The notes under the pieces are model-generated. The model ran no database searches, was not told where the DNA came from, and was given only the letters and a program-made list of their open reading frames with translations. Shown here one piece after another: positions 1 through 64,000 of a DNA stretch of 64,000 bases. Within the stretch, counting starts at the first letter, position 1. The number at the start of each line of letters is the position of its first letter. The stretch comes from a virus (taxonomy: Duplodnaviria; Caudoviricetes), in IMG/VR virus record IMGVR_UViG_3300035497_000313, positions 1 through 64,000 of that record; one strand, written 5' to 3'. The position numbers and the translations under genes were made by a program.

Positions 1-1603
1 AAGATAATAATTGTTTTAATCCAGTTAAATCATCATCTATAGCATTTTTAGGTCTATTATTTATTTCAACTTGTTCTGATACAAGTCTTGCACCTACAAT
101 ACTATTAGAATTTAATTCAAATGGAAGTGCATTTATCCTTGAATTAAAATCAACAGCAGAATCAATTACTTTGTCAATATTTTCTATTACAATTTTCTTT
201 CCCAACTTGTCATATACTTGCGATTCAGATATACCAGTTTGGTTACATCTGCAAGTAATATACTTCTTTATCATATCTGATAAATTATGTTGTAGCGTTT
301 TCTTTTCCGTCAAAGCACCATTGTACTTTGCTTGCAACGAAGATACATTTTCATTTAATTGCTGTAATTGAATTGCATAATCTTTTGTTTTTACAGCTAC
401 TTTTTGTTCAACAATAGCTGGCATTTTTGATTTCTGTTCAAGAATAGCATCATTTGTATTTTTTAATTGTTCTTCGAGGTCATTTACTTTGCCTTTTTCA
501 ACTTGAAGTTTTTTTCTTAATGTTTCTTTCGATTCAGTAAGTAAATTAATTGAAATTTTATCGGAGTTGGCTTTTACTTCCGCTTCGTCTAATTTACTAT
601 TAGCTACGTTAAGTTGTGAGTTTACTCTTGCTAATTCCTTTCTTAATTTTTTATTGGCTTCAATACTTGAATTAAGACGTGTATTAAGATTTTCAGTTAT
701 TGTTTTTGAATTTCCTAATACTTTTTTATTTTCTTGAATACGAGATAATGCACCCTTAGTTTTTTGTAATTCCTCATTCAGATTCTTCTCTCGGATACTT
801 CCCGAAGTTACTTGCTCTGTGAGTTGTGCGTTCTCTTTTTCAAGTGTTTCAACTTTATTTAAAGCTTCTGTTAAATCATTTAAAACAGTTGAAGAATTTT
901 CTCCGTCAAATGTTTTTAACTTTTTATCCATATTCTCTAAAAGAGTTGTTTTTTCAGGTATATTTAATTTTTCAATTATTGATTTAATTGAAATAATATC
1001 TGCACGTGTTTTTGCTTCATTGATTACATTATTTATATTATCATGCAATGTAGAAACTTTATTTTTATATTCAACTGATTCTACAACAGACGGACGTGCC
1101 ATTTTAACGGCTGGAAGTGTAACAACGTCAAAAGCAACGAAGTCATAACTTCCTTCGTCTACGTACTCTTGTCCTTCTCTTATTACAACGTCACCGCCAC
1201 CTCTTGAAGATACACCAGGGTGTGAACCATAATCGCAAAGTGCTTTTAATATGTGTCCGTTTGGTGTATCAAGTATATCAAAAGTACCTATTAAAGTTCC
1301 GTCTGGTTGTATTTCAATATCGGATAATGCTATTGCAACTTTTGTAATATCTGTTTCAATTCTGTCTGTAGGGTGATTTAACTCCCCATACAAAACTTTA
1401 TTGTCTATATACTCTTTAAATGTCGGTGAATCAATAACGCTTTCCCAAAGCTTTCTTGAATAACATCTACCATTTCTCGTTGGTTCATCACATTTTGCAC
1501 AAGGTCCTTTAAGTCTGCCCAAAACACCAGCCCTTTTATTTTCTACTGATTCATTTATGGGTTGTAAAGAACCAATTTTACTCTCTATAAGTATTTGTGC
1601 CAT
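1..1603 (-). CDS. Prohead protease (T4 gp21-like) with long C-terminal coiled coil; runs to the window edge
   Basis: Not in the ORF track. Manual translation from ATG at 1603: MAQILIESKIGSLQPINES...TRNGRCYSRKLWE...YGELNHP...GTFDILDTPNG...GVSSRGGG...FDVVTLPA. These are gp21-family His and Ser motifs; the gene lies two genes downstream of portal. Confidence 0.85.
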   Translation of the reverse strand, partial: MAQILIESKIGSLQPINESVENKRAGVLGRLKGPCAKCDEPTRNGRCYSRKLWESVIDSPTFKEYIDNKVLYGELNHPTDRIETDITKVAIALSDIEIQPDGTLIGTFDILDTPNGHILKALCDYGSHPGVSSRGGGDVVIREGQEYVDEGSYDFVAFDVVTLPAVKMARPSVVESVEYKNKVSTLHDNINNVINEAKTRADIISIKSIIEKLNIPEKTTLLENMDKKLKTFDGENSSTVLNDLTEALNKVETLEKENAQLTEQVTSGSIREKNLNEELQKTKGALSRIQENKKVLGNSKTITENLNTRLNSSIEANKKLRKELARVNSQLNVANSKLDEAEVKANSDKISINLLTESKETLRKKLQVEKGKVNDLEEQLKNTNDAILEQKSKMPAIVEQKVAVKTKDYAIQLQQLNENVSSLQAKYNGALTEKKTLQHNLSDMIKKYITCRCNQTGISESQVYDKLGKKIVIENIDKVIDSAVDFNSRINALPFELNSNSIVGARLVSEQVEINNRPKNAIDDDLTGLKQLLS

Positions 1604-1606
1604 CTT

Positions 1607-2068
1607 TTATACTTCCTCACTGTAAACAAATATTTTAATATCTGTTGAAATTAAATCGTAAATATTTAAAATTTCTGAGTAATCTTTTTTTTCTACATAA
1701 TTATAAAGTGCAGAAATACATTGTGTCAAATTACTCTGTTGATAAAACTTTAATTTTTCAACAGTTTCCATCTTTTCTGTAAATAAAAATACTTGAGAAA
1801 TATAACTTGTTAATGACAATAATCTTTCTGTTTCAGTATTATTATCTTTTAAAAGATTTTGATATAATTTATTCTTTCGTTTACTGTTCTTATGCTGTAA
1901 TTCTTTATAAAATAAATATATGTTTTGTGGTCTATGCTTATTTATAAAGTTTATAATATTTTTTGTAACATTAACATTATTAGTTAATTCTGTTAATGTA
2001 TCTTTTATGTCTATACCACTATTTTGAATTTCATTTAATAATTTATAACAATCTATCTTACTAATCAC
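1607..2068 (-). CDS. Hypothetical protein between portal and protease
   Basis: 153-aa ORF in tight operon context. Confidence 0.6.
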   Translation of the reverse strand: MISKIDCYKLLNEIQNSGIDIKDTLTELTNNVNVTKNIINFINKHRPQNIYLFYKELQHKNSKRKNKLYQNLLKDNNTETERLLSLTSYISQVFLFTEKMETVEKLKFYQQSNLTQCISALYNYVEKKDYSEILNIYDLISTDIKIFVYSEEV

Positions 2069-2082
2069 ACTAATTCTTCCTG

Positions 2083-3936
2083 TTATGCTAATTCTTCATT
2101 ATCGCTTAAATCTATGTCTAAATCTTCAGGTGAAGGTAATTCTTCACTTTCTTCTGCATTAGACGATTCTTCTGAAGTACTTGATTCTGTAGGTTCGTTT
2201 TCTTCAAAACTAGGTTCGGACGAACTTCCACCGAACGGTTCATTCATATCTTCCGTAGGTGTTTCAGTTTCTACCTCATCGGGCATAGACTTTACAATAG
2301 TATCTAATTTTTCATTAACCTCTGGTATGTCTATAAAACTATTAAACAATGATTGTAATATAGATAATTGGTCTTTAGTATTTTCTACATTAGATAATAA
2401 ATTCATAATGCTTTCAATAACTTCTGTTTTTGATTTTAAGCTTTCAATTCTATCAGTAACGTCAAGTGTAGTCGGAGCTAACATCTTAACTTGGAATTTA
2501 TTTACGTATTGTATAAGTCCTCTATCAATTAAGAATATATTTAATAACGTTTTAATGCCTTGACAATATGTATTTTGTATTCTCTTTATTGTTTTAGCAT
2601 ATCTTCCAGAAATCTTAGTTAAACTTTCACCACCGCTAAATCCAGTAGTATCGTCTGTATAACCTAAGAATTGTTTTGGAATTTTAAGACCTGCAAATAA
2701 TTTATTATTGTAATAATCAATATCTGCAATATCTTTTACATTAACGTCTCCACCTAAATTGCTTACAGATAAAGCACCCTGACCACCTCTTGTAGGAATG
2801 TAAACATTATTTTCTAAAGGTGACGGACTGTTGTACTCTCGCATTTTTTCACCAGCAGTCATAGCTGTTTTTTGTTCAAATAAAGATTTAATTCTTTGAA
2901 GAAGTTGCATAGTTTCTGATTTACCCATTTCACCAACTTCTACTTGAATAATTCTAACCAACGCAGAACGTACAACTCTATTTAACAGTAACGAATCAGT
3001 TAATAAACTTAATTCTTTATAAGTTTTATAAACATCTTGTAAAATAGACTTACCACGTTTTACTGTATATGTCAATGATTCTCTTTCTTTTATTCTCTCT
3101 GTTTCAGTTTTATTTTTATCTGAATTTGTATATTTAAATAACTCAACAGTTTCAGGGTTTCTATCGCTTGGATTTGCTAAACAAATATGAACATATTTTG
3201 TTGGGTCATATAAAAATACATCATCAGTTATGTAATTATATTCATAATTTGCACTACCTAAAGTATTACTGTTATTTTTATTATATTTAGGTACTTTTAA
3301 AAATCCAACGCTTTTACCACGTTGTGTTAAATCAAATATCTGTGCGGGGTCTTTTACAGCTTCAATGTAATTTTGTAATTTCTCTTGCTTACCATAAATA
3401 TTTACTATAACAGATTCCACAAGCTCTGTATCGTCACTATTAAAATTTTTTCCCTCTTGGATAATTGAGGTATTTTTTAATAAGTTAGATTTACCTTGTT
3501 GTTTTTCTATGTTATCGGTAGCTCTAAATGTTTCTAAATACAAATCACCATATTTACATAAGGAGTAAATATGTTCCCACGCTTTTTCGTCAATTTTTAA
3601 ATCTTGCAATATATTGTTACAAATTTTTGATACAGCTTCGTCATCGCTTGTTGCCCAAACAACATTGCCCTGTTCATTATATTCGGCAGAATCTTCTGCG
3701 TATAATTCCAAAGCACCTGAAATAATAGGGTCACCACTCATCTCATCGAAAATTTGATAAAGCGATTCCCTTGTTTCAGAAGAAGTTCTAAACTTTGTAA
3801 GCTCGTCTGTATTTATAGAAGAATTAAGTCCTTCGTCATTAGCAACTAAATTTGCAAGATTATTTTGACCTTCAATACCTATATTTGGCTGTGGAGTTTG
3901 TACAGCTTTAAATTTTGCTTGTATATCTTCTTTCAT
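2083..3936 (-). CDS. Portal protein (T4 gp20-like)
   Basis: DEMSGDPIISGALELYAED, KYGDLY, GKSIL, LLLNRVVRS..RIIQVEVGEM, IPTRGGQG, DIADIDYYNNKLFAGLKIPK; lies between terminase and protease. Confidence 0.9.
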   Translation of the reverse strand: MKEDIQAKFKAVQTPQPNIGIEGQNNLANLVANDEGLNSSINTDELTKFRTSSETRESLYQIFDEMSGDPIISGALELYAEDSAEYNEQGNVVWATSDDEAVSKICNNILQDLKIDEKAWEHIYSLCKYGDLYLETFRATDNIEKQQGKSNLLKNTSIIQEGKNFNSDDTELVESVIVNIYGKQEKLQNYIEAVKDPAQIFDLTQRGKSVGFLKVPKYNKNNSNTLGSANYEYNYITDDVFLYDPTKYVHICLANPSDRNPETVELFKYTNSDKNKTETERIKERESLTYTVKRGKSILQDVYKTYKELSLLTDSLLLNRVVRSALVRIIQVEVGEMGKSETMQLLQRIKSLFEQKTAMTAGEKMREYNSPSPLENNVYIPTRGGQGALSVSNLGGDVNVKDIADIDYYNNKLFAGLKIPKQFLGYTDDTTGFSGGESLTKISGRYAKTIKRIQNTYCQGIKTLLNIFLIDRGLIQYVNKFQVKMLAPTTLDVTDRIESLKSKTEVIESIMNLLSNVENTKDQLSILQSLFNSFIDIPEVNEKLDTIVKSMPDEVETETPTEDMNEPFGGSSSEPSFEENEPTESSTSEESSNAEESEELPSPEDLDIDLSDNEELA

Positions 3937-3945
3937 TTATTATTC

Positions 3946-5595
3946 CTAAAATACTATAATTCCGTCATCTATTAATGCGCTAGGTCTATATGTATTTGTT
4001 TCAGCTTGTTTTAGAATTTGTTTTGCGTAAACTTCTTTTTCTTTATCAGACATTTCCGATACATTTATAACTTCATTATCTTTCACACTTCTTTCAACAA
4101 GCTTTGCTATTTGTCGTCTTATTTCATCTTCCTCTTCTTTTGTTTTTATGTCTACTAAGGATTGGTTTAATTGAACTTTTATTTGCGTTTGTGCATCAAG
4201 CATATTATTGTTGACTAATATAGCAGATTCAATATCAACACCATAATTGTAAACATACGTACCTTTATATAAAGAAGCGTTCCATAATGCACCAGCAAGT
4301 GAATCAAGTTTGTCCTTCGACCCCTCACTCGTGTGGTCCACCTTGCCTGTTTGCATATTTTTTTCGACATTAATTGCTTCGTCTCTAAGACCTTCTAGCT
4401 CTAATATCTCAATTCTATTTTCATTAATAGCAGCTCTAAATTGTGTATAACCTTCAGGTGTTCTATCCAACGAAAGTATTTGACAATCAAAACCACGAGT
4501 TGTTAAGATTTGTCTTGTATCAGCACTTTGGAAACCATCAATAGAAATACCTTTTATATTCCAATTTTGTTTTCTTAAATAATATATAAATTGTCTTGTT
4601 TTTTCCAAAGAGATTTCAGAATTACTCGGAGCTTTTATACCTATTGTAAATACATCTGCATAATGAAGTTCTACATTTTTTAAATCTTCGTCTTCATCAT
4701 TACTATAACCTGGAACACCTTTATCAAAATACAATTTACTTATTGTATCTTCATTATCATATTCAGCAGCACCTACTATTGCTACACAACTTAAACCAGT
4801 TATATCGCCTTTTAAAGAGGAGTCTATATGTATAAATAGAGGTTTTTGTATAAGACTTTTAGGTACTAAAAATGGCTTAAAAAAGTCTTTAATTTGTAAA
4901 TCGTCATCAAGTCCTATTGTAAGAACTTCTGAAGTAAATGGATTTTGTCTTTTTGTTTTTGGAACAACACAAGAATCATATCTTCTAGGGCTAATAAATT
5001 TTAATGCCGAACTAAGTGAAACACCAGCTATTGCCATCAATGAATTTTCCATATTCTTTTTAAAGTCGTCTTTAAAATTCATTGGTACGTCAAGTATTTC
5101 ATAACCTTGTTTTATATAGGAATCTACATCAGCATCGTCTGGAAGTATGATTGATTCAAGATTTTTATTTCCTACACCAACTTTAAAAGTTTCTTTTGCA
5201 AATCTATCTCTTGGCTTTATTTCCCATATAGGTTTATCTACAATATAAACGGACGGGTCGTCTTTTACTTTTTGAGTATATCTATCCAAAAAGTCTAATT
5301 CTGATTTTTTAGAAGACACAAGAAACATCATTGTTGGCAATCTACCACCGTCTCTAGTAAAACGAGATTTCTGTCTTGCTTTTGTTTCTGAATATATCTT
5401 CATCATTTGTGATTGAGATTCTTTTAAATTTTTTGGATTTGCACCAAAGTTACATTCATCGAGAAGAGAACAGTTATGGGAAACAAATTCATTAGTTTTA
5501 CCCTTAATTATAAAATTATGAAATTTTGTGTTTCGTATATCGTATAATTTAATTGGTTCTTCGTATTTTATTGTTCTATTTGATACTACTTTCAT
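3946..5595 (-). CDS. Terminase large subunit, C-terminal half, with N-terminal split-intein C-fragment
   Basis: Residues 1-41 are IntC-like (LYDI...HNF...VSHN|C), followed by Walker B SLLDE, FLVSS, and nuclease motifs FIHIDSS, SIDGFQS, KVDH...SKDKLDSLAG. No Walker A. Own SD (GGAG). Directly upstream of portal. Confidence 0.85.
   Translation of the reverse strand: MKVVSNRTIKYEEPIKLYDIRNTKFHNFIIKGKTNEFVSHNCSLLDECNFGANPKNLKESQSQMMKIYSETKARQKSRFTRDGGRLPTMMFLVSSKKSELDFLDRYTQKVKDDPSVYIVDKPIWEIKPRDRFAKETFKVGVGNKNLESIILPDDADVDSYIKQGYEILDVPMNFKDDFKKNMENSLMAIAGVSLSSALKFISPRRYDSCVVPKTKRQNPFTSEVLTIGLDDDLQIKDFFKPFLVPKSLIQKPLFIHIDSSLKGDITGLSCVAIVGAAEYDNEDTISKLYFDKGVPGYSNDEDEDLKNVELHYADVFTIGIKAPSNSEISLEKTRQFIYYLRKQNWNIKGISIDGFQSADTRQILTTRGFDCQILSLDRTPEGYTQFRAAINENRIEILELEGLRDEAINVEKNMQTGKVDHTSEGSKDKLDSLAGALWNASLYKGTYVYNYGVDIESAILVNNNMLDAQTQIKVQLNQSLVDIKTKEEEDEIRRQIAKLVERSVKDNEVINVSEMSDKEKEVYAKQILKQAETNTYRPSALIDDGIIVF
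5473..5595 (-). other. Split intein C-fragment (IntC, 41 aa)
   Basis: MKVVSNRTIKYEEPIKLYDIRNTKFHNFIIKGKTNEFVSHN followed by Cys+1; same layout as DnaE-type IntC (blocks F and G, terminal His-Asn). Confidence 0.88.
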
Positions 5596-5618
5596 TTAGT
5601 AGTTCTCCGTTCTTAATG

Positions 5619-6083
5619 TTAATCTATAACTATTTTATTTGATTTTGTTTCTTCAGTAGTTTTTGTTTCTGTTTTTGTAGTAGTTTCGGTAGTTGATTCT
5701 TCTGTGTTAGTAGGTGTTACATAATCCGAAACATCATATGTACCACCTTTTGTAGAATCAATTGCTTTACTAACTTCATAGGTACAAGATTCCAAAATCT
5801 GCTCTATTTGTGCTTCTGTAAGCCACTTAAATTTAGCAGATAATTGTTCGGTGACATACTGCTTTTTGGATTCACCCTCACCAGAACCAAACATCTGTTC
5901 ACTAGCTTTAACAAGAACTTCTGCCCATTTAAGTGCAGTATTAAATTTCTGGTCACCAATCTTCTTTTTTAACCAGGGGATTATAAAAGCCGTAATAGCT
6001 ACACCACAAGCTGGAATTACATACTTAACTACAATATCAACTATAAGTTCTACTAATTCAGTATTCATAAAAATAACCTCCAC
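5619..6083 (-). CDS. Holin, LL-H-like family
   Basis: One N-terminal TM helix, IIPWLKKK...VKASEQMFGSGEGESKKQYV; probable start is the second Met (MNTEL) with a GGAGG SD. Confidence 0.7.
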   Translation of the reverse strand: MEVIFMNTELVELIVDIVVKYVIPACGVAITAFIIPWLKKKIGDQKFNTALKWAEVLVKASEQMFGSGEGESKKQYVTEQLSAKFKWLTEAQIEQILESCTYEVSKAIDSTKGGTYDVSDYVTPTNTEESTTETTTKTETKTTEETKSNKIVID

Positions 6084-6112
6084 GCTTTTTGTTTACTATA
6101 TTATAATATACG

Positions 6113-6156
6113 AAAAAAAGTGTTGTCAAAGTTATTTTTATTGACAACACTTTTTT
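6113..6156. terminator. Inverted repeat/intrinsic terminator that also contains a TTGACA -35 for the holin-TerL promoter
   Basis: aaaaaaagtgttgtcaa...ttgacaacactttttt; minus-strand TTGACA then TATAAT ~18 nt downstream. Confidence 0.6.
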
Positions 6157-6185
6157 ATTATGAGTATTATGAAAATAGACTATGC

Positions 6186-6404
6186 TTATTTTCTAGCGAC
6201 AAATACCTGAGGGGAAGTTTTTTGCAATTGCAATGTATATGTCTTTTGCTCATTCAAATTTATTTCTTTTTCTGTTTTTAAATTATGTAATGTAATGGTT
6301 TCAGTAATCGCTTTTGGTAAAGGAAAATATACTGGTATACTTGTATCTACAATTGTATCGGTTATTATTTTAGTCATTAACATAAAAATATCTCCTAGGT
6401 CCAA
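6186..6404 (-). CDS. Hypothetical protein
   Basis: Short ORF in operon; real start probably MTKIIT. Confidence 0.45.
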   Translation of the reverse strand: MDLGDIFMLMTKIITDTIVDTSIPVYFPLPKAITETITLHNLKTEKEINLNEQKTYTLQLQKTSPQVFVARK

Positions 6405-6756
6405 TTGTGTCTACACATTCGCCATTATTAGTGAATAATTTTATTGTGTACGCATATTCTTTATAATACAATTCTTTTGTATCATTAGAATCAATTGGTA
6501 TATAAATGTATGTACCTAAAGTTTCACCGTCAGAATCTACAACATTACATATATCGGATAAGTCAAATTTTTTAATTACAAAACTTTTATTAATATCTTT
6601 TTCTAAAATATCCATTATGTAAAAAATTACATAATCGTCAGCTTGTAAGTCGTATTGATGTGCATTATTAAATGTTCCGTCATTAATAAAAAGGAGAATA
6701 GATGCTGAATCTCCTCTTGTAATAGTCATATTTCCTCTATTATCAATAGAAAACAT
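6370..6756 (-). CDS. Putative baseplate/BppU N-terminal-like structural protein
   Basis: ITRGDS..I.L N-terminal motif and Y.Y.IKL...VDTI C-terminus, a pattern typical of such small tail proteins. Confidence 0.4.
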   Translation of the reverse strand: MFSIDNRGNMTITRGDSASILLFINDGTFNNAHQYDLQADDYVIFYIMDILEKDINKSFVIKKFDLSDICNVVDSDGETLGTYIYIPIDSNDTKELYYKEYAYTIKLFTNNGECVDTIGPRRYFYVND

Positions 6757-6780
6757 AATCTATCCTCCGAATTTATTTTT

Positions 6781-7599
6781 TTAGTCCTTAAACTTTAATG
6801 TAACTTCAAAACCAGCATTAGAAATAAACTTTACTGCATCAATTATAGTATGTTCAGTTCCTTCAGTTGCACCAAATGTGTTTTTAGCAATAAGTTCTTT
6901 AACTTCTTCTTCAGTTGCCGTTGTTACAGAACTAAGTTCCTGTTTTACAGTTTCAAGCTCTTCAGCAGTCTTATTATTAGTAGCTACTAATTCAGCAATT
7001 TTTTCTGCTGTTTCATTCGTAAGCTTTTCATAATCAGCAACAGATTGCTGTAAAGCACTATCTTTTTCAGCAAGTTGTGTAGAATAATTTGCTTCTATCT
7101 CAGCGATACGAAGTTTGTATTGTTCCAAAATCTGTTCGTGTTCGGCAACAGTAATTGTAGGTTCACCATCATTTGTAGCGACAGCTTCTACAGCGGTTGT
7201 TTCTTCTGCAACTTCCTCAGTAGCAACAGCTTCAGTTGTTTCAGCAACTTGTGCATCAACAGATTCTACATTTTCCTGTGGTACGTCTGCTACAACTTCT
7301 TCGGTAACAGCTGATTCCTGTACGAGTGTTTCTTCTTGTTCGGTTGCTACGTCTGCAACAACTTCTTCCTCAACTACAGGTGTTTCGTCTACAATAACTT
7401 CTTCTTCAACTGGTTGAATATAATAGGGGTTGCGTTGCTCTTCGCTCGTATTTACTGGAACGTAGTTTTGTGCAGTAAAATCCCACATAAACAACTTACC
7501 GCTTCGGCTTTGAAAAATAAAAGTTTCAATTTCGCCTTTCTTTAGTTCGTGTTCGATAAAATCTACCATGTCTTGTCTTGTTCTTACTACTTGAATCAT
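6781..7599 (-). CDS. Acidic coiled-coil hypothetical protein
   Basis: 272 aa, E/V/A/T-rich linker plus coiled coil; strong SD. Confidence 0.7.
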   Translation of the reverse strand: MIQVVRTRQDMVDFIEHELKKGEIETFIFQSRSGKLFMWDFTAQNYVPVNTSEEQRNPYYIQPVEEEVIVDETPVVEEEVVADVATEQEETLVQESAVTEEVVADVPQENVESVDAQVAETTEAVATEEVAEETTAVEAVATNDGEPTITVAEHEQILEQYKLRIAEIEANYSTQLAEKDSALQQSVADYEKLTNETAEKIAELVATNNKTAEELETVKQELSSVTTATEEEVKELIAKNTFGATEGTEHTIIDAVKFISNAGFEVTLKFKD

Positions 7600-7678
7600 C
7601 TAATGTTCTCCTATCTGTTAATTTTTACCTATTCGGTACATTTATATTATATGCTAATAATCAATGATTATGTTCAAT

Positions 7679-8407
7679 TTAAGCAAATATTATTATGCCA
7701 AAATTAGTTTGTAATATCAATAATATTATATAAATTACTAAAGATATTAATGCCATAATAAATAATGCGAAGCAAATAATCATAGCACATTTACTAAACT
7801 TCTGCAATGCCAAGAATATGGCATTTACACCATTCATAATTGCCAGTATCGCACTAAAAGCAAAATAAATAGGTGTAAAAAATATTAACATTATACACAT
7901 TAAAGGTATACCGTATGACCTATCAGAATAACTAATTTTTTGCTTTTTTATTTGCTCTTCCTTATCTTTATCTGGAATTAAATTACTAAAATCCATTTCT
8001 AAGATAGGACGGAAGAAATTAAACATAGCTTCAGCATTGGCTTTTTTAGCTTCTATTTTTGCCGTATCTTCTGCTAATTTAAGTCTCTGTGCCCTTACTT
8101 TTAATTCGTCCTGTTTAATATCTTTAATATCTTTTAAGAACGAATCGTTTTCAGTATCAGTTGTATTAACAGCACGGGCAGTAGTAGCAACGTCTACTAA
8201 CTGTTTAGCAGCTTCATTTAAATCAGCTTTACCATTACTAAGGTTGGTTTCTATCTGATTGTATGCCACACTTTCCATATTATGCATTGTACCGTCTGCT
8301 GTTTTTTCTGCCACTTTTAAATCATTTTGGGCAGTTTCTTCTACTGGTAATTCCTGTTCGGAATCTAAATCGTCTATGAGCTCGTCATTAGAATTTTTAT
8401 TATCCAT
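7679..8407 (-). CDS. Membrane protein (coiled coil plus C-terminal TM helices)
   Basis: 242 aa; hydrophobic C-terminal third. Confidence 0.65.
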   Translation of the reverse strand: MDNKNSNDELIDDLDSEQELPVEETAQNDLKVAEKTADGTMHNMESVAYNQIETNLSNGKADLNEAAKQLVDVATTARAVNTTDTENDSFLKDIKDIKQDELKVRAQRLKLAEDTAKIEAKKANAEAMFNFFRPILEMDFSNLIPDKDKEEQIKKQKISYSDRSYGIPLMCIMLIFFTPIYFAFSAILAIMNGVNAIFLALQKFSKCAMIICFALFIMALISLVIYIILLILQTNFGIIIFA

Positions 8408-8424
8408 ATGAATACCTCCTGTTT

Positions 8425-11400
8425 TTATTTTATTACTACTTTTAATTCCATTGCAGAATTTGCAGTTATATAAACATTTCCGCTATCATCTATATAAGGA
8501 CTATTAAATGTTTGAACCCAAACTTTAGTACTACTTGTAGATGTGGACGGAATTTTATCTTGTACATATGTTGCTACTATAGGATTTGTTCCTCTTCCGT
8601 GTGTACTAGCCGCTATATAGAAATACACACCACCGTTATTAGCATCTGTTTGCCAACTTGAAGAAGTAGTTAATGTAACTGTATAAGGACTACCGTATAT
8701 ATATCCATTATATGTCCAAGCATTAGTTGTATTAGTGCCCGCTGTAGTACATCTGTACGTATAACCAGTAGTTGTATTTAAATACATATCGCCTACAATG
8801 TGAGCTATACTATCACTAAGTGTGCCAGTACCAGATGTATGTGTTAAAGCTGTACCAGTATACCAAATACCTCCACGAGTACCTGTAGCACCTGTATTAC
8901 CTCTAGGTATACCAAATGTGAAGCTAAATACTTTAGATGTATCATCACCACTAGCCGTAACAGATGCCGTTGCTGAGCTACCTGCCGCTAGTGTAGTTGC
9001 TGTGGCAGTCGGTGTTCCAAAACCTGCCGAAGTACCATTTGAGCCGTTTGAGCCGTTGGAACCAGGATTACCAGTAGCACCTTTAATACAGCCTAAATAT
9101 ACCCATTTTGCCGTAGAAGCATTACCCGCTGTTGTACAGTTATATAAATTAAATGTTGAAGTATTTAAATATTTATCATCAACAAGTGCGGAAGATACAC
9201 CAGAATCACTAAATGCGGTTGCCGTAGTACTTGTACCTGTAACACCGGTGCCAGAATACCAAATAGAACCTCTTGTACCAGTAGCACCTGTGTTACCCGT
9301 GGAACCTTTAGAACCGTTTTTGACATTAAATGTTGACGTGCTGTTATCTGTTAACGTAACAGTAACTACATTAGTCCCCGAATCTTCTGTAGATGTTGTA
9401 GTTTGTGTAACACTTTTTATACCAACACCTGTAGCACCTTGTTCACCTTTTAAATTGCTAAAGGCTAAACTAATATTCTTTGCTGTATCATCACCACTAG
9501 TTGTAACCGTTACGGAAGGTGTTCCTACAGTAGCTCCAACAGAAGCACTAATTGTGCCAAATCCAGCTGCTGCACCTGTATCACCCTTACTACCTGTACC
9601 ACCCTTAATATTGCACACATATCCCCAAGTACTAGTAGCAGTTGCCTTATATACATTATATGTACTTGTATTTAAGTACATATCACCAGATTTAGAACCA
9701 CTTACTGTAGCACTTATTCCACTTGTAGAAGTTCCTGTAACAGCGGTACCTGTAAACCAAACCGCAGATGTACCGTTAGAACCATTACTACCATTTCTAC
9801 TTACACCATATGTTGTAGTAGAAGTACTATCGGAATAAGTTACAACAGTCTTACTCCATAAATATTGTCCAGCTGTTGTACTAGGTACAGAATCACTCCA
9901 AGTTCCTGTAGGTGTAGTTGTACCAGAACTGCTTGTTTGATATTGTGTTAATGTAGACGAGACTGTTACACCTGTGCCGTCTTCACCCTTATCACCTTTA
10001 TCGCCCTTAGCACCTGTGTCACCCTTTTCACCCTGTATGCCTTGTATACCTTGTGCACCCGTGGCACCAGTATCACCTTTGTCACCTTTGGCACCATTTG
10101 TACCATTCGTGCCATTATGTGCTACTGTATATATTGTAGAATCTGTATTGTCTGTATAAACTATATATGTTTTAGTCCAAAGATATTCACCAGCAGAAGT
10201 ACTAGGTATAGTAGTTGACCAATCTCCAGTAGGTGTTGTAGTACCAGAACTACTTTTTTGATAAGTTATTGTTGTAGAACTTATTCCACGACCATTTGTA
10301 CCGTTGGTACCGTTTGTACCATTTGTGCCGTCTTTTCCTTTTGGAATACCAAAATTGAAAGCATATGTAACTTTTTTTAAATCATCACTAACAGTCGATG
10401 TTACAGTTGCTGTAGCATTTGAACCCGCTGTTAATGTACTAGCTGTAGCAGTTGGACTACTTAAAATGTTTCCTAAGTCCGTTAATTTAATTGCATCTGT
10501 ATTGTCTACTTTTTTCCAACCTGTACCAATTGAAATAATCCAGTCACCAGTTGAACAGTCGTCAACACCTATTATAGTAACATCTGTTATTTGTGATGTA
10601 CTCTGTACTATGAAATATGTGCCTTCATATTTAGATGCTTCTGTAGTACTACCTGTTAATGTTATTGTATCAGTAGTTATGCTATATAAATTTTTAAACG
10701 CTGTAGAACAAGTAACAACACCAGCAGCATTAATAAGACCACCATAAACAACTTGTCCTAAGATAGTATCAGGTATTAAATTTAAATTAATTTTATTATC
10801 ACTATCTAATAACCCACTAACATCAGAAGTAGTTATAGTTTCCCAACTTGCCGTTGTTCCATTTGTTTTTACAAACTTTCCACTTGTACCTGCTGTTGTA
10901 GGAGCATATACAGTAAGATTACCAATAGTATCTCTACCCTTTATATTTACCTTAGTACCACCGTTAATTTGCAGTGTACCTTCGGTAATAGTTTGCCCAT
11001 CTGTTTTAGCAATACCGCTTTCAAATTTAGGAACAACAATACTTGAAGTAGATTGTGACTGTGTAATACCGTTTGCTAAAGTATTGTTTATTGCAGCTAT
11101 TGAATTATCAGTAGATGTTTCATAAGATGTAAATGTACTACTATCTAATTTATCACCTAAAGCTGTATTTATAACTTTATTTTGTACTGGATTAGTACTT
11201 GTAGTACTCAAAGCAGTATCTACTTTTACGTGACCGTACTTTGTATCGGAAGCTGCTCCATAAGTTGTATCTGTTGACGAATGGTCTTTTGGTGCTCTTG
11301 AAGTATCTGTAGGGTGTGTGTGCGTACCTTTAGCAACTGTGGTGTCGGAAGAATCTCCTGCGGAAGCCGTTCCGTCCATTTTAGGAGTTCCCGTATAAAA

Positions 11401-12957
11401 ATTTTTATTAAATGCTGTATTTTCAGTAAAATTTGCCTTAGCACCAATGTCAGATAAAGACAAGTTAATATCACTTGAACCGTCAAAAGATGCTGTGCCA
11501 TTGCCAATAACTACATTTACAGCGTTCGCTAATTTAGTAGCTGTTCCCGCATTACCCGATACAGATGTTTGCAGAGGGTGTACGTGTGTGCCTTTTGCAA
11601 CCGTTGTATCTGAAGAATCACCAGCAGAAGCTGTTCCATTTGCTTTAGGACTAGATGTATAAAAATTCTTATTAAATGCTGTATTTTTTGAAAAACTTGC
11701 TTCTGCACCTATTTCAGATAATGTCCAACTAACGGCACTCGAACCGTCAAAATCTTTTGCTGTATTACCAACGGTTAAACTTACAGAATTTGCTAATTTA
11801 GTAGCCGTACCCGCATTTCCAGATACTGTTGTTTGTAATGGATGTACGTGGTCACCTCTGGCAAAAGACGTTTCTGTACCTACAGTAGCATCACCATTTG
11901 CTTTAGGTGTAGTATTACTTGCAGAATCTTTAGTAGCATTTGTTGCAATGCCATCTAATTTTGTTTTGTCTGAAGAAGACATTAACCCATTAGCAGTTTG
12001 TGTTGCCGTGGAATAAGTTGTATCTAATTCACCTATTAAATCCCATTGAGTACCATTATAGTTAAAATTATATACACCCGCTTTTAAAGCACCTATATAT
12101 GTTCCACGATAATATATGTATTTAGCACCTGTACTATTTACATTTAAAGTTGGATTAGTAGCTGTATTAGCATTTGTAAATTTAACTGTTACTTTTGCAC
12201 CAGTGTCTAGTTTAAAATTTGTTAAGCTTACAACTTTTTCTACTGTAGCAGATGCCGTTGAACACGTTCCATAATGTGTAATATCGGCAGTACCATTAAA
12301 GCTAACACCGTCTATATAATGAGCTGTATTTAACTGTTTAGCTTTTGTAATTGTATCTGTTTTAGTTGTACCACTCACGTGACCTAAACTATCAATAGAT
12401 ACTGCGGAGACAACATCACCTGTACCACCAGCATCACTACCAGAAGTAGGTTTAACTTGGTGTTTTAATGTTATAGTAGAATCTGATAATTTACCCGAAC
12501 CAGTTAAACCTGAGGTTCCCTGTACAGCATTAGTTCCTAACGCAAAATCAGTTACACGTTTACCACTATCTGTTAAAATTGTAACACCGTCTGTACTAGT
12601 ATCACCAAATTCAACTATATTACCAATATTATAAGAGGTTGGAAATTCTTTATTATATTGTGCAGATAATTCTTGTTGTACAAACTTGGTATTAGCTATA
12701 TTTGTGCTGTTATCACCGCTACTAGGGGTATTAGCGGACGTAGCATTACCAGTTAAATTTGGTGAAGCTAAATTCGCTTTTTTATCTAATTCAGATTTAA
12801 TTATTTTATTTTGAACTGGATTTTCTGATGAATCCGACAACGAACTATCAACTTCGGTTATAGGAGTTGCGTTTACGGCATTTACAATTTCATTTATTTT
12901 ATCCGCGGCATCGGTTACCGAGCATACACCCAGTTTACTTATATTGTTTTCTTTCAC
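8425..12957 (-). CDS. Long tail fibre with collagen-like Gly-X-Y segments
   Basis: 1510 aa, T/S/G-rich; HVHP metal-knot repeats; GAKGDKGDTGATGAQGIQGIQGEKGD collagen run; repeated YQ.SSSGTTTPTG.WS...P modules. Confidence 0.85.
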   Translation of the reverse strand: MKENNISKLGVCSVTDAADKINEIVNAVNATPITEVDSSLSDSSENPVQNKIIKSELDKKANLASPNLTGNATSANTPSSGDNSTNIANTKFVQQELSAQYNKEFPTSYNIGNIVEFGDTSTDGVTILTDSGKRVTDFALGTNAVQGTSGLTGSGKLSDSTITLKHQVKPTSGSDAGGTGDVVSAVSIDSLGHVSGTTKTDTITKAKQLNTAHYIDGVSFNGTADITHYGTCSTASATVEKVVSLTNFKLDTGAKVTVKFTNANTATNPTLNVNSTGAKYIYYRGTYIGALKAGVYNFNYNGTQWDLIGELDTTYSTATQTANGLMSSSDKTKLDGIATNATKDSASNTTPKANGDATVGTETSFARGDHVHPLQTTVSGNAGTATKLANSVSLTVGNTAKDFDGSSAVSWTLSEIGAEASFSKNTAFNKNFYTSSPKANGTASAGDSSDTTVAKGTHVHPLQTSVSGNAGTATKLANAVNVVIGNGTASFDGSSDINLSLSDIGAKANFTENTAFNKNFYTGTPKMDGTASAGDSSDTTVAKGTHTHPTDTSRAPKDHSSTDTTYGAASDTKYGHVKVDTALSTTSTNPVQNKVINTALGDKLDSSTFTSYETSTDNSIAAINNTLANGITQSQSTSSIVVPKFESGIAKTDGQTITEGTLQINGGTKVNIKGRDTIGNLTVYAPTTAGTSGKFVKTNGTTASWETITTSDVSGLLDSDNKINLNLIPDTILGQVVYGGLINAAGVVTCSTAFKNLYSITTDTITLTGSTTEASKYEGTYFIVQSTSQITDVTIIGVDDCSTGDWIISIGTGWKKVDNTDAIKLTDLGNILSSPTATASTLTAGSNATATVTSTVSDDLKKVTYAFNFGIPKGKDGTNGTNGTNGTNGRGISSTTITYQKSSSGTTTPTGDWSTTIPSTSAGEYLWTKTYIVYTDNTDSTIYTVAHNGTNGTNGAKGDKGDTGATGAQGIQGIQGEKGDTGAKGDKGDKGEDGTGVTVSSTLTQYQTSSSGTTTPTGTWSDSVPSTTAGQYLWSKTVVTYSDSTSTTTYGVSRNGSNGSNGTSAVWFTGTAVTGTSTSGISATVSGSKSGDMYLNTSTYNVYKATATSTWGYVCNIKGGTGSKGDTGAAAGFGTISASVGATVGTPSVTVTTSGDDTAKNISLAFSNLKGEQGATGVGIKSVTQTTTSTEDSGTNVVTVTLTDNSTSTFNVKNGSKGSTGNTGATGTRGSIWYSGTGVTGTSTTATAFSDSGVSSALVDDKYLNTSTFNLYNCTTAGNASTAKWVYLGCIKGATGNPGSNGSNGSNGTSAGFGTPTATATTLAAGSSATASVTASGDDTSKVFSFTFGIPRGNTGATGTRGGIWYTGTALTHTSGTGTLSDSIAHIVGDMYLNTTTGYTYRCTTAGTNTTNAWTYNGYIYGSPYTVTLTTSSSWQTDANNGGVYFYIAASTHGRGTNPIVATYVQDKIPSTSTSSTKVWVQTFNSPYIDDSGNVYITANSAMELKVVIK
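11300..11870 (-). repeat. Internal ~88-aa tandem duplication in the tail fibre (approximate limits)
   Basis: HVHPLQT.VSGNAGTATKLAN...FDGSS...NTAFNKNFY...GTASAGDSSDTTVAKGTH occurs twice in tandem. Confidence 0.75.
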
Positions 12958-12969
12958 AGTTTAACCCCT

Positions 12970-13004
12970 TTAAACAGTAGCTAAATAAACTAGCTACTGT
13001 TTAA
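12970..13004. terminator. Hairpin/intrinsic terminator
   Basis: ttaaacagtagcta-aataaac-tagctactgtttaa perfect inverted repeat. Confidence 0.6.
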
Positions 13005-13023
13005 TTAATTTATGTTTCAAATA

Positions 13024-14484
13024 TTAGCCAATGAAGTTTATATAACCATTAAATGCTGAATGTGCCCTAATTATTATACTTCCAGCTGTAGGATGTGCTT
13101 CACATACAATAGGTTTTCCAGAATAGTCGTTTGTTACAGTAGAATTTGTTCCGCTACTATATACAGGCGATAATATTGTTTTTGCCGTTGCCGTAGTTGC
13201 AGTTAAAGTTACTTTCTTGTAGTCTCCGTCATCTACCCAATCGCTAGAGGTAAATGACAACGTTGAAGCTTGTATTGTAGCAGCTTGTAAAGCACCTACT
13301 TGACCTTCGAGTGTCGTTAATCTACTTCTATCACTAGCAATAGCAGTTGCTACAGCACCCTTTGTAATTAATGTAGTTGCACTCTTATCAGAATCTTGTA
13401 TAGCAGAATCTGTACCAGTTCCAACAGCAGTTGTAGGTGATTCAAATGTATAGGCAGTACCTGTACTATTTACTCTAACTACTTTATCTTTATTACTTGT
13501 ACTTAATGCTACACCTAAACCACCTTTGTCTACAGGAACAATTGGAAGTGTGTGAATATGTCCAGCATCAGCAAACTTACCAGTAGAACCTGCTGAAGGA
13601 GAAGTTGCTGTTACAGATACTTCTGTAATTTCGGAATCAGTACCCCAGCTAGAACCACTTGAACCAATATCAATACCAATATTTTCACGTGCTTGTTTTT
13701 TCTGGGCATCTGTTAAGTTTTGTGATGCGTTATATTTTACAGCATATGTTGTAATGGCACCTGTTGAACCATCTACCGAAACAACAGAATCTGTGTTATC
13801 AATCTTCGTCCAACCATCTGCTACAGCTATAAGCCAGTCACCTGTGGATACGTCTAAGACACCTGCAATAGACTGATTCGTAAACTTCGTTGTATCTTGT
13901 GCTATAAAATATATTCCAGGATAAGAACTGTAATTGCTGGAAGTTAATGTCAAAGATGTTGTAGAGGGATATTTACTCTTAAATTGTTCGGAAAGAGTAC
14001 AAACACCTGACGTATTTACAGTACCACCAAATAACAGTTGTCCTAATATGTAATCTGGAAATAAGGACGAAGATATTTTTCCGTCAGAAAGTAAATCTTT
14101 AATCGAACTTAAAGCAATGTTGGAAATAGTATTGCTATTACCATCAATTGTTTTATTTGTTAATGTTTGAGTACCGTCTGTAGTTACAATTTTTGTAACA
14201 TCTACAGTAGTTGTACCTGATTCGTTCTTAATTGAATTTACTTGAACGGCACTCTTAAAAGTCTTAACACCGTATATAGTTTCTGCTTTAGAACTTGAAG
14301 AAGTACCCTTACTTACATAATCAGTAGAAATTCCAGTTACAGATTCTTGCACGTCAGCTATATCAGTTGCTAACGCATCATCATTAGATTTTAATTTTTC
14401 TAAATCTGAATTTAATATATCTGTTAAATCTAATTCGGAACCAGTACCTAACTTTAATTTTTCAATGTCTTGTATTGTTGCCAT
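13024..14484 (-). CDS. Tail fibre-related protein
   Basis: Shares the PD.ILGQ...GG...TGDW.I...GW.K.DNTD module with 8425..12957; QTLTNKTID and HIH motifs. Confidence 0.75.
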   Translation of the reverse strand: MATIQDIEKLKLGTGSELDLTDILNSDLEKLKSNDDALATDIADVQESVTGISTDYVSKGTSSSSKAETIYGVKTFKSAVQVNSIKNESGTTTVDVTKIVTTDGTQTLTNKTIDGNSNTISNIALSSIKDLLSDGKISSSLFPDYILGQLLFGGTVNTSGVCTLSEQFKSKYPSTTSLTLTSSNYSSYPGIYFIAQDTTKFTNQSIAGVLDVSTGDWLIAVADGWTKIDNTDSVVSVDGSTGAITTYAVKYNASQNLTDAQKKQARENIGIDIGSSGSSWGTDSEITEVSVTATSPSAGSTGKFADAGHIHTLPIVPVDKGGLGVALSTSNKDKVVRVNSTGTAYTFESPTTAVGTGTDSAIQDSDKSATTLITKGAVATAIASDRSRLTTLEGQVGALQAATIQASTLSFTSSDWVDDGDYKKVTLTATTATAKTILSPVYSSGTNSTVTNDYSGKPIVCEAHPTAGSIIIRAHSAFNGYINFIG

Positions 14485-14495
14485 TTTAGTCTCCT

Positions 14496-14891
14496 TTATT
14501 TTTTAAATCTTACGAAACCTTCGAAAGGTTCGTGAGCTGTTAATAATATATCTTCATTACTAAGTATTCTTTTTTCTACAGGAACACTCTTGTAATTTTT
14601 TCCAAAGTTTTTGTTTGTATCTAACATATATACACCTTCCATAATATAATTTTGTAGGTGCATTTCATTTAGTTTTATTCTATAACAAGGATGCGAATAT
14701 TGAAGAGACCAGCTACTTTTTTCAAAATATAAGTCGAACTTAATATTTGTATTTTCGCCAGTAGCTGGAATTAGATTAGCAAGTACAGAATCCAACGTTT
14801 GACCATTGTGTTCTATGTATTTACTTTCTAATACAATGCCGTCTTCAGATACGCTATAAAATCTTCCAACTGTAGGAATATATGCTGTCAT
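14496..14891 (-). CDS. Hypothetical (tail-associated) protein
   Basis: 131-aa ORF in tail operon. Confidence 0.55.
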   Translation of the reverse strand: MTAYIPTVGRFYSVSEDGIVLESKYIEHNGQTLDSVLANLIPATGENTNIKFDLYFEKSSWSLQYSHPCYRIKLNEMHLQNYIMEGVYMLDTNKNFGKNYKSVPVEKRILSNEDILLTAHEPFEGFVRFKK

Positions 14892-14902
14892 TGTCTTTTC
14901 CC

Positions 14903-15901
14903 TTAATTAATTACAAATTGGTATGTTCCAGGAATTAATCTGCTAGAGGTTCTGTAGTAATTATACTTACAAGAAACATTATTTAGTGTACCCTCAATTA
15001 CTTTACGATATTCAATAGGTACAATAAATGTAGTCATTGTCACGGAACCTATATATTTACCTTGTGGAACACAAAAATAAATATATTTTGCCTCACCTTC
15101 AATTGTAACAGTTCTTGTTGTACCCGCTAAATCTTCACCTAAAGTTATTTTAGATAAGTTTTCGTCCATATCTGCTACAGTTATACTATCTTCTGCATAA
15201 CCACCTATATAGCTTGGAAATATACTATTTATATAAATAGTTTTTGAACTTATAAAAGAACCGTCACTACATTGTAGTGTTATCTCAAACGTTTCAGTTT
15301 GTGTTGTATACAATGTTAGTGGTTCTTTAAAGTAAACTTCCGTAAAACTATTCGAAGGAGGTATATTATCTTGTATAATTTTATCGTTAACTACTACACA
15401 CAAATCGGAGTCAATGGCATCGGCATTGGCTTCTTGATGAACAAGAGATGTATATATTTGTTCTACACCAGGTTGTATATAATAATTAGCGGGTTGTAAA
15501 TCAAATTCTATTACACGAAAGGCATTTGCTGGAACTATAATACCTTGGTTAGTAAGATAATTTGTATCTAATGTTAATTTATTGTTAGTGTTATATACAA
15601 TATAGTTGTTATCTGGTAACTGTTCTATTTGTTCACGTAAAGTTTGTAACTCACCTTGTATCAGTCCAAAATTATAATCGTGTTCCTCAAAATAATAATA
15701 GAAATAATCATCTTGCTGTCCAAATAACCAATAACAGAATGAGTGTAATTTTCTATTAATTAATAACTGGTATAATGGGTCAGATAAATTGTGGTCAGTA
15801 TGTACATAATTTGGGTCGATAACTATATCTGTAGTTTCCACAGAAAAAGAATGTGGAGTACATTTTAAATTCGAATTAAATTCATTAAAAAGATTAAACA
15901 T
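14903..15901 (-). CDS. Putative structural protein
   Basis: 332 aa, beta-rich C-terminus (YIYFCVP...YNYYRT); tail operon. Confidence 0.55.
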   Translation of the reverse strand: MFNLFNEFNSNLKCTPHSFSVETTDIVIDPNYVHTDHNLSDPLYQLLINRKLHSFCYWLFGQQDDYFYYYFEEHDYNFGLIQGELQTLREQIEQLPDNNYIVYNTNNKLTLDTNYLTNQGIIVPANAFRVIEFDLQPANYYIQPGVEQIYTSLVHQEANADAIDSDLCVVVNDKIIQDNIPPSNSFTEVYFKEPLTLYTTQTETFEITLQCSDGSFISSKTIYINSIFPSYIGGYAEDSITVADMDENLSKITLGEDLAGTTRTVTIEGEAKYIYFCVPQGKYIGSVTMTTFIVPIEYRKVIEGTLNNVSCKYNYYRTSSRLIPGTYQFVIN

Positions 15902-15918
15902 TATATGACCCTCTTCTT

Positions 15919-17337
15919 TTAATATACTACTACAAGATTATTATTTTCGTCAATTATCTGTTTTTTAATTTGTGTATAAATTAATGAATTTTTTCTAATT
16001 TTACAAATTGGGCAAGTTTTATAATTGTTATTAAAACAACATTTATCCACATATAAACAATTCGGTACTGGATATGTATTTTCAACATATTCGTCTGGTG
16101 TATATATACCACTAATATCTAATGTATATTCTTGTTCAAATTGTAAATCTAAATCATCAATTTGTATATTAATATTAATTGGTTGTGTTCTATTTAAATA
16201 ATTTATAGGTATACTTACTTGACAAATAGGTTGTTTTTTATCAACAGTAAATTCTACAACACCCACTTCTTTGTCTTGTTGGTACGTAACTCTACCAGAA
16301 GTACCCAAATATTTTGAATTAGAAAATACAATTGAAAATGGTAAATTTCCTATGCAAGTACCTCTAAAGTAAACAATATTGGCTTCATCTTTTTCGTAAC
16401 TTATACCACAAGTAATATTTATACGTTTATCCTCCACACTTATAGGTGGATTAATTATTTGTGATTGAATCAAGATATTATTAGCTATTTTATAATTATA
16501 ATATTGTTCTGTATCTTCAACACTAACTTTTATATAACCACTTAAACGTGAAATACAATTACCGTCTAGTAAAATATCTACAGAACCGTCTTTATTAATT
16601 TTTTGTGTGTTATCTTTTACTAAAGTTCCGTCTGTGTAGAATATTTGTACACGACAATTTTGTTCAGCATAATCGCTAAAATTTAAAGCCTGTATAGGAA
16701 TTACATATTGGCTTGATAAATTATATGCCTTTCTAATTTCTTCCGTTACAAGCGAAATTACACCCGAAATATAATAATAGTCTGTAGTATCTAACGATTC
16801 CTCATCTTCGGAATCTTCTACAATATGTTCTATAGATAAATAATCACCTACAACAAAATATCCATTATTAATGAGTAGTCTATTTCCTGTAAAAGATTCA
16901 ATATCTTCAAAATCAGTTATTTCTGGTACTATATAGTGATTAGCATCACCGTCTAATATAACTTCAGTCTTATAATAACCTTTCTTGAATAATTTTGTAG
17001 TTTCTTCGTCAATGTTTATAGGCAAAACATTATTTTTAATATTTGTATATTCTTGCGTGTAAACAAGTCTGTCGTTAAATTCCTCGTATATATTTAATGT
17101 TAAAGTATCTTCTGAATTTATTGTTATGGGATAAAAATTTCCGTGACAATCTCTGCTAAATAAATTTATTTTATAGTCATAACAATATATATCCCCCTCT
17201 GCCCATTTAGCAAATGCCGAGGATATACGTCTGTTCATATCCACGTTATTAGGAGATTTTACAATAACATTTTCTGGTGGAATTTGTTTTTGTATACAGT
17301 TGTTATCTTTTATTTTTGGCTGTTTAATTATTTCCAT
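15919..17337 (-). CDS. Putative structural protein
   Basis: 472-aa ORF upstream of tail genes. Confidence 0.55.
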   Translation of the reverse strand: MEIIKQPKIKDNNCIQKQIPPENVIVKSPNNVDMNRRISSAFAKWAEGDIYCYDYKINLFSRDCHGNFYPITINSEDTLTLNIYEEFNDRLVYTQEYTNIKNNVLPINIDEETTKLFKKGYYKTEVILDGDANHYIVPEITDFEDIESFTGNRLLINNGYFVVGDYLSIEHIVEDSEDEESLDTTDYYYISGVISLVTEEIRKAYNLSSQYVIPIQALNFSDYAEQNCRVQIFYTDGTLVKDNTQKINKDGSVDILLDGNCISRLSGYIKVSVEDTEQYYNYKIANNILIQSQIINPPISVEDKRINITCGISYEKDEANIVYFRGTCIGNLPFSIVFSNSKYLGTSGRVTYQQDKEVGVVEFTVDKKQPICQVSIPINYLNRTQPININIQIDDLDLQFEQEYTLDISGIYTPDEYVENTYPVPNCLYVDKCCFNNNYKTCPICKIRKNSLIYTQIKKQIIDENNNLVVVY

Positions 17338-17342
17338 TGTTT

Positions 17343-17885
17343 CTAAATTATACTAATATTTGTTGTTGATTTCGTTTTTGTTACTGTTGAGTATTTAGTT
17401 AAATATCTCTTTACACAATTTTGTATTTCATTAATGGCATCTTGTTCTGTAGCAGTTTCTAAAACTTGAATTGCCTTTTGCTCGTGATAATTGTAATGTT
17501 TTAAATACCATCTAATTTTTTTAATAGCGAATTTAGATATTTTTTTATCGTTACATTTAGGTACGCAAATTATCTTATTATCCTCTTGACCGTTATCAGT
17601 TGTTTTTACCATAGCTACTATTTGGCATTGTATTATAGTTCCTGGTAATATAGGTTCATCACATAAAACAATGGCATCTAACATATCTCCGTCATTAGAT
17701 AATGTTTGCGGTATACTTCCATAATTAAACGGATAACGATATTTATTATGCAAAAGAGTAGCGATTGTTATAAAATCGCCACTATTAGAAACTTCATATT
17801 TTGCAGTTGTTCCTTTAGGTATTTCGACAATTACATTAATAATTCCAGGTTCTGCAAATGTAGGAATATCGTGAATAAAATTCAT
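17343..17885 (-). CDS. ppa: Family I inorganic pyrophosphatase
   Basis: VEIPKG..AKYE, YPFNYGSIPQTL..DGDMLDAIVL, D.GQEDNKII. Confidence 0.9.
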   Translation of the reverse strand: MNFIHDIPTFAEPGIINVIVEIPKGTTAKYEVSNSGDFITIATLLHNKYRYPFNYGSIPQTLSNDGDMLDAIVLCDEPILPGTIIQCQIVAMVKTTDNGQEDNKIICVPKCNDKKISKFAIKKIRWYLKHYNYHEQKAIQVLETATEQDAINEIQNCVKRYLTKYSTVTKTKSTTNISII

Positions 17886-17949
17886 AAAAAATAACCTCCG
17901 TGTTCTTATGTATATAATCTTAGTATACTTTTCTGGAGGTTATTCTTTC

Positions 17950-18189
17950 TTATTCAATTATTTCGTTGTCAACATCTTCTGTAAGCAGTTTTGATTGTTT
18001 TTTAGAAGATTTTAATTCTGACTTCTTACTTATGTACTCTTTTTCAATTTCTACCATTTTTTGAATTTTAAATGGCACAATTTTAAATGCTGTTACAATA
18101 GAAGGTGTTACTACTACTCCAAGTATTATAAGTGCCAATACAAGTAATAAGCCACCCAAAACAGCTAATGTTAAAATAAATGCGTTCAT
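17950..18189 (-). CDS. Small membrane protein
   Basis: N-terminal hydrophobic helix. Confidence 0.6.
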   Translation of the reverse strand: MNAFILTLAVLGGLLLVLALIILGVVVTPSIVTAFKIVPFKIQKMVEIEKEYISKKSELKSSKKQSKLLTEDVDNEIIE

Positions 18190-18190
18190 T

Positions 18191-18613
18191 TTATTTTCGC
18201 TCCTTAAAGTCTTTTAGTATTGTATTTTTAATGTCATTCACAACTGAGGTTATATCATTTACTCCGACCGACTTTTTTAATAAATCTACATCAACATCGT
18301 ACGATAATGTAAAATCAATACCCGATTCACTAACTTCAATCTGTAACAAATAGTTAATTACATCGGGGTCATAATCCCCATTACTTTCTATTGTATAATC
18401 TGTTGAATAATAGGTTATCCAAATACTGTAAAGAGCATAATCCCAATTATTATCTTGTTCTGTTATGTCTATTTTATCCAATTCAAAATTTTCAATTTTA
18501 TCTGGAAGAATTTGATAAAGATAAGATTCAAGTTTAGTTGTATTTATAACTGGTCTTACGCATACACCAGTTTTAGAACTATTTGCATAATCCTCTTTAA
18601 TTAGTTTAATCAT
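18191..18613 (-). CDS. Hypothetical protein (N-terminal KLIKED motif)
   Basis: 140-aa ORF. Confidence 0.6.
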   Translation of the reverse strand: MIKLIKEDYANSSKTGVCVRPVINTTKLESYLYQILPDKIENFELDKIDITEQDNNWDYALYSIWITYYSTDYTIESNGDYDPDVINYLLQIEVSESGIDFTLSYDVDVDLLKKSVGVNDITSVVNDIKNTILKDFKERK

Positions 18614-18619
18614 TTTTAC

Positions 18620-19177
18620 CTATTTATTACAAAGTCTTGTATATTCTCTTTCCATAGCTTCTCGCCATATATCAAATATATGACCTTGATAGCTATATAA
18701 AATATAATTAGTCGAATATTTATTTACTGTCGGTCCAACTGTTTCTTTTACAGCTTTAAAAAACTTTTCTCTTGTTTCATTGTCTATATAACAAGTTCCA
18801 GGAGTTTTAGTTGAATTTTCAATTGTTCCGTCTTTCTTAATTCTTCTTTTAGCAATAGATATTTTTGTTTTGTCTGTACTTAAAATTAATTTAGATGTTC
18901 CGTGTCGGTCTGTAATAACAAGTTTGTCCTCAACTCGTTCTTCCATATTTTCTCTATTTATAAATTTAAGTACTTCTTCTGCTCTTTTATACTGGTCAAT
19001 ATCACTTTTAAATATTGTTTGCGTATTTACATTTGTTGTAAACTTACCCAGTATATAATCTTTTTGTTCTTGAGTTATTTTTACTTTTGTATAACTATTA
19101 CGTACAGTACTTGTAGTAGTAAAAATTGTAAACTTGTCTTTATATCTTGCTAAAATTAACTGTTCTGAAGTTTCCAT
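18620..19177 (-). CDS. Hypothetical protein
   Basis: 185-aa ORF with SD. Confidence 0.6.
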   Translation of the reverse strand: METSEQLILARYKDKFTIFTTTSTVRNSYTKVKITQEQKDYILGKFTTNVNTQTIFKSDIDQYKRAEEVLKFINRENMEERVEDKLVITDRHGTSKLILSTDKTKISIAKRRIKKDGTIENSTKTPGTCYIDNETREKFFKAVKETVGPTVNKYSTNYILYSYQGHIFDIWREAMEREYTRLCNK

Positions 19178-19227
19178 CTTTTCTTTACTCCCTTATTATA
19201 ATATATAAAGTTATATATAATCAAATT

Positions 19228-20382
19228 TTATTTTGCATTGTTTTCAACTATATCCTTTATTTTTTGATAATCGTTTAATGAAATTCCGTCTTTTGAAAAA
19301 CTTTTTTGTCTATTATTTATAAATTCGGAATAAGGAATATTAAATTTAATTTCATTTGTTCTTGTATCTATAAATTGTATTAAGGGTTCATTTTTATTCC
19401 AAATTGTATATTTACCCATTATTTCAACAGGTTCATTATCTGTAATTATTTTTATAGACCACTTATCTGAAATTTTTTGTACATCTTCTGTTGCATATTT
19501 AGGAACAATTGTATTTCCTTTTGTAGCTTCGTATGCTTGTAAAAATAAATAATATGCGTTATACTCACCTATTATTGGTTCTAATTTGTTTAATAATTCT
19601 TCTTTTTGTTCTGAATATTTTCTATCTTGTAACTTATTATTTATTTCTTCTTTTTTGGATTCTAACTCAATTAATTTATCTTGTAAACTTTCATAAGTTA
19701 ATTTATTACTTTTTTGTTTTATTAATAAATCTTTTAAAATTGAAGAATATTTATTTTTACTAACTTCCGAATCGTTTGTTTGTATAAATTTTTGTGAATA
19801 GTTATTTAAAATAGTTTCATCTATTTCTAAATCAAGTTGTTCTAAAATTGGTTTAACTTCTTTACTATTTAATGCTTCACCAATTGCTAATCTATCATAT
19901 TTAAAATCAAATTGATGTTTTTGTGTAATATCTTTACTTTCATACAACTTGCCAGATATATAATATCGTCTTATTCTATCGACAATATAATCAGAAATTA
20001 CATCTTCTGAAAATTTGTAAACAACGCTTGTTCCTTCGGGTGTCATTACTTCAAGCAATCTTTTATAATGACTTAAAAAGTCTAACCAAATTAATAAAGA
20101 ATTAAGTTGTTCGTCTGTAGGATATTCGTTTGGAATTATTACATAGTATTTAGTTGTATCACATCTTATACAGTTTAATTCTTGTAATGTCTTACTTCCA
20201 CCTGTTTTTATATAATTATTTGTTGATAAATTATTATCTATCAACCATTTTTCCACATCACTATGATGTGTATAACTTTGTAAATTTAATATGTGACCAT
20301 TTGGTAATATATAAGTTAATCCAAGATAAGGGGTACTAGCTATTCCAAAATGTTCTTCTACAAGTTTTAAAATATCTTCCAT
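19228..20382 (-). CDS. Hypothetical protein (YILPNG...HHS motif domain plus coiled coil)
   Basis: 384-aa ORF coupled to the upstream gene. Confidence 0.6.
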   Translation of the reverse strand: MEDILKLVEEHFGIASTPYLGLTYILPNGHILNLQSYTHHSDVEKWLIDNNLSTNNYIKTGGSKTLQELNCIRCDTTKYYVIIPNEYPTDEQLNSLLIWLDFLSHYKRLLEVMTPEGTSVVYKFSEDVISDYIVDRIRRYYISGKLYESKDITQKHQFDFKYDRLAIGEALNSKEVKPILEQLDLEIDETILNNYSQKFIQTNDSEVSKNKYSSILKDLLIKQKSNKLTYESLQDKLIELESKKEEINNKLQDRKYSEQKEELLNKLEPIIGEYNAYYLFLQAYEATKGNTIVPKYATEDVQKISDKWSIKIITDNEPVEIMGKYTIWNKNEPLIQFIDTRTNEIKFNIPYSEFINNRQKSFSKDGISLNDYQKIKDIVENNAK

Positions 20383-21005
20383 TATTCTTCGTCCAAAATT
20401 AATTTAACTTTTTTGTGTAAACATTCGCCAACACTTGCACCACTGCTTGTTACAGCTCCTGGAGGAGTTGGACTTTGTGCTTCTACACCACCTGTTCCTG
20501 TATGACCATAATTAGCATAACTTTGCGGACTATATAAAGAATCGTGTACATTATATTCTGCTGGATTTGGAGGAATACCAGCTCTTTTATTTATTCTTTT
20601 AATTTGTTTTTTAGAATATTTAAGTTCTTTTGCATTTAATAATTTTGTTGGTTCTTTTTCTTCTAATACTAAAAGATTATCAATTTGTTGATTTTCAAAT
20701 CTTCTTTTGTTTCTATTTAGTTCATCGTGAGATACGATATTTCCCAATATTAAATTTGTATATAATTTATTATCTTCATATTTATACAATAAAACTACGT
20801 CTTGGTTAATATGAATGTCGCTATAATCACTCATATTTCCGTGCAAATCATGATTATGATATTGCGTTGTTATCTCAAAATTTTCAAGCTGTTCTATTAT
20901 TTTTTCTAATTTAATTAAGGTACGAACTTTATGTTGTTTTCTTAATTTCTTAACTGCTTGTTTATATTGAGGTAAATAGATAGTTTCTTTAACGTGTTTA
21001 CTCAT
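20382..21005 (-). CDS. YafQ/RelE-like mRNA interferase domain with C-terminal extension
   Basis: YKQAVKKL...YHNHDLHGNMSDYSDIHINQDVVLLY...LILGNIVSHDEL resembles the YafQ pattern H.L.G...HI..D.LLIY...SH.EL. Confidence 0.65.
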   Translation of the reverse strand: MSKHVKETIYLPQYKQAVKKLRKQHKVRTLIKLEKIIEQLENFEITTQYHNHDLHGNMSDYSDIHINQDVVLLYKYEDNKLYTNLILGNIVSHDELNRNKRRFENQQIDNLLVLEEKEPTKLLNAKELKYSKKQIKRINKRAGIPPNPAEYNVHDSLYSPQSYANYGHTGTGGVEAQSPTPPGAVTSSGASVGECLHKKVKLILDEE

Positions 21006-21181
21006 TTTTTAATCCTATACCTCTCACAAAATAAATTTGATTCTTTTTCTAAACGTCTACGTTCTTCTGGTGTATAGGAAGATGCTACATTAGTAGGACC
21101 AAATTTTTCTTCATATAATCTATCCCACTCTTCTTCTGTTACATAAATTACATTTTTATCTTCATTTAATTTTTCAACCAT
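21002..21181 (-). CDS. 59-aa ORF, candidate antitoxin (not in track)
   Basis: MVEKLNEDKNVIYVTEEEWDRLYEEKFG...RIKK*; ATGA overlap with the YafQ-like gene. Confidence 0.5.
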   Translation of the reverse strand: MVEKLNEDKNVIYVTEEEWDRLYEEKFGPTNVASSYTPEERRRLEKESNLFCERYRIKK

Positions 21182-21185
21182 TTTA

Positions 21186-21404
21186 TTATCCCTCTGCCTT
21201 TAATTTTTCAATATTTGCGTGTAAGTCATCGAGTGATTCTTTAGTATACCAACCGTGATAATCAAGGTATCTTTCAGCTTCATTAATAGCATAGTTTAAC
21301 ATAACCAAATCACGGTAGTGTGCACCATTATTGATTTCTCGTTCTCTTTCTGCTTTACACATTAACCAAAATTGTTTTGCATCAGCACTATCAGTAAATT
21401 TCAT
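21186..21404 (-). CDS. Hypothetical protein
   Basis: 72-aa ORF behind an early-type promoter. Confidence 0.55.
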   Translation of the reverse strand: MKFTDSADAKQFWLMCKAEREREINNGAHYRDLVMLNYAINEAERYLDYHGWYTKESLDDLHANIEKLKAEG

Positions 21405-21413
21405 TGTATCACC

Positions 21414-21683
21414 TTAAAATGCATATTTTTTAACAGCTTTAACTATCTGTCTATAAGTAAATTCACCGTCAGCACATATTACTGAACAATCGTCCTCATA
21501 CCACTCCATTTCACCTTCTGTAAAATCGTGTTCATATGAATAAATAATTTCGTCTTTAATATCTTCAGAATCATAGTGGTATGTCGTAAATACCTCATCA
21601 CAATTATCACAATTGTGTTCTTCAGCATCTTCTCTATATGTTTCTGCTATTCTTGCTACAACCTCATTAAATGTCAATTTCAT
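21414..21683 (-). CDS. Hypothetical protein
   Basis: 89 aa, GGGAGG SD. Confidence 0.6.
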   Translation of the reverse strand: MKLTFNEVVARIAETYREDAEEHNCDNCDEVFTTYHYDSEDIKDEIIYSYEHDFTEGEMEWYEDDCSVICADGEFTYRQIVKAVKKYAF

Positions 21684-21716
21684 ATAAGCCTCCCAAAGCT
21701 TTTATTTATTTTGTAG

Positions 21717-21749
21717 TTATAGTATAACACTATAATTAAATAAAGTCAA
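21717..21749 (-). promoter_or_regulatory. Conserved sigma-A-type promoter with palindrome over -10
   Basis: TTGACT-N17-TATACT, extended TG; TTATAGT-N5-ACTATAA. Confidence 0.8.
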
Positions 21750-21783
21750 GCATTTTTGGAAGGCTTTTTTAAATTAATTAAAA

Positions 21784-22275
21784 TTAAATTGCAATACCTA
21801 AAATAACTTGTGTGAATACAGTAGAAGCTACAAAATAAGCTAAAGCACAATTTATAATTCCAATAAATCCACCTATTAATTTATTTGTGTAACTTAATTT
21901 GTTTTCAAAGTTATTTGTATTTTTAAATGTGGTGTTGAATTGTCTTGTAATATTGTAAATTAACATATAAAACATAAAGAATATAAGTGCATTATATTGT
22001 GCTGTAAATGTTATTTGTCCAAAAAACAATATTACAGAAATATCAAATTTTGTCATTTCAAGTAAATAATTAATCTTATCTTCGGATAATATAATTCCGA
22101 AATTTGTGTTTATATATTTCCTTAAAATAACGGCTAAAATCAAGGCTACAACGGCACTAAATAAGTTTAATATAAAACTCTTAAGACTTTGCTTAAATCC
22201 GTGTGTAAAACCAGAAATTAAGTATAAAAGGAATACAATAACAATTACTCCGTAGAATATAATTGTTTGTAACAT
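21784..22275 (-). CDS. CvpA-like membrane protein
   Basis: ISGFTHGFKQSL near the N-terminus and NKLIGGFIGII near the C-terminus; four hydrophobic segments. Confidence 0.55.
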   Translation of the reverse strand: MLQTIIFYGVIVIVFLLYLISGFTHGFKQSLKSFILNLFSAVVALILAVILRKYINTNFGIILSEDKINYLLEMTKFDISVILFFGQITFTAQYNALIFFMFYMLIYNITRQFNTTFKNTNNFENKLSYTNKLIGGFIGIINCALAYFVASTVFTQVILGIAI

Positions 22276-22278
22276 AGG

Positions 22279-25200
22279 TTAATTCTCCTTATAGAATTTT
22301 TCGTCTTCTGTCTTTCCTTTTAAATAATGTTCTTTATCGTTATATACTGTGATGTAAAAATCTCCTTCTGCATAAGTTACTAAAATTAAATCTTCGTCAT
22401 TGTATAACCAACCGCTATAATTATTTGAACCTATTTGTAAATTCAATTTATACATTAAATATGAAATATACTTGTCTTGCGGGCTATAAAAAGTTTTACC
22501 TTGGAATATAGCACCTTCCTGTGGATTATTTACAGGTTTTTCAAATTGGTCTTTTATCCAATCCAACTTACTATCAGTTATACTTTCTTTAATAGCAGTT
22601 AATTTCTTTTGTTCTTTTATTTTAGTTGCCATCTCACTCATATTTGTTTTGTAATATTCCAATAACTGTTTAGCTGTTTCTGTTTTTGTATTTTCTGTTA
22701 ATGTAAAATTGGGATTATTTTCTTTAAAGTACTTTACAGAATCTACTACAACAGATTCAAAAGACTTTATTGCTTTACTTTCATTAAAAGTGTTATCTAC
22801 AATACGTTTAGCTAAATTCTTTCTAAGACCGCTATATTTATTGTATAAGTTTTTATTTTCTACAATAAATTTACATAAATCTTTTGATTCTTTAATACTC
22901 TCTTTTATAGTTTTATTTATAGATTCTTTAACAACTTCACCTTTTGAATTAATGATTTCGTTAATAACAAAAGTTATTCCAGTTCCGTTACTTTTTGTAA
23001 AATGATTATCGATTGTCAAGCCGTATTTAGATAAAATAGTTTTTAACTTTTCCACTTGTGAGTTCAGCCATCTCACACCTATATTACCCATTGGATTTTT
23101 ATATCTTATAATATAGCCACTAGCACCCCAAGTACTTAAATAATAATCAATGTTACTTGAATCAAACAACTCCGAAACAGCCATCTTTATAATCTCGGGA
23201 ACATATATATTTGACGGTTGCAAAGATTCCTTAACAGCTTTATCGGTATCAAGTCTCCAAAAATTATCTTTGATAGCTTTCATAACATCAGCTTTGGTAG
23301 CGTTAAGAGGAACAGTAGCTCCAATATATGTTGGATTACCATCATAGTCTGTTATATCCCAACATTCTATTGCATATTCAGGTGTTTCACCAGCAGATTC
23401 AACAGCATCCAAATATACTAATTTAAACAGTAAACCATTGTATTCAAAATCATCTTGTTCATCTATTTCACTGTCGGTTTCTTCTAATACAAGTTTATTT
23501 GATTGCTTAGTAGACTCATTAAATTCATCTTCGTAATCTTCATCGTCACCATAATAATTATTATAGTCTTCTCTTGCTTCGTCACTAGCCTCGTCCTCAG
23601 CTTCATCTCTAAAATAATCTAAAAGTTTATCGTGATATTTGTCAAACAAAGTATCGAAGTTATCTCTAACATATTGCTCTAATTTTTCTTCGTCCTCTTC
23701 CTCAAAATCACTATCATCAAGAAGATAGCACATTTTGTCTATAACTCTTTCTTTTTTAACATCATATGAGTAACTTATGGTATCGTCAAAATCGTATTCG
23801 GGGAGTCCTGTTTCCCAGTCAACTGGTCCATAACCACCAGATATATGTAAGTCGGAGTACTCTAATGTGACATATTCATCTCTATAAGATTCGGTTAATT
23901 CTTCTTCATCTGTTTCCTCTAATTCTAATTTATCTTTTGTAGCTTTAATTTTCTTTTTATTTAAAGTACAGTCTTCTTTAATTTGATTTTCAATATATAA
24001 ATTACCTATCTTATCCATTCTACAATTATATTTTTTACCAAGTATGTTGGTGGATTCTTTTAATATTTTAGGAATATTAAATTCGTCTTTTTCTAGTACA
24101 CTTGTATCTTCAATTCCACTTTCTTGTAAGAATCTATTTATAGCTGTTAAACTCTTAGGTACACGTACAAAACCACGACCTTTAATACAACTTTCCATAT
24201 AATTAACTAAGTCCGTTGTAGGCTGATTTACAAGCTCTGCGCTGTCTGTAACTTCTTCTTTACCCTCTTCAGCTTTTTGTCCTTCTACAGGGTCAACTTC
24301 ATTTATAAGCTGTTGAAATTCCCCTACGTGTTCTCTTTCTTCATTTATAATGTCTTGTAATTGTGTTTTTACTTTTTCATAATTACCTTTAACACATTCC
24401 GAAAGACTATCGTACTGAACAGCATCCGTCAAATGTAACATTTGGTTTTCGTATAACTCTATTGTATCATATTCCGATTTAATGCCAGCACGAAGTAATT
24501 GAAGAATTTCTGTTTTAGCACGTTCATCATTTGATGACTGCTCGTCTACTTCAGGCTGTTCGTCAGTATTGGTTTCATCGAGTTCTAAACTATCAATGTC
24601 AGAATCTTCTGTGATTGGTGTTTCTATTTTATCAACTTGTTCACCAACTAAACTTGTATCAATAACATTTGTGGGTTTTTCTTTAACTTCTGGTTTTTCC
24701 ATATCTTCCTTATCCTCTTTCATTTCTTGTTCGGTTTTATGTTCGCTGAATGTTACTGTCCATTCATTTGAATCTTCTACTTTTTCACTATCTACTTTAT
24801 TATAATAGCTTTCAAGTGCCATTACAGCGGTATCTTTATTTTGCGGACCAAAGATAGTAAAATTACCCTCTTTAGCTTTATAATCATTCGTAGCTTCTTT
24901 TATTTCACTTAATAATTTATCTGCTAAGTCACCCATATAATTTGTATTATAATCTTCGTCCATTGCTTTTCTTTGTATGTCATAAGCAATTGCGGCAGCT
25001 TGTTTCGGGTATTTACCAGCTTCAATTTCTGTTTTTATATTTTTCTGTAAAGTTTTCTTACTTTTACCTTTTATGAGTTTTTCATTGACAGGATAAGTGC
25101 ATTTTATCTTTTTGCTTTCTGTTAAAGGTGTATGTCCTACTCCACCATAAATATCGTCTACGCTATAATCGTAATCAACTGTGTAATCAAATTCTACATA

Positions 25201-26103
25201 ACCAATATCACGAGTAATAGTAACAGGTTTTTCAAGTATGATTCCAAGTACAGAACCACCACCATTAGCTGTATCTACAAGACCGCAATCTGTACGTGTA
25301 CTAACAACAAATTGTGACTTGTTTATAACGTCATTTATTGACATTTCAACTAGAAATACAAGTTGTCCGATACTTGACGAGCAGTTATAAACTTCTTCTT
25401 GTACACTCTTTAAAAATTCACTATTTTTAAAATCTGAATTTATTATAGCATTAAATAAATCTTCTTTTGTATAACCTTGTGTTTTGGCAAGCCATACTAA
25501 ACTTGCTGTATCTGGAATATCATCAACTGTTTTTAATACATCATCAGCATAAGCATTTTCTACATATTCTGTATTACTATCACCAGTATCTATAAAAATT
25601 TCACAAGGATAATTTTGTTCAAAGAAATGTTCATAAGGTGGATTAATATATATATTTTCCGATACAACTTTCCATACGTCATCATCTGTATGTGTTATAT
25701 TTTGACTATCAAAGTATTTTTTAATATCTTCTACAATAGGACTTAATTCATCAGTTAAACTGCTATAACTATATACATCGTCCAAATACTCATACAACTT
25801 ATCGGTAAACTCTTCACCAGTCATACCTCTACTGTATTTATTATACTTATTAGCTAAAACACTAAGCTCTATTGTATCATTGTAGTCTGCATAATATTCG
25901 CCAAACCAATTACCACCGTCATAGTTTAAACCATAATTCTTATAGTTATTTTTTAACCAACCTAAAATAACTTGTTCTAAGTTATTATCTTTAAGTGGTT
26001 CAAATGGTTCAGTTTCTTCCGTATTCACTTCTTCGTCTATATCCTCTTTTACAAGTTTAGACCCCTTTACTTCCTTATTGTCGGTTAGTTTTTTACTTGC
26101 CAT
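22279..26103 (-). CDS. Large acidic mosaic protein, probable internal virion polyprotein; includes a ferritin-like segment
   Basis: 1274 aa; many (L/I/V)xE-S/D linkers; SEYDTIELYE...IINEEREHVGEF ferritin-like motif; basic KGKSKK..QKNI..EIEAGK.PKQA.AIAY module. Confidence 0.65.
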   Translation of the reverse strand: MASKKLTDNKEVKGSKLVKEDIDEEVNTEETEPFEPLKDNNLEQVILGWLKNNYKNYGLNYDGGNWFGEYYADYNDTIELSVLANKYNKYSRGMTGEEFTDKLYEYLDDVYSYSSLTDELSPIVEDIKKYFDSQNITHTDDDVWKVVSENIYINPPYEHFFEQNYPCEIFIDTGDSNTEYVENAYADDVLKTVDDIPDTASLVWLAKTQGYTKEDLFNAIINSDFKNSEFLKSVQEEVYNCSSSIGQLVFLVEMSINDVINKSQFVVSTRTDCGLVDTANGGGSVLGIILEKPVTITRDIGYVEFDYTVDYDYSVDDIYGGVGHTPLTESKKIKCTYPVNEKLIKGKSKKTLQKNIKTEIEAGKYPKQAAAIAYDIQRKAMDEDYNTNYMGDLADKLLSEIKEATNDYKAKEGNFTIFGPQNKDTAVMALESYYNKVDSEKVEDSNEWTVTFSEHKTEQEMKEDKEDMEKPEVKEKPTNVIDTSLVGEQVDKIETPITEDSDIDSLELDETNTDEQPEVDEQSSNDERAKTEILQLLRAGIKSEYDTIELYENQMLHLTDAVQYDSLSECVKGNYEKVKTQLQDIINEEREHVGEFQQLINEVDPVEGQKAEEGKEEVTDSAELVNQPTTDLVNYMESCIKGRGFVRVPKSLTAINRFLQESGIEDTSVLEKDEFNIPKILKESTNILGKKYNCRMDKIGNLYIENQIKEDCTLNKKKIKATKDKLELEETDEEELTESYRDEYVTLEYSDLHISGGYGPVDWETGLPEYDFDDTISYSYDVKKERVIDKMCYLLDDSDFEEEDEEKLEQYVRDNFDTLFDKYHDKLLDYFRDEAEDEASDEAREDYNNYYGDDEDYEDEFNESTKQSNKLVLEETDSEIDEQDDFEYNGLLFKLVYLDAVESAGETPEYAIECWDITDYDGNPTYIGATVPLNATKADVMKAIKDNFWRLDTDKAVKESLQPSNIYVPEIIKMAVSELFDSSNIDYYLSTWGASGYIIRYKNPMGNIGVRWLNSQVEKLKTILSKYGLTIDNHFTKSNGTGITFVINEIINSKGEVVKESINKTIKESIKESKDLCKFIVENKNLYNKYSGLRKNLAKRIVDNTFNESKAIKSFESVVVDSVKYFKENNPNFTLTENTKTETAKQLLEYYKTNMSEMATKIKEQKKLTAIKESITDSKLDWIKDQFEKPVNNPQEGAIFQGKTFYSPQDKYISYLMYKLNLQIGSNNYSGWLYNDEDLILVTYAEGDFYITVYNDKEHYLKGKTEDEKFYKEN

Positions 26104-26114
26104 CTTTTAACTCC

Positions 26115-26354
26115 TTAATCTAATTTATTTAATTGTTGTTTTATATCATCAATTCTTTCATTACATACTTCTACTAAATGTTCAGTAGCATTATCAGAAG
26201 GACGTTTATTAACAGCATCGTGAATGATATATTTACAAGCTTGTATAATTTCTTCTGCATAATTCCATATGTTTTGAGCTACTTTTACATTAGTAACTAC
26301 AGATGTATCTTTTACTTCTTCTTGTTCTTTAATGAGTTTAATCACACAAACCAT
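26115..26354 (-). CDS. Hypothetical protein (IKLIKEQ motif)
   Basis: Short ORF in operon. Confidence 0.5.
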   Translation of the reverse strand: MVCVIKLIKEQEEVKDTSVVTNVKVAQNIWNYAEEIIQACKYIIHDAVNKRPSDNATEHLVEVCNERIDDIKQQLNKLD

Positions 26355-26580
26355 TCTCCTGATACTTTTTTAGTTCTTGGTCTATTTTCTTTAATTTATC
26401 TTCATTTTCTTTTATAAGTTTCTTATTCTTAGCTACCCAAGAATAAGGTTTACCATTTAAGTTGTATTGCTTATCTTGTGCTAATTCTTGGTTAAGAACA
26501 TAAATTTTTTGCTGTAACCATTGTTTTTGTTCGTTAAGTTCTTCTATTCTGTTTTCAACATATTGCTTAATGTAGCTCAT
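26338..26580 (-). CDS. Hypothetical coiled-coil protein
   Basis: 80-aa ORF with SD. Confidence 0.55.
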   Translation of the reverse strand: MSYIKQYVENRIEELNEQKQWLQQKIYVLNQELAQDKQYNLNGKPYSWVAKNKKLIKENEDKLKKIDQELKKYQENGLCD

Positions 26581-26595
26581 TTAATTATCCTCTAA

Positions 26596-27186
26596 TTAAT
26601 ACATTTCTTTAATTAATTCTATTGCATCGTCAATATATAAGTCTATATCGTCATCAGTAAAATTTTTATAGTTTGCATATCCGTCAACTTTGAAATAAGG
26701 TGCATCTGTGTCATATACTTGCATAAAATGATTTTTCATATATGCAATAAATGAAGATAAATCACTTCCATCAAGACTATCCTCTATTTCAGGTTTAAAT
26801 ATACTATCCCAGTCATTGGGTACAATATCATTTTCCAATGCCTCGGGAACACAATCAATTTCTTGTAAATAATCATAAAATTCTTCAAAAGTTTTCTTAC
26901 TTTGAAGTTCAGCTATGATTTCATCTTGTTCGGAAGTATCTTCAACTTCATCATCGTCATCTACGTCTTCGGTAATTTCATTACCGCTTTCACGTACTCC
27001 GTAAACATTTATCTTTTGATTTGGATAACGTGTTTGCATACTTTCCAATACTTTTTGCTTAGCTTCATCTTCATTATTAGCTGTTACTACTGTGACAAAA
27101 TTAGGATTACCATCTTTTGAATAACTTACAGTATATTGTTTAGCTTCGTTTAAAGATTTTTTAGTTTCAATGATTTTTTCTACCAT
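26596..27186 (-). CDS. Hypothetical acidic protein
   Basis: 196 aa; LNEA and ITED linkers. Confidence 0.6.
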   Translation of the reverse strand: MVEKIIETKKSLNEAKQYTVSYSKDGNPNFVTVVTANNEDEAKQKVLESMQTRYPNQKINVYGVRESGNEITEDVDDDDEVEDTSEQDEIIAELQSKKTFEEFYDYLQEIDCVPEALENDIVPNDWDSIFKPEIEDSLDGSDLSSFIAYMKNHFMQVYDTDAPYFKVDGYANYKNFTDDDIDLYIDDAIELIKEMY

Positions 27187-27210
27187 TTTAATAGCTCCAT
27201 TTATTTAACT

Positions 27211-27246
27211 TTATTATAGTATATCACTATAATAATAAGTTGTCAA
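27211..27246 (-). promoter_or_regulatory. Conserved promoter with palindrome over -10
   Basis: TTGACA-N17-TATACT; 10-bp arms ttattatagt/actataataa. Confidence 0.8.
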
Positions 27247-27298
27247 CTATTTTAATTCAGTTTAATTATATATTTTTGCAATAAATGTTGTCAAAATA

Positions 27299-27336
27299 AA
27301 AATAGTGCAGTAAAACTAATTACTACACTATTTTTT
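27299..27336. terminator. Intrinsic terminator
   Basis: aaaatagtgcagtaa...ttactacactattttt. Confidence 0.55.
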
Positions 27337-27368
27337 GTGGTATATTGGGGGAATGTCGTATGAGCATT

Positions 27369-27860
27369 TTATCTGGTGCCATCGTCACCACTTAAGTAAT
27401 TGAAATTATTTTCTTCATAATCTTTATCTAAAGTATTATCAAGTTTACTTCTAAATTCTGGTGCTAATTTAACGTAAAAACAATCTGGAAATACCATTCC
27501 ATTAGATACTTCTGTTATTCTAAATGGTTTATATTCTCCATTTATAGCGGCTGGAATAAGTAATAAACAACCACTTTGAAGTCCAGGAGTGTCATATGGC
27601 AGTTGTGCTAATAACGGTTTATTTTCACTATCTTCACTAAACCAACCTAGTTTTTTTAATGTTTTTTGATTTGGATATTCTTCAAAAATAATATCTAATG
27701 GAATAGGGTCTTTATAATTTGCGTTTAATTCTATATGTGTATCATACCTTTTTGTAGCAGGTATAATTTCACAATACAAACATTCTATTCCTAATAAATG
27801 TGCCATTTCTTTAAATCTTTCTCTTAATAAAGTGGCATCATTTCCTATGAGTATTCCCAT
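27369..27860 (-). CDS. Putative neck/head-completion protein (T4 gp14-like)
   Basis: FKEMAHLLGIECLY...TLKKLGWF pattern; weak resemblance only. Confidence 0.4.
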   Translation of the reverse strand: MGILIGNDATLLRERFKEMAHLLGIECLYCEIIPATKRYDTHIELNANYKDPIPLDIIFEEYPNQKTLKKLGWFSEDSENKPLLAQLPYDTPGLQSGCLLLIPAAINGEYKPFRITEVSNGMVFPDCFYVKLAPEFRSKLDNTLDKDYEENNFNYLSGDDGTR

Positions 27861-27864
27861 TTAT

Positions 27865-28185
27865 TTAACCTCTATCAGTAGGAATCCAAATTCTTAAATC
27901 ATCGCATAAATCATAAAATTTACTTAATTCGTAATCCCATTCATCATCCACATTTTCGTCATCTTCGGAATAAACATCAAAATCTTCGGTATAACTGTCA
28001 TAATCACTTTCATCAAAATAATCAGGTATTGCGTTTATTATTTCTTTATAAGCTGATTTTAATGCTTCTTTTAAATCGTCATAACTACCTTCATCATTTG
28101 CTTTACGAAGTTTAAGTGCTGTATTTTTTGACAATTCATACTTCCAAGGGTTTCTCATTTTACTTTTCCTCTTTAAAATATTCAC
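27865..28185 (-). CDS. Hypothetical protein
   Basis: Acidic; C-terminal FYDLCDDLRIWI motif. Confidence 0.55.
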   Translation of the reverse strand: MNILKRKSKMRNPWKYELSKNTALKLRKANDEGSYDDLKEALKSAYKEIINAIPDYFDESDYDSYTEDFDVYSEDDENVDDEWDYELSKFYDLCDDLRIWIPTDRG

Positions 28186-29137
28186 TCATTGTAAAAACTT
28201 TTAAACATTGTTGTTTAATTCCTTCTGTTTCAGCCGTTGCTAAACTTTCAGCAGGTGTCTTTAATAATTCATCCCTTATTTGAGTTGATTCTGTTATTTC
28301 TTCAGATATAGTTGCGTTATCTTTTACTTTGTTTATAATCTTTTCATCAACATCGTAAAGATATGTAGCATATACAGCTCCATTAATACGACAATCATAT
28401 TCACTTTGTTTTTTGTCATGGACAGATTTAATGTTCCTTGATGAATCCGTGTATTTTCCACGATACTTTTTATTAAAATATGTCTTAGCTTGACTTGGAC
28501 TTAATGCAATTACAGGTTGATACTCATCAATATGTTTATTATTATCTATAAGGTCGTATTCAACATTATATACACCTAATCCATCTTGATAATACGTCAC
28601 ATTTACATTTTTATAATGATTTGCTTGAGGTAAGTCATAAGCCTTATCTACAGCATCGTCAATATTATCAGCGGTTATTATAACTCTTTCTTTTCTATTT
28701 ACCATATGACCGTCATGAAAAGTTGCCACATACTTATTCGTATACTCTTCAATAAGTTTATTTGGCATTTCGTCTGTTTCTTCTAATATTAATTTACCAT
28801 CTTTTTTCATAGATTCGTTTAACTCCGACAAAATTTTCTCAACTTCAATTTTATCTTTTTCGGATAAAACTCCTAATTTTCTAATAAAAAATCTCGATTT
28901 TATTTTAATGGTTTTAGATAATCTTATTGTAGATTGTTTATCTAATCCAGCACTTTTTAAATCTTTTATATCATATTCACCATCAAAATTTAATCTCGGT
29001 TTATGTGAAGTTATTTTAGCTGTAAGTATATATACTTGACCAGGAGTAATAACTAACACGGGGCGTTTTTTATGCTCAGTCAAGTCATCTTCAAATACAA
29101 CATCCGCTAACCATATATCCCACTTGTTAATGCTCAT
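28160..29137 (-). CDS. PemK/MazF-like domain fused to additional domains
   Basis: KWDIWLADVVFEDD...KKRPVLVI...KITS...AGLDKQSTIRL...LGVLSEKD; then LNES and KLILEETD linkers. Confidence 0.75.
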   Translation of the reverse strand: MSINKWDIWLADVVFEDDLTEHKKRPVLVITPGQVYILTAKITSHKPRLNFDGEYDIKDLKSAGLDKQSTIRLSKTIKIKSRFFIRKLGVLSEKDKIEVEKILSELNESMKKDGKLILEETDEMPNKLIEEYTNKYVATFHDGHMVNRKERVIITADNIDDAVDKAYDLPQANHYKNVNVTYYQDGLGVYNVEYDLIDNNKHIDEYQPVIALSPSQAKTYFNKKYRGKYTDSSRNIKSVHDKKQSEYDCRINGAVYATYLYDVDEKIINKVKDNATISEEITESTQIRDELLKTPAESLATAETEGIKQQCLKVFTMSEYFKEEK

Positions 29138-29140
29138 TTT

Positions 29141-30046
29141 TTACTCCTCATCCCAATAAGCATCTTCGGGGTCATCCCAATCTGCTGGCAATACTGTGTA
29201 ACCAGTCTTTTTGTCTATATAACCTATCGTGGGAATTTTTTCAATTATTTTATCTATATCTTCATTAATATTATTTGATACTTCGTCCGTTTCTTCTAAT
29301 ACTAAACGAGTATCTTTTTTTGACGTAGTTTCATCTAAGCCTTTCTTATATTTTAAATAAGATATATCATTTCGTGTTATCTTTGAATCTATTACTGGTG
29401 CATAACCTTCGTCAATGTAAACTCCGCTATCTGTTTCACTTTGTCTTGTTTTACTCATATCAAATGAAGCAAATGGTCTACCATTTACACGAGATAAAAT
29501 TCTACTACCGTCTGGATTATCTTTATCAGATTTATCTAAAAGCTCTGTACCGAAATGAACTATACCCATAGGTTCTGTATCACCATAGTGATGGTTGCCT
29601 TTATAACCTGTATAAATATATTCACTTTCACAAGTTCCACTATGAATATACAATATAGATTCTTGTTTATAATCTTTTGCAATATCTAGCATTGTTTTTT
29701 CAAAATCAGAATCATTATTTGCGTTTATAACTGCAAAAGAATTTTCTTTTTCTGATTTTGAAGCACTATCGTATTTATAAAAACCTTTTATGCTTATTAT
29801 AAAGTAATGATGTGTTTTTAATTCAGTTAAAAGCATCCGTGTATCTCTATTATTTGATGCCCTTGTATAATTTGAAAGTTTCTTTTGATATTCTTCATCA
29901 GATTCAGTAGGCTCTTTATCTGGTGCATTTTTATACGCACTTATACAAACACAATCGTGGTCTTTAATATGAGCTTGTAATCTTGATAATCCACTTTCAT
30001 TCAGTTGTTTTTTATTATAAATCTTAGTTACCATCTCATTCTCCAA
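29141..30046 (-). CDS. Hypothetical protein with acidic antitoxin-like C-terminus
   Basis: N-terminal LNESGLSRL; C-terminal VLPADWDDPEDAYWDEE immediately upstream of the MazF-like gene. Confidence 0.6.
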   Translation of the reverse strand: MENEMVTKIYNKKQLNESGLSRLQAHIKDHDCVCISAYKNAPDKEPTESDEEYQKKLSNYTRASNNRDTRMLLTELKTHHYFIISIKGFYKYDSASKSEKENSFAVINANNDSDFEKTMLDIAKDYKQESILYIHSGTCESEYIYTGYKGNHHYGDTEPMGIVHFGTELLDKSDKDNPDGSRILSRVNGRPFASFDMSKTRQSETDSGVYIDEGYAPVIDSKITRNDISYLKYKKGLDETTSKKDTRLVLEETDEVSNNINEDIDKIIEKIPTIGYIDKKTGYTVLPADWDDPEDAYWDEE

Positions 30047-30101
30047 ATAACATTTACACTTAGAGTATAATATGTCTAAGTGTAAATGTCAAATTCTAAT
30101 T

Positions 30102-30665
30102 TTAGTTTGTGTCAGTCAAAAGATAAAATAAACCGCTATGAAATTTATCGTCCGAACTCTTTACTTCGTTATCAAATTCAATTAATTCATCATATGCTTC
30201 TTTTACTTTTGTACGGAATAAATCAAATGCTCTATCCGAAATCTCTAATTGCTTCTTCAACTTTTCTACTTGTTCGGCATACTGTTTAATATATTGAGTA
30301 ATTTTATCTCTAACCTCTTGCATTGAAAATACATAAGTAGGTCTCTCAAATCCAGGTGTATAACCCTCTCTACGTTCGTCATCTAATGGAAGTTCGTCAA
30401 CAAATCCATAAAGACATATGTAGTCATTTCCATATACTCCGTTTTCAGAATAAGACACATAAAGCTTCGGATGTGCATATATATAACCGCTATCTTCCTC
30501 TATTCTGCCACCGCTAATAGCTCTGCCGAGCTGTGCAAATTCGCTGCCATCCTTTTTACGCTTAACTTCTACTTTTTTCCAAGCTTCTAACTTATTAGTA
30601 GTTTCAGCGAGTTGTTCTTCTAACTTTGTCTTAATTTGTTCCTTTGTGTTAAATGTAAATCTCAT
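30102..30665 (-). CDS. Hypothetical protein
   Basis: 187 aa, AAGGAG SD, own promoter. Confidence 0.65.
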   Translation of the reverse strand: MRFTFNTKEQIKTKLEEQLAETTNKLEAWKKVEVKRKKDGSEFAQLGRAISGGRIEEDSGYIYAHPKLYVSYSENGVYGNDYICLYGFVDELPLDDERREGYTPGFERPTYVFSMQEVRDKITQYIKQYAEQVEKLKKQLEISDRAFDLFRTKVKEAYDELIEFDNEVKSSDDKFHSGLFYLLTDTN

Positions 30666-30699
30666 GATTTTTTACTCCTTAGTGTTTATTTATTTTATG

Positions 30700-30733
30700 G
30701 TTATAGTATATCACTATAACATATAAATGTCAA
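30700..30733 (-). promoter_or_regulatory. Conserved promoter with palindrome over -10
   Basis: TTGACA-N17-TATACT; gttatagt-atatc-actataac. Confidence 0.8.
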
Positions 30734-30739
30734 GCGATT

Positions 30740-31333
30740 TTACAAGATAATTTTTTTAATTTTTAAAGCACTTTTCTCAGGAGCTTCATTACCCCAACAA
30801 TCCCAACCAAATCTTGCATTTCTAGCATACATTTCAAGTTTATTTGTGTTCGGATATAAACGTTCTATTATTTCATAAGCTATTGTTGGCTTTTGTGAAT
30901 GACGTTTTACTTGTTCGGTAAATACACTATGTATCTTTCCTCTTTCCTCTTTTGCTACTGGAAGTAGATTGCCTTTATACATATACAATAAATATTCATG
31001 ACCAAATCTAATTGTAAACGCTGTCGGTATTCCTGTAACTTTATTCCAAACCATTCTTGCGTGAAGTTTATATCCTAATTCTTCAGCTATTTGTTGTGCT
31101 TCAAATAAGTACTTGTCTATCGTCCACAAAAATAATACACTATCTTTATTTGTTAGTTTTGTAGCTGTACTTAAATGCTTTTTAATGTCGTACAAAGAAG
31201 CTGTTTGATAGTCTAATTGCTTCCCACTACTATTCGGTCTTACAGACTTACTACCACCTTTTGATTGTTGCCAAGGTGGGTCTGCATATATAATGTCATA
31301 TTTATTTGTCGTAGTATAAATATCTATTTTCAT
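30740..31333 (-). CDS. MT-A70 family adenine methyltransferase
   Basis: IIYADPPW, LFLWT, VWNK, HSQKP, LEMYAR...GWDCWGNE. Confidence 0.9.
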   Translation of the reverse strand: MKIDIYTTTNKYDIIYADPPWQQSKGGSKSVRPNSSGKQLDYQTASLYDIKKHLSTATKLTNKDSVLFLWTIDKYLFEAQQIAEELGYKLHARMVWNKVTGIPTAFTIRFGHEYLLYMYKGNLLPVAKEERGKIHSVFTEQVKRHSQKPTIAYEIIERLYPNTNKLEMYARNARFGWDCWGNEAPEKSALKIKKIIL

Positions 31334-32085
31334 TTTATTATCTTCTTTATTTTTAATTTTCTACTATTAACACTTTCTTCTATTCTATTCTTAGCGATAT
31401 TAAAATAATTTTCGTCTAGTTCAATTCCAATAAAATTTCTTTTTGTATTTATACAAGCAACTCCAGTTGAACCTGAACCCATACAATTATCTAAAACTAA
31501 ATCGTCCTCATTCGTATAAGTTTTTATTAGATATTCAAGCAAAGCTACAGGTTTTTGTGTTGGATGGTATACCGTTCCTTCAGCTTCTGCTGTTTTACAA
31601 TAAATAATATCTGTCGGATAGCGTAACCCATCGCTTTTAATTCTAACAGGTTTAAAATCACCATAGCTACCACTTAATTGGTCCTTACGAGTTCCTTTAT
31701 CATAAGCTTCACCTAAAGTCATCTGCGGGTTATATGTGGGTTGATTTTTATAGAAAATACAAACATCCTCATGTTTTCTTAATGGTTGTTTTTTTGCATT
31801 TAAAAAATTAGTGGGCTTAGATTTTTCCCAAATCCATTTATATTTGTAATTATCTTCATTACTCAATATTAATTTTGCTGTAAATATCCCTGCGGAAGTT
31901 AAAGCAATAACGCCATTGGGTTTTATTATCCTTAGATATTCTGACCAAAGAGGTTGCAAGGGGATACAAGAATCCCAACCGTTTTGTGTTATTCCGTATG
32001 GTAAATCACAGAGTACCATATCAATAGACTTATCTGGAATTTCTTTCATCAATTGTAAACAATCACCGCATTTTAAATCTATCAT
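31330..32085 (-). CDS. N6-adenine/N4-cytosine DNA methyltransferase (beta class)
   Basis: CDLPYG, HPTQKP, VLDNCMGSGSTG, FIGIE. Confidence 0.92.
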   Translation of the reverse strand: MIDLKCGDCLQLMKEIPDKSIDMVLCDLPYGITQNGWDSCIPLQPLWSEYLRIIKPNGVIALTSAGIFTAKLILSNEDNYKYKWIWEKSKPTNFLNAKKQPLRKHEDVCIFYKNQPTYNPQMTLGEAYDKGTRKDQLSGSYGDFKPVRIKSDGLRYPTDIIYCKTAEAEGTVYHPTQKPVALLEYLIKTYTNEDDLVLDNCMGSGSTGVACINTKRNFIGIELDENYFNIAKNRIEESVNSRKLKIKKIIK

Positions 32086-32097
32086 TCATTACTCATC

Positions 32098-32826
32098 CTA
32101 TTTTTTAATTCTATCGCTTGCTAATTTAAAATATTCTTCGTTAAGTTCGATACCTATGAAATTCCTTTTAGTATTAACACAAGCAATTCCAGTAGTTCCA
32201 CTACCCATGCAATTATCGAGTACCAAGTCACCTTCGTTTGTGTATGTTCTTATCAACCACTCTAAACATTCAATTGATTTCTCTGTCGGATGAACAGCCA
32301 TTGATTGATGTGGTTTTTTAAATGTAATAATGCTCGTTGGATATTTTAATAATGGGTCTTTGTCATTTGTTTCAATAAGAGTAAATTGTTTATAATTTCT
32401 GTTCTTAACTTGCTTATTTAAAAACAAAGTTCCCTTGCTGTGTGATTTATTTCCTTGAGTAAATTGCGGATTATATGTGGGAAGTTTTTTATAAAATACA
32501 GCTATTTGCTCGTGTTGTCTTAATGGCATACGTTTTGCGTTTAGAAATCCGCTTGTTAATACTTTATCCCATATTAAGTCATATTTAAACATTTTTCTAT
32601 TACTGTTCACTAAGTCAACATAAAACAAACCTTGAGCAAATAGTACTATTGCTCCGTTATCTTTTATAATTCTATTGTATTGTTTCCAAAGTGTATCAAA
32701 TGGTAATTGTTTATCTATTTGATTCTGTGTAGCTCCATACGGCAAATCACAAAGTATCATATCAATTGATTTATCTTTTATGTCATTCATTAGTTCTAAA
32801 CAATTACCTTGTTTTAAATCTATCAT
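32098..32826 (-). CDS. N6-adenine/N4-cytosine DNA methyltransferase (beta class)
   Basis: CDLPYG, HPTEK, VLDNCMGSGTTG. Confidence 0.92.
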   Translation of the reverse strand: MIDLKQGNCLELMNDIKDKSIDMILCDLPYGATQNQIDKQLPFDTLWKQYNRIIKDNGAIVLFAQGLFYVDLVNSNRKMFKYDLIWDKVLTSGFLNAKRMPLRQHEQIAVFYKKLPTYNPQFTQGNKSHSKGTLFLNKQVKNRNYKQFTLIETNDKDPLLKYPTSIITFKKPHQSMAVHPTEKSIECLEWLIRTYTNEGDLVLDNCMGSGTTGIACVNTKRNFIGIELNEEYFKLASDRIKK

Positions 32827-33560
32827 TTGTTACTCACTATGCTTTTAATCTTTAATTTATTATTTGTTTTAACTGTGTTATTTTCAATTCTATTTTTAGC
32901 GGTTTCAAAATATGTTTTATCTATTTCAATTCCTATGAAATCTCTATTTAATCTTTTGCAAGCTACACCAGTTGTACCGCTTCCCATAAAGGGGTCAAGC
33001 ACTAAGTCGTTTTCGTTTGAACTATTACGAATATGTGCCAATACAAAATCTAATGGTTTTATAGTTGGGTGACCAAATAATTTATAATCATTATTTATCG
33101 GGCTATAATATGCTGTCTTAGCATCTTCATAATTTTGTGGATAGCATTTTCCAGAACCCTTACGAAAATATAAAAGATATTCGCAATCGGTTAAATACTT
33201 TCCGTGAAATGTTGGCAAAGCATTAACTTTATTCCAAAATAAAATATCAAAAGTACAATCGTGTTTATTTATAAAGAAATCAAAGTATGCGGGTATCTGT
33301 TTCTTATTACACCATATATATATGTTTGGTTCTTTCATTATACGCATACATTCATTACAAAATCTTTCTATATTATATCCGCTATTTACTATTGGTTTAA
33401 TTTTCTTTAATGAATCATGAAGTCCTAAACAAGTATTTACTGTTCCACCACCTCCTTCAAGTTCACAAGCATAAGGTGGGTCAGTATATATTAAATCAAT
33501 AGATTTATCCTCTATTGTTTTCATGAACTCAAAGCAATCGTCATTTATTAATTTTATCAT
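32823..33560 (-). CDS. N6-adenine/N4-cytosine DNA methyltransferase (beta class)
   Basis: TDPPY, HPTIKP, VLDPFMGSGTTG. Confidence 0.92.
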   Translation of the reverse strand: MIKLINDDCFEFMKTIEDKSIDLIYTDPPYACELEGGGGTVNTCLGLHDSLKKIKPIVNSGYNIERFCNECMRIMKEPNIYIWCNKKQIPAYFDFFINKHDCTFDILFWNKVNALPTFHGKYLTDCEYLLYFRKGSGKCYPQNYEDAKTAYYSPINNDYKLFGHPTIKPLDFVLAHIRNSSNENDLVLDPFMGSGTTGVACKRLNRDFIGIEIDKTYFETAKNRIENNTVKTNNKLKIKSIVSNK

Positions 33561-33574
33561 CTTATCTACCTTTA

Positions 33575-34519
33575 TTAAATATGTGCTTTTAATGCTGAAA
33601 ATTCTTCAAAACTTAAATCGTTTATATCTTTACCTAACGGAACATCTATATAACTTATTAGTGCGTAATCTTTCATATTTTTATGAAATTTAATTGCTCC
33701 GTTTTTTCCAGCATTATCACCGTCAAAAGCTAAAATATATCTTTGTATAGTTTTGTTTCTTTTTAAAATTTCATATTGATTTTCCGAACCAGTACCCATT
33801 AAAGCTACTGCTTTCTTTCCCCATTTCCATAAAGTTAAACAGTTAAAAAAGCTTTCTACTACATAAACTTCTTTATCATTTTCAGTTATCTTGTCTAATG
33901 CATATACAGGTTTTTCTACTTCTGACGGATAGTTAAACCACTTTCCTTTTGTACTCCTTCTTGCTACAAACACACAATTTCCAAATTCATCGTTTACAGG
34001 GAATGTTATACAATCTGTTTTTATATCATAACCAACGTCAAACTGCTCAACTACTTCAGGTGTTAAGCCACGTTTCCACATATATTCGTGATAATACCTA
34101 TAACTCTCTAATTCGTCATCTGTGACCGTTTTAACGGCTTTTACAGGCTTATTAAAGGCTAACTCAATGCTGTTGCTCTCTCCGATTTCAAACTTGCTTA
34201 GCACCCAATTTAAGCCGTATAAACCACCGTCCTGTCTGTCAAAGCAATAAGATACAAACTCATCAAAAGAACCAGCTTGACCGCAAGTAAAACAATGAAA
34301 ATCACCTTCTTCAAAATTCCCATTTTTGCTTAAAAATATTCCGCAACTAGGTTTTGATTCAAGTCCGTGTTTATGACAAGGACAAGTCACTTGAAGATTT
34401 TGACCACTGTGTTTAATATCTCTTAATTTATTTATTCCTTGTAACTCTAACTCATATTTCAATTCTTTTAAAATATCTGGTATGGGTGTTACTATTGTTT
34501 TATTTCCTAATCTCAACAT
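33575..34519 (-). CDS. DNA primase (CHC2 Zn finger plus TOPRIM)
   Basis: CPCH...PSC...FHCFTCG; VVES, LAFDGDNAG, KDIND. Confidence 0.88.
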   Translation of the reverse strand: MLRLGNKTIVTPIPDILKELKYELELQGINKLRDIKHSGQNLQVTCPCHKHGLESKPSCGIFLSKNGNFEEGDFHCFTCGQAGSFDEFVSYCFDRQDGGLYGLNWVLSKFEIGESNSIELAFNKPVKAVKTVTDDELESYRYYHEYMWKRGLTPEVVEQFDVGYDIKTDCITFPVNDEFGNCVFVARRSTKGKWFNYPSEVEKPVYALDKITENDKEVYVVESFFNCLTLWKWGKKAVALMGTGSENQYEILKRNKTIQRYILAFDGDNAGKNGAIKFHKNMKDYALISYIDVPLGKDINDLSFEEFSALKAHI

Positions 34520-34565
34520 ATCTAATAATATTATATGCTATTACTCGCATAATTTGAAATATTTT

Positions 34566-34757
34566 TTAAAATGAAATTTCGTGTCCGTAATTAGCATCAT
34601 TAAGTAAAACAAGTAATTCGTACCAATCTTTTCCGTTTAAGTAAATAGCTTCCTTAAAAATGTCATCAGTTGATGTTTCAACATCAAAGTCTTTTTTACT
34701 AGTGTCAATTGTTATTTGCTTCATTTCACCATATTGCGTAACAGTTTTAAATTTCAT
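34566..34757 (-). CDS. Hypothetical protein
   Basis: 63-aa ORF in operon. Confidence 0.5.
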   Translation of the reverse strand: MKFKTVTQYGEMKQITIDTSKKDFDVETSTDDIFKEAIYLNGKDWYELLVLLNDANYGHEISF

Positions 34758-34767
34758 GGTAATTTCC

Positions 34768-35022
34768 TCATTCTATTATGTAATTTACATTATGTTCGTT
34801 TTTTGTTATTTTAAAGCCACATTTACATAAGAAATTAGCAATAGTTGAACCAACTATTTTTGCTTGACCACATTCACAATATTTATTTAAAATTTTGTAT
34901 GTTATCCAATAGTCACTAATGGACAACTTCTTTTCAGTTAACTTTAAAAATCCTTCTTCGTCTGTTTCTTCCAATTCTTTAAGTGCCTCTAAGACAGCTT
35001 TTTTGTTTATTGCTTTCTCCAT
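34768..35022 (-). CDS. Hypothetical protein
   Basis: 84-aa ORF with SD. Confidence 0.55.
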   Translation of the reverse strand: MEKAINKKAVLEALKELEETDEEGFLKLTEKKLSISDYWITYKILNKYCECGQAKIVGSTIANFLCKCGFKITKNEHNVNYIIE

Positions 35023-35040
35023 TTTAAATATCCTCTAATA

Positions 35041-36243
35041 TTATTCTGCTGCTTTAAAATTATAAATAGGTTTAATTATCTTTTCAATTTCAACTGTATC
35101 TTTTATAAGTTCTATAATTTCTTGCGCTGGTTTATATGCCATAGGTGCTTCGTCTATTGTACTTTCATTTGCTGTTGTGGTATAAATACCATTCATAGAA
35201 TTTTGAAATTCTTCTACTGTTAATCTTTTTCTTGCTTGTGAACGTGACATAATTCTTCCAGCTCCGTGTGGTGCTGAATAGTTCCAATCTTCATTTCCTT
35301 TACCTATTCCTATAATAGAACCGTCTCTCATATTAAGTGGTATTAATACTTTTTGACCTTGTAAAGCACTTATGGCACCTTTTCTAATTATTCTTGTATC
35401 TACATCAATATAATTATGTAAAGTATGAAAATATTTATAATTTTTTAATTTATTCAGTCTTAATCCTACAAGTATTTTTTCTGCTATTGTTTCTCTATTT
35501 ATTGTAGCAAACTTTTGGCATATTCGCATATCATATAAATAATCTTCTAAACTTTCACCTTCTACATAACATAATTCATCTGGCATTTTAGGTTTTATTG
35601 AATCAAACTGTTTTAAAGCCTGTTCTATTTCTTGTTCTTTACCTTCTGATTTTAATTTATTTATTATGTCTAATCTTTCGTCTCTATGTCTATTTAAAGT
35701 ACGAATTGCCTTATGTTGATAAACTTCTGCTACTTGTTTTCCTAAGTTTCTACTTCCTGTATGTATAACTAAATACTTACAATCATCTTCGTCTATGTCT
35801 ACTTCAATAAAATGATTTCCACCACCTAATGTTCCTATCGAAGCTTCTAACCTATCTTTATTTTTTAGTTCTTCATAACATCTTAAATCACGTATGTTGA
35901 ATTTACTATCCTTATAATATTTATCTGACTTTTCACAAACTTCTCTACCACAAGGAATATTCTTCTTAATAATTTTATCTAACTTAGTTAAATCAATATC
36001 AACTTTTCCAAGAGGTACAGTTAGCATACCACAAGCAATATCTACACCTACAATATTAGGAATAACCTTATCAGTTAAATTTGCTGTAAACCCTATAACA
36101 CTTCCTTTACCTGTATGTACATCTGGCATAACCCTTATTTTACTATCTTCAAATACCTTAGTATCTACTACACTATGTAATTGATTTAGGGCTTCTTGTT
36201 CTATATTATCTGTAAATATTTTTACATTATTAAATTCTATCAC
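35041..36243 (-). CDS. rtcB: RtcB family RNA ligase
   Basis: MPDVH, VGVDIACGM, GTLGGGNHFIE, HTGSR, HNY, RKGA, HGAGR, DEAPMAYK. Confidence 0.95.
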   Translation of the reverse strand: MIEFNNVKIFTDNIEQEALNQLHSVVDTKVFEDSKIRVMPDVHTGKGSVIGFTANLTDKVIPNIVGVDIACGMLTVPLGKVDIDLTKLDKIIKKNIPCGREVCEKSDKYYKDSKFNIRDLRCYEELKNKDRLEASIGTLGGGNHFIEVDIDEDDCKYLVIHTGSRNLGKQVAEVYQHKAIRTLNRHRDERLDIINKLKSEGKEQEIEQALKQFDSIKPKMPDELCYVEGESLEDYLYDMRICQKFATINRETIAEKILVGLRLNKLKNYKYFHTLHNYIDVDTRIIRKGAISALQGQKVLIPLNMRDGSIIGIGKGNEDWNYSAPHGAGRIMSRSQARKRLTVEEFQNSMNGIYTTTANESTIDEAPMAYKPAQEIIELIKDTVEIEKIIKPIYNFKAAE

Positions 36244-36380
36244 GTTATTATCTTCCTTAAAAATTATTAAAATTTAATAAAAATATTTGTTAAAATAAAT
36301 TTATTTTAACTGGGTTAAACGCTAACCCTCTATTAGTTATTTGATTGAAATCAAAATTACTAAATTCTTTTCTTAAAATT
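36244..36380 (-). ncRNA. Putative TnpB right end / omegaRNA scaffold (limits approximate)
   Basis: Overlaps the tnpB 3' end as expected for omegaRNA; conserved in a second copy at ~52996-53115. Confidence 0.45.
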
Positions 36381-37477
36381 CCTATTGCTCCATTTACGTC
36401 AGCATTGATTAACTTTTTAATTGAAGATTGAAATAACCCTCTTTTTATTCTTTTTCCTAAATAAGTTTCGTGTTTACAAAGTTCTTCATTTGCTAAATGG
36501 TCTACTTTACTTGTATAACTTTCTTCTGTTATTATTACTTTAATTCCTACTAACTCTGCTTTGTATTGAATTTGTTGTATTAACTTTTCATAAGGAATTG
36601 ATACAAAGTTTTGATTATTTCTTTTACCTAAATTTACTTCTTGTTTCCAATCTTTATTGTTACCAATAACTATATTTCCAATTTTATTTTCAATACAGTA
36701 ATTTATAATGAATCTTGAAGTTTTATGTAAATAATCAGTTACTTTGTTGTTTCTTTTTAAAGTTAATTTATCGATACGATTAGAAGTTCCTTTATCTTTT
36801 ACAAATGACATTAATTCAGCTTTTCTTTTATTGAAATACTGATTAGTAGATTTAAGTGGTTTACCGTTTATAATGAAAGGTTTTAAACCTACATTATTGA
36901 AAGTTGTAACTAAATTACTTAAACCTAAGTCAATACTTAAATAATTTTCTGTATTAACATCTACTTGTTGAACTTCTTTTTCATATACAATCTCTACTAC
37001 ATAACAAGTTGCTTGGGGTATTATTCTTGTTTGTATTAAATTTTCTTGTGTTACTTTTGTTTTTATTGGTTGAATACAATTCTTAGCAAAATAAATATAA
37101 CCATTTTTAATCTTGCAATTTTGATTTGTAAAAATAACTATATTTCTACCGTTCTTAGCTTTATAATTAGGTAATTTTGGTCTTGCTTTAAATTTACTTT
37201 TATTTTTATTGTATTCTTTATTTGCTTTAAAAAATGACTTCCAATTTTTAAATAAAAGTTTAATTACTTGTTGAGAACATTGAACTGGTAAACTTCTAAA
37301 ATCAATTTGATTTTCTTTAGCTAATTGAGTTGAAATATCATACTCATTTAACATTTTTCCATTTGAAATAAATTCTTGACGAACTAAATAATTTACATAA
37401 TTATATAAATTTTTAGATTTAAAACATAAATCATCAATTTGTTTATTAACAATTATATGTCTTTCAACTAGGTTCAT
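36290..37477 (-). CDS. tnpB: TnpB-family RNA-guided endonuclease (IS200/IS605/IS607 OrfB); no tnpA present
   Basis: SKNLYN, RuvC motifs SIDLG, EESYTSK, NADVNGA; all three catalytic acidic residues present. Confidence 0.92.
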   Translation of the reverse strand: MNLVERHIIVNKQIDDLCFKSKNLYNYVNYLVRQEFISNGKMLNEYDISTQLAKENQIDFRSLPVQCSQQVIKLLFKNWKSFFKANKEYNKNKSKFKARPKLPNYKAKNGRNIVIFTNQNCKIKNGYIYFAKNCIQPIKTKVTQENLIQTRIIPQATCYVVEIVYEKEVQQVDVNTENYLSIDLGLSNLVTTFNNVGLKPFIINGKPLKSTNQYFNKRKAELMSFVKDKGTSNRIDKLTLKRNNKVTDYLHKTSRFIINYCIENKIGNIVIGNNKDWKQEVNLGKRNNQNFVSIPYEKLIQQIQYKAELVGIKVIITEESYTSKVDHLANEELCKHETYLGKRIKRGLFQSSIKKLINADVNGAIGILRKEFSNFDFNQITNRGLAFNPVKINLF

Positions 37478-37511
37478 TTAAACTTATCTCCAAAATATTT
37501 TTAATTTAATA

Positions 37512-37607
37512 TAACAAAAACTCTATGCCTACTTTGTGATGCGAGCACATTTCAGCATAGAGTGTTGTTAGCATAATATTGTAAGTTTGTAAACAATCAT
37601 CTCGCAT
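37512..37607 (-). promoter_or_regulatory. Structured leader (terminator-like stem with alternative pairing) upstream of tnpB
   Basis: Stem 37512-37528/37555-37570 with a U-rich 3' arm; loop ATGCGAG (37539-45) complementary to CTCGCAT (37601-07). Confidence 0.45.
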
Positions 37608-37626
37608 ATAACTATTTACTAAATAT

Positions 37627-37655
37627 AGTATAACATACTAATTTACATTTGTAAA
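37627..37655 (-). promoter_or_regulatory. Promoter variant TTTACA-N17-TATACT driving tnpB-rtcB
   Basis: Same spacing and extended -10 as the other early-type promoters. Confidence 0.65.
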
Positions 37656-37746
37656 GCGTTTTACAAAAGAAAAATAGGTATTTATTAGAAAATTTTTCCG
37701 TCTTCCTCTAAATACCTATTCACTCTTATATTAGCTAATTGAGTTC

Positions 37747-38070
37747 TTAATAAGTTGTTTTCTTAGCCATTTCTAGTTTAACTTTCACTTTGGATTCACA
37801 ATCTGCTACATTTTCTTTTATAAAATCATACAGTATTGAAATATCCTCTTTAGTATCTTCTTTTTTGTTATATACAGATACTAATATTGCCATATCTTCT
37901 GATAAAGCATCTGCGTGTTCTACTTCTTGAGTGGCTAATTTTACATAAGTTTTATAAAGGTGTTCGTGTTCTATATCGTCTTTATATTTTATTGCACACA
38001 TAGAATACTCGTCAGATTTTTCTAACTCATCCTTTATTTGCTTATAAATACATTTAAGCATTTTAACCAT
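37747..38070 (-). CDS. Ferritin-like four-helix protein
   Basis: DELE...Y..CA...LATQEVEHA (ExxH). Confidence 0.55.
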   Translation of the reverse strand: MVKMLKCIYKQIKDELEKSDEYSMCAIKYKDDIEHEHLYKTYVKLATQEVEHADALSEDMAILVSVYNKKEDTKEDISILYDFIKENVADCESKVKVKLEMAKKTTY

Positions 38071-38087
38071 TGTTTTAGTTCTCCTTA

Positions 38088-38402
38088 TTATTTTTTAGAC
38101 ATATCATACCGATATTTAAGTCTAGTATATTCTTGTACATATTCTGCGTGTTCTACTGCCCATATTTTCATCATATACTCTGGAGGTTGACCAACTTTAG
38201 CTCTATACTTTTCAATAATTTTAACAACTAAATTATGTAATGATTCACACATTTCAAATTTTTGTCCTATTATTTTTGAGTATACAGCTATAACATCTTC
38301 GTCATTGTCACCAGCCTTTTCCTCTTCCATACAATCTAAATATGTATCAATAGATTTTAGAAGTTTGTCATACTGTTTTACGATTTTGCTAATTTTTAAC
38401 AT
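38088..38402 (-). CDS. Helical protein, degenerate paralog of 37747..38070
   Basis: Similar length and pattern (Y..C...LH...PPEYM..IW..EH). Confidence 0.5.
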   Translation of the reverse strand: MLKISKIVKQYDKLLKSIDTYLDCMEEEKAGDNDEDVIAVYSKIIGQKFEMCESLHNLVVKIIEKYRAKVGQPPEYMMKIWAVEHAEYVQEYTRLKYRYDMSKK

Positions 38403-38416
38403 TTTTTATACCTCTA

Positions 38417-38584
38417 CTATTTATCAAGTTTATTATCAATAGATTTTAATTTCTCGTCTTCTATTAGACTTAGAATTGTTTGGTTATATACTAAGTCATC
38501 AAGTTGTCTTCTTAAACTGTAATTCTGTATTATTCCAGCAGATACAAGTATATATAAAATACCTAAACCACCTTCTAAAAACAT
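38417..38584 (-). CDS. 55-aa membrane/coiled-coil peptide (not in track)
   Basis: MFLEGGLGILYILVSAGIIQNYSL...IDNKLDK*; GAGG SD; fills the operon gap. Confidence 0.55.
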   Translation of the reverse strand: MFLEGGLGILYILVSAGIIQNYSLRRQLDDLVYNQTILSLIEDEKLKSIDNKLDK

Positions 38585-38588
38585 AACA

Positions 38589-38927
38589 TTACACCTCTGT
38601 TACTATCTTTTTAACTGTGGTTTTTGTACTTGTCTTTTTAACAACAGCATCTACATTTGTTGTATCGGTATCTGTTGCTGTGTCTGTATCTTTCGGATTA
38701 ACAGTTAAATTTTCGGGAAAATAAAAATCTAATATAACATTAGTTGAAGTGCCTGAATTTACTACTTTTGGTTTTTCGTTGCAACCAATTTGATAAACTT
38801 TTCCAACTGCGACAGTTACCTGTTGGCATTGTGTTGGAGTAGGCAAAACTATATCTTGTCCACCCCAAGCATTTGTTACCACTGTCGGTTTATTTACAGT
38901 TGTTGAATAATTTACTTCACCAATCAT
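38589..38927 (-). CDS. Hypothetical protein (start corrected to MIGEVN)
   Basis: Start directly after the upstream stop with a GAGG SD. Confidence 0.55.
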   Translation of the reverse strand: MIGEVNYSTTVNKPTVVTNAWGGQDIVLPTPTQCQQVTVAVGKVYQIGCNEKPKVVNSGTSTNVILDFYFPENLTVNPKDTDTATDTDTTNVDAVVKKTSTKTTVKKIVTEV

Positions 38928-38928
38928 T

Positions 38929-39342
38929 TTATGCCTCTCTAACAATAGAAAGTTTAGCGTGATTAAATGTAAAGCCGACTCCAACTAATCTAACGGTAAA
39001 GGTATGAGTATTATAGCAACACGTAGGTACAATAACAGTTGTGCTAAAATGAAGATTTTCTGTACTGCCGACAGCAACTGTTACGGCATCCATAGCGCAA
39101 GGCATAGCTATACCGTCTTTAAACAGTTGTACAATTACAACACCAGCAGTTGTACCTACACCGAAACCATCGAAGTTAAAAGTGTATAAGCCAGTATTTT
39201 TTATTGTAGCACTACCAGAATTAATACTTATTGAACAACCTGTATTGTCACATACAGAAGGAAAACTAAGTTCACCACCTGTTATAACAGCTTGAGCATT
39301 GTTGTTATACATAGTTATTGAAGATTTATTACTATTTAACAT
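38929..39342 (-). CDS. BclA C-terminal/C1q-like beta-sandwich protein
   Basis: GCSI...TIKNTGLY.FNFD...VQLFKDGIAMPCA...NLHFSTTV. Confidence 0.5.
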   Translation of the reverse strand: MLNSNKSSITMYNNNAQAVITGGELSFPSVCDNTGCSISINSGSATIKNTGLYTFNFDGFGVGTTAGVVIVQLFKDGIAMPCAMDAVTVAVGSTENLHFSTTVIVPTCCYNTHTFTVRLVGVGFTFNHAKLSIVREA

Positions 39343-39375
39343 TTTTTTATTACTCCTTTAAAAAATTTATAAAAT

Positions 39376-39410
39376 ATAATGCTGTAAGCAATTACACTTA
39401 CAGCATTATT
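39376..39410. terminator. Intrinsic terminator/hairpin
   Basis: ataatgctgtaag...cttacagcattat. Confidence 0.55.
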
Positions 39411-39450
39411 TGTGCAGTGAATTGCACGGAGGTTATTTTGAATGATTTAA

Positions 39451-39731
39451 TTAAGCGTTACAGCCACAATTACCGTAAACACCGTTTAAAGTAGACGTGC
39501 CGTAATATGTTGCCATATAGGGGCTACAGCTAGGATAAGCAGGTACAGCTCTAGGAAGTAACGTGTCAACAAGTGAAGTTGTCTGTGCTTGATTCTGAGC
39601 AGTAAGTTGATATACTGTAAGCTGACGTTGCAATTCGTTATTGCTGTCACGTAAAGCTTGAATAGTATTGCCTTGAATAAGTGCACGAGTCTGCTCACCG
39701 TCATTGAGGATTGCAGTCTTCACATCGCAGC
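39451..39731 (-). CDS. Exon 2 of the intron-split Gly/Cys-rich membrane-anchored protein
   Basis: Joined to exon 1 it reads ...QAQLAQCCCDVKTAILNDGEQTRALI...; the spliced CDS is 699 nt (232 aa) and in frame. Confidence 0.9.
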
Positions 39732-40876
39732 CATTTTGTTATCGTATAAATTGTTTACTTTATACTTCAATATGTTTCCATATTGTTCAGACTATATCTT
39801 CATCCTATATTATTAAATATAGGAGTTCGGCACTCGTGTCGGGATTATTGGTTATCGTCCTCACCCATTAGTCGTTGAACCTTCAGTACTACTGTTGTCG
39901 ATATTCGTACTGCTTGGCTGATGATTGGCATATTTACAAACATATTTATTTTTTAATAGTTTATTGTTTTTTAATGAAGTTATTATTGCTGAATAAGATA
40001 CATCTAATTCAATACAAGCTTTTTTTATAGATTCGTAATATTTTCCATCTATTGTTATTGGTATACACCAGGTCATTCCTTTATAAACCTTCTTAGCAGG
40101 TTCTTGTCCTTTATAATGACAAATTATTCCAGTATTTGTACAACCCTTTGATAACCAAAAACAAATTAATTCGGAAGAAACTGTAAAAGCACGAGCTGCG
40201 GATTTTACGCTTTCGTACTCAATATCCCCAATTATTACTGATTTACGATGTTTTACACCAACTCTATTTGCAACATCCTTATTCTTCATTGGGTTATTAA
40301 TACTCATCCTATTACGTTGCGTTTCGGATTTCATACAATTATTCTTTGAATACCACTCACGTTTTTCCTTAGTCCAAGTTTTAGTTTCACCCCCAAAACC
40401 ACCATTATAAATATTACAACTACATTGTCCAATTTCTTTTAATTCATTTATTCTATCAAATTCAGCTTTAAAAGCATCTTCTTCCTTTTCATAATAACTT
40501 ATTATTCTACTCTTACAATTATTTTTAGAAAGTACTGTATTAAATAACTTATTATGTTTTTTACACATATATCTGTCTTTACAACCTTTTCCTACATAAA
40601 AAACTTCATTTGTTTCTACAATAAACCATTCATAGATATAAAACATTTAATTTCACCTTTATTTATTTTTTTTATTTTATTATACACTAAATAATTAAAA
40701 TTGTCAATGTGAAATTAAAAATGCTGTTTGTAAACTTAGCTTTCCATCAATTCACCGAATTGCCATAGCATATTACTATGCTAAAGTGCCTACTGCTCTA
40801 TTTATGTTAAATAAACGTGTTATATTAAATAAACGAGTAACTAAATTCTTCACGGCTTTGAAGAATTTTTTAGTTA
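39732..40876 (-). ncRNA. Group I self-splicing intron (1145 nt)
   Basis: 5' exon ends in U and intron ends in G. IGS GGCACU (40785-90) pairs with exon AGUGCU with a U-G wobble; P10 GCAGU (40792-96) pairs with exon GCUGC. P 40741-55, Q 39913-26, R GUUCAACGACUA 39869-80, S AAGAUAUAGUCU 39789-800. Confidence 0.93.
39861..40646 (-). CDS. Intron-encoded GIY-YIG-like homing endonuclease with NUMOD-type DNA-binding repeats
   Basis: FYIYEW...FYVGKG..DR; repeated I.IDG..YESIK.A modules; own TTGACA-N17-TATAAT promoter at 40679-40707. Confidence 0.85.
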   Translation of the reverse strand: MFYIYEWFIVETNEVFYVGKGCKDRYMCKKHNKLFNTVLSKNNCKSRIISYYEKEEDAFKAEFDRINELKEIGQCSCNIYNGGFGGETKTWTKEKREWYSKNNCMKSETQRNRMSINNPMKNKDVANRVGVKHRKSVIIGDIEYESVKSAARAFTVSSELICFWLSKGCTNTGIICHYKGQEPAKKVYKGMTWCIPITIDGKYYESIKKACIELDVSYSAIITSLKNNKLLKNKYVCKYANHQPSSTNIDNSSTEGSTTNG

Positions 40877-41294
40877 AGCACTGAGCCAACTGTGCTTGTG
40901 TATTCTGGAATCCGAGTTGTGTTGCATACTGACTTTCCAATATCTGTTTTTGTGTTGCACAAGCGGTATTAAATATACTCTCCTGTGTCTTACAAGCGGT
41001 ATTGAAAACATCTTGCTGTGACGTAGCGGAAGTTGTAAGAACATCACGTTCTACTTGTGAGAGGTCTGAGCTACGTACATTAGCGTTTTGTGCTGTAATT
41101 ATAGCAGATAAAGCACCAATATCAGCACTATTATTATCGTGACCACCATAATTTCCACCGCGATTACCGAAGTTTCCACCCCAGCCAAAAGCGAAGAAAA
41201 TTAAAAGCAAAACGATAACCCACATAAACATTCCACCACCGAAGTTGTCATCTCTGTTACGATTAGAAAATAAGATTGCTTCTGAGGCATCCAT
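40877..41294 (-). CDS. Exon 1 of the intron-split Gly/Cys-rich membrane-anchored protein
   Basis: MDASE...FGGGMFMWVIVLLLIFFAFGWGGNFG...TQAQLAQC; the track ORF reads through into the intron. Confidence 0.9.
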
Positions 41295-41367
41295 AAGATT
41301 TTATATCTCCTTTTAAATTATTTATATATTAACATAAAATCCCGTACGCTAATTTTATGCAACATAT

Positions 41368-41727
41368 TTAAAAACCTTTAAAACCATTTGAATTATTATT
41401 TGTATTTGTATTTTTATTTTTCATTCCAGTTCTTATTGCTTGTTCTGCTTGAATCCATATTTCATTAGGAACTTGATGTTTAAGACCAAATTTTCTTGCA
41501 ATATTATAATAATTTTTTATTTGTGATAATTTTTGTAAGTCTATTTTTTTACTTTTTGCTAAAGGAATTAAAACTTTTGCAGGGTCTTCACCATTTTTTA
41601 TCATTCGTCTTAAAACCTTGGCAATATCTGCCTTTTCTGGTGGTATTCTATCAAGAAGATAATTAACCATTTGTTCGGGAGAAGATAAACCATTTGCAAC
41701 TTTAACTATTTTATCAATCCAACTCAT
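41368..41727 (-). CDS. Hypothetical protein (cassette member)
   Basis: 119-aa ORF in operon. Confidence 0.6.
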   Translation of the reverse strand: MSWIDKIVKVANGLSSPEQMVNYLLDRIPPEKADIAKVLRRMIKNGEDPAKVLIPLAKSKKIDLQKLSQIKNYYNIARKFGLKHQVPNEIWIQAEQAIRTGMKNKNTNTNNNSNGFKGF

Positions 41728-42292
41728 CTATATCTTCCTCCACTTTTGTTGTTTTGCTTTTACTTTGCAACTTATTAACTTTTCTATCAAGTGATGCCAC
41801 TTTTTTATTTGTTTCGTCCAACTTCTCAAGAATAATATTTAATGTTTCGTCAGTTGAATTTACATTAGTATTTTGTGTTTCTTCATTATCAGTTTGTTTA
41901 TTTTCTGTATTCTTAACATCACTTTCAGTACCATTTGTACCGTTACCATTCATTGGACTAAACACAAACGATTGTATACTACATTGTCCGTTTGCAAACT
42001 TTTTACTGTAAAATACATAATGAACAAAATCAAAGAACAATGTAGGTGTGCCGTCAGTAGGAACAGGATAATTTTCAACTTCTTTGTAATCACTAATTTG
42101 AATAAATATACCACGTTGTCCCATTGACGGGTTTACATTAACTGTTGGTTGTGTATTTGCTTGCATTTGTGACTGCATTTGTTTATATGTATTATATAAT
42201 TGGTCTACACTATTATTTACATTATAATTAGGAATAGGTGCACCGTATGTTCCATACATATTCGGTCCATATAAGTTTTGTCCGTATGCCAT
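41714..42292 (-). CDS. Hypothetical protein, Y/N/P/Q-rich N-terminus (cassette member)
   Basis: EVENYPVPTDGTPTLFFD...FYSK; C-terminal coiled coil. Confidence 0.65.
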   Translation of the reverse strand: MAYGQNLYGPNMYGTYGAPIPNYNVNNSVDQLYNTYKQMQSQMQANTQPTVNVNPSMGQRGIFIQISDYKEVENYPVPTDGTPTLFFDFVHYVFYSKKFANGQCSIQSFVFSPMNGNGTNGTESDVKNTENKQTDNEETQNTNVNSTDETLNIILEKLDETNKKVASLDRKVNKLQSKSKTTKVEEDIDELD

Positions 42293-42316
42293 ATTAAATA
42301 ACCTCCGCTATATTAA

Positions 42317-42655
42317 TTAGTCTATATCAATAGTTTGTTTACTATCGGTTACATCATCTTCCATATCATCGCATAAGTCTGTATTAATAACATAATTATC
42401 TGAACTACTGTTTGAACTAAAGAAGTTTTTAAATCCACTAAAATTTTCTTTAACAAACGTTGTTACTTCTTTTATTCCGTTCATTATCTTTTTTGTTAAT
42501 GGTACAGTTTCGTATTTCTCTAATTCGTTTAAATATGTCATAACAAACATAGTTTCATTATCGGTTAAAGGAACACCACTTGCTTCCTTTCTCATTATGT
42601 CACACGCACTATCTGTTAAACTTTCTAAAAATTTTTCTCTAAAACTACTTGCCAT
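42317..42655 (-). CDS. Hypothetical protein, first gene of the cassette
   Basis: 112 aa, GAGG SD. Confidence 0.6.
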   Translation of the reverse strand: MASSFREKFLESLTDSACDIMRKEASGVPLTDNETMFVMTYLNELEKYETVPLTKKIMNGIKEVTTFVKENFSGFKNFFSSNSSSDNYVINTDLCDDMEDDVTDSKQTIDID

Positions 42656-42735
42656 ATTAACCTCTCGAAAATAAAAAATAGGTGTAAACGTTTTTCTGTT
42701 TACACCTATATTATATATGTTATTTTTAACTTGTA

Positions 42736-42795
42736 AATACTGGAAAAGTACTGAATTTAACTATTTTTAATTGTTAAAAGTACTTAATTAGTACT
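42736..42795. promoter_or_regulatory. Two A(A/G)TACT-N5-AGTACT boxes at and upstream of the -35 of the cassette promoter
   Basis: aatact-ggaaa-agtact 42736-52 and agtact-taatt-agtact 42779-95; TTTACA at 42732-37 with TATAAT 16 nt downstream. Confidence 0.6.
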
Positions 42796-42802
42796 GTTAT
42801 AA

Positions 42803-43414
42803 TTAACTATTGGATAATTTATCTTTATAAAATTGTTTCTTATTCTTGACACTTTGTACTTCCATACTAAATATATTTGCCAATTCACCTTGTGATAATT
42901 TATCTACAAATGCTTTAACACAAAAATCTATTTGACTATCATTAAAACCTAAAGATTTACATTTATCTACTAATTCTTGTTCTGTACAATTTTTAACGTT
43001 GAAAGAAGTTTGTTCTTTATAAAATTCTACTAAATCATTATATCTCGGTTCTATATAATCGTAATCTTCTAACTTAGCTTGTACCATACTTGCTTTATAA
43101 CTTATTAATGCCATAGCTAAACCTAACATACAAGAAAATAAAATACTTACATATGTATTCATACTAACGGTTATTGCTAAGGCAAATATTACAATAGATA
43201 GTACTAAACATTGTTTTAAAGAAGTAGAATGAAATTGTCCATTATAAAATTCTCTTGTTATAAAATATGGAACAAGTATACAAGCAAGTTGTATTTCTTT
43301 ATGAATTAATATACTGTATAATATTAATGTTAATAAAACACAAAAGAATCCCATTAGTCTATATGCAAACAGGATTCTTTTATATTGTTTTTGTGTTACT
43401 TTTATTTTTCTCAT
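42803..43414 (-). CDS. AgrB-like peptidase domain fused to a C-terminal sigma70-r4/LuxR-like HTH
   Basis: TM region with R...G.FH-x6-C (ITREFYNGQFHSTSLKQC), same His-Cys spacing as AgrB; C-terminal FVDKLSQGELANIFSMEVQSVKNKK HTH. Confidence 0.7.
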   Translation of the reverse strand: MRKIKVTQKQYKRILFAYRLMGFFCVLLTLILYSILIHKEIQLACILVPYFITREFYNGQFHSTSLKQCLVLSIVIFALAITVSMNTYVSILFSCMLGLAMALISYKASMVQAKLEDYDYIEPRYNDLVEFYKEQTSFNVKNCTEQELVDKCKSLGFNDSQIDFCVKAFVDKLSQGELANIFSMEVQSVKNKKQFYKDKLSNS

Positions 43415-43441
43415 TGTTTTCCTTACTTATCTATCTATTTA

Positions 43442-43591
43442 TTACTCGTCTACAATTTCAAATTTCTTTTGTAAATCGTTGTTAGCACTCTTTTCATTAC
43501 CTAAAAACCATATAGGGCAGCTAGGTGTCCAAGTATCGTTTTTTACTTCTTTAGGTCTTTTTGTAATATCAATCTTTTTTGATTTTTCCAT
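43442..43591 (-). CDS. 49-aa AgrD-like peptide precursor (not in track)
   Basis: MEKSKKIDITKRPKEVKNDTWTPS-CPIWF-LGNEKSANNDLQKKFEIVDE; GGAGG SD at 43601-05; immediately upstream of the AgrB-like gene. Confidence 0.6.
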   Translation of the reverse strand: MEKSKKIDITKRPKEVKNDTWTPSCPIWFLGNEKSANNDLQKKFEIVDE

Positions 43592-44190
43592 AATTTTATG
43601 CCTCCAAAGTAATTTATGAATAAATATATTGAAACTATAAATAACTTATAGTCAATTGTACTAAGCATACTTACAATAAAATTAAAATTACTAGATTCCA
43701 ATCCGCCTATACGACCGACCATAAATAATATACTATATAATAGTTGTAAACCATACAGTATAAAACTATCAATTAGACTAAACCAATTTCTTACAAATAA
43801 CAACGGAATTATAAAATAACAAACAATATTAAATATTTGTACTACTGTATTTCCGTCTATACAATTATTAAATACTAATTCAACTAAACAATTAATTCCA
43901 GTACAAATTAAAGTTTGTATGATAGAAATTATTATACAGATAAACCAATTTGTTCTACATAATAATTTATATATAAATGTTAGTTCAAAAACCATTAACA
44001 AACCCATTATAATTTCTTGCCAAACTCTATTTGGTTCTTTTATTAATGACGGGTCTGCTGTAAACCAAAGTATTCCACATAATCTTGCTATAACACATAA
44101 TACCATTACTATTACGCAAGTTGCTAATAAACACGCTGAAAATACTTGTTCTGCAGTTTTAGTTCTAAAATAAGCTTTAATTCTGTTCAT
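43543..44190 (-). CDS. Polytopic membrane protein (~6 TM), candidate peptide receptor
   Basis: Almost wholly hydrophobic; no kinase domain; overlaps the peptide ORF. Confidence 0.6.
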   Translation of the reverse strand: MNRIKAYFRTKTAEQVFSACLLATCVIVMVLCVIARLCGILWFTADPSLIKEPNRVWQEIIMGLLMVFELTFIYKLLCRTNWFICIIISIIQTLICTGINCLVELVFNNCIDGNTVVQIFNIVCYFIIPLLFVRNWFSLIDSFILYGLQLLYSILFMVGRIGGLESSNFNFIVSMLSTIDYKLFIVSIYLFINYFGGIKLWKNQKRLILQKDLKK

Positions 44191-44222
44191 TGTTGTTAAC
44201 TATTCTCTTTTTTACAGTTCTT

Positions 44223-44282
44223 ATTATAGCAGATGATTTTATAAAAATCAACAAAAATAAGTACTGAAAAAGTACTTATTTT
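44223..44282 (-). promoter_or_regulatory. Promoter of the agr-like operon with upstream perfect palindrome AAAATAAGTACT-N5-AGTACTTATTTT
   Basis: TTGATT(44246-51)-N17-TATAAT with extended TG; palindrome 44254-44282. Confidence 0.65.
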
Positions 44283-44493
44283 ACAATATTTTTTATATAA
44301 ATTGCGTAAAACTAACAATTTATATAAATTATTTTAACATCTTACTAAAATCATCACTGTAAAATATCTTCCCCTTTATTTTATTTTTTTATACTTATAT
44401 TATATAATGTATTTTATTTATTGTCAAGTTTTTATTTACAATAAATGTTATTTGTAACTGATTTTTTATTTTTCTCCTAATAAACCTTATAGG

Positions 44494-45001
44494 TTACTCT
44501 TCCATTCGTACCCAAATGTTGACTGCGATGTACGGGGGTAGGTTGTTATGACTACCGTCGTTACCCGTACTACCGACAGGTGAAGGATACGGTTGCACAA
44601 TACTTTTCGTAATTTCTTGGTCATAACTAACAGTCGATGTTGTTATTGCATACCAATATTGACTACCCGTTGACAGATAGGCGTAAAAATTGTGGTAATG
44701 GCTTGGCATTTCATCAACCGTCAACTTATGAGTTGCTTCACCGCCCGTTGCTTTAACATTATATCCCGTGCCGGCACCGATAAGCATACGCCCAGTCTGC
44801 TTTTCCCAAGTTCCCGAACAACCTAAGTCCGCTGGGGTTTCGCTACCAAGCGTTATATAAACGCCTGTCTTTTCGGCGTTGGCGTAAACAATTGAATTTA
44901 ACAAATTGTCGTTTTTAACGCCCCCCCCCTAAAAGCTCATTCGATAAATTAACCAAATTACCATTGACGTCAAAACATTGTAAACCTGTTGCACTAATCA
45001 T
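44494..45001 (-). pseudogene. Tail-tip/baseplate (gp53/collar-like) gene frameshifted at a G9 tract
   Basis: ATG 45001 MISATGLQCFDVNGNLVNLSNELLGGG then stop at 44917-15; one G fewer fuses it to the track ORF 44494..44904 (GTWE...GRMLIGAG...TGGEATHKLTVDEMPSHYH...HNNLPPYIAVNIWVR). Confidence 0.75.
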
Positions 45002-45006
45002 AGTTT

Positions 45007-45540
45007 TTACTCCCCGTAAACTTCTTTGTGTGCCTTAACTTTGCACTCTTCGACATAAGCGTTGTATTCGTCAAACTCAAGCTCTGCCGTTCCTGCCAAC
45101 TTTTCACGCAAGATTTTATTCTCGTCATCGGCTGAATACTTTTCTCTTATATATTTAACCGTTAAGCTGTCATACTTTTTCTTTTTATTGCTTTCCAGCT
45201 CGTCCTCGGTATAAGGCACGTAAACCTGTATATCTTCATACTCGTCATACGCTTCAACTGCGGGTGTGTCGGGAATGGCTTTTATTGTTTCAACTGTTCG
45301 TCCCAGCTTGCCATTAAGAGCGGTGTACTCTTCTAGTATCTTGCAATACTCACCGCCGAAAATGCCTACTTTCTCGCCGTTTTCCAAGGCTTCGTTATAA
45401 ATCTCTTCGGCGGTTTTGCCTTTAACCTCGGCAACTGCTTCGTGATGTTCTTTTAAGATTTTATCGGCTTTGAGATAGCCTTTGTCAATGTCGATATTGT
45501 CATTTAATATTTCGGTTTTAGTTTCGTTATAGATTGTCAT
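45007..45540 (-). CDS. Tail-fibre associated/chaperone-like protein
   Basis: AYDEYEDIQVYVPYTEDEL...YIREKYSADDE...FDEYNAYVEECK; tail locus. Confidence 0.55.
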   Translation of the reverse strand: MTIYNETKTEILNDNIDIDKGYLKADKILKEHHEAVAEVKGKTAEEIYNEALENGEKVGIFGGEYCKILEEYTALNGKLGRTVETIKAIPDTPAVEAYDEYEDIQVYVPYTEDELESNKKKKYDSLTVKYIREKYSADDENKILREKLAGTAELEFDEYNAYVEECKVKAHKEVYGE

Positions 45541-45557
45541 TGTTGTTTACTCCTTTA

Positions 45558-46187
45558 TTAAACTCGTTTCCAAGCATATACTGTATTACTTCCAACAGTA
45601 AATGAACCCAAGCTAGTCCACGTTCCACCTATTGTTTCAGCAGGTGAAGTTGAAGATGAAGTCAAGAAAGTATCAGTTAAATTTTCGTTAATTACTTCTT
45701 TAATTTTAAATACGGTGTTTGTTTGATTTAAGATTACTGTTTCGGTAGTTGAAGATGAAAGCTTGTATTGGACAAGCAAATCATCAGGTAAAGTTTCAGT
45801 AAGAATAATAATGTAACCTACATTATTTGCACAAATCGAATTATCAATTGAAGTTGATAACCATTGGGAAGATGCAGAAACGCGAATATAGTTTTTATTA
45901 CATACATAAAGACTATCGTCAGCAACAATATCGTTCGAATTAAAAGAATGTAAACCTTTAGGGGAAATCCATTGTATAACACCGCAATTATTTACATCTT
46001 GAGAAAAGTCGTCTTTAGTTAAGTAACCAGTAGCCCTGGTAATAGTTCCAGTACCGTCACCGTTATCTTTAAATGTATCAAAAGCACCTAAATTATATAA
46101 ATTTTTATTAACATTACCCGCAATATCTTCCAAGCTTATAAGTTCGCCGTCCGAATTGTAACTTGTTACATTTGTTGAATTTTTCAT
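45558..46187 (-). CDS. Tail-associated protein
   Basis: C-terminal SPAETIGGTW...VYAWKRV. Confidence 0.6.
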   Translation of the reverse strand: MKNSTNVTSYNSDGELISLEDIAGNVNKNLYNLGAFDTFKDNGDGTGTITRATGYLTKDDFSQDVNNCGVIQWISPKGLHSFNSNDIVADDSLYVCNKNYIRVSASSQWLSTSIDNSICANNVGYIIILTETLPDDLLVQYKLSSSTTETVILNQTNTVFKIKEVINENLTDTFLTSSSTSPAETIGGTWTSLGSFTVGSNTVYAWKRV

Positions 46188-46204
46188 TATTTTATTTTAA
46201 CTCC

Positions 46205-48160
46205 TTAACTAAATGAAGAAATAATTACTGTAGCTGTACACTTAACATTAGAATAAATACGTCTAAAATTGCCACTATCACTTTTAACTTGTCTACTTAC
46301 AAAAGCTACAGTAGGCATATATGGGTCACTTAACGATGTAGTTAAACCCACATTACTTTCAACGTGTACACTAGAAACTCTAGCTCCACTAACAGAACAG
46401 TCTACGTAATATTTTCCAAGTTGGGTATCAGCAGAATCAGTTGATGTTGACCAACTACTCGATGTAAATGTATATTTTTCTATATAAGGTCCTAAATCAT
46501 CCCATTCCCAATTTCCATCGCTACTCAAACTTGTTGTATATGTTAATATAATTAATTTACCAGTAGTAGGGACATTCGATGTTGTTAAGTTGTCAGCATA
46601 ATTTCTTATTATAGTTTTGGCACCTATGCCATTTATACTAAGCGTTGTAGAACTAGTTCCAGCACTACTAACTGGTTTAAATACAATAGTTAAACCCTCA
46701 TAATATTCTGTTATACTAGCATCCGTGCCCATCCAGTTAATAGTCGTTGAGTCCCCTGTTGTTATGATAACAGAAGATGCTACATAATGGATAGTATTTT
46801 TATTAGCCCGTATATCCCTATCAATAGCTATAAGTTGATATTGAGTACCGTCATATATAAAAGTAGCAATATCGCCAGCATTTATAATTCCCGCTGTAAT
46901 CGCACTACCTCTATAATAAATACTTTTTGCGCTTTTGCTATTAATACTTAAAGTTGCACCAGCAGGAACACTATACGTAAATTTAACGGATACAACACCA
47001 CCAGTAGATAATACATAACTAGATAAAGCTACTGCCTTAGCAGTAGTTGTAGCTGCTGTTGAACAAGTACCATAGCCCTGACCTAATGAAGCATTTGTAT
47101 ATGTAGTATTACTATCATAGTAATAGTCTGCCCACACCCAATAACCTGTATTCGAAATTGTTGTATATGTCAATAGAACTACTGTATTTACAGGAAGCTG
47201 AGTTGTTAAATTACTAGTATTTCTTCTTACAGTTTTAGCACCCAAACTATTTATATTAAGTGTTGTACTGGATGAACCACCAGTAATGCCTATTTTAAAC
47301 GCTACAACTAAGCCATCATAATATTCTGTTATACTAGTATCTGTGCCAGTCCACGTTCCATTCGTACCAGTTGTATTGCCTTGTATATAATGAATTGTAT
47401 TTTTATCTGCTCTCTCACCTTGTGATGCTGTTGCATATGCTGTAGAATCAGTATATGCGGCACTACCCAAACCTTTAACTGTCACTTCTGTGCCATCTAC
47501 TTTAATAGTACCGTTTGTAGAACCAGTAGTAACAGACTTAACGGCACTATTTGCCGTAGATTGAGCTGTACTAACATCTGTCTTTAACTGTGTAATATCG
47601 TCTGCATTTTGCTTTCCTTTATTACCAGCATAAGCTGTAGAAGAGGTTTCACCGAGTGCCAGTGAAGGACTGATTTCTACATACGCTGTACCACTCCATC
47701 TGTATGTGAGATTGGTAGTAGTATCAACATAAATCTTACCTGTTTCACCAGTAGTAGGAAAATTTGACTTTGCTGTATACTCAAGAACATCATCAACGTA
47801 TGAAGGAAGTTGCGAACTAGGAACTAAACCACTTGAATCAAGTGTTGCGACACCATTGGCTACACCCATTTCACTACGTTTAACCTGTGCATCGTTAGTG
47901 ACATTACCTAAACCAACCTCACTTGCGGTATATGCGGGTTTCGTTGATGCCTTAGCCCAATCGTAAACATCGCTTGCTTTTGCCGAGCCTGCTGTTGTAG
48001 CATATTTGACAGACTTATTACTGTCTGCCGTGTTGTCAACATTATCTAGTCCCAAATCTTCTTTAGTGGGTTTATTACTGGAAGAATATACTTTATTATT
48101 ATTTGTATATATATCTCCATCTATATAGGCATCGCCATTTGTTCTAAAAGTTTTTGCCAT
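46205..48160 (-). CDS. Tail fibre protein
   Basis: LGLDNVDNTAD, ANGVATLD..G.VPSSQLPSYVDDVLE, duplicated GTD.SITEYY.GL module. Confidence 0.85.
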   Translation of the reverse strand: MAKTFRTNGDAYIDGDIYTNNNKVYSSSNKPTKEDLGLDNVDNTADSNKSVKYATTAGSAKASDVYDWAKASTKPAYTASEVGLGNVTNDAQVKRSEMGVANGVATLDSSGLVPSSQLPSYVDDVLEYTAKSNFPTTGETGKIYVDTTTNLTYRWSGTAYVEISPSLALGETSSTAYAGNKGKQNADDITQLKTDVSTAQSTANSAVKSVTTGSTNGTIKVDGTEVTVKGLGSAAYTDSTAYATASQGERADKNTIHYIQGNTTGTNGTWTGTDTSITEYYDGLVVAFKIGITGGSSSTTLNINSLGAKTVRRNTSNLTTQLPVNTVVLLTYTTISNTGYWVWADYYYDSNTTYTNASLGQGYGTCSTAATTTAKAVALSSYVLSTGGVVSVKFTYSVPAGATLSINSKSAKSIYYRGSAITAGIINAGDIATFIYDGTQYQLIAIDRDIRANKNTIHYVASSVIITTGDSTTINWMGTDASITEYYEGLTIVFKPVSSAGTSSTTLSINGIGAKTIIRNYADNLTTSNVPTTGKLIILTYTTSLSSDGNWEWDDLGPYIEKYTFTSSSWSTSTDSADTQLGKYYVDCSVSGARVSSVHVESNVGLTTSLSDPYMPTVAFVSRQVKSDSGNFRRIYSNVKCTATVIISSFS

Positions 48161-48241
48161 TTTTATTTTTTTCCTATAATTATTTTTTATTATATTATTA
48201 TTGTATTATGTTTATTGTTTTATGTCAAGTTTTTTATTTTT

Positions 48242-49729
48242 TTATAATATATTTGTACCGTATATTGCTACAGGAACTATTAAATTGTTTTTTGACGTAC
48301 CGCCAGAAGTAGAATATTCATAACCACCCCATATGTATAATTCCGTAGATGACTTAATAGAAAATTGCCGTGTATACCATGTATTGCCACCTACCCATTG
48401 GTCAGATACACACATCATCATAGTTGTATATCCAGCAGTAGCATAGTTTGTGCCAACTCTAAACTTTTTCTGTAGAATCGTACAGTTTTTAGAACCCCTA
48501 TCACTATCTAAAATATATTCAATAACCAAATATTTAAAATCTGCAACAGAATGAGTTAATGATACTGATTGTGCTGAAAATTCATTAAGATTCCCATAAT
48601 CATTTTTATTACTATTTTCCCAAAGTATACCTGAGTCGACACCCAAGGTTGTTTTAACACCAGCGACATCAGTTGCTCCTGTACCACCATATTTTATAGG
48701 CAAAGTACCGTATACACCAAGTGTTACGTCTTTGGTTCCATCAAATGTAACTAGAGAAGTACTTGCTAAATTGACTGACATAGCCCTAGGATTATTTAAT
48801 CTTTCAGATGTGGCAACATACGTTATTTTAACATCTCCTGTACTACCATTAACTGACGTTACTGTATTTACTTGGGCACCTGAAGCTATACCATCTAATT
48901 TTGCTTTATCACTTGCTGACATTAAACCATCTGTTGACTGTGAAGCAGTACTGTATGTCGTATCAGTAAGACTAACAGTTGTGTTAGAACTTTGATTTGC
49001 TGAAAATGTTGCAACTTGAGTATTATTTTGCTTAATTGTTAATGTTCCATTATTAACAGTAGGAATTGTAGGTGTATCATTTAAATCTGAATAACTACCA
49101 CTCGATGCTACTGTTGCAAGCCCTAAGTTACTACGTGCCGTTGTAGCATCCGTTGCGCCTGTGCCACCTCGAGTTATAGGCAAAGTACCCGTTACACCGG
49201 GTGTTATGTTAATAGAACCGTCAAACGAAGATGCAGAAGTACTTCCTAAGTCAGTCTGTATAGTTCTGGAATTATATAATTTTGTTGCAGTAGAAGCATT
49301 TCCACTTATACTATTTCCCAATGTATTGTTACATTTAACAGGCACACCATCAGAACTAAAATAAACTGGATAAGTAGAAGAACCAACTGCACTAGATAAA
49401 TTAAGACTATCTGCTGTAGCAGCAGAACTAATATTAGTTGCCGTACCTGTAAGTCCTATACTTAATTTCTTAGTACTACTATTTTGAGATAATGTAACAG
49501 TCATACCATTTGATTTTGAACTGCCAACATCAATTAAATCAGTTCCAAGCTTTTTTGCTGTTACTACACCATCTTTAACAGAACTTGCTTCAGTAGCTGT
49601 GTCAGCATTACCTTTTAACGACCCAGTTATTGTTCCCCCTACCTCTAAATTATTTGCAATATAAGCATCGCCATCTGTTTTATTATCAGTATTTAGAACT
49701 TGTAATTTTTCTTTACCTGTATAAGACAT
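48242..49729 (-). CDS. Tail fibre protein
   Basis: GNADTAT, GTLPI..GGTGAT (x2), GLMSASDKAKLDGIA. Confidence 0.85.
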   Translation of the reverse strand: MSYTGKEKLQVLNTDNKTDGDAYIANNLEVGGTITGSLKGNADTATEASSVKDGVVTAKKLGTDLIDVGSSKSNGMTVTLSQNSSTKKLSIGLTGTATNISSAATADSLNLSSAVGSSTYPVYFSSDGVPVKCNNTLGNSISGNASTATKLYNSRTIQTDLGSTSASSFDGSINITPGVTGTLPITRGGTGATDATTARSNLGLATVASSGSYSDLNDTPTIPTVNNGTLTIKQNNTQVATFSANQSSNTTVSLTDTTYSTASQSTDGLMSASDKAKLDGIASGAQVNTVTSVNGSTGDVKITYVATSERLNNPRAMSVNLASTSLVTFDGTKDVTLGVYGTLPIKYGGTGATDVAGVKTTLGVDSGILWENSNKNDYGNLNEFSAQSVSLTHSVADFKYLVIEYILDSDRGSKNCTILQKKFRVGTNYATAGYTTMMMCVSDQWVGGNTWYTRQFSIKSSTELYIWGGYEYSTSGGTSKNNLIVPVAIYGTNIL

Positions 49730-49803
49730 TGTTTTTATCTTCCTTTATGTTTTTTCTACATTATAACACAATACCTTTCATTCTGTCTAATTTCATTCTA
49801 AAT

Positions 49804-49837
49804 AAAAAGTAGTTATAAATAATTATAACTACTTTTT
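49804..49837. terminator. Intrinsic terminator closing the RAMP-array transcript
   Basis: aaaaagtagttataa...ttataactacttttt perfect inverted repeat. Confidence 0.75.
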
Positions 49838-49856
49838 ACCTTGTTATTTCGTTCAA

Positions 49857-50527
49857 TGCCTATACGTTACAAAAATTAACTACACAATTCCAATACTATT
49901 CCGCACTTCACTCTGCGCTTCCTTTACGTAACCGAACGAAACTAAACGTCACATTTCCTTAACAATACCGTACTCTACTTCACAATACTAAGCCTACACT
50001 TATCAAAACCGTACACTACGAAACCTTTACATAACATCACGAAGCTGAACATAGCTTTTCCACGGCATTACTCAACGTTGCAATTCCTTAACTGCGCAAT
50101 TCATATCCATTACGATACTTAACTTGACAATTCCAATACAGAGCCAAACTAAACTTTACAGTTCCAACGCTTTTTGATACATCACTCTACATTTCCATTA
50201 CCTTACGACACTTTACTCAGCTTAGCCATTACCAAACTAAAACATACATTACCATTACTATACAATACGGCACTCGTCTTGACCATTACTTTACTGGACT
50301 TTACTTCGCATTTCTTTTACCATACATCTCCGAACGTAGCTTTCACAATACATAGCGTTTTATTACAGTACTGTACCGTTCCTATACTGGACTAAACTCA
50401 ACATTACCTTTACTTGGCTGTTCCATACTATTCCGTACCGCTACTTTACGATACTTCCCTTCACAACACCGCACCGTTGCTAGCCACAACGTAACTTAAC
50501 AGGACCGCCCAGCACAAAGCCTTTGCA
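49857..50527 (-). repeat. Non-coding array with 5-nt periodicity (transcript: NNN-GU pentamers), ~21 units mostly 21-36 nt delimited by GG
   Basis: Plus strand parses as cc-NNN-ac-NNN-ac-NNN..., e.g. cc att ac tat ac aat ac ggc ac tcg tc ttg a; unit lengths are 5n+1; no minus-strand ORF in the track. Confidence 0.85.
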
Positions 50528-51160
50528 TTATTTATCGTCTTTATTACCACCTACGGTATTACCATTTTCGTCTAATAATTCATATCGGAAGGACCCCTTT
50601 CCAGAGTTACGCCATTGTAAGAAACCATTATACCTACCATAATTAAGCCACTCTTTTACAAGTTCTTCAAGTGTATCATCTAATATTGTAATTCCAAATG
50701 TACAAGTAGAACCAGCATTTATTTCTTCACTTATTGCAATACTTATTCTTTCACCTTGCATTGTTTGTGCTCTTAATGGTCTTTGACATTCTGTAATTTC
50801 TGTAATATTTTCAATTTTATTTTTTCTATCGTCAATAAATACACATAAGTCTATTACTTTCTTATATGCTTTAATTGCTTTTGACTTACTACCTGTTGCC
50901 ATTCTCATTGCACTACAAGCTGACTTAAAGAAACCTTTAATTTGATAATCATAAATAAAAGGTGTACCATCTTCTAACTTAGGAAACCAAGTCTTTCCTT
51001 TTTCTACTACTTCGTCTACACCTACAGAAGCTACTTCATCTTCAATAGTGTTTGCATCGGGTGACTTACTTCCTATAAAGGAACGATAAATATCTTTATC
51101 ACCTGTTTGTGTTCCTAAAACTGATTGTGTAAATGTGATTTTTACTTTTAAATTTTTCAT
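50528..51160 (-). CDS. Solo Cas7/Csm3-like RAMP protein
   Basis: VKITFTQSVLG (beta1), GTPFIYDYQIKGFFKS (cf. Csm3 PYIPGSSLKG), EEINAGSTCTFGITI, C-terminal G-loop GFLQWRNSGKGSF. Confidence 0.7.
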   Translation of the reverse strand: MKNLKVKITFTQSVLGTQTGDKDIYRSFIGSKSPDANTIEDEVASVGVDEVVEKGKTWFPKLEDGTPFIYDYQIKGFFKSACSAMRMATGSKSKAIKAYKKVIDLCVFIDDRKNKIENITEITECQRPLRAQTMQGERISIAISEEINAGSTCTFGITILDDTLEELVKEWLNYGRYNGFLQWRNSGKGSFRYELLDENGNTVGGNKDDK

Positions 51161-51194
51161 AAATATTTTCTCCTGTTAGTTTAATTTTCTATTT

Positions 51195-51440
51195 TTAACC
51201 TGTTACGGTTATTTCTAATGTTTGTATTTGTTCTGCTAAATTTAAATGGTCTACTTCCCACTCAGTAAATGGTAAAACTTTTATATCTAGTACATTGTAT
51301 TTATCTATTTCTTCATTAAATAAAAGTTCTGGAATAAATCTTCCGAAAAAGATAGTTTCACCTGTATCTGTTACAATGTCTAGTTCTGTTTCATAATGTA
51401 CAAAAGTTAATAACATTCTTAACGATAATATATTTGTCAT
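51195..51440 (-). CDS. Hypothetical protein
   Basis: 81 aa, directly upstream of the RAMP gene, preceded by a TAGCATATAATA motif. Confidence 0.5.
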   Translation of the reverse strand: MTNILSLRMLLTFVHYETELDIVTDTGETIFFGRFIPELLFNEEIDKYNVLDIKVLPFTEWEVDHLNLAEQIQTLEITVTG

Positions 51441-51487
51441 TCTTTACCTCTACATCTATATTATATGCTACTTTAAGTAATTTTTGA

Positions 51488-51919
51488 TTAAACTTGCTTA
51501 AAATATTTCTCACCTAATTTTGTTGCCATTCCTTCAAACCATATACTATCATAAGATGGAAGTTGTTTACCTGTTTTATAATACTTATATTTTTTATACC
51601 AATTTCTATACCAATATCTTATTCCACTTGGTATACTAACTATAAATGGGAATATTGGTCCAAACATTAAATTCTGTATTCCGTGCCCAGCTTCGTGTTG
51701 ACGTATATGTAGTGTAGGATTTTTATTAACAATAAAAAATGGTCCTAATTCTAATCCACCCCAATTACTTCCAACTTCAAAATAAATATTGTAATGAAAT
51801 CTTTTTGGTTTATGACCTGTGATAATTAAAATAAGACACACAATTAAGCCTACAAGCGAAATTAATATTCCCCACGTAAAACTTATTAACCAATAACCAA
51901 TTCCTTTTAAAACACGCAT
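51488..51919 (-). CDS. Membrane protein with HExxH zincin-like motif
   Basis: N-terminal TM, QHEAGHG, WFEG. Confidence 0.6.
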   Translation of the reverse strand: MRVLKGIGYWLISFTWGILISLVGLIVCLILIITGHKPKRFHYNIYFEVGSNWGGLELGPFFIVNKNPTLHIRQHEAGHGIQNLMFGPIFPFIVSIPSGIRYWYRNWYKKYKYYKTGKQLPSYDSIWFEGMATKLGEKYFKQV

Positions 51920-51942
51920 TTTTAATCACTCCTTATCTATTT

Positions 51943-52377
51943 TTATTTTATACCTGAATCACTACAACCACAAACAAATTCATCTGATGAATAATGTCTA
52001 AATACCATATTTTCATCTTCTATCATATGTGGTTGTTTAAGCCATTCTATTTCTTTTTGTAGAGCTTCATCTCTACTACAATTTTTGCCTGAAAAATCTC
52101 CATACCAAAAATCAAATGGAGCAATCCAATTCTTATGTATTCTTGTTTTAGCATAATCTTCGATTGACAAATTTTTAAACCATTCAAAATTAGTTGTATC
52201 GTTTTTATGCTGTTCTAAATAATTATCAACTACCTTATGAAAAGTTAATTCAACTTGCTTACAATCTGTAACAGTAAATTCAATATTTAATCTTTGTATT
52301 GTACCTTCTATACAAAGTTGATTAAAATCAAATTCTATTGTTGCTGTAAAACCTTTATAATATAATTTATTATCCAT
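51943..52377 (-). CDS. HicB-like N-terminal domain protein
   Basis: YKGFTATIEFD...GTI...F...VELTFHKVVDNYLE. Confidence 0.5.
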   Translation of the reverse strand: MDNKLYYKGFTATIEFDFNQLCIEGTIQRLNIEFTVTDCKQVELTFHKVVDNYLEQHKNDTTNFEWFKNLSIEDYAKTRIHKNWIAPFDFWYGDFSGKNCSRDEALQKEIEWLKQPHMIEDENMVFRHYSSDEFVCGCSDSGIK

Positions 52378-52397
52378 TTTTATTACTCCTTACTACA

Positions 52398-52607
52398 TCA
52401 TAGATGTTTTGATTTATTATTTTTATATTCCTTAAAGCATCTATCGCATAAAAGTCTTCCATCTTTAACTTTATGCATATGTGCCCATTTTATTGCTTGT
52501 TGTACACTATGTACTCTTTCACTGTTATTATCTGGTATTACATCACCACAACCACATTCATCGCACTCAACGGTATACTGCACTAAATGATAAGCTGTTA
52601 CTGCCAT
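52398..52607 (-). CDS. Small Zn-finger protein
   Basis: CDECG...LCDRC. Confidence 0.6.
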   Translation of the reverse strand: MAVTAYHLVQYTVECDECGCGDVIPDNNSERVHSVQQAIKWAHMHKVKDGRLLCDRCFKEYKNNKSKHL

Positions 52608-52632
52608 AATTAATTCCTTCCTTTTAAATTAT

Positions 52633-52998
52633 TTATTTTATTACACAATTCTTATCATAATTAGGAATATCAAACTTAAATAAAAGTTGTTTATACCTAT
52701 CATAAATATTTACAGTATGATGTTGAACATCTTGAGTACGAGTTAAATTACTCGCACATTCATAACCTGCTATAAACCCTCGTACATTGCATATACTCTC
52801 TTTTTTAGTTAGATACTCAAAATTAACTAAATGAAAATCATTATTATAATAATCAACAATTTTATTGAGATACACCGAAACATTATTAAACTCCGCTAAA
52901 TTATCGAGGAGTTCAAAGACGTGTTTTGTCATATCATCAATCTCTAAATATTCTGTACCGTCTTCTTTTACTTTTTTCTTAAAATAAATTGTTTTCAC
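52633..52998 (-). CDS. Hypothetical protein
   Basis: GTG start supplied directly after the tnpB-end remnant. Confidence 0.55.
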   Translation of the reverse strand: MKTIYFKKKVKEDGTEYLEIDDMTKHVFELLDNLAEFNNVSVYLNKIVDYYNNDFHLVNFEYLTKKESICNVRGFIAGYECASNLTRTQDVQHHTVNIYDRYKQLLFKFDIPNYDKNCVIK

Positions 52999-53115
52999 GT
53001 TATTATTCTCCTTAAAAATTATTAAAATATTTATTAGAATATGTTTACTCTAACTGGGTTAAACGCAAACCCTCTACTAATTATTTGAAAAAATTCAAAA
53101 TTATCAGCTTCTTTT
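52996..53115 (-). mobile_element. Remnant of tnpB 3' end/right end (orphan omegaRNA-like copy)
   Basis: Similar to 36241-36370 (cacgttattat..ccttaaaaattattaaaat; taactgggttaaacgc.aaccctcta); encodes ...SRGFAFNPVRVNIF* vs TnpB ...NRGLAFNPVKINLF*. Confidence 0.8.
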
Positions 53116-53277
53116 TATAAAAAAATATTTAAATTTTATCGTTTATAATGAAAAATTTGTTTAATTTACATTATTTAAAATTTGCTTAATAAAATTTAAT
53201 TTTTTTAATATTATTTAATGTTTTGACATATTATAATAAAACACAAATTATAAATATTCCCATTATTTTTCCTCCAA

Positions 53278-53568
53278 TTAACGTATTCGTATGTATGTTT
53301 CTACATAATCTTGTGTCTCATAAAAGTCAAATTTTTCATTTGGATATTCTTCTTTTACATTTTGTGATAACTTTCTTTTCGCTTTTTCTAAGTTAGTAAA
53401 CCAAGTTTCACCATAATCGTCATACCACCATTCCCAAGAATCAGCACATCTTTTTCCTCCAAACGAACTTATAAAAAACGTTTTTTCACCTACAGCATAA
53501 ACAGTTTCTTTCAAGATATGTTCATTATGATAAATACAATATACTTTTCTACCTATTGACGGTTTCAT
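53278..53568 (-). CDS. Hypothetical protein
   Basis: 96-aa ORF. Confidence 0.55.
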   Translation of the reverse strand: MKPSIGRKVYCIYHNEHILKETVYAVGEKTFFISSFGGKRCADSWEWWYDDYGETWFTNLEKAKRKLSQNVKEEYPNEKFDFYETQDYVETYIRIR

Positions 53569-53744
53569 TCTTCACACCTCTGTTTTTCTATGTGTTCTGC
53601 AGAAAGCCACTTTTTTAAGCAGGTCATACAATAAGGTTCTGAGTTGCAATCATATAGCGAAATACGACTACATAAACTACTATTACCACAAACCTCAATA
53701 AATTCATCATCGGTTAAGCTATTTAACCATTCACGATTTGTCAT
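53565..53744 (-). CDS. 59-aa Cys-rich protein (not in track)
   Basis: MTNREWLNSLTDDEF...C..CLKKWL; GAGGAG SD behind a promoter. Confidence 0.55.
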   Translation of the reverse strand: MTNREWLNSLTDDEFIEVCGNSSLCSRISLYDCNSEPYCMTCLKKWLSAEHIEKQRCEE

Positions 53745-53772
53745 TTTAACTCTCCTCAGTTACTTATCTTGT

Positions 53773-53805
53773 TTATAGTATAACACTATAATAAATAAAT
53801 GTCAA
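53773..53805 (-). promoter_or_regulatory. Conserved promoter with palindrome over -10
   Basis: TTGACA-N17-TATACT; TTATAGT-N5-ACTATAA. Confidence 0.8.
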
Positions 53806-53824
53806 CTAAATTACAGAACATTTT

Positions 53825-54115
53825 TTATTTTTCTATACATAAAACTTCTTTAAGTTTTTTATCTACATCACTCATAATCATTTTATAAATTTGTTCTTGT
53901 CTTTCTTTTGGAGTTTTACATAACCATTTGTCTTTAAACTTTTTAACTTGCTTTCTGTAGTCTGCTTCTTCTGTATCACCAGACTTCCACCATTCTAATT
54001 CATATAATACATCACATAAGTCTAAAATTAATTCATTTAACTCAATGTCTTCCATTTTATCTTCATATGTATCTCTTATATCATTATATAAATAATCAAA
54101 TACTCCACCACTCAT
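53825..54115 (-). CDS. Phage hypothetical protein
   Basis: MSGG.FDY...LEWW.SGD. Confidence 0.6.
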   Translation of the reverse strand: MSGGVFDYLYNDIRDTYEDKMEDIELNELILDLCDVLYELEWWKSGDTEEADYRKQVKKFKDKWLCKTPKERQEQIYKMIMSDVDKKLKEVLCIEK

Positions 54116-54130
54116 TATTTATTTACTCCT

Positions 54131-54397
54131 TTAATTAATTAAATTATTATCCGTATTGTTATCTTTATTATCATTTTCATCAGTATCAGAAATTGTACTA
54201 TTTAAATTTTTAATTATTACCTGAAAGTATGTTATTATAAATTCCTGTACTTCTTTTATTGTTAAATCTCTTTCTACTTTTGATAAAGCTTTTACGGCAG
54301 AATTTATTGCATTTTGTATGTTGTCTATGGCACGTTCTGTAGCGTGTGATACACCCATTACGTAAGCATCAATTATATAATTAGTTATATTATCCAT
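54131..54397 (-). CDS. Hypothetical protein, paralog of 54922..55278
   Basis: AY.MG...VQE....F..II..L shared. Confidence 0.55.
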   Translation of the reverse strand: MDNITNYIIDAYVMGVSHATERAIDNIQNAINSAVKALSKVERDLTIKEVQEFIITYFQVIIKNLNSTISDTDENDNKDNNTDNNLIN

Positions 54398-54929
54398 TAT
54401 TATTGTCCTCTACACACGTCCAACTATTAGCTATTTTAGATAGCGTATGCTTCCATATTGTATTATAAACATAAAAATCTGTTACCTCTTTTGGTTCATC
54501 GTACAACTTAAAATTTGTTATTTCAACACCGTACAATAAAGAACTATTAGCTCCAAATTTATTTAATTCTTCTGCTGTCACTTGTCCTCCTCGTTCAAGT
54601 TCTAAGGGTTCTATTATTACTTTTATGCGATTACAAATAAATTCTCCAATTACTTTTCCATTAAGTAGTTTATAATTAGAATCTTCGTATACTCCAGTAA
54701 GCTTCGAATAAGAAGGTGTAAAAGAATAAATATTATTTGTAGGTGTAAATAAATAATGTTGTACTTTTCCTTCACTAGAATCTATTTCTAATTTTTTATT
54801 GCAATATAAATAACCTTTAAATGGAATATTTATTGAAGGTAAAGTTTTTGTTATTATTAATGACTTTTTATTTTCTATTATTAATTTACAATTATTTGCA
54901 TTTTGGGCAAATATAACTGCTTTATCCAT
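54390..54929 (-). CDS. ASCH/PUA-like domain protein (degenerate)
   Basis: NGKVIGEFIC, I.N.KLYD.PK shared with 55306..55944. Confidence 0.6.
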   Translation of the reverse strand: MDKAVIFAQNANNCKLIIENKKSLIITKTLPSINIPFKGYLYCNKKLEIDSSEGKVQHYLFTPTNNIYSFTPSYSKLTGVYEDSNYKLLNGKVIGEFICNRIKVIIEPLELERGGQVTAEELNKFGANSSLLYGVEITNFKLYDEPKEVTDFYVYNTIWKHTLSKIANSWTCVEDNNNG

Positions 54930-55278
54930 TTGTTTGCCTCTTAATCAGTTGTACAATATCCGACTGTGGTTCATAAACAGTACTAAATTCTTTTAGACCG
55001 TTTATTATACCTTTAAAAGTTTGGATAAAATACTCTTGTACCAATGCTGTAGTCCAATCTTCTTTTACGTTATTTAAAGTAGTTGGAATCTTATCGACAC
55101 ATTTTTGTACTAGGTCTATTACACAATCTACAGCATCTTTACCACCCATTTTATAAGCTGTATCTAATCTTTGTATTAATTGATTATCCGACTTAGGTGG
55201 TCTTGCATTTGAACCGTGCGTAGGTGGTGTAGTTGCTGTACTTTCCTTTGGTTGATAGCCTTGTTTATCTATATTCAT
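54922..55278 (-). CDS. Hypothetical protein
   Basis: 118-aa ORF. Confidence 0.55.
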   Translation of the reverse strand: MNIDKQGYQPKESTATTPPTHGSNARPPKSDNQLIQRLDTAYKMGGKDAVDCVIDLVQKCVDKIPTTLNNVKEDWTTALVQEYFIQTFKGIINGLKEFSTVYEPQSDIVQLIKRQTNG

Positions 55279-55305
55279 TATTTTTACCTTTAAATATTTC
55301 TTTTA

Positions 55306-55944
55306 TTATTCCTCTACATAACACCAACTTTGAGGCGGTTTCGTAAGTTTATTATTACACTTAACAATAGTATAAGTTTTACAATCTTCACTCCGTGCTC
55401 TCTCACACCAAGGTTCACATACTTCATTAGGATATTTACACGGCTTTTTAAACTCACTTAAATATTTTGGTTTATCATAGATTTTTAAGTTTGATATATG
55501 CCAAGCGTAAAAGGTCTTGAATCCGATGCCTATGTACTTTTTAAGTTCTTGATACGAAACGCAGGAGTGGGGGAATACAAAGTTTTCATAATCATCGCTT
55601 TCATTATCCCAAATCTTTTCAAAATCTTCCTCACCGTCTTCATCAAGAAAAATTCGTCTTATGTCCTCATAACAATCATTATTGCAAAATTCACTTTCGT
55701 ATCTGTCTATTCGGTCACAAATAAACTCGCCAATAACTTTGCCATTTGCAAAATAAGATATTTTTGTATCACGTAAATTTACAAAACACATCTTCATATC
55801 TTGTGTTGCTTTTGTGCAATAAATAAGCACTTTAAATGGAACTTCTATTGTTGGTTTAGTTTTTCTTATTTCGTTAGTCTTTTCACCGCATAACATCCCA
55901 CTACACCATTTAGGATGAATTGATAATAAAACTGCTTTACTCAT
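55306..55944 (-). CDS. ASCH/PUA-like domain protein
   Basis: AVLLSIHPKW...GEKTNEIRKTKP...GKVIGEF...AWHISNLKIYD.P...PPQSWCYV. Confidence 0.75.
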   Translation of the reverse strand: MSKAVLLSIHPKWCSGMLCGEKTNEIRKTKPTIEVPFKVLIYCTKATQDMKMCFVNLRDTKISYFANGKVIGEFICDRIDRYESEFCNNDCYEDIRRIFLDEDGEEDFEKIWDNESDDYENFVFPHSCVSYQELKKYIGIGFKTFYAWHISNLKIYDKPKYLSEFKKPCKYPNEVCEPWCERARSEDCKTYTIVKCNNKLTKPPQSWCYVEE

Positions 55945-55958
55945 TATTGTTATTCTCC

Positions 55959-56207
55959 TTATTCTTTTTCGCTTTCTCCTTTATAATTTTCAATAATTCT
56001 TATCTGACCCATCGCCAAATTATGTGGCTCTGAAATAACAGCTATTGAACCCTGGAGGTAATATCCAGTGGTGTCGGCTTGATACAAGACATCTTCTAAA
56101 TTATTATTTTTTACCCAATGCCAAAACTCGCCATCGAGTATAGATACCATATCGGCATATTTTGTTCTATGAGCAAGTATGTCCATTACATATTCAGGAA
56201 CTTTCAT
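55959..56207 (-). CDS. Hypothetical protein, tandem paralog of 56194..56448 (start MKVPEY)
   Basis: MKVP.Y..D.L..R...LDGEFW...NNL.DVLYQ.DT.G.Y shared. Confidence 0.6.
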   Translation of the reverse strand: MKVPEYVMDILAHRTKYADMVSILDGEFWHWVKNNNLEDVLYQADTTGYYLQGSIAVISEPHNLAMGQIRIIENYKGESEKE

Positions 56208-56448
56208 TTTCGTTTTCTCCTTTGTAATTCTCAATGATTTCAATTTGTCTATCAGATAACGTCTGTGGTTCTACAATTAATGCTATTGAATTGATGCAGT
56301 AAAATCCAGAAGTATCTTCTTGATATAGAACATCATCAAGATTGTTTTTCGACGCACATTCCCAAAATTCACCATCAAGGCGGCTTATAAGCTCACCAGC
56401 CTTTGCCCTACGGTAGAGCAGGTCTTTTATATATTTAGGCACTTTCAT
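56194..56448 (-). CDS. Hypothetical protein
   Basis: 84 aa; paralog pair. Confidence 0.6.
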   Translation of the reverse strand: MKVPKYIKDLLYRRAKAGELISRLDGEFWECASKNNLDDVLYQEDTSGFYCINSIALIVEPQTLSDRQIEIIENYKGENENESS

Positions 56449-56747
56449 TTTTGTTTCTCCTTAATATTTTTTTCAAGTTTATCCAAACAAGCAAAAAAGT
56501 CTAATTCAGAATGTTTGATTAAATCTAATGCAGTTTGGTATGCACTTGCTTGTCCGTTGTAATATGCAATTACTGCACTTTGCTCTGTCGTGGCTCCGTC
56601 ACAATATTTTTTAAGTAACCTACGTTGCTCACCTCTATAAACATCTCGAAGTTCGCCAATGAACTTTTCTAATTCCTGTATCGAAATATTTCCACCCTTT
56701 TCAAGCAACGCACGAAGCTTTAGTTCATAACTATCTATTTTGCTCAT
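56445..56747 (-). CDS. Hypothetical protein
   Basis: 100-aa ORF. Confidence 0.55.
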   Translation of the reverse strand: MSKIDSYELKLRALLEKGGNISIQELEKFIGELRDVYRGEQRRLLKKYCDGATTEQSAVIAYYNGQASAYQTALDLIKHSELDFFACLDKLEKNIKEKQK

Positions 56748-57102
56748 TATGGTTCTCCTGTAATCTTTCGAAGTAAAATACCACCTTATGAGGCGTTGGT
56801 GTTACTAAGCCATACCTTACTGCGTTCTTGTATGTAACACTATCTCTTATTAGTACAGCTGGAAATTTCTCCACAGCACTTCTAAATCGTTCAAGTGTCA
56901 TTGTTGACTTATAATGGTTGCAACTTCGGCAGGAGGGGAGCATATTGCTTAACTCATCTGCACCATTGTGGTGTTCAAGTGAGACAATGTGGTCAACTTG
57001 CATCTCTTTGAATGTTATTTCAATACCACAATATGCACAATGTCCGTTGCACTTGCTATAGATTTGTTCTCGTTCTTTACTCTTTAACTTACGTCTATTC
57101 AT
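56731..57102 (-). CDS. HNH endonuclease (start corrected to MNRRKL)
   Basis: CAYCG...VDHIVS...NMLPSCRSCNHYK. Confidence 0.85.
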   Translation of the reverse strand: MNRRKLKSKEREQIYSKCNGHCAYCGIEITFKEMQVDHIVSLEHHNGADELSNMLPSCRSCNHYKSTMTLERFRSAVEKFPAVLIRDSVTYKNAVRYGLVTPTPHKVVFYFERLQENHNEQNR

Positions 57103-57304
57103 TATCCACCTCATGACTTTTGCAAATATCAAGTTTTTTAAAATTTTCAATTTTCCAATTAAATAAACTACACCAATAACGTTTATCACAATAATTATGA
57201 GTTTCCATATAACTACTTTTAAGAAATCGACAACCATTACAGTTATCATTAGGTACTTCTGCAAAAATTCTAATCGTTTTCATTTTTATTCTCCATACAC
57301 TCAA
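57095..57304 (-). CDS. Small Cys-rich protein
   Basis: CNGCRF...CSLF; real start probably MKTIRI. Confidence 0.5.
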   Translation of the reverse strand: MSVWRIKMKTIRIFAEVPNDNCNGCRFLKSSYMETHNYCDKRYWCSLFNWKIENFKKLDICKSHEVDNE

Positions 57305-57445
57305 TTGTTAAGGAATAATGCTTATTATCTATTTCAAAATCTATTTTATCTTTGTACGTCCTATCTATATAACCATCGTGCTTCCAAGTATTTATAAATG
57401 TTTCTTGTATGGTTTTAGCAAACTCGTCTATCATATGTTCAATTT

Positions 57446-57877
57446 TCATTTCAGTTCCCCTGTATACATTTCAATTATCTTGGCTACAGCCTCTTCTTTT
57501 GTTTTGAAACACATATCCGTATAGACTTCTTCCTGACAATGGTCTTTGTGTGGTGTATTATATTCAAGTCTTACACAAATAGCATTTTTTGAAGTGCGTG
57601 GATTATCCATCACTTTTATAGCTACCACTTTCCCACAGTACACGGCATACGGGTTACCGTATAACGCATCAAATGAATAGAAATAAACTTGCTCTCCTAA
57701 ATGGTAAGGTGGCTCTATCAACTCACCACTTTCCAACTTATCTTCTAATTCTTTAAGACGACTAAGTTTTTCTATAATTTCTTTGCTGTACTTACCACCA
57801 TATTCACAATGTGTACAGCTATCAAATACATCATCAAATTCATAATCTAAAGCCTGTATTAGCTCTACAGTTGTCAT
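57446..57877 (-). CDS. Hypothetical protein
   Basis: 143 aa, AAGGAG SD. Confidence 0.6.
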   Translation of the reverse strand: MTTVELIQALDYEFDDVFDSCTHCEYGGKYSKEIIEKLSRLKELEDKLESGELIEPPYHLGEQVYFYSFDALYGNPYAVYCGKVVAIKVMDNPRTSKNAICVRLEYNTPHKDHCQEEVYTDMCFKTKEEAVAKIIEMYTGELK

Positions 57878-57920
57878 TTATTTACTCCTTTATTATATGC
57901 TAATTGTTTTAATTTTTGAT

Positions 57921-58103
57921 TTAATAATTATATCTTCGTATATTTGGAGAGCTACGAACTTCTTGTTTTCTAATTTCATTATAGGCATCATTTTCTTTTT
58001 TCCATTCTATGTAATCTTTACATACACCATGACAGCCTACTTTCCTCCCTGTTTCAGGAGTACACTTTCTACAAGGGCATATTGGTAACATCTTATTTTC
58101 CAC
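57921..58103 (-). CDS. Small Cys-rich protein
   Basis: PCRKC...RKVGCHGVCKDY. Confidence 0.55.
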   Translation of the reverse strand: MENKMLPICPCRKCTPETGRKVGCHGVCKDYIEWKKENDAYNEIRKQEVRSSPNIRRYNY

Positions 58104-58310
58104 CTTATCATTTAAAATTTATTTCTATGCCTGTAATTTCGGTTGTACGCTAGTTGTGTTACTTGTCTGTATTATTTTCTTATTGACGTAACAAATCGAC
58201 ACACAAGACGATTTACAAGCTTTGCACCAAGGTGCATCTTTATATTCTGCGTAAATACATTTCTTACAATTTTTACTTTTCATTTCCCACACGTCCTTCA
58301 ATACTCTTAT

Positions 58311-58448
58311 TTAGTTGTTTAAATTTAATTTATTTTGTACCAACAATGTTATGTAAGCCGATACAGTTATTCCTAGTTCAGATGCTTTTGTTTTTAATTG
58401 TTCATATACATCTTGCGACAAAGAAATCATTACTTTCTTTCTAGCCAT
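58311..58448 (-). CDS. 45-aa ribbon-helix-helix (CopG/Arc-like) DNA-binding protein (not in track)
   Basis: MARKKVMISLSQDVYEQLKTKASELGITVSAYITLLV; GGAGG SD. Confidence 0.75.
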   Translation of the reverse strand: MARKKVMISLSQDVYEQLKTKASELGITVSAYITLLVQNKLNLNN

Positions 58449-58458
58449 ATTATACCTC

Positions 58459-58510
58459 CATTTATATAAATTACTGTTTATAGTATAACAGTAATTTATA
58501 TAAATGTCAA
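58459..58510 (-). promoter_or_regulatory. Promoter embedded in a perfect inverted repeat with 20-bp arms
   Basis: catttatataaattactgtt-tatagtat-aacagtaatttatataaatg; TTGACA-N17-TATACT. Confidence 0.8.
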
Positions 58511-58590
58511 ATACTTTTTATATAATTTTTATATAATTTTTCAATAAAAAATTACTCCCACAATAAGTAGGAGTAATTTAATAATAGGTT

Positions 58591-58869
58591 TTATTTATAA
58601 ATAATATCTGTTTGTCCTGTAATTTTCGTAATTGAACTTTCTTTATCTTCTTTAACTATAAATCTTATCGGTAAAGACCTAGATAGTTCTGTTCTTATAG
58701 ATTCTTGCATACGTTCCAACTCAAGATTGTTATAAAAGCAAGTAATAGTTCTTGTAGCAGATACAGTTTTTACCACTGCTGTTTTTGTAGAATCCATATC
58801 CAAAATTAGTTTTTCATCTACCGTATAACCACCTAATCTATGAACCAACCAAGTTTTGAATTTATTCAA
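58591..58869 (-). CDS. Hypothetical protein
   Basis: 92 aa, GGGAGG SD. Confidence 0.55.
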   Translation of the reverse strand: MNKFKTWLVHRLGGYTVDEKLILDMDSTKTAVVKTVSATRTITCFYNNLELERMQESIRTELSRSLPIRFIVKEDKESSITKITGQTDIIYK

Positions 58870-58889
58870 TTACAAGACCTCCCTTGTTA

Positions 58890-59729
58890 TTATTCTATTT
58901 CTTCTGTTTTCTTCTTCCTCTCATTAGGTTGTTGAACATAAGCTTTGTTTACAAGTTCGTTAAATACTTTTGTATACTGACAAGTACTGCCAAATAAATG
59001 TTTAAAGTAAGCGTTCATTATGGCAACTACTTTATCATCCTTATCTTCTTCCATTCTTTTTACTTTTACTACTTTACCGTCATCGAATGTAACAATAGTA
59101 TATAAACCACTAAATACTACTTTTTCTATTCCTAAATCTGTTTTATCCATTGTAATAATTCTCATCTTCATTTTATCCAATGCTTTGCTAAATTTTTGTA
59201 TTGCTTCTTTCTTATTTAAATTTTTATCTTCAATATTATCATCTAATATACGAACATCGACTCCATTTTTAATTACTTCATTTGTAGTAGCATCTACAAT
59301 AGTCATTGTGCCACTATACGTAGCACCAGAACCTGCTGTTGTTGATTCTTTATGTGTATAATCGATTGAAACTAATGCCGATTTACCAGTGCTTGCTAAT
59401 CTTATTCCATCTTCTCTATAATCTCCACAAGAACCATCGTCCCATCTTACTGAATAGTTATTTGAGTTAGATACATAATTATACTTCCTACTAATAATTG
59501 TTCCAGTAATACTACACCACACGGATTCTACTTTATCTCCAACATTAAATTTAAACTTTCTTTCACATAACTCTAAAAATTTCTCTTTTATAGTTATATC
59601 TTGATTATTGCACATATTAACTGTATATTCTCTTTTTGCTATGTCATATCCTATTATAGTTCCATCTATTCCTTTATAAATATAAGGACAATCAACTGTT
59701 CTTACTTTATCTCCAACATTAAACTTCAT
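58890..59729 (-). CDS. Protein with two N-terminal KOW/SH3-like repeats
   Basis: KFNVGDKV twice; C-terminal TIVTFDDGK..VK...D.DD. Confidence 0.6.
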   Translation of the reverse strand: MKFNVGDKVRTVDCPYIYKGIDGTIIGYDIAKREYTVNMCNNQDITIKEKFLELCERKFKFNVGDKVESVWCSITGTIISRKYNYVSNSNNYSVRWDDGSCGDYREDGIRLASTGKSALVSIDYTHKESTTAGSGATYSGTMTIVDATTNEVIKNGVDVRILDDNIEDKNLNKKEAIQKFSKALDKMKMRIITMDKTDLGIEKVVFSGLYTIVTFDDGKVVKVKRMEEDKDDKVVAIMNAYFKHLFGSTCQYTKVFNELVNKAYVQQPNERKKKTEEIE

Positions 59730-59938
59730 TTTTTCTTATTAATACTCCTCTTTAATTATTCCTTTTTCTATTTTTTCTTCTAATTCATAAAGCCTGTTAG
59801 CATATTCTACAAATTTTATATATAAATCTTCTTTATCATTTACGTTTAATAATTCTACCTTATCCTTAGGTGTTAATCTCTCATATTTCATAATTTAAGT
59901 ATAAAATAGTAATTATAAACTGTCAAATGAATTTTTGA

Positions 59939-60178
59939 CTACTTAGATTCCGTTTCTAAATACTTTAATGTTTCTTCATAACTATCAAATAAATAATTAA
60001 TGTGTACAACATAAGATGTATGAACACAATCATTACTGTTACATTTTACATAATTATCAGGACTAAATTGTTGTAATTTAAATTGAAATTGTTCATCGCT
60101 AATAACTACTTCTTGTATTTTGTATACACCTAATCCTTCATTTAAAATTATATACTTTAGCTTTGAATTTCCAATCAT
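59939..60178 (-). CDS. Hypothetical protein
   Basis: 79-aa ORF. Confidence 0.5.
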   Translation of the reverse strand: MIGNSKLKYIILNEGLGVYKIQEVVISDEQFQFKLQQFSPDNYVKCNSNDCVHTSYVVHINYLFDSYEETLKYLETESK

Positions 60179-60789
60179 TTAATAAACCCTCGCATCTTCA
60201 CTGTTGTAAATATATCTTCTACATAGTTATCAAATTGCTCTGTTGTATAAGCTGGAAGATTCTTCCTTTCCATTACAGGTAAATAGATAACTTCACCTTT
60301 AAGTGTTGACGATAAATAGTAAAAGTTGTTGCAAGTTACTACTAAATAGAGCTTTATCTTACGCCTCTCGGCGTCAGAAAGTACCATATTAAAGAACTCT
60401 ATGTGCCTTGCGAAGTTATATACATCTGACCCGCTGTCTAGCCCGTCTATAAAGATACCATATTCTTTCATTCCATCGGGTGGTCTTACATTACTTACCC
60501 ATTGTGAAAACATATTCTCGTAATGCTCGTGCTCACTACACCACGCTTTCTGTAATGCAACACTTAAACTATACATATTATCAATACTGTTTATATCTTG
60601 GAAATGAAAGGCTTCATTACAATCTAAATATGAAAACTTAATATCTTTACTCTTAAAGAAATCTCTTAATTCTTCTAATAGAGTACTCTTTCCACTCCCA
60701 TTACAGCCAGCAAGAATTGTCATTCCTTCGACTAATTCAAACTTAGTTCTTTCAAAAATATCTAACTCGTTCTTTAATGTAATTTCCAT
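60175..60789 (-). CDS. ABC/AAA-type P-loop ATPase
   Basis: GMTILAGCNGSGKST; degenerate Walker B IFIDGLDSG. Confidence 0.7.
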   Translation of the reverse strand: MEITLKNELDIFERTKFELVEGMTILAGCNGSGKSTLLEELRDFFKSKDIKFSYLDCNEAFHFQDINSIDNMYSLSVALQKAWCSEHEHYENMFSQWVSNVRPPDGMKEYGIFIDGLDSGSDVYNFARHIEFFNMVLSDAERRKIKLYLVVTCNNFYYLSSTLKGEVIYLPVMERKNLPAYTTEQFDNYVEDIFTTVKMRGFIK

Positions 60790-60806
60790 TAATTGTTTTC
60801 CTCATA

Positions 60807-63800
60807 TTAAACTACATCAATATCAATAAGCTTTAACATTTGATATAATACTGATACTGGTTTGCCAGCCTTTACAGTCAACCAAGTCAATTGTACAAAT
60901 GTGCTAAAATCATATTCATTGTTAACTTGTTTTCCTAAACTATTTGCTATTTTATACGATTTATCAAGAAATTTAAACTTATCACTATAATCTGAACTAC
61001 TATTACGATATTCGGTATAGTATTCAAATAACTTATCTACAGATTCTTTCTTTACTTTTAAATTCATTACATCTCCTCCTGTAAATATACTAACGCTTCC
61101 TCATATGTATCAAAAATATATTTTTTATCTACATAAAAAACATCATAATCAAATGTATTTTCATGAATAACTGTTACATATTTTTTACTACTATCAAATC
61201 CTTCTACTGTTTTTACGCTTATAATTTGTTTTATTGTTGGACTTGATTCCGATATAATATATTTTTCTTTAATATTACTTTTTATTGCTTTATAATCTTT
61301 TTTATCTTCTAAAAACGATTTTATTATTTCAATTGCTATTTCTAAACCACTATTAAAAATCTCATCATTATATTCAAATATTTCTTTTTTACTATCTTCT
61401 ATTTTATCAATAATAGTTTCCAATATACATTGTAATCTGTTATCTTCCATTTTTATTTATTCCTTATATTACCAAAGATTTCGTTCTTTTAATTCTTTAA
61501 CTATACAATCAATAAGTTGATAATCATATGCAGTTTGTGGATAACTTTTATCAAAAGCACAATCATAACAAGCATAATGATAAGCCATAGCACCATAAAT
61601 TTCTACTTGTGATTTTGCTAATGTCTTTATAGAATTTCTAATTCTACCTCTTTTATAATTAAGTCCCATAATTTACCTTCCTACAATTCGTCTTTCTCAT
61701 TACTAAGAAATAGAGGACAATCACTTCTTCTAACATTATTTGCACAAGGTATCCAAATTGTATCATCTGATGTGTTTCCTATTGTAGAAAGAGCAAAACA
61801 ATAAGCATCATTATGTCCACCACCAATAAGTACAAAAGGACACTCAAAACACCTTTTAGGTATTTCGTCTACTATTACTTTTAATACTTTCATAATTATT
61901 ACCTCAATGAATTATGCTGAAACAAATCCTTTTTCTTTTTCTTCTTTCCATATTTCTAATGTTGTAGTAAAACTTTTAATTTTTGTTTCACTATCTTTCT
62001 CAACTTCAACGACAACATCAACCCAAATTGTTCCTCTCACTTTATATTGTTTTTCTTCTATTACTCTCTTTATATAATATTTTTCACCCATTTTTGTTCT
62101 CCAGCTTAATTAATTGGTCTATTACATATTTAACATCACTATAAATAAGTTCTGTAGTCCAATGTATTACTCCACAACTCGTACCGTCTGCCCATACCTT
62201 ATAATCACAACTATGTGCATAGTCCCAACCTAAATACATCAAATTATCAGTTGAATCCCAATAAGCATCACCATCATAACTAAATCCACCGTGTACGTCT
62301 ACATCAAAAAGTTTATCGTCAGAACAATCTTCTACATCTAATTTACATTCAACGTATGCACAGGGATAACCACCGTGTGATACTATACAAAATTTATGTT
62401 CTTTATAAATTCCTTTATATAATATTTCTGTATTGTCAGAATTTTCATTTGTATATACCATTTCTTTCATTGTTTGTTCATCTGTAGTATTTTCAACAAC
62501 ATCAATAGCAATGTCTAACTTCTCAAAAACCACTTGTTTTGCATAGTCGTCTAATTCATCAACTTCATCTATGAGCTTATCTTGAATCTGTTTTAATAAT
62601 TCTAAAAATTGCTGTTTTGTCATACTCTATTCTCCGAAATATTGAATTCTGTTTCTTCTATTGTTATAAATCCAATAGGAGTTTTCTTATGTGTTCTATA
62701 ATCCTCTAACCAAACTGTATATGAAACATTAATTTCAGTTGGTATTATCTCAACATATAACTTATTTGTTTGATAATGATTTTTACATTCTATAATTTTA
62801 CAAAGGCTATTGAAGCACTCTCTAAGTTTATTAAATTCATACGCTTTATTTAATTCACCAAAGCGTTTATCTATTGACTTAAATATTACTTTCATTACTT
62901 ATTCCTCATATAATATTGTATAAAACAATTCATTTGTATCACACTTGCCATTATTATGCTGTTTAATTGTTACATTTTGAATAAGTATATTTTGAATCTT
63001 AATATTTGGATTCGTTGCTAACCACTTATTTATTTCTTTATCTATATCTTCTTTTGTAGAAATTGTGTACTTACATCTGGTAGTTCTAAAACTAATACCT
63101 CTTTCTTTATCCTCAGCATCTTTAAGAAAATCAATATCATATGTATAACCGTCTGTAACATAAAATGTAAATGTTTTAATCTTCATCTTCGTCCTCCTTT
63201 AACGTACAGATTCCAGCATCCCTTACAGGACAATTATCGTAACTCCATTCTGCATTATTGTTATTAGGGCAATTTTCACAATCAAATGTCCCCGTATTAA
63301 ATAGTCCACTCATTCTTGCTGGAATTACTATTTTAGTATTACATTCGTCACAACATCTTCCACCATATTTTACAGGGTAAGGGTTGTTTCCATATCCTTC
63401 AAATTCTTTTCCACATATACAACACTTCACGTTATTATTTCCCCTTACAAATGTTTATTATATTTATGTTTACTGTTATTACCACTTACTTTAATTTCAG
63501 TAACTTCAAACACGCTACCATCTCTATCAATATGTTGTGTATAACCTTTTCCACCATATTGCTTTATAAGGTCTTTAACTATACTAACAGATAGACCACC
63601 TACAAAATTATAAGGTGCGATATGGTCTTCTTCATCTATATAATATCCACATACATCAGACATTACTTTTTCGTCTGTAAAATCTTCTGGAAATTCGTAA
63701 TAATTTAATCTCATTTGTAACTCCTTTAATTGCAACGTATATAAATATTATAAGGGTCAAAACCTTCTTCTGCTTTTGTAGTATTTAATATACAAGCGTG

Positions 63801-63935
63801 TCCGCTATCTATTGTATCTATTACAGATTTTAAATTGCCACCTTTTAACGGGTCGATTTGTATATATACTCTTGCGTTAGGTTTTTGCCTCTTTAGTACT
63901 TCCATTAACTCTTTTACAGTCATAGTGTTTATCAT
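60807..63935 (-). other. Run of small early-type hypothetical genes (60807-61067, 61067-61450, 61469-61669, 61681-61893, 62084-62623, 62620-62895, 62899-63186, 63176-63430, 63445-63735, 63726-63935)
   Basis: Closely packed co-oriented ORFs; 62084..62623 has VHGGFSY...GWDYAH; 63176..63430 has a Zn-finger CCICG...CCDECN. Confidence 0.65.
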
Positions 63936-63964
63936 AACAGTTGCTCCTTAGTTATTTATCTTAG

Positions 63965-63997
63965 TTATAGTATAACACTATAATAAATAAAAGTCAA
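63965..63997 (-). promoter_or_regulatory. Conserved promoter with palindrome over -10
   Basis: TTGACT-N17-TATACT; TTATAGT-N5-ACTATAA. Confidence 0.8.
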
Positions 63998-64000
63998 CTG

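Follow-up and report, generated by a model that had tools for sequence, protein, structure and literature searches.

A RAMP gene with a staggered pentamer array in a 102-kb phage: a probable VIPR locus

What is the role of a tract of about 690 nt that lies downstream of a small vipr-like gene on the minus strand of a phage genome, runs in the sense of that gene and advances with a step of five nucleotides? The tract falls within the 64-kb window, by which we mean the whole stretch of DNA analysed here, of a genome that is represented by a single contig of 102,436 bp. Based on the periodicity of the tract, structure prediction and profile comparison for the protein, and 84 homologous loci from GenBank and IMG/VR, we find that this 102-kb phage very probably carries a VIPR system with a "staggered array", in which the repeats have the YNNNG (that is, N-G-Y/NN) form. 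VIPR, for Viral Interference Programmable Repeat, silences DNA under the guidance of RNA in a CRISPR-like manner; it was first described in 2026, as a Vipr protein together with pentamer-repeat vrRNAs, found in phages (bioRxiv 10.64898/2026.04.26.720920), and is divided into seven types. As such, the window locus is a fresh example of published VIPR and nothing categorically new.

The pentamer array and its flanking elements

The initial annotation had described a 5-nt-periodic tract after a 210-aa gene, and both the periodicity and, to within a few bases, its coordinates hold: the lag-5 autocorrelation of the tract is 0.44, compared with 0.28 ± 0.016 in shuffled sequences. Autocorrelation is high at lags of 26, 31 and 36 (0.43, 0.49 and 0.42, respectively) and low at lags of 25, 30 and 35 (0.30, 0.24 and 0.22), which is the signature of a 5n+1 organization. 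Parsing by dynamic programming resolves the array (Table 1) into units that are all 5n+1 nt long, nine of them 31 nt, five 26 nt, four 36 nt and one each 41 and 21 nt. Every unit is built from a single additional base (A in 14 of the 20), a head pentamer of the form xxGGH and then more pentamers. Position 4 of the pentamer is G in 115 of 119 cases; at position 5, T prevails (83), followed by A (20), C (15) and a single G. The GG punctuation of 5n+1 units, also seen at the outset, is present in the first pentamer of 18 of the 20 units, the first G being free in the other pentamers, and the conserved unit head can be written as (A)-ANGGH-AWNGY.

Table 1. Coordinates of the module and of the elements at its downstream border, in window positions
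Feature	Position	Strand	Description	Basis
Vipr-like gene (P0001)	50528..51160	(-)	210 aa, RAMP/Cas7 fold	AlphaFold2, Foldseek, VIA-align, profiles
Leader-proximal first unit	50479..50527	(-)	49 nt, 9 pentamers; starts 4 nt past stop codon	parse
vrRNA-type array	49864..50478	(-)	20 units, 119 pentamers NNN-G-H	periodicity, parse
Degenerate last unit or 3' tail	49843..49863	(-)	a tagGC attGA acgAA ataAC; runs into hairpin	parse
Terminator-like hairpin	49800..49841	(-)	perfect 19-bp stem, 4-nt loop, 3' side U-rich	folding
Promoter-like site for tail-fibre gene	49760..49789	(-)	TAGACA, 18 nt, TG-TATAAT; 11/12 consensus matches	
Tail-fibre gene	48242-49729		next after module	PHROG tail-fibre match

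The leader-proximal first unit has a higher G+C content and may be a leader and not a guide; arrays of homologues likewise begin at the stop codon. At the other end, the perfect terminator-like hairpin that had been noted as closing the tract is borne out by folding (dG -18.9 kcal/mol, z -7.6), none of 200 shuffled sequences folding as well, and a consensus terminator scan missed it solely because its stem is AT-rich. The promoter-like site of the tail-fibre gene marks where the module ends. As originally stated, the tract holds no minus-strand ORF, at a threshold of at least 40 aa, and the folding of the array RNA does not exceed that of shuffled sequences (z +0.28), which fits the expectation for a protein-coated single strand.

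The tract is also singular in its genome. Across all 102,436 bp, the only 5-nt-periodic tract is the one beside the vipr-like gene, and a pattern shaped like a unit (xxGGH, then four NNNGH) occurs 13 times in the genome, each time inside it. For the 38 kb outside the window the scan covered periodic tracts and unit-shaped patterns, the search for cas genes being confined to the window. There, profile HMMs of Cas proteins (Pfam, NCBIfam and PADLOC) gave sub-threshold matches only and Rfam, including its CRISPR repeat families, gave none, in line with the earlier statement that the window contains no other cas genes.

The vipr-like protein and its relation to SUSP1 Vipr

P0001, the product of the vipr-like gene, is confidently predicted to be a minimal RAMP consisting of an RRM core, a glycine-rich loop and a thumb, in agreement with the RAMP/Cas7 assignment of the initial annotation. 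The AlphaFold2 model (pLDDT 89.6, pTM 0.83) has as its G-loop GFLQWRNSGKGSF (residues 179-191), as its thumb a long beta-hairpin (residues 122-147), and a helical insert at residues 22-44. Foldseek against the PDB returns type VII Cas7 and Csm3 with E-values of about 1e-7, and all 34 VIA-align matches with Z of at least 8 are CRISPR RAMPs, the best being Csm3 (9g9a_D, Z 12.0, rmsd 3.5 Å over 158 residues) and Cmr4 (6s6b_I, Z 11.9). At the sequence level, no family in PHROGs, Pfam, NCBIfam or PADLOC reaches threshold for P0001; the sub-threshold matches include Cas6_N (15.8 bits, cut-off 23.9) and Csm4 (12.2 bits, cut-off 55). The family profile searched against PDB sequences finds type VII Cas7 (E 8.9e-6) and Csm4 (E 6.6e-4) over the G-loop.

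Csm3 and Cmr4 of type III and the type VII Cas7 share with P0001 the RRM core, the G-rich loop and the thumb hairpin, and they are known to polymerise on guide RNA with a fixed step of 6 nt, the step of the window array being 5 nt. In contrast to these CRISPR backbone RAMPs, P0001 is a single minimal domain and the window has no CRISPR repeats or spacers; judged by the curated Cas7 profile thresholds, a CRISPR array and partner cas genes, the locus does not belong to CRISPR-Cas type III or VII.

An experimentally proven Vipr is that of Escherichia phage SUSP1, whose locus contains a 195-aa gene flanked by GGT-NN arrays, the product of which is deposited as PDB 36pp, "SUSP1 Vipr protein". Similarity of P0001 to SUSP1 Vipr over the full length is moderately supported by profile alignment: hhalign of the family profile with SUSP1 Vipr gives E 2.3e-5 and a probability of 76% over 172 columns, and against 36 aligned sequences from the SUSP1 family E 5.3e-5 and 67% over 183 columns, both below the usual 90% mark, and the alignments are co-linear from end to end. 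The resemblance to VIPR that the initial annotation had pointed out is supported by the RAMP fold, by this moderate similarity, by the gene-plus-array pairing in all 84 homologous loci and by the published VIPR logic, which the locus matches. The G-loop motif is shared, reading GLGQWRN in the family of the window protein and GLGDWRP in the SUSP1 family. In SUSP1 Vipr, H17 and D177 read G1, W178 stacks on G2 and R179 contacts Y3. The P0001 family has W183 and R184, at least 90% conserved, aligned with W178 and R179, whereas it has G16 or T17 at the position of H17 and Q182 at that of D177, that is, no counterpart of the G1 readers. Since the full G-G-H is kept in the unit heads, the invariant G of the array corresponds to G2 of the canonical G1-G2-Y3, and the lack of counterparts for the G1-reading residues, in an alignment of moderate confidence, would explain why G1 is free in the window array.

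How does the locus compare with the VIPR systems already described? Type II VIPR of SUSP1 shares with it a phage-encoded RAMP about 200 aa long, a GLGxWR G-loop, and an RNA of 5-nt repeats on the strand of the gene. SUSP1, however, uses GGY/NN with 9-16 repeats in each vrRNA of about 100 nt, has four vrRNAs and vap1, and places a conserved structured 3' tail on each vrRNA, whereas the window array uses N-G-H/NN with 4-8 repeats in units of 21-41 nt, has no vap and no tails between units, and is punctuated by the 1-nt offset and the GG head only. By its unit length and its lack of tails between units and of vap1 the locus lies outside type II VIPR (the SUSP1 / P. fulva clade). Beyond the unit heads, the first G of the canonical GGY/NN repeat is free in the window array; this leaves room for VIPR membership because a YNNNG or WGT/NN consensus has already been published. 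The methods and the legends to figs S17-S18 of the VIPR preprint report YNNNG repeats and arrays staggered by 1 nt (bioRxiv 10.64898/2026.04.26.720920), and section 2.3 and fig. S10 of a further preprint place WGT/NN and TGH/NN repeats beside Vipr-like folds (bioRxiv 10.64898/2026.10.21.760802). With these reports, the proposal that GU/NNN pentamers punctuated by GG make up a separate and so far undescribed variant falls.

The window locus agrees with these staggered YNNNG or WGT/NN systems in being phage-borne, with one small RAMP gene next to a long intergenic pentamer tract, in its fixed G followed by Y or H, in units offset by one nucleotide, and in having no CRISPR array and no other cas genes. 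It differs in having no vap gene; a conserved accessory vap gene, typical of VIPR though not universal, was absent beside the vipr-like gene as judged across the 84 homologous loci. The two-pentamer head and the lost counterparts of the G1 readers are also without mention in those parts of the published text that were available, and what the locus adds is precisely this conserved unit head together with the missing counterparts of two G1-reading SUSP1 residues.

By analogy with published VIPR, the vipr-like gene and the array would be co-transcribed from the minus strand, and the RNA, either cut or left whole, would act as some 20 short vrRNA units. The RAMP protein would polymerise along each unit with one protomer per pentamer, gripping the invariant G and the next non-G base, usually U, and displaying the variable bases. 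The resulting filament would bind matching dsDNA of a competitor (a phage, a prophage, a satellite or possibly a host gene) and thereby block transcription. That the variable bases serve as guide, with one subunit per pentamer, is inferred by homology.

Array turnover, target searches and the reading rule

The initial annotation had proposed to look for similar arrays next to homologues. A 5-nt-periodic tract adjoins the gene in all 84 homologous loci, downstream in 67, upstream in 12 and on both sides in 5, and parses better on the strand of the gene in 83. In the closest homologues, L090 and L093 (84-85% identical), the frame, the head motif and the unit sizes are kept and the variable triplets are unrelated: between close relatives the variable bases are fully replaced while the frame, the head and the invariant G are retained. 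Polymorphic columns in related units (of 605) number 77 at n1, 103 at n2, 91 at n3 and 77 at position 5, compared with 20 at the G, which is the sole constrained position among related units.

Searches with the variable positions against phage sequences, likewise proposed at the start, found no target under any rule. Some 600 distinct guide units, taken from 85 loci, gave as many exact matches as shuffled controls in 1.27 Mb of locus flanks and the phage genome, with arrays masked, whichever of nine spacings was applied (NNx, NNN, NNNx, NNNxx, NN, NNxx, NNxxx, n2n3x and n1xn3); the few exact NNNxx matches came from mis-parsed coding flanks and were rejected. A mismatch-tolerant scan with the rules NNx, NNN, NNNx and NNNxx, over 1.46 Mb comprising the 10-kb flanks of 80 related phage contigs and the genome, returned distributions equal to those of shuffled guides. 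Self-matches of the window guides to their own genome were no higher than chance under six rules. In exact scans of IMG/VR, the unit at 49961-49926 had no match as NNN or as NNNx, and a conserved 12-pentamer family guide, of which ten pentamers were used, had none as NNx. A 9-pentamer family guide read as NNx had nine matches, about the number expected by chance, which we treat as such: they fall in unrelated ORFs and non-gut samples, and some in stop-to-stop frames of 60 aa.

Which bases would then be read? With 4-8 pentamers per unit, of which the first two are semi-conserved, the published VIPR rule, a gapped code of NN plus a 1-nt skip that binds dsDNA, leaves each unit with about 6-12 free bases, few for addressing a unique target. 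A less likely alternative keeps the same parts and changes the code or the target, with NNN being read, with or without a skipped base, or with RNA as the target. The position of SUSP1 G1 is free here and the G1-reading residues are without counterpart; n3 varies as fast as n1 and n2 in related units. The units have about half the length of type II vrRNAs (5-7 versus 9-16 repeats), and reading NNN would restore a comparable specificity of 15-21 nt. RNA targets, moreover, are also accepted by the SUSP1 filament in vitro. However, no spacing rule stood out in the target searches, stop codons among the n1n2n3 triplets of the window number 9 against 10.3 expected, stop depletion across the family is weak and confounded by composition, and the n1n2 composition of the window fits codon positions 1-2 slightly best, by small margins. 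Correlations between pentamers within guides and open-frame fractions favoured no rule either. A more specific proposal, that the subfamily follows a rule of its own, is rather unlikely: guides would span about one filament turn (5-7 protomers), be nucleated at the (A)-ANGGH-AWNGY head, expose three bases per repeat to reading following the loss of the G1-reading residues, and need no vap. If true, it would amount to a second, denser VIPR code, or to cooperative recognition by many short guides.

Explanations outside VIPR are weaker. P0001 might mainly be a Cas6-like processing or RNA-binding factor, with the array a regulatory or decoy RNA, for instance a sponge for a rival Vipr. Weak matches to Cas6 family profiles (Pfam Cas6_N E 0.016, PADLOC Cas6d E 0.018) point that way, and satellites that misdirect phage VIPR with stand-alone vrRNAs are described in published work. 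We nevertheless consider this very unlikely, as P0001 matches Cas7-type backbone subunits (Z 10-12) clearly better in structure than it does Cas6 (Z 7.2-7.7), resembles the filament-forming SUSP1 Vipr over its full length, and is encoded in one module with the array in 84 of 84 loci. It is more improbable still that the tract acts at the DNA level, for instance as a set of phased protein-binding sites, as an origin or as a packaging signal, or that it is an inactive relic. Either would suit the finding that no sigma-70-like promoter immediately precedes the array on its own, minus strand, but the asymmetry of the tract follows the strand of the gene in all but one of the homologous loci, and the tract begins at the stop codon and finishes at a strong hairpin. 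Its variable bases turn over with the frame, head and invariant G kept, and the gene is intact and recurs with an identical array in contigs from different samples (see below). VIPR of the staggered kind is accordingly the reading that we retain.

The phage and the wider branch

The genes for a portal, a tail fibre, a primase and RtcB in the genome identify the virus as a phage. Upstream of the vipr-like gene lie ORFs of 81, 143 and 144 aa; the 144-aa ORF has a HicB-like PHROG match, and the other two match no family in Pfam, PHROGs, NCBIfam or PADLOC. None of the neighbouring genes in the window recurs among the 84 homologous loci, whose phage backgrounds are unrelated, and a DNA search of GenBank phages with the locus gave no match. 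Four other contigs, from different samples, encode the identical protein beside identical arrays, and since their arrays are the same, these contigs are uninformative on array turnover. Metagenomes with this phage include JGI 3300035499 and 3300043104 and the runs SRR11792099 and SRR11792166.

VIPR has been proposed as an ancestor of the CRISPR RAMP proteins, and the window locus is a tidy representative of a seemingly very large, unnamed branch of gut phages. Should three bases be read per repeat in this branch, it would hold a second programmable code with shorter guides, which would bear on the evolution of the gapped code and interest tool builders. The branch counts 3,725 clusters at 90% identity and 1,614 at 50%, with none named among the matches listed. 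Its format is that of compact arrays with units of 26, 31 and 36 nt and a conserved head, and its G-loop carries a change consistent with the relaxed repeat.

The RAMP protein and its pentamer array

The vipr-like gene encodes a 210-aa protein, P0001, whose family is very large, with 3,725 clusters at 90% identity in a word-indexed search (E ≤0.001) and 1,614 clusters at 50% identity in an exhaustive one. Matches of P0001 to Pfam Cas6_N, NCBIfam Csm4 and PADLOC Cas6d all stay below threshold, a PHROGs search returned no match, and the sole name among the matches listed is "hypothetical protein". AlphaFold2, supplied with an alignment of 65 family members (A1), gave a confident model (pLDDT 89.6, pTM 0.83) with an RRM-like core, a long beta-hairpin thumb (residues 122-147) and a C-terminal glycine-rich loop; a helical insert at residues 22-44 is modelled with less confidence. 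Foldseek against the PDB retrieved type VII Cas7 and type III Csm3 (E ~1e-7). VIA-align, run over a library of 48,161 representative chains, placed Csm3 (Z 12.0), Cmr4 (Z 11.9) and gRAMP domains at the top; all 34 matches with Z ≥8 are CRISPR RAMPs, and Cas6 proteins rank lower (Z 7.2-7.7). The family profile also reaches type VII Cas7 (E 8.9e-6) and Csm4 (E 6.6e-4) among PDB sequences, both over the G-loop, and the top match from a viral structure library, a virome protein of 56% identity, carries the label "Cas system-associated RAMP superfamily protein". Model, Foldseek, VIA-align and family profile bear out the RAMP/Cas7-like protein proposed in the initial annotation, and a fold of this kind is well supported by the prediction.

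All genes around the locus lie on the minus strand, and no minus-strand ORF of at least 40 aa occurs between the vipr-like stop codon and position 49843. The transcript-sense tract has a strong 5-nt rhythm, with the expected autocorrelation peak at lag 5 (identity 0.44 vs 0.28 ± 0.016 in shuffles), and identity at lags 26, 31 and 36 (0.43, 0.49 and 0.42) is far above that at lags 25, 30 and 35 (0.30, 0.24 and 0.22). Lengths of the 20 parsed units all follow 5n+1: 31 nt is the commonest (nine units), ahead of 26 nt (five) and 36 nt (four), with single units of 41 and 21 nt. A single extra base, which is A in 14 of the 20, precedes the first pentamer of every unit, and in 18 units that pentamer contains GG. 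The 20 units together hold 119 NNN-G-H pentamers; G occupies position 4 in 115 of these, and position 5 is mostly T (83), followed by A (20), C (15) and G (1). Autocorrelation, parse, hairpin and ORF scan thus confirm in detail that a 5-nt-periodic array lies 3' of the 210-aa gene. A whole-genome scan found this tract to be the only 5-nt-periodic region of the 102,436-bp genome, and a unit-pattern scan found no stray units elsewhere in it. Predicted folding of the array RNA is on a par with that of shuffled sequence (z +0.28), and an Rfam search of the window found no RNA family at gathering threshold, tRNA included.

Features of the vipr-like locus in the window
Feature	Position	Strand	Evidence
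vipr-like ORF, 210 aa	50528-51160	minus	ORF scan
First unit, adjoining the stop codon, 49 nt	50479-50527	minus	dynamic-programming parse
20 units	50478-49864	minus	dynamic-programming parse
Degenerate unit	between 20-unit array and hairpin, reaching 49843	minus	parse
Perfect 19-bp hairpin	49841-49800	minus	dG -18.9 kcal/mol, z -7.6
Promoter-like site for next gene (tail-fibre gene)	beyond hairpin	minus	consensus match; PHROG

Relatives and family grammar

We compared 4 GenBank and 80 IMG/VR loci with homologues at 49-65% identity. Each of the 84 has 5-nt-periodic sequence, 200 nt or longer, beside the gene, the recurrence that the initial annotation had suggested looking for; 67 loci have it downstream of the gene, 12 upstream and 5 on both sides, and for 83 the parse is better on the gene strand. 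The genes that neighbour the vipr-like gene in the window do not recur in any of the 84 loci, and therefore the conserved mobile module is the gene plus the array, without a conserved accessory gene. In L064 (IMGVR_UViG_3300010163_000006, a 155-kb contig), a 55%-identical homologue lies between two arrays (826-2400 and 3626-4125), of which the upstream one far exceeds all others of the locus set in size; this upstream array of ~1,575 nt has the NNN-GT grammar of the window, with 216 GT pentamers parsed.

The family grammar, derived from 548 unique units, begins with the extra base (A in ~65%), followed by a first pentamer A-N-G-G-H, with its Gs at 94% and 99%, and a second A-W-N-G-Y. Then come 3-5 NNN-G-H pentamers whose variable positions are almost information-free (0.02-0.15 bits), and the final pentamer ends G-C or G-Y; the commonest unit sizes are 5, 6 and 7 pentamers. 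The base after G is mostly C in GC-richer phages and U in the AT-rich window phage. The two closest homologues, L090 and L093, are 84-85% identical to P0001 and occur in unrelated phage contexts with ERF, RecT or YqaJ genes nearby; their arrays share frame, head and unit sizes with the window, while the variable triplets are unrelated. Among related units only G resists change, with polymorphic columns counted as n1 77, n2 103, n3 91, G 20 and position 5 77 (of 605). As judged from these comparisons, a fixed scaffold with free-running specificity bases is the behaviour of a guide array. In another locus, L005, the block tagGC aaaGT tttGA tggGT gatGT gatGT occurs twice in one array (3683-3744 and 3781-3811), which suggests that units or blocks may duplicate within an array.

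Relation to published VIPR systems

[quoted passage not shown] The same paper lists seven types, the alternative repeats NNNGG, YNNNG and NNNNG, and "staggered" arrays with processed vrRNAs of 1-nt-overlapping start positions (10.64898/2026.04.26.720920). A language-model survey reports 21 non-canonical 5-mer array clusters beside Vipr-like folds, including WGT/NN and TGH/NN (10.64898/2026.10.21.760802), and competition between VIPR and satellites is the subject of 10.64898/2026.10.15.759431. In the published register the window repeat reads N-G-U/NN, equal to YNNNG or WGT/NN as given in these papers, and units of 5n+1 nt agree with the "staggered" layout described there. The window system belongs to the VIPR kind already published in 2026, and the initial reading of a solo RAMP with a VIPR-like pentamer guide array was essentially right.

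In Escherichia phage SUSP1 (KT454805.2), GGT-NN arrays flank a 195-aa gene whose product is PDB 36pp, "SUSP1 Vipr protein". By hhalign, the P0001 family profile aligns with it full-length and co-linearly (E 2.3e-5, probability 76%), and with a 36-member SUSP1-family alignment at E 5.3e-5 (probability 67%), so that kinship receives moderate support from the sequences. In the Vipr structure, each repeat is bound by one protomer: H17 and D177 recognise G1, R138 and W178 recognise G2, Y3 lies in a pocket including R179, and pairing with the target is left to N4 and N5 (10.64898/2026.04.26.720927). The G-loops correspond (GLGDWRP in SUSP1, GLGQWRN in the P0001 family): P0001 W183 aligns with W178, which stacks on G2, and R184 with R179, which contacts Y3, both being at least 90% conserved in the family. 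Since unit heads keep G-G-H, the invariant G of the family pentamers would be G2. SUSP1 D177, hydrogen-bonded to G1, is matched in the alignment by Q182, and H17, the other G1 contact, by G16 or T17. Loss of both G1 readers, in an alignment that is not high-confidence, would therefore be a simple reason why G1 is free in the P0001 family.

Reading rule, possible mechanism and carrier phage

What do the units read? The two head pentamers are semi-conserved, hence 3-5 pentamers per unit are free; under the NN rule this leaves few specificity bases, roughly 6-12, and an NNN reading gives 15-21 with all pentamers counted. The short units are the puzzle of the P0001 family, and a three-base reading, if true, is the one point that could make this branch more than another VIPR family member. 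We compared ~570-600 family guides with 1.3-1.5 Mb of DNA from related phages and with the genome of the phage itself; exact matches under nine spacing rules equalled shuffled controls, as did mismatch-tolerant matches under four. Four exact IMG/VR guide scans gave nothing, or chance-level matches in unrelated ORFs.

The array extends from the stop codon to the hairpin, and no promoter of its own can be seen upstream. Gene and array may be co-transcribed from the minus strand, and the array RNA could yield ~20 short units, each coated by copies of the Vipr-like protein, one per pentamer. The protein would bury the G and the next base and present the variable bases, and the filament would bind matching competitor DNA, leading to silencing. 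The array and the RAMP protein are both present and travel as a pair; all later steps are extrapolated by homology from the VIPR systems of SUSP1 and P. fulva.

The carrier is an uncultured 102-kb myovirus-like phage with portal, tail-fibre, primase and RtcB genes, and four or more further metagenomic samples contain it with identical gene and array. Its portal is closest (~30-34% identity) to those of large Streptococcus, Listeria and Bacillus phages, which makes a Firmicute host likely. In L090 (1215-2813) and L093 (273-2744) the vipr-like gene immediately follows a recombination module (ERF and Lin1244_N in one, YqaJ and RecT in the other), which is the early region of temperate-type phages; the window copy adjoins tail-fibre genes. 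Two genes upstream of the window copy, the N-terminal 59 residues of a 144-aa ORF (51943-52377, minus strand) match a HicB-like antitoxin PHROG (E 3.9e-7). At 35041-37477, also on the minus strand, an RtcB-type RNA ligase gene (PHROG E 2e-131) adjoins a 395-aa transposase-family ORF (PHROG 506, E 2.9e-47). Across window positions 1-64000 every long ORF is a minus-strand ORF, and the GC skew stays negative over the full length.
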